Source: Candidatus Micrarchaeia archaeon | GTDB taxonomy: Archaea > Micrarchaeota > Micrarchaeia > Burarchaeales > JACRGF01 | Length of the DNA stretch: 16,556 nucleotides | Direction: 5' to 3' | NCBI GenBank assembly: GCA_038870455.1 | Contig: JAWCPB010000013.1 | Coordinates: 11,607-28,162 of the forward strand | Part shown: positions 1 to 16,556 of the stretch, one piece after another | Layout: each line of letters begins with the position of its first letter | How positions within the stretch are numbered: position 1 is the first letter of the stretch | Notes under the pieces: model-generated | The model's input: only the letters and a program-made list of their open reading frames with translations | Told to the model about the DNA's origin: nothing | Databases searched by the model: none | Made by a program: the position numbers and the translations under genes

Positions 1-108
1 CTCTAATGTGGTTCTGGCGATGGGGCGGAAGGGCGAGAAGGAGGGCGAGGGGGAGGGCTGGAAGGAGCTCGGAATAGGCTCATTCCCGTAGTCGGCTCTG
101 TTGCAGAC

Positions 109-1224
109 ATGCTGAAGGGGGGCGTTTGGGTTCCCGTTGGCGCTGCGGAACTTGGGCTGGACCTCTACACTCTCGGAACCTCGAAGCTCGTCATTCAGGG
201 AGGAAAAATTATCCTGAAGGCGCTTGGGAAAGAGGCCGTGAAAGAAGTTGGCGAGGTGGTGACAAAAGAAGGGCTGGAGATGACTGCGAGGGAGCTCGTC
301 GAGCAGGTGGCGAAAGTGGGGGGAAAGGAGCTCGCGAAGGAAGAGAAGGAGAAGATTGTCTGGAAAGTCAGCGAGGCGCTCGGCAAGCAGTTCAAGCAAG
401 TTCCGAAGGAAGTTGTTGAGAAGGAAATAGTCAAGGCGATTGAGGCGGTAAAGAAATTCGTTCCGGAAGGCCTTCAGGAAATCGCGGAAAAGAACGCGCT
501 GGACCCCACTTGGCTGGACGAAGCAAATGCTGCAGTGAAGAAACTCACGGCTGGAAGGGCTTTGGCAAGGCAAGAAACTGAGAGCACGTTCCTCTCCCTG
601 TGCAAGGAGCTGGGCTGGAGCGATGAAGTAGCCAAGAAGTATGCGGACGCGATTCTTACTCTAGTGGACGTCACGGAGAGAAGCGGCTACACCGCCTACG
701 GGCACACACTTAGGACAATGAAATACATGGATGTGGTCTTAAGGGAGTTCCCGGAACTAAGCGCGGCGGAAAAGGCTAGGATGAAACTAGCGGCGCTCAT
801 TCATGACGTGGGAAAAGTCGGGGTGGACAACAATGTCTGGAGGAAAGTGGGTGAACTCAAGCCATTAGAAAGAGAGCAGATCGCCAAACATGCGGACTAC
901 ACGAAAGACGTGCTTAGACAGGCTTTTTCTTCGCTGAGGGGCGTAAACGAGAAAGAGTTTCAGGAAATCGTCGAACTGGCTGCTGGACACCACTTGAAGC
1001 CCGGCCAGGCAAAGCTCGGCTCTCAAATTATGGCGATTCTTGATCACTTTGATGCTGCGACTAGTCCAAGAGTGTACAGAAACGCTACCGACGTTTCGGG
1101 TGCGTTTATGCAGATAAAACACGATACGAACAAATTCGGGAAATACGACGCTTCGCTGGTTGACAAGGTAGAAGGTATAATTCGAAGGAATTCACAACAA
1201 ATTGAAATCATTGCTCCAAAATGA
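109..1224 (+). CDS. HD-GYP-like metal-dependent phosphohydrolase (GYP loop absent) with long helical N-terminal region; true start possibly ATG at 20 via a frameshift
   Basis: Motifs GHTLR, AALIHDVGKVG, KH, GHH, ILDHFDAATSPRVYR and YDASLV follow the HD-GYP (HD_5) consensus order. The HHExxDGxGYP segment is reduced to HHLKPGQAK. Confidence 0.8.
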   Translation: MLKGGVWVPVGAAELGLDLYTLGTSKLVIQGGKIILKALGKEAVKEVGEVVTKEGLEMTARELVEQVAKVGGKELAKEEKEKIVWKVSEALGKQFKQVPKEVVEKEIVKAIEAVKKFVPEGLQEIAEKNALDPTWLDEANAAVKKLTAGRALARQETESTFLSLCKELGWSDEVAKKYADAILTLVDVTERSGYTAYGHTLRTMKYMDVVLREFPELSAAEKARMKLAALIHDVGKVGVDNNVWRKVGELKPLEREQIAKHADYTKDVLRQAFSSLRGVNEKEFQEIVELAAGHHLKPGQAKLGSQIMAILDHFDAATSPRVYRNATDVSGAFMQIKHDTNKFGKYDASLVDKVEGIIRRNSQQIEIIAPK

Positions 1225-1818
1225 TTACCTTACAGCGTTTTCACTTATAGGCCCCCAAATCGCTCTAAGGATTTCGCTGCTTCTCCCTTGTGCTTCTGCT
1301 TCCTCATGAAGCTCGGTAAGAATTTTTTCGGCGTCTCCCCAAAAAATATAGTAATACCCCAATGCGATCGCGGCCTTTTCCACAATCTCTATGTCGTTTT
1401 CTTTCTTAATCACGTCAATTAGCATCTCTCTTGTGCGGAACCCGGTTCCGGATGAAATAAGCTCTTTTGCCCAAGCTGCATGTTCTGGAAACAGCTCTTC
1501 ACCTATATCAGACAGAGCTGTCACGATAGACTTCTTTACTCTCAGTTCTTTTTCTTGTTTAAGAGTGTCCAGCAAAGCGTCAATGGCTTTCCAGTACCCC
1601 AAGTCTCCGATTGCTTTAGCTGCTTGACTGCGTTCTTCTTTATCCTTGCTTTTCAGTTGCTTAAGAAGTTCAGTCAGTCTCTGCTGCCCTATCTCAGAGT
1701 TTCTCCACTCCTCTCTCTCATTTAGGATAGGTCTTTGCACTCTAGCAAACTTGTCCCAAATCTCTTTTTTTTGTGGCGGTGCCTTTTCAGCTTCCCGCCC
1801 CTTAATGACCGTGCTCAT
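1225..1818 (-). CDS. HEAT-repeat (PBS lyase-like) protein
   Basis: Contains LKSKDKEERSQAAKAIGDLG, ALLDTLKQEKELRVKKSIVTALSDIG and LIDVIKKENDIEIVEKAAIALG. ATG at 1818 is preferred over TTG at 1869 because a BRE/TATA lies ~24 nt upstream of it. Confidence 0.75.
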   Translation of the reverse strand: MSTVIKGREAEKAPPQKKEIWDKFARVQRPILNEREEWRNSEIGQQRLTELLKQLKSKDKEERSQAAKAIGDLGYWKAIDALLDTLKQEKELRVKKSIVTALSDIGEELFPEHAAWAKELISSGTGFRTREMLIDVIKKENDIEIVEKAAIALGYYYIFWGDAEKILTELHEEAEAQGRSSEILRAIWGPISENAVR

Positions 1819-1836
1819 GCAACCAATTGTGGTTGC
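1819..1836. promoter_or_regulatory. Perfect 7-bp inverted repeat, candidate operator
   Basis: GCAACCA-attg-TGGTTGC lies between the TATA box and the start codon of the HEAT gene. Confidence 0.45.
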
Positions 1837-1840
1837 GGCT

Positions 1841-1857
1841 TTATTTAAGCGTTTCCA
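1841..1857 (-). promoter_or_regulatory. Archaeal BRE/TATA promoter of the HEAT gene (leaderless)
   Basis: Minus strand reads GGAAACGC-TTAAATAA, ending ~24 nt before ATG 1818. Confidence 0.6.
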
Positions 1858-1947
1858 GGAGCCAAACAATAATGTAAGTCAGGGCTTTGCCTGACATGCT
1901 TCAAGTGATTATCGCGTCAGTCCGTCGATCGGGACGGGAAAGCGCGC

Positions 1948-2060
1948 TCAGGCGCGGGGAAGGTGAAGCGAGAACGTGGTGCCGGCTCCAGAAGCCGAAT
2001 GCACGGTAATGCTGCCGCTGTGCTGTTCGATCACGAGCCTGCCACGTGCAGGCCGCCTGC
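1948..2060 (-). pseudogene. Remnant of a sensor histidine kinase HATPase_c C-terminus
   Basis: Minus strand 2037-1948 translates LVIEQHSGSITVHSASGAGTTFSLHLPRA*. The adjacent frame upstream gives AGGLHVA, a G2-box-like segment one base out of frame. Confidence 0.65.
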
Positions 2061-2125
2061 GGGCCGTTCATCTCAAGCCTCCTCGCTCGCCTCGACGCTC
2101 TCGCATTCCTGGCGGGCCTCCCTCC

Positions 2126-2151
2126 CAGAAACTTATTTAAAGTCTTTTTCG
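2126..2151. promoter_or_regulatory. Overlapping bidirectional BRE/TATA promoter; plus strand likely drives the ribosomal operon
   Basis: Plus strand reads CAGAAAC-TTATTTAAA and minus strand reads CGAAAAAG-AC-TTTAAATA. This is an AT-rich island in GC-rich flanks. Confidence 0.6.
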
Positions 2152-2164
2152 CCTAATTTCATTC

Positions 2165-2320
2165 GCTTTCGTTGAATGCGCAAAGCATTTTTTGCTTTGG
2201 AAAGAAACTGGATTCGGCTTCCTCTCGAAGCGCGGCCGTTTGCGTACACTCAACGGGAGCAGAAAGCGGCGGGAGCAGGCTTTCACCCTCAGCCCATTCC
2301 ACCGTTTTGAGGCGGCAATC
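2165..2320 (+). ncRNA. Candidate structured 5' leader RNA of the L3/L4 operon
   Basis: Hand-found stems: 2165-2175/2250-2260, 2177-2184/2239-2246, 2181-2187/2193-2199, and a second long hairpin 2263-2308 abutting the SD. Confidence 0.5.
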
Positions 2321-3292
2321 ATGGCAAAGATTCGCTCGCACCGTCACGGCTCGCTGGCCTTCCGGCCGAGGAAAAGGGCAGCGGAGCTCAGCCCGAGGAT
2401 AAAGACGTGGCCGGCCGTGGGCGAGGCCGTGCCGCTCGCGTTCGCAGGCTTCAAGGCCGGCATGACCCGCGTGGCGTTGATTGACGACTCGAATTCCCCT
2501 TCCAAGGGCTTTGAAATCGCCGTGCCCGCCACGGTGGTGGAAACGCCCCCCCTCCTTGTCTACGGCATCCGCGCGTATGTGAGAGCGGCCGACGGGACGA
2601 AACGCGTTCTCTCAGACGGGCTCGTTTCCGACGAAAAGCTCCTCAAGCCGCTGGGTCTCAAGCCGAACAAGGGCATGGAGAAGATAGAAAAGGCCGCTGG
2701 CGAATTGATTGACGTTTCTCTCCTCGCTGCCGTCCAGCCCGGCAAGACCGGCGTGGGGCGGAAGAAGCCCTTTTTCGTCGAGGTGGGCATCGGCGGAACT
2801 CAGGAGGCAAAGCTCGCGCACGCGAAAAGCCTTTTGGGCAAAGAGCTACACGCGAGAGACGTTTTCAAGGAAGGCGAGTTCGTCGACGCCATCGCGGTGT
2901 CGAAGGGAAAGGGCTGGCAGGGTGCTGTCAAGCGCTTCGGCGTGCACCTTCAGAGGAGGAAGGCGACCGGCAGGCGCAGGCACGTTGGAACGCTCGGCCC
3001 GTGGCATCCCGCGAAGGTGATGTACACCGCGCCGCAGGCAGGCCAGACCGGCTTCCACCGCCGCACGCAGCTCAACAACCGCATTCTCAAAATCGGGGAA
3101 AAAGGCGAGGAAATCGTTCCGAATGGAGGTTTTCTCCGCTACGGCGTTGTGAAAAACCCCTATATCCTGCTCAAGGGCTCGTTGATAGGAACCAGGAAGA
3201 GGCTCATTCTCCTCCGCAAGTCCCTCAGGCTGCGGGAAGCGAAAAAGCCTGAAATAAAGTTCGTCTCAACTTCAAGCATGCAGGGTGGATGA
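2321..3292 (+). CDS. rpl3: 50S ribosomal protein uL3
   Basis: HRHGSLAFRPRKRA, FAGFKAGMT, SKGKGWQGAVKRFG, RHVGTLGPWHP, GQTGFHRRT. ATG 2321 follows a GAGGCGG SD. Confidence 0.98.
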   Translation: MAKIRSHRHGSLAFRPRKRAAELSPRIKTWPAVGEAVPLAFAGFKAGMTRVALIDDSNSPSKGFEIAVPATVVETPPLLVYGIRAYVRAADGTKRVLSDGLVSDEKLLKPLGLKPNKGMEKIEKAAGELIDVSLLAAVQPGKTGVGRKKPFFVEVGIGGTQEAKLAHAKSLLGKELHARDVFKEGEFVDAIAVSKGKGWQGAVKRFGVHLQRRKATGRRRHVGTLGPWHPAKVMYTAPQAGQTGFHRRTQLNNRILKIGEKGEEIVPNGGFLRYGVVKNPYILLKGSLIGTRKRLILLRKSLRLREAKKPEIKFVSTSSMQGG

Positions 3293-4080
3293 ACTTGAAA
3301 ACCGATGTGCTGTCAGTTGACGGAAAAGCGGTGGGGAGCGTCTCCCTGCCGCCGGTGTTTTCAGCGAGCATCCGCCCGGACCTCATCAGGCGCGCCGTGC
3401 TCGCCGAGCAGACGCGCGCGCTCCAGCCCAAGGGCGCCTTCCCGCTCGCCGGCCTGCAGACCACTGCCGAGTACAAGGGAAGGAAAGAGGATTACAGAAG
3501 CATAAAGAACAGGGGAATATCGCGCCTTCCGAGGGAAAAGCTTCCCAAAGGCCGCTTCGGCAGGGTGCGCATCGTGCCCTTTTCGGTAAAGGGAAGGCGC
3601 GCCCACCCGCCCAAGCCCGAAAAAAAGCTTGTCGAGCTCATCAACGAAAAGGAGAGGAGGAAAGCGATTGCGAGCGCGCTCGCCGCGACCGCGAGCGCGG
3701 ACGCAGTCAGGGCAAGGGGACACGAGGTGAACGGACTCAAGCTTCCGATTGTTGTAGAAAACAAGCTGGAGGAACTCGCGAAGACGCGCGATGTGGAAAC
3801 CGTGCTTCACACACTCGGCTTCTCGAAAGACCTCGCCCGCTCCGCACACAGCAGGCGCGCCCGGGGCGGCAGGCGCGGCGGGCACAGGGAAAGAAAGAGC
3901 GTGCTGATAATCGTCGGAGAGGACAAGGGCATTCTGCGCGCGGCGCGCAACATTCCGGGCGTTGACGCCGTGCTTGCCGGCGAGCTGTCCGCGCGCGCGC
4001 TCGCGCCCGGCGGGCTCCCGGGCAGGCTCGCGCTCTACACCGAGAGCGCGCTGGCCAAACTCAACGAGCTGGGTGGTTAA
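3289..4080 (+). CDS. rpl4: 50S ribosomal protein uL4
   Basis: IRPDLIRRAV, RGISRLPR, GRRAHPPK, INEKERRKA, AARNIPGVD, LAPGGLPGRL. Confidence 0.97.
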   Translation: MNLKTDVLSVDGKAVGSVSLPPVFSASIRPDLIRRAVLAEQTRALQPKGAFPLAGLQTTAEYKGRKEDYRSIKNRGISRLPREKLPKGRFGRVRIVPFSVKGRRAHPPKPEKKLVELINEKERRKAIASALAATASADAVRARGHEVNGLKLPIVVENKLEELAKTRDVETVLHTLGFSKDLARSAHSRRARGGRRGGHRERKSVLIIVGEDKGILRAARNIPGVDAVLAGELSARALAPGGLPGRLALYTESALAKLNELGG

Positions 4081-4329
4081 ATGGCTCTCCTCTACCCAAT
4101 AACAACCGAGAAGGCGGTTTCGCTCATCGAGAGGGAGAACAAAATAGTTTTCATAGTTGATGCGCGCGCGAGCAAGGCGGACATCAAGGAAGAGGTTGAG
4201 AGGAGGTTCGGCGTGCGCGTGCAGAGCGTGAACACGCTGCTCACCCCCACGGGAAAGAAAAAGGCTTTCGTGCGCGTGGCCAAGGGCTTCAGGGCCGACG
4301 ACATCGCTGCAAAGCTCAAGATTGCTTAA
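4081..4329 (+). CDS. rpl23: 50S ribosomal protein uL23
   Basis: YPITTEKA, ENKIVFIVD, VNTLLTPTGKKKAFVR. Confidence 0.97.
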   Translation: MALLYPITTEKAVSLIERENKIVFIVDARASKADIKEEVERRFGVRVQSVNTLLTPTGKKKAFVRVAKGFRADDIAAKLKIA

Positions 4330-4338
4330 GGTGGAAAA

Positions 4339-5106
4339 ATGGGAAAGATGCTGAGGCAACAGAGGCGCGGCAAGGGCTCGCCCGCCTACAGGGCGCCCAG
4401 CCACCGCTTTAAGGCCGACGTTGCCTTCAGGCCTTATGACGAGATAGAGAAGAACTCAGCGCTCAAGGGCGTCGTGGTGGGCTTCGTGGACGACCCGGCG
4501 AGGAGCGCGCCGCTCATGGAAGTGCTGTTCGACAACAACGAGCGCCTCCTGCTCATCGCCCCGGAGGGAATAAAGGAAGGTGATGTGGTGAGCGCCGGCG
4601 CGGCGAGCGACGTCCGCCCCGGCAGCATCCTCCCACTCGCCAACATCCCCGACGGCATGCCCGTGTACGCCATCGAGTGCGCGCCCGGTGACGGGGGCAA
4701 GCTCGTCCGCACGGCCGGAAGCGCCGCCTTCGTCGTCTCGCGCGAGGGCGACGAGGTTCTCATCCGCCTGCCGAGCAAGTCCGTGCGCGCTTTCGACGCT
4801 CGCTGCAGAGCACAGGTTGGAGTGGTAGCGGGCGGAGGCCGGCTCGAGCTTCCCTTCATGAAGGCTGGCGCGGCTCACTACGCCATGCGCGCGCGCAACA
4901 AGGCATGGCCTCACGTGCGCGGCGTGGCGATGAACCCGTACAACCACCCGTTCGGCGGCGTGCAGCACCACAAGGGAAGAGGCAGCGCGGTCGCGCGCGG
5001 CACCCCACCAGGCAGGAAGGTGGGCCACCTTGCGGCACGCTCGCTGGGAAGAAAAAGCGCGCAGAAGCAGGCGCTCAAGCAGGGAGAGGAGGGCAAAACC
5101 TCCTAG
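4339..5106 (+). CDS. rpl2: 50S ribosomal protein uL2
   Basis: MGKMLRQQRRGKG, PGDGGKLVRTAG, WPHVRGVAMNPYNHPFGG, PPGRKVG. Confidence 0.98.
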   Translation: MGKMLRQQRRGKGSPAYRAPSHRFKADVAFRPYDEIEKNSALKGVVVGFVDDPARSAPLMEVLFDNNERLLLIAPEGIKEGDVVSAGAASDVRPGSILPLANIPDGMPVYAIECAPGDGGKLVRTAGSAAFVVSREGDEVLIRLPSKSVRAFDARCRAQVGVVAGGGRLELPFMKAGAAHYAMRARNKAWPHVRGVAMNPYNHPFGGVQHHKGRGSAVARGTPPGRKVGHLAARSLGRKSAQKQALKQGEEGKTS

Positions 5107-5115
5107 AGTGTTCGC

Positions 5116-5517
5116 ATGGCAAGAAAATTCACTTTCCGCGGAAAGACGATCGAAGAACTCCGCTCGATTCCCATCGCGGACTTCACGGCCTTCCTCAAGG
5201 CGAGGGCCAGGAGGGCGGTCCGTCGCGCCAGCGTGCGGTATAAGAAGTTGCTCGAGAAAATCAATGCAGCGAGGCGGCTCAAGGCCGAGGGCAAGGAAAA
5301 GGTTGTGAGGACGCACGCGCGCGACGCGGTCATCCTGCCCGACTGGGTCGGGCTCAAGTTCGCGGTGCACAACGGCAAGGAGTTCAAGCCCGTTGAGATA
5401 AAGGAGGAGATGATAGGGCGTAGGCTCGGCGAATTCTCGCACTCCACCGGCCGCGTGATTCACTCTGGCCCCGGAGTCGGAGCCACGCGGGGCAGCAAGT
5501 TCATTCCGCTCAAGTGA
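5116..5517 (+). CDS. rps19: 30S ribosomal protein uS19
   Basis: FTFRGKTIEEL, VRTHARD, VHNGKEF, MIGRRLGEFS, HSGPGVGATRGSKFIPLK. Confidence 0.98.
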   Translation: MARKFTFRGKTIEELRSIPIADFTAFLKARARRAVRRASVRYKKLLEKINAARRLKAEGKEKVVRTHARDAVILPDWVGLKFAVHNGKEFKPVEIKEEMIGRRLGEFSHSTGRVIHSGPGVGATRGSKFIPLK

Positions 5518-5521
5518 TGAT

Positions 5522-6046
5522 ATGCCAGAATTCGGTTATTCCTGGAGCACTGGGGCGCGGCACGCCAAGGCGATGGGAATCGACATAAACGCGAGCTACA
5601 AGGACCTCTCCCAAGTGTGCGCCGCCATAAAGGGAAAGACCGCAGACGCCGCCAGATCGCTGCTCGAGAAGGCGAGTGCCGGCGAGGTCCCCATTCTCTT
5701 CAAGAGGTTCAACAAGAAGCTGGGCCACAGGAGGGAGCTCGGCGGGCGGAAGGGAAGGTGGCCGAGAAAGGCTGCCTCCGAGGTGCTCAAGGTGCTCGAG
5801 AACGCTGCTGCAAACGCTTCCTTCAAGGGCTTGGGCGAGCCGCTGCTCGTCGCGCACGCGTGCGCCAACAAGATGGGCGTACTGCCGCGCCTGCAGAGCA
5901 AGGGCAGGCGCATCCGCAGCGACCTCGAGACCGCCAAGGTCGAGGTCATTCTCGTCGAAGCGCCGGGCGCCAAGCCCGTTGCGAGAAAGGAAGAGAAGAA
6001 GGAGAAAAAAGAGGAGAGGAAGGAGAAAATCAAGGCGGTTGCCTAG
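5522..6046 (+). CDS. rpl22: 50S ribosomal protein uL22
   Basis: GHRR...GRWPRKAA, LENAAANASFKG, and operon position. Has a Lys/Glu-rich C-terminal tail. Confidence 0.95.
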   Translation: MPEFGYSWSTGARHAKAMGIDINASYKDLSQVCAAIKGKTADAARSLLEKASAGEVPILFKRFNKKLGHRRELGGRKGRWPRKAASEVLKVLENAAANASFKGLGEPLLVAHACANKMGVLPRLQSKGRRIRSDLETAKVEVILVEAPGAKPVARKEEKKEKKEERKEKIKAVA

Positions 6047-6054
6047 TGATAACA

Positions 6055-6714
6055 ATGGCCGTTGAGAGAAAATTCATCGAGGACGCAATCGCGCGCTTTA
6101 AGGTAGCGAACTTCCTGGAGAAGGAGCTCGACAGGGCGGGCTTCTCGCGCGTAGAAATACAGCGCACGCCCATGGTCACGCGCATCGCCGTCGAGGTCAC
6201 CAACCCAGGCCGCGTGATAGGCAAAAAAGGCCGCTCGATCCGCGACCTGACCGACGCCGTGCAGAGCGAGTTCAGCATTGACAACCCGCAGATCAGCGTG
6301 GTCGATGTGGCGAGCCCCGACCTCGAGCCCCGCCTCGTCGCAAAACGGGTGGTCAAGCTCATCGAGATGGGAAAGAACACGCGGAGCACCCTGCACGCCG
6401 CCCTCAAGACAGTCATGAGCGCCGGCGCGCTCGGAGCCGAAATCGTGGCGAGCGGCAAAATAGCCGCGAAAGGAGGCAGGGCGCGCTCGCTGCGCGTGAG
6501 CGCCGGCTACATCCCAAAAGCCGGAGAGCCGGCGCGCTCGGTGCGCGTGGCGCACGTCACGGCCTACCCCAAGAGCGGCGCCATCGGCGTGCTCGTGCGC
6601 ATCGTGCCGCCGGGCACGGAATTCCCGGACAAGAAAGTTCTCAAGCCCGTGGAGCTTCCGCGCGTGATAAGCGAGGCAGAGGAAACGCTTCCGCAGGCGA
6701 AGGAGGTTGAGTGA
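6055..6714 (+). CDS. rps3: 30S ribosomal protein uS3
   Basis: MAVERKFI, ELDRAGFS, PGRVIGKKG (KH motif), AGALGAEIVASGK. Confidence 0.97.
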   Translation: MAVERKFIEDAIARFKVANFLEKELDRAGFSRVEIQRTPMVTRIAVEVTNPGRVIGKKGRSIRDLTDAVQSEFSIDNPQISVVDVASPDLEPRLVAKRVVKLIEMGKNTRSTLHAALKTVMSAGALGAEIVASGKIAAKGGRARSLRVSAGYIPKAGEPARSVRVAHVTAYPKSGAIGVLVRIVPPGTEFPDKKVLKPVELPRVISEAEETLPQAKEVE

Positions 6715-7226
6715 TGGCCATACTGAGGAGCGGCGAGCTCCGCGAACTGGACGCGCCCACAATGGCGGGCAGGCTGCGCGAGCTTCGCGAGGAGCTGCAC
6801 TCCGAGCTCGGCGTTGTCGCCGCCGGAGGCAGGCCCAAGAACCCCGGCAGGATTCGCGAGCTCAAGCGCACCGTGGCCCGCATTCTCACGATAGCGCGCC
6901 AGCGCGGCATTGACGTTGAGAAAGCCGCGAAGGCGCTGCTGCCCCCGCCTCCTGAGAAAAAAGAGGCGAAGGAGGAGCCGCGGGCCGAAAAGCCCAAGAC
7001 CGGGAAGAAAGAGAAGGCTAGGGAAGAGAAAAGGGAAGCGAGGGAAAAGCCCGAAGAAAAAGGAGCGAGGGAGGAGAAAAAAGAAGCGAGGGAGAAACCA
7101 GTGGAAAAGGGAAGGGAGGGCTTGGCAAAAAAAGAAGCAAAACATGGGGCGAAGGGCGGGAAAGCGAGGGAAGGAAAGTCGGGGCGTTCAAGCTCGATGA
7201 AGGAACAAAAGGGGAAAAAGGGGTGA
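6714..7226 (+). CDS. rpl29: 50S ribosomal protein uL29 with long Lys/Glu-rich C-terminal extension
   Basis: MAILRSGELR...NPGRIRELKRTVARILT. Preceded by a GGAGGT SD. Confidence 0.93.
   Translation: MAILRSGELRELDAPTMAGRLRELREELHSELGVVAAGGRPKNPGRIRELKRTVARILTIARQRGIDVEKAAKALLPPPPEKKEAKEEPRAEKPKTGKKEKAREEKREAREKPEEKGAREEKKEAREKPVEKGREGLAKKEAKHGAKGGKAREGKSGRSSSMKEQKGKKG
7017..7112 (+). repeat. Two tandem 48-bp in-frame repeats within the rpl29 extension
   Basis: AREEKREAREKPEEKG (7017-7064) and AREEKKEAREKPVEKG (7065-7112). Confidence 0.85.
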
Positions 7227-7235
7227 TTTGGGAAG

Positions 7236-7541
7236 ATGGCTGAAATCTGCCGCACGTGCGGTCTTCCGAAGGAAATCTGCGCCTGTGAAGCTCTCGAGAA
7301 AGAGGAGGCGCAGAAGATCAAAGTGTATTCCACAAAGAAGAGGTTCGGAAAGCTCGTGACAATAATAGAGGGGCTTGAGGCGGGCGTGCTCGAGAAGACC
7401 GCAAAAGAGCTCAAGCACAGGCTCGCGTGCGGCGGCACCGCGAAAGACGGCGTCGTCATCCTTCAGGGCGAGCAGAGGGAGAAGGCGAAGGCCGCGCTCG
7501 TGTCCATCGGCTATCCCGAGTCAAGCATTTCGGTGAGATGA
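7236..7541 (+). CDS. sui1: Translation initiation factor SUI1/aIF1
   Basis: CRTCGLPKEICAC, KRFGKLVTIIEG, LKHRLACGGT, ILQG. Confidence 0.96.
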   Translation: MAEICRTCGLPKEICACEALEKEEAQKIKVYSTKKRFGKLVTIIEGLEAGVLEKTAKELKHRLACGGTAKDGVVILQGEQREKAKAALVSIGYPESSISVR

Positions 7542-7829
7542 ATGATAACAAGACAAAACATCATCGTGCATGAACTCATCGGCCTGCGGGCCGAGGTCGC
7601 CGCGTCAGCCTCGAAGCCGCTCATCGGGCTGGCTGGCGTCGTTGTCGATGAGACCAAAAACACGCTCACGCTCGAGCGCGGCGGCCGCGAGCGCATTGTC
7701 CCGAAGCGCGCCTGCACCTTCCGTTTCCACCTGCCCCAAGGCGGTGACGCGCTCGTGCGCGGCTCGCTCATCGCGCTCGAGCCCGTCGAGAGGCTCAAGA
7801 AGCTCGCCAAGGAGGTTGGCCATGGCTGA
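7542..7829 (+). CDS. rnp1: Ribonuclease P protein component 1 (Rpp29/Pop4)
   Basis: NIIVHELIGL, GVVVDETKNTL, IVPK, PVERLKK, and conserved position before rps17. Confidence 0.95.
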   Translation: MITRQNIIVHELIGLRAEVAASASKPLIGLAGVVVDETKNTLTLERGGRERIVPKRACTFRFHLPQGGDALVRGSLIALEPVERLKKLAKEVGHG

Positions 7830-8124
7830 AAAAACCTGCACCGATCCACACTGCTTCCGCCACGGCTCGCTCCGCACCAGGGGCGGCGAGGTGACCGGCC
7901 TCGTCGTGAGCGACAAGGGAAGGCGCTCCGTCATTGTAGAGCGCGAGTACACGCGGCGCATTCCCAAGTACGAGAGGCTCGCGCGCAAGCGCTCGCGCAT
8001 TCCGGCCCACAACCCCGACTGCATCGCCGCCAAGGAGGGCGACACCGTGCGCATAGCCGAGTGCAGGCGCATAAGCAAGACAAAGGCCTGGACCGTTGTC
8101 GAGGTGCTCGGGAGGAGGGGGTGA
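7822..8124 (+). CDS. rps17: 30S ribosomal protein uS17
   Basis: CTDPHCFRHG, IPKYER, AHNPDC, GDTVRIAECRRISKTK. ATG 7822 follows GGAGGT. Confidence 0.97.
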   Translation: MAEKTCTDPHCFRHGSLRTRGGEVTGLVVSDKGRRSVIVEREYTRRIPKYERLARKRSRIPAHNPDCIAAKEGDTVRIAECRRISKTKAWTVVEVLGRRG

Positions 8125-8125
8125 C

Positions 8126-8524
8126 TTGAAGGGACTCGCCGCCAGCATTCCGAAAGCGCTTCAGATCGGCTCCGCGCTCGCCTGCGACGACAACAGCGGC
8201 GCGCGCATAGTCGAGATCATAGGCGTGCCTGGCTGGAAGGCGCGCAGGGCGCGCTCCCCGAAGGCAGGCATCGCCGACCCCATCATCGTCGCCGTAAAGG
8301 CCGGCGCGCCCCAGCTCAAGAAAAAAATAGAACGCGCGGTCATCATCCGCCAGCGCAAGGAATTCAGGCGCGCGAACGGCCTGCGCATCGCGTTCGAGGA
8401 CAACGCGGTCGTGCTCATAGACGAGCAGGGGCTGCCCAAGGGAACCGAGATAAAGGGCGCAATCGCCCGCGAGGTCGCCGAGAGGTACCCAAAAGTCGCG
8501 GCCATCGCCGCGGCCGTGGTGTGA
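8126..8524 (+). CDS. rpl14: 50S ribosomal protein uL14 (probable TTG start)
   Basis: CDDNSGA, AVIIRQRKEFRR, FEDNAVV, PKGTEIKGAIAREVAER. Confidence 0.97.
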   Translation: MKGLAASIPKALQIGSALACDDNSGARIVEIIGVPGWKARRARSPKAGIADPIIVAVKAGAPQLKKKIERAVIIRQRKEFRRANGLRIAFEDNAVVLIDEQGLPKGTEIKGAIAREVAERYPKVAAIAAAVV

Positions 8525-8528
8525 TAAC

Positions 8529-8894
8529 ATGCCAAGCATTCAACCAAGGAAGCAGAGGAAGGCGCGCTTCGCCGCGCCGCTCCACGCCAGGCACCGCCTC
8601 GTCGCCGCCCACCTGTCGAAAGAGGCGAGGCAGAAGCTCGGCACTAAACGCCGCTCCCTCCCACTGAGGAAAGGCGACAGGGTGAAGGTGCTGCGCGGCG
8701 AGCACAAGGGAAAAACCGGCAAGGTCGCGCGCGTCAGTCTCTCCTCGCTCAAGGCTTTCGTTGAGGGAGTGGTTGTCAAGGAAGCCAAGGGAACAGAGAA
8801 GCTCTGTCCCATCGACCCATCGAACCTGCTCATACTCGAAGCCGACGTGGCAGACAAGCAGCGCGCCGAAGTGCTCGGCCGCTCAAGGAAGTGA
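8529..8894 (+). CDS. rpl24: 50S ribosomal protein uL24
   Basis: SIQPRKQRK, APLH, RSLPLRKGDRVKVLRGEHKG, PIDPSNL. Confidence 0.97.
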   Translation: MPSIQPRKQRKARFAAPLHARHRLVAAHLSKEARQKLGTKRRSLPLRKGDRVKVLRGEHKGKTGKVARVSLSSLKAFVEGVVVKEAKGTEKLCPIDPSNLLILEADVADKQRAEVLGRSRK

Positions 8895-8898
8895 GAAG

Positions 8899-9609
8899 AT
8901 GGCCAAGAAAGGCGGAACGCGGCACCTCAATCGCATTGCAGCGCCGAAGAGCTTTTCCATTGCGAAAAAGGCTTTCGCGTGGGCGGCCAAGCCATCGGCC
9001 GGCCCGCACGCGGCGAAGGAGGCCGTGAGCCTGCTTTCGGTCCTCCGCGATTCGCTGGGGGTTGCGGCGGACGCGCGGGAAGCTGCGCGCGCGATAAACC
9101 AGGGCCGCGTGCTCGTCGACGGCCGCGCCGTGAAGAACGAGCGCTTTCCGGTCGGGCTCATGGACGTGGTCAGCATTCCGGCGCTCAAGGCGCACTACAG
9201 AGCCTGCATCGACAGCAAGGAGCGCATCGTCTTCCGCGAGCTCAGCGAGCAGCAGGCTGGCTTCAAGTACTGCAAAGTCCTCGGCAAAACCACCGCGAAA
9301 GGAGGGAGGACTCTGCTGCGGCTTCACGACGGCCGCTCGCTCGCCTTCGACAAGCCCGTGAAAGTCGGCGACACCCTCAGGCTCGAGCTCGACGGAAAAA
9401 AGCAGGCCTCAGCACTTCCCCTCAAGGAGGACGCGCTGTGCCTCATCATCAAGGGCAAGCACGCGGGGAAGCTCGCGCGCCTGAAGAGCGTAATCCCCGG
9501 CACCGCAACGCGCGAGGCCCAGGCGGTGCTCGAGGGCGACGGCCGCGAGTTCATCACGGTCCTCAAGTACCTCTTCGCAGTCGATGAAGATTTCGGTGGC
9601 AAGGCATGA
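8899..9609 (+). CDS. rps4e: 30S ribosomal protein eS4
   Basis: HLNRIAAP, PSAGPH, VLVDGR, FPVGLMDVV, LHDGR, GKHAG. Confidence 0.97.
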   Translation: MAKKGGTRHLNRIAAPKSFSIAKKAFAWAAKPSAGPHAAKEAVSLLSVLRDSLGVAADAREAARAINQGRVLVDGRAVKNERFPVGLMDVVSIPALKAHYRACIDSKERIVFRELSEQQAGFKYCKVLGKTTAKGGRTLLRLHDGRSLAFDKPVKVGDTLRLELDGKKQASALPLKEDALCLIIKGKHAGKLARLKSVIPGTATREAQAVLEGDGREFITVLKYLFAVDEDFGGKA

Positions 9610-10115
9610 GCGAAGCAATGAGGCAAATAATACTGGAGAAGGTCACGCTCAACATCGGCGTGGGCGCCAGCGGGCAGCCCCTCGAGAACGCCAAGGCGCT
9701 GCTCGCCCGCCTAACAGGCAGGCAGCCTGTGCCAACGCGCGCGAGAGTCCGCAATCCCGTGTTCAAGATAAAGAAGGGCGAGCCCATCGGCGCGAAGGTG
9801 ACCCTGCGCGGCCGGCCCGCGCTCGACTTCCTGAACAAGGCGCTCGACGCCGTGGATTACCGCGTTCCGGAAAAGTCTTTCGACGAGCGCGGGAACTTTT
9901 CCTTCGGGGTCAAAGAGTACATAGACTTTCCGGGCGCCAAGTACGACCCTAAGCTCGGCATGCTCGGTTTCGACGTGTGCGTCACGCTCGCCCGCAGGGG
10001 CTATCGCGTGGCGAGAAAGAGGCGCGCCAGGAGCAGCGTGGGAAAGAAGCACCTCCTCTCCAAGGAGGAGGGGCTCGCGTTCGCGCGCTCCGTGCTCAAG
10101 ATAACGACCACATAA
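9606..10115 (+). CDS. rpl5: 50S ribosomal protein uL5
   Basis: [39 protein letters not shown]. Confidence 0.98.
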
Positions 10116-10126
10116 AGGTGGATGTC

Positions 10127-10312
10127 ATGGCTGAAAAACCCAGGAAAAAAGCCGACCCCGTAAAGAGGCTCCTGACTCGCTTCAAGGGAAGAGAGCTGCG
10201 CAAGTGCAGGTTCTGCGGCAACGCAAGGGGCGTCATCCGCTCCTACGGCCTGCGCATCTGCCGCAGGTGCTTCCGCGAGGTCGGCGAACAGATAGGCTTC
10301 AGGAAATTCTAG
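10127..10312 (+). CDS. rps14: 30S ribosomal protein uS14 (zinc-binding type)
   Basis: CRFCG...[15 protein letters not shown]...GFRKF. ATG 10127 follows AGGTGG. Confidence 0.95.
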
Positions 10313-10320
10313 GTGATGCG

Positions 10321-10710
10321 ATGACGAATGATCCGCTCGCAGACGCGCTGAACACGATAAAGACACACCGCAGGGTCGGTCAAAGCGAATGCACCATCAG
10401 GCCGGCCAACCGCCTCATCCGCGGGGTGCTCGCCCTGCTGCAGTCCCACAACTACATCGGCGAGTTCGAGTTCGTCGATGACGGCAAGTCGGGCGAGTTC
10501 AGGGTCAGGGAGCTGGGCATGATAAACGACTGCGGGGTCATCAAGCCGCGCTTCAGCGTCAAGAAAAACGAGTGGGCCAAGTGGGAGCAGCGCTTCATTC
10601 CCAGCAAGGACTTCGGCCTGCTCATCGTCTCGACCCCCCAGGGCCTGCTCACAAACGCTGAGGCCAGGAAGAGGGGAATCGGCGGCAAGCTCATCGCTTT
10701 CGTGTATTGA
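10321..10710 (+). CDS. rps8: 30S ribosomal protein uS8
   Basis: DPLADALNTI, YIGEFEFVDDGKSG, INDCGVIKPR, IVSTPQG, GGKLIAFVY. Confidence 0.98.
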   Translation: MTNDPLADALNTIKTHRRVGQSECTIRPANRLIRGVLALLQSHNYIGEFEFVDDGKSGEFRVRELGMINDCGVIKPRFSVKKNEWAKWEQRFIPSKDFGLLIVSTPQGLLTNAEARKRGIGGKLIAFVY

Positions 10711-10720
10711 GGTGAATGCA

Positions 10721-11212
10721 TTGGTTGTGGCGCTTCCACCAGATGTCAAGCTCGAGGTCAAGGGAAGCCTCGTGGCAGTCTTCGGCCCTCTCGGCAGGCT
10801 CGAGAAGAGGCTGGCCGCCCGCGGCGCGGCCATCGAGCTCACCCCGCGGGGAGTCGAGGTCAGGGCTTCGCTCGACGTTGCCAACACGCTCGAGTCGCAC
10901 ATCAGGAACATGGTGAGGGGCGTGCGCGAGGGCTACACCCTCAAGCTGCAGATGGTTTATTCGCACTTTCCGCTGTCCGTCGAGGTCAAGGGCGGGCAGG
11001 TGTTCATCAAGAACTTCCTCGGGGAAAAACAGCCGAGGGTCGCCGCCATCGTGGGCTCGACAAAAGTTGAAGTCAAGCCTCCGCTCGTCATCCTCAGCGG
11101 GGTGAGCAAGGAGGACGTGGGCCAGACCGCAGCGAACATTCGCGCCGCCCTCCGCATCAGGCAGAGGGACTCGCGCGTTTTCCAAGACGGCCTTTATCCG
11201 GTGGAGGAATGA
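10721..11212 (+). CDS. rpl6: 50S ribosomal protein uL6 (TTG 10721 after GAGGTGA SD; GTG 10712 is an alternative)
   Basis: HIRNMVRGV, YSHFP, IKNFLGEK, VGQTAANI, DSRVFQDGLY. Confidence 0.96.
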   Translation: MVVALPPDVKLEVKGSLVAVFGPLGRLEKRLAARGAAIELTPRGVEVRASLDVANTLESHIRNMVRGVREGYTLKLQMVYSHFPLSVEVKGGQVFIKNFLGEKQPRVAAIVGSTKVEVKPPLVILSGVSKEDVGQTAANIRAALRIRQRDSRVFQDGLYPVEE

Positions 11213-11556
11213 GCATGCGAAAGAGGACGCACCCGCGCTTCCAGCAGCAGAACTACGGCAGGAAGGGACGCTCGCGCGTCAAGGCCGCTTGGCGCAAGCC
11301 CCGCGGCATTGACAACAAGAAGAGGCTCAAGCGCGCGAGCGCGGGCGCCGAGCCCAACATCGGATGGAGGAACCCACGCCCGCTGCGCGGGCTTCATCCC
11401 AGCGGCCTGCTCGAGGTGCTCGTGTCGAACGCGGCGGCTCTCCGTGGGCTTGACGGGAAACGGCACGCGGTGAGAATAGCAGCCGGCGTGGGCGGAAGAA
11501 AGAGGGCGGCGCTAGCCGCGGCTGCCAGGCAACTCGGCCTCAGGGTGTTGAACTAG
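11209..11556 (+). CDS. rpl32e: 50S ribosomal protein eL32
   Basis: WRKPRGIDNK, PNIGW, RGLHPSG, LGLRVLN. Confidence 0.96.
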   Translation: MSMRKRTHPRFQQQNYGRKGRSRVKAAWRKPRGIDNKKRLKRASAGAEPNIGWRNPRPLRGLHPSGLLEVLVSNAAALRGLDGKRHAVRIAAGVGGRKRAALAAAARQLGLRVLN

Positions 11557-11573
11557 AAGGTGAAGGTGAAACG

Positions 11574-12023
11574 ATGAGCATTCAGGGCGTCAGGCGAATG
11601 GCTTCCGACATTCTGGGAGTGGGCGCCTCGCGCGTCCGCATCCTCCCCGCAGAGGCCAAGAAGGCCGGTGAGGCCCTGACGCGCGACGACGTGCGCGCGC
11701 TCATCAAGCAGGGGATAATCTACGTGCTTCCCAAGGTTTCGCCCTCCCGCGCGCTGGCCAAGGCGCTTCACTCTCAGAGAAGAAAGGGCAGGAGGCGCGG
11801 GCTCGGTGCGAGAAAAGGCCTCAAGTACGCCCGGATTCCGAGGAAGACGATCTGGATGAACAAGGTGCGCGCCCAGCGCGCTCTTCTCAGGGAGCTCGCG
11901 GCAGCCAACAAGCTCGTCAAGGGAGCGCGCCGCGCTTACCGCATGGTCAAGGGCATGGCATTCAAGTCAAGGGCGTCGCTGCTGGCCTACCTAAAGGAAA
12001 ACGATTTCGTAAAAGGTGTTTGA
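11574..12023 (+). CDS. rpl19e: 50S ribosomal protein eL19
   Basis: RRMASDILGVG, ALTRDDVRALI, KGRRRGLGARKG, WMNKVRAQR, YRMVKG. Confidence 0.96.
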   Translation: MSIQGVRRMASDILGVGASRVRILPAEAKKAGEALTRDDVRALIKQGIIYVLPKVSPSRALAKALHSQRRKGRRRGLGARKGLKYARIPRKTIWMNKVRAQRALLRELAAANKLVKGARRAYRMVKGMAFKSRASLLAYLKENDFVKGV

Positions 12024-12024
12024 A

Positions 12025-12600
12025 TTGCCGAAAGCCACGGGTCCAACGTACGACGTTCCTTTCAGGCGCAGGCGAAGGAACCTCACCAACTACGCGAGAA
12101 GGCTCGCGCTCCTGAAGGCCGGCGTGCGCCTGGTCTTCCGCAAGAGTCTGAGCCATGCGCTTGTGCAGCTCGTGGAGTTTTCGGAGAAGGGCGACGCCGT
12201 GCTCGCGGCCGCCCACAGCGCCGAGCTCAAGCCATTCGGCTGGCCTGTCCGCGCCAACGCCCCGACCGCATACCTCACGGGCTTTCTTGCAGCAAAGCGC
12301 GCGCTCGCCAAGGGAGTCAAGCGCGCGGTTCTCGACGCCGGCCTCGCCACCCCGGGCAGGGGCAGCGTCGCGTATGCAGCGCTCAAGGGCGCGCTCGACG
12401 CCGGCCTCGCGGTTCCGGCCGGCGAGGGGATTTTCGACGAAGCTCGGCTCAAGGGCCAGCACATAGCGGACTACGCGAGGAAGCTCAAGGGAACCCCGCA
12501 GTACGCCAAACAGTTTTCAGCTTACATTAAAGAGGGCGTGGAGCCCGAGCGCCTCCCCGAACTCTTTGACCAAGTGAAGAGCAAGCTCTCGAGCGGGTGA
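12025..12600 (+). CDS. rpl18: 50S ribosomal protein uL18 (TTG 12025; GTG 12016 is an alternative)
   Basis: ATGPTYDVPFRRRR, TNYARRLALL, NAPTAYLTG, LKGALDAGL, RLKGQHI. Confidence 0.96.
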   Translation: MPKATGPTYDVPFRRRRRNLTNYARRLALLKAGVRLVFRKSLSHALVQLVEFSEKGDAVLAAAHSAELKPFGWPVRANAPTAYLTGFLAAKRALAKGVKRAVLDAGLATPGRGSVAYAALKGALDAGLAVPAGEGIFDEARLKGQHIADYARKLKGTPQYAKQFSAYIKEGVEPERLPELFDQVKSKLSSG

Positions 12601-12605
12601 TTTGG

Positions 12606-13277
12606 TTGGCTGGAGAAACGCTGAAGGAAGTCGAGGAGGAAAAGCCCGAGTGGGTGCCGAGGACCGAGCTGGGCAGGCTTGTTGCCAAGAAGGAGATCAC
12701 CTCCATCGAGCAGGTGTTCGAGCTGGGCAAGCCCATTCTCGAGTACCAGATTGTCGATGCGCTGCTGCCGAACCTCAGGGAGGAGACCATCGAGGTGGCG
12801 AGCACGCAGAGGATGACCGACTGCGGCAGGAAAGCCAAGTTCCGCGCTGTCGTTCTCGTTGGCGACGGCAACGGCCACCTCGGCATAGGCGTGGGGAAGG
12901 CCGAAGAGGTGAGGCCGGCTGTCGAGAGTGCGGTCAAGGACGCCAAGCGCAGGATCATCCGCTTTCCCCTCGGCTGCGGCTCCTGGGAGTGCGGGTGCGG
13001 CACGCGCCACACCACGCCCATTAAGGTGACCGGAAAGCAAGGCAGCGTGGTCATCACGCTCAAGCCGGCCCCGCGCGGCGTCGGAATCGTCGCGAACGAG
13101 GTCGTGCGCAAGGTTCTGTCGGCTGCGGGCGTGAAGGACGCCTGGAGCTTCGCCAGGGGAAGCACGCGCAACGTGTTCAACACGGCCATGGCCGTGCGCA
13201 ACGCCCTCGATTCGCTGAACAGCATGCGCTACCAAGGAGAGTGGGAAAGCGCGCTCAAGAAAGAAGAGAATATTTAG
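12606..13277 (+). CDS. rps5: 30S ribosomal protein uS5 (TTG 12606; GTG 12597 is an alternative)
   Basis: WVPRTELGRLV, QRMTDCGR, VGDGNG, GCGSWECGCG, PAPRGVG. Confidence 0.97.
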   Translation: MAGETLKEVEEEKPEWVPRTELGRLVAKKEITSIEQVFELGKPILEYQIVDALLPNLREETIEVASTQRMTDCGRKAKFRAVVLVGDGNGHLGIGVGKAEEVRPAVESAVKDAKRRIIRFPLGCGSWECGCGTRHTTPIKVTGKQGSVVITLKPAPRGVGIVANEVVRKVLSAAGVKDAWSFARGSTRNVFNTAMAVRNALDSLNSMRYQGEWESALKKEENI

Positions 13278-13286
13278 GTGGAAAAA

Positions 13287-13403
13287 ATGCATGCCTGGAT
13301 GAAGAAGGGAAGGGGGTCAGGAGGAGCCTCAAACTGGGGGGAAACCGTAGGTTTCCCCGCGGTTCGGTGGGAGAGCGCGCTCAAGAAAGAAGAGAATGTT
13401 TAG
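13287..13403 (+). CDS. Putative 38-aa mini-ORF ending in a copy of the S5 C-terminus
   Basis: AGGTG SD 6 nt upstream. Translation is MHAWMKKGRGSGGASNWGETVGFPAVRWESALKKEENV*. Confidence 0.3.
   Translation: MHAWMKKGRGSGGASNWGETVGFPAVRWESALKKEENV
13338..13358. repeat. Perfect 9-bp hairpin (REP/MITE-like palindrome)
   Basis: GGGGAAACC-GTA-GGTTTCCCC, extendable with G-U pairs to 13332-13364. Confidence 0.75.
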
Positions 13404-13412
13404 GTGAAGCGA

Positions 13413-13874
13413 ATGCCTGAATGCCTTGCAGTCATACGCGTGCGCGGCCGCACCGGAATCCGGCCGCGGGCAGAGGCCACGCTGCGCCTGCTGCGCCTCA
13501 CGCGCGTGAATCACCTCACCCTGCTTCCCCGCTCGCCATCGATTGAGGGCATGCTGGGAGCGTGCAAGGATTACATCACGTGGGGGGAGATCACCGCCGC
13601 AACGATAGCCAAGCTCTTGGCTCGACGTGGCTTTCTTCCCGGAAACAAGCGCATCACACCCGCATCCATCCAGCACTTGAAGCTTAACTCGCTTGAAGAG
13701 CTCGCCGAAAAGCTCGCTGCCTGCGAGCTCAGGCCCGAGGACGCAGGGCTCAAGCCCGTCTTCCGCCTTCACCCGCCGCGCAGGGGCTGGGGCGAGACCA
13801 AGAGGCTTTTTCCAGAGGGCGCGCTGGGCTACAGGGGAAAACAGATCAGCGAGCTCGTGGCAAGAATGATGTGA
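13413..13874 (+). CDS. rpl30: 50S ribosomal protein uL30 (archaeal long form)
   Basis: LAVIRVRG, TLRLLRL, KDYITWGEI, LKPVFRLHPPRRG, GALGYRG. Confidence 0.97.
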   Translation: MPECLAVIRVRGRTGIRPRAEATLRLLRLTRVNHLTLLPRSPSIEGMLGACKDYITWGEITAATIAKLLARRGFLPGNKRITPASIQHLKLNSLEELAEKLAACELRPEDAGLKPVFRLHPPRRGWGETKRLFPEGALGYRGKQISELVARMM

Positions 13875-13883
13875 GGCGTTGTC

Positions 13884-14294
13884 ATGGCCAGGCGTCACAA
13901 AAAGCGTTCGCGCAAATACCTGGGCTCAAGGCACTGGGGAGGGGGCAACATAAAGGGCAGGCGCGGGAAAGGCAGCCGCGGGGGAAAGGGCTATGCCGGC
14001 TCCCACAAGCACAAGTGGAGCTACATCGTCAAGTACGAGCCGGGCCACTTCGGCGCGGGAGGATTCCACCAGCCCCACAGGGTCCGCCTTCCGGTCATCA
14101 ACCTGCGCGACATCGCCGACCTCGCCGCCAAGGGCGCGCTCGAGGAAAAGGAGGGCAAGCTATTCTTCGAGTTTCAGGGAAAAGTCCTCGGCTCCGGAAG
14201 CCTCTCCAGCCCAATACGGGTAAGGGCGCGTTCTTTCTCGAAGTCGGCTGAAGAAAAGATTGCCGGCGCCGGAGGAGAGGCGATCAGGGGATGA
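13884..14294 (+). CDS. rpl15: 50S ribosomal protein uL15
   Basis: SRKYLGSRHWGGG, RGKGSRGGKGYAG, HKHKW, KVLGSG, FSKSAEEKIAGAGG. Confidence 0.97.
   Translation: MARRHKKRSRKYLGSRHWGGGNIKGRRGKGSRGGKGYAGSHKHKWSYIVKYEPGHFGAGGFHQPHRVRLPVINLRDIADLAAKGALEEKEGKLFFEFQGKVLGSGSLSSPIRVRARSFSKSAEEKIAGAGGEAIRG

Positions 14295-16556: not shown

Follow-up and report, generated by a model that had tools for sequence, protein, structure and literature searches.

In Escherichia coli, ribosomal protein L4 binds the leader of the S10 operon, the precedent for feedback by L4, and many known ribosomal protein leaders have no obvious rRNA mimic. Very few ribosomal protein leaders have been described in archaea. Eckert and Weinberg 2020 list four archaeal leader candidates, one for the rpl3 operon and none from DPANN archaea (PMC7247131). 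The L4-Archaeoglobi candidate precedes rplC-rplD-rplW-rplB, carries the authors' rating '?' (Eckert and Weinberg 2020, PMC7247131 Table 1) and corresponds to RF03135 (PMC7779021). In its alignment in the supplement of PMC7247131, the helix CUGAN/NUCAG closes the motif; a short bulge follows on the 5' side, then a second, G/C-rich helix (GCGCGU/RCGCGU) with two hairpins inside it and, on the 3' side, an A/C-rich bulge such as CACC. The records in that supplement come from Halobacteria and Archaeoglobi, not from DPANN archaea. Our search of openly accessible article texts found no description of an rpl3 leader from Micrarchaeota.

Here, we analyzed a 16,556-nt stretch of DNA (the window; C13:11607-28162) from a Micrarchaeia (DPANN) archaeon with a genome assembly of 1.04 Mb in 51 contigs that is 90% complete. 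On the plus strand of the window, rpl3 (uL3; 2321..3292, ATG at 2321; Pfam Ribosomal_L3, E 2e-71) heads an operon with the order L3-L4-L23-L2-S19-L22 ... SecY. The Pfam matches and the ORF list place rpl4, rpl23, rpl2, rps19 and rpl22 gap-free behind rpl3 and secY far downstream; Pfam matches were obtained for L4, L23, L2, S19, L22 and SecY. An initial annotation of this DNA had proposed a structured leader RNA upstream of rpl3, and the 5'UTR of the rpl3-rpl4-rpl23-rpl2 operon is indeed structured. Like the E. coli S10 leader, the leader studied here stands ahead of an operon that holds L3, L4, L23 and L2; it shows no sequence or model similarity to that leader, as Rfam gave no hit, and the archaeal operon lacks a leading rpsJ. 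For comparison, every rpl3 locus was retrieved from the 29 genomes of the order in our collection, with the window's genus represented by one genome, G001, whose L3 is 87% identical to that of the window.

The upstream neighbor of rpl3 is a HEAT-repeat gene on the opposite strand that ends at 1869, leaving an intergenic space of 450 nt. The rpl3 promoter (2124..2164, plus strand) consists of a purine-rich BRE-like stretch, a TATA-like TATTTAAA at 2134-2141 and a 23-nt spacer, with a predicted transcription start site (TSS) at ~2162-2166. The position of the TATA-like box puts the predicted start at ~2164, one base before the first stem of the leader, and a second promoter-like AT-rich box was not found between 2165 and 2321. 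Measured from the predicted TSS, the rpl3 5'UTR is ~156 nt long, and the element that we call domain 1 (2165-2260) forms its 5' part on the sense strand. The 5' end of the RNA had been placed at the predicted TSS, and the TATA-like box, 31 nt before the first helix (P1), agrees with this placement, itself a prediction. In one metatranscriptome of the same study, there were next to no words of the stretch 2165-2320 and no matching contig.

Between the HEAT-repeat gene and the promoter lie ~250 nt (1870-2126) with a G+C content of 60-67% and a TATA-like box at 1840-1848. This region has a 70-aa ORF without a Pfam hit and gave no Rfam hit. We considered 1870-2130 as a conserved noncoding RNA and rejected it: its conservation across the order was limited to a 23-nt match, and Rfam was negative. 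In G001 and several f7 and f3 genomes, this position is occupied by a same-strand ORF with a conserved ...KF(K/R)DYF... tail; since a different ORF lies upstream in relatives, synteny breaks exactly at the promoter. A 126-nt intergenic segment (1948-2073) is repeated at 99% identity ~2 kb upstream (G000:C13:11471-11596; L002 1501-1626). The second copy abuts a 10-N scaffold gap with the same 19-mer on both sides, and in the likely source run independent contigs show a branch at 1951 and carry the second context as well. Either the repeat is real or the assembly graph is tangled here, and the assembly near the start of the window needs care. Immediately before the rpl3 promoter, ~100-330 nt upstream of rpl3, family f7, including Candidatus Fermentimicrarchaeum limneticum, has a highly conserved G+C-rich stretch of ~150 nt (L015, L019, L020, L022, L023, L025, L046 and L054). 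The f7 stretch may be an unannotated RNA gene; in L015 and L019 it had no Rfam match at gathering scores.

Every pairing proposed by the initial annotation was found where that annotation had placed it, and the MFE fold of 2165-2324 contains both of its domains. Domain 1 is closed by P1, in which the 5' strand GCUUUCGUUGA (2165..2175) pairs with the 3' strand UCAACGGGAGC (2250..2260) over 11 bp, including two U-G pairs; both strands are paired in the MFE. On the 5' side, P1 is followed by the unpaired A2176 and the 5' strand of P2, UGCGCAAA (2177-2184); together (2176..2184) these hold the word AUGC (2176-2179), which we refer to below as part of the core. On the 3' side, the second strand of P2, UUUGCGUA (2239-2246), and the 3' bulge CAC (2247-2249) make up 2239..2249 and hold the core word GUACAC. 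A2176 opposite CAC 2247-2249 forms an A/C-rich asymmetric internal loop between P1 and P2. P2 opens into a junction that carries two hairpins. The first, P3 (CAAAGCA-UUUUU-UGCUUUG, 2181..2199), is present in the MFE and overlaps the inner 4 bp of a long P2; its loop is a six-T run (2188-2193). A variable linker (2199..2209), mostly unpaired in the MFE apart from 2205-2208, which pair with 2238-2241, leads to P4 (2210..2237), a GC-rich hairpin with the core GCUUC 2217-2221 / GAAGC 2227-2231 and the loop CUCUC.

Comparison with dinucleotide shuffles (n=200 per test) divided the leader into two parts. Domain 1 folded better than chance (z -2.65; 2 of 200 shuffles as good), while neither the whole stretch 2165-2324 (z -1.33; 19 of 200, not significant) nor domain 2 (2261-2320; z -0.90; 38 of 200) did. 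The minus strand of domain 1, with z -3.09, folded as well as the plus strand, so that in the window's genome the strand cannot be told from folding energy alone.

Sequence conservation divided the region along similar lines. Identity to G001 was 26% upstream of the promoter (2100-2126), 97% across the promoter (2127-2164), 92.7% in domain 1 (89 of 96 columns) and 71.7%, with two indels, in domain 2 and the Shine-Dalgarno (SD) region (2261-2320). The rpl3 coding sequence was 82.6% identical overall and 66.1% identical at third codon positions. At 92.7% against 66.1% for silent sites, domain 1 is under much stronger constraint, and domain 2 lies barely above the silent sites. The differences in domain 1 amount to three substitutions and one 4-nt indel: the linker 2199-2209 has a 4-nt deletion and one substitution (G2204A) in G001, P4 has a single change in its loop (T2225G), and G2257A in the 3' strand of P1 converts the wobble U2168-G2257 to U-A. 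Because they are confined to a loop, the linker or a U-G to U-A exchange, all of these differences are structure-neutral.

The same design was found in another family. In G006 (locus L008; L3 59% identical), it lies 31 nt downstream of TATTTAAA, the spacing seen in the window, and comprises P1 (ACUUUCCUUUA/UGAGGGAAAAU), P2 (UGCGUGAA/UUUACGUA), a pair of inner hairpins and a CACC bulge. Here, the plus strand (-27.2 kcal/mol, z -4.47) was clearly better than the minus strand (-16.9, z -1.51). At the position of P3, L008 reads AAGAA-UUUUC-UUCUU, in which inspection by eye identifies one C-G to A-U double change, so the hairpin at 2181-2199, annotated initially as a competing one, is retained. Its retention defines the common fold as P1, a short P2 and the hairpins P3 and P4. 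At the position of P4, L008 has GGCGC-ACA-GCGCC. In an alignment of the window, L004 and L008, 98.2% of 56 cells were paired and 4 of 19 pairs were doubly changed. P1 had three of its 11 pairs changed on both sides and three on one side, with 96.9% of cells paired; in P2 all eight pairs were kept, one of them with a double change. When the 3' partners were slid by 1-3 columns as a control, 27-52% of cells were paired with 0-1 doubly changed pairs, and 6 of 500 column shuffles reached the observed count of doubly changed pairs. The search for covariation in relatives thus turned up compensatory changes for domain 1, in a small sample.

Searched across 151 genomes of the class, a covariance model of this form of the leader (R2) had hits directly before rpl3 only in G000 (the window's genome), G001 and G006; two further hits, with E about 0.04, lay away from rpl3. 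The window form is thus known from three sequences in two independent lineages, and its covariation rests on one comparison. In G002, from another genus of the window's own family, both R2 and the locus itself indicated that the window-type leader is absent, with a short, unrelated leader in its place. Neither this form nor the second one described below was found at 80 metagenome L3 loci, where the closest L3 was 58% identical, and an L3 search of genome contigs did not find a closer relative than those already compared.

A second leader variant was identified in families f2 and f6. Seven leaders share the arrangement CCyyyyGAG-AA-AUGC-(hairpin)-GCAUAC-CUCrrGGGG-UUCAAAAAA. A model of this variant (R1) had one hit per genome, always before rpl3, in all eight f2 and f6 genomes, one of which was not used in building it, and no hit in the remaining 143 class genomes searched. 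Across the eight sequences, 86.5% of cells were paired and 3 of 13 pairs were doubly changed. Both forms share a core: between the two strands of a closing helix lie 0-2 A, the word AUGC, 4-64 nt of insert and then G[CU]A[CU]AC. The sequence of the closing helix varies by genome (UUGA/UCAA, UUUA/UGAG, UGAG/CUCA, GAGA/UCUC, GAAG/CUUC). A regular-expression scan that required 6 or more pairs in the closing helix found this pattern within 250 nt before rpl3 at 9 of 30 loci, to which L208/G023, scanned apart, is added; L017 was missed through a 2-nt insertion. On both strands of the window's genome (2.08 Mb), the pattern with at least 7 pairs occurred nine times, and the leader was the best of these. 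When the window-type model was run with filters off on 27.6 kb of second-variant loci, its best hit was the L011 motif, in exactly the register of the shared core (13.4 bits, E 0.16).

The two forms differ in several respects. In the second variant, P2 is a simple hairpin rather than a three-way junction, and the motif is followed by the conserved UUCAAAAAA tail; four aligned f6 leaders add an outer 9-bp helix without counterpart in domain 1. R1 gave the window no score, even with filters off, and an attempt at a single model for both variants was abandoned after MAFFT misaligned the 5' strands. We take the two forms, with their common position before rpl3 and common core, as probable variants of a single leader that 11 of the order's 29 genomes carry; this link, drawn from the pattern scan and the one weak model hit, is less secure than the other steps of the argument. 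The order's L3 tree, made by a quick method, left the families unresolved except for f6 with f7 (SH-aLRT 94), and gain and loss of the core therefore cannot be ordered. Among the f6 leaders, L011, L017, L018 and L021 have the motif inside an invariant 9-bp outer helix (GAUGGGUUG/CAACUCAUU). The UUCAAAAAA word after the second-variant motif recalls a T-loop-like word, and GGUUGGGAAACCUC matches the 23S rRNA of G007 at 13 of 14 positions (E 1.1).

The order contains further conserved leader designs. The leader of family f8 (L012, L013, L014, L016, L036, L038) consists of a first hairpin and a second one that reads AUCUGAAGA-CACUAC-(hairpin)-...AUCUUCGGGU, and family f7 (L015, L019-L025) has a short leader in which a GGGG...CCCC hairpin is flanked by GACU and, in the SD region, its pairing partner GGUC; neither design is in Rfam. 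Most of the leaders in L003-L031 start, ~23 nt downstream of the TATA box, with a pyrimidine-rich word (such as ACUUUCC, ACCUCUUUU, ACUUCUUCG or ACGCUUUUCU; GCUUUCG in the window) that pairs with a purine-rich strand in single-sequence folds. Pairing between the 5' end and the SD, seen in single folds of sister families, was not recovered by RNAalifold on four f6 leaders; in f7 it came with one compensatory event and two mismatching sequences, and we do not rely on it.

We compared the leader with described RNA families. Rfam 15 had no match at gathering scores across the 16.5-kb window, and on the plus strand of the leader the sole match at E<=10 was a partial THF-II that is not credible (14.4 bits against a cut-off of 41 bits, E 1.2). 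At the rpl3 loci of 10 relatives, the leaders were likewise without a match, the sole match being one tRNA. The description of this RNA as a new one therefore held for domain 1. Inspection by eye spoke against other RNA classes as well: the second variant does not keep the ACA of the 3' bulge (it has UAC C), and tandem G-A pairs, as in a K-turn, are missing from the internal loop.

Domain 1 (2165-2260) is an undescribed leader RNA of a ribosomal protein operon, and as such belongs to a known kind; this assignment is founded on its conservation above the neutral rate, its compensatory changes, its placement only before rpl3 and its absence from Rfam. What it does is less certain. We favor, with a probability of about one half (0.5), the reading that it is a lineage-specific autoregulatory leader and the candidate site for a ribosomal protein of the operon. 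A promoter-adjacent fold on the sense strand, with a small invariant core inside a covarying helix and found only before rpl3, is typical of a protein-recognition site and favors such a leader; from it we infer that a protein binds, which protein this may be and how it would repress, as follows. The 11-bp P1 would begin at the predicted transcription start, and the internal loop would link it to P2. A ribosomal protein of the operon would bind domain 1; candidates are L4, on the bacterial precedent, L3, as the product of the first gene, or any of the twenty-odd others. The bound protein would then feed back on expression of the operon, possibly through entrapment, through effects on mRNA decay or through termination at the T6 run (2188-2193). 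A conserved terminator-like hairpin with a T-run was not found before rpl3. Occlusion of the SD is unlikely, since the end of P1 lies ~50 nt upstream of an SD that is predicted to be free.

The main alternative, which we consider somewhat unlikely, is that domain 1 is a structure of the 5' end without a ligand, in which a helix starting at the first transcribed base guards the very long polycistronic mRNA from 5'-end-dependent decay or fixes translation efficiency. P1 lies at the predicted TSS in both lineages with the same 31-nt spacing from the TATA box, as such a function would lead one to expect. Consistent with it as well, the rpl3 leaders of the order (28 genomes with an upstream region) are mostly long and folding, with structures that differ by family; their length is 60-200 nt at 26 of the 29 loci with a called TATA box and shorter or longer at the other three. 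Nor did the rRNA of relatives yield a sequence that domain 1 could mimic. The window's genome has no assembled rRNA, and in the 23S and 16S of relatives, searched with patterns, with R1 and R2 and with short-word BLAST, nothing consistent emerged. A regular expression for the core plus P1 had no site common to all three 23S rRNAs, R1 with filters off gave only noise at the three 23S loci (best 9.1 bits), and short-word BLAST returned scattered 8-10-mers. The pair AGAAAUGC...GCAUAGCACACGGG, considered as a mimic when met in one 23S, is missing from the other two. The comparison with 23S rRNA suggested in the initial annotation brought up no look-alike in these relatives. However, stability needs pairing alone, and AUGC and GYAYAC are kept across four families while the sequence of P1 varies. 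That unpaired and loop-flanking bases are kept where the sequence of the helix is free points to sequence-specific recognition.

In the course of these comparisons, we observed that the 16S matches of two relatives (G001:C3:3288-5423 and G007:C125:13968-16045) span 2.1 kb against a model of 1478 positions, indicating large insertions in the 16S of both, and that the 23S is 3.1 kb long in G007 and 2.9 kb in G001.

A speculative extension, which we think unlikely, is that the core goes back to an ancient site at which archaea bound one of the proteins of the L3-L4-L23-L2 cluster, and that it has its ancestry or ligand in common with L4-Archaeoglobi. Were it true, leader feedback on the rpl3 operon would be a widespread archaeal trait, parallel to bacterial control by L4, and this control would have been kept even in genome-reduced DPANN symbionts and repeatedly remodeled around a small recognition core.

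The narrower proposal that domain 1 is itself a far-diverged member of L4-Archaeoglobi, and not an independent invention, is doubtful. Going by PMC7247131, the two are alike in standing directly upstream of the genes for L3, L4, L23 and L2 (rplC, rplD, rplW and rplB) and, by our reading of the alignment, appear alike in the order of their elements, down to a 3' A/C-rich bulge such as CACC. Topology alone proves no common descent. By contrast, the best-conserved inner hairpin of L4-Archaeoglobi in that alignment, the first, GGGU(N)...(N)ACCC, is missing from domain 1, which instead has CAAAGCA-UUUUU-UGCUUUG. The RF03135 model had no hit at E<=10 in the window at 1750-2450 or 2155-2270. In the 29 genomes of the order it had none over the gathering cut-off (34.5 bits), and 13 weak hits of which none fell at an rpl3 leader. 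In the reverse direction, the window-type model was applied to 24 of 80 haloarchaeal loci listed with the motif and had no consistent match, with one 7.7-bit hit spanning the motif. With these searches negative and the conserved hairpin absent, domain 1 resembles L4-Archaeoglobi but is not a detectable member of it.

It is also very unlikely that domain 1 is functionless, a conserved promoter-proximal stretch that folds by chance. The whole 160-nt stretch folds no better than its shuffles, and few genomes carry the leader, as this explanation would have it. It leaves unexplained a conservation far above the synonymous rate, compensatory changes across families and recurrence only before rpl3.

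The initial annotation had proposed a riboregulator of two domains, in which an anti-SD-like loop in domain 2 pairs with the rpl3 SD and thereby switches translation. We find this model highly improbable. Domain 2 (2263..2308, plus strand) is a poorly conserved hairpin with the loop UUCACCCUC, followed by the SD GAGG (2309..2312), which lies 8 nt before the ATG and is complementary to the 3' end of G001 16S rRNA (...CACCUCCU). The loop does resemble an anti-SD, as comparison with the G001 16S 3' end (...GAUCACCUCCU) confirmed, and the complementarity between CCUCAG 2287-2292 and UUGAGG 2307-2312 exists. In G001, however, neither is kept: the loop reads CGGGGUC for CACCCUC, which destroys the pairing, CGGG is missing, the UUUU before the SD reads CCUU and the MFE fold of domain 2 differs from that of the window. 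L008 has an unrelated hairpin at this position, and in the window's predicted ensemble the SD GAGG is mostly unpaired. With the loop lost, the fold changed and the SD predicted to be free, the switch is not supported, and with its two indels, 71.7% identity and a z of -0.90, domain 2 is likewise not supported as part of a riboregulator. It is a fast-evolving spacer hairpin before the SD.

Finally, that the conserved AUG at 2176 starts a regulatory uORF or leader peptide is extremely improbable, for although this AUG is invariant in all 11 leader cores and opens a 44-codon ORF in the window (2176-2310), the 4-nt indel shifts the frame in G001, the insert after AUGC varies from 4 to 64 nt and not in multiples of three, no SD precedes AUG 2176 and the AUG is base-paired in P2. 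We also discarded an in-frame extension of L3 from TTG 2192, whose frame is broken by 4-nt indels in G001. As both frames are disrupted there, domain 1 is not coding.

The leader is kept in genomes of ~1 Mb that have lost much of their regulation, which suggests that these archaea still rely on the RNA level to balance the synthesis of ribosomal proteins. Its small invariant core within a freely covarying helix offers a compact candidate for an RNA-protein recognition site. The presence of four or more leader designs within one order indicates that such leaders are replaced fast.
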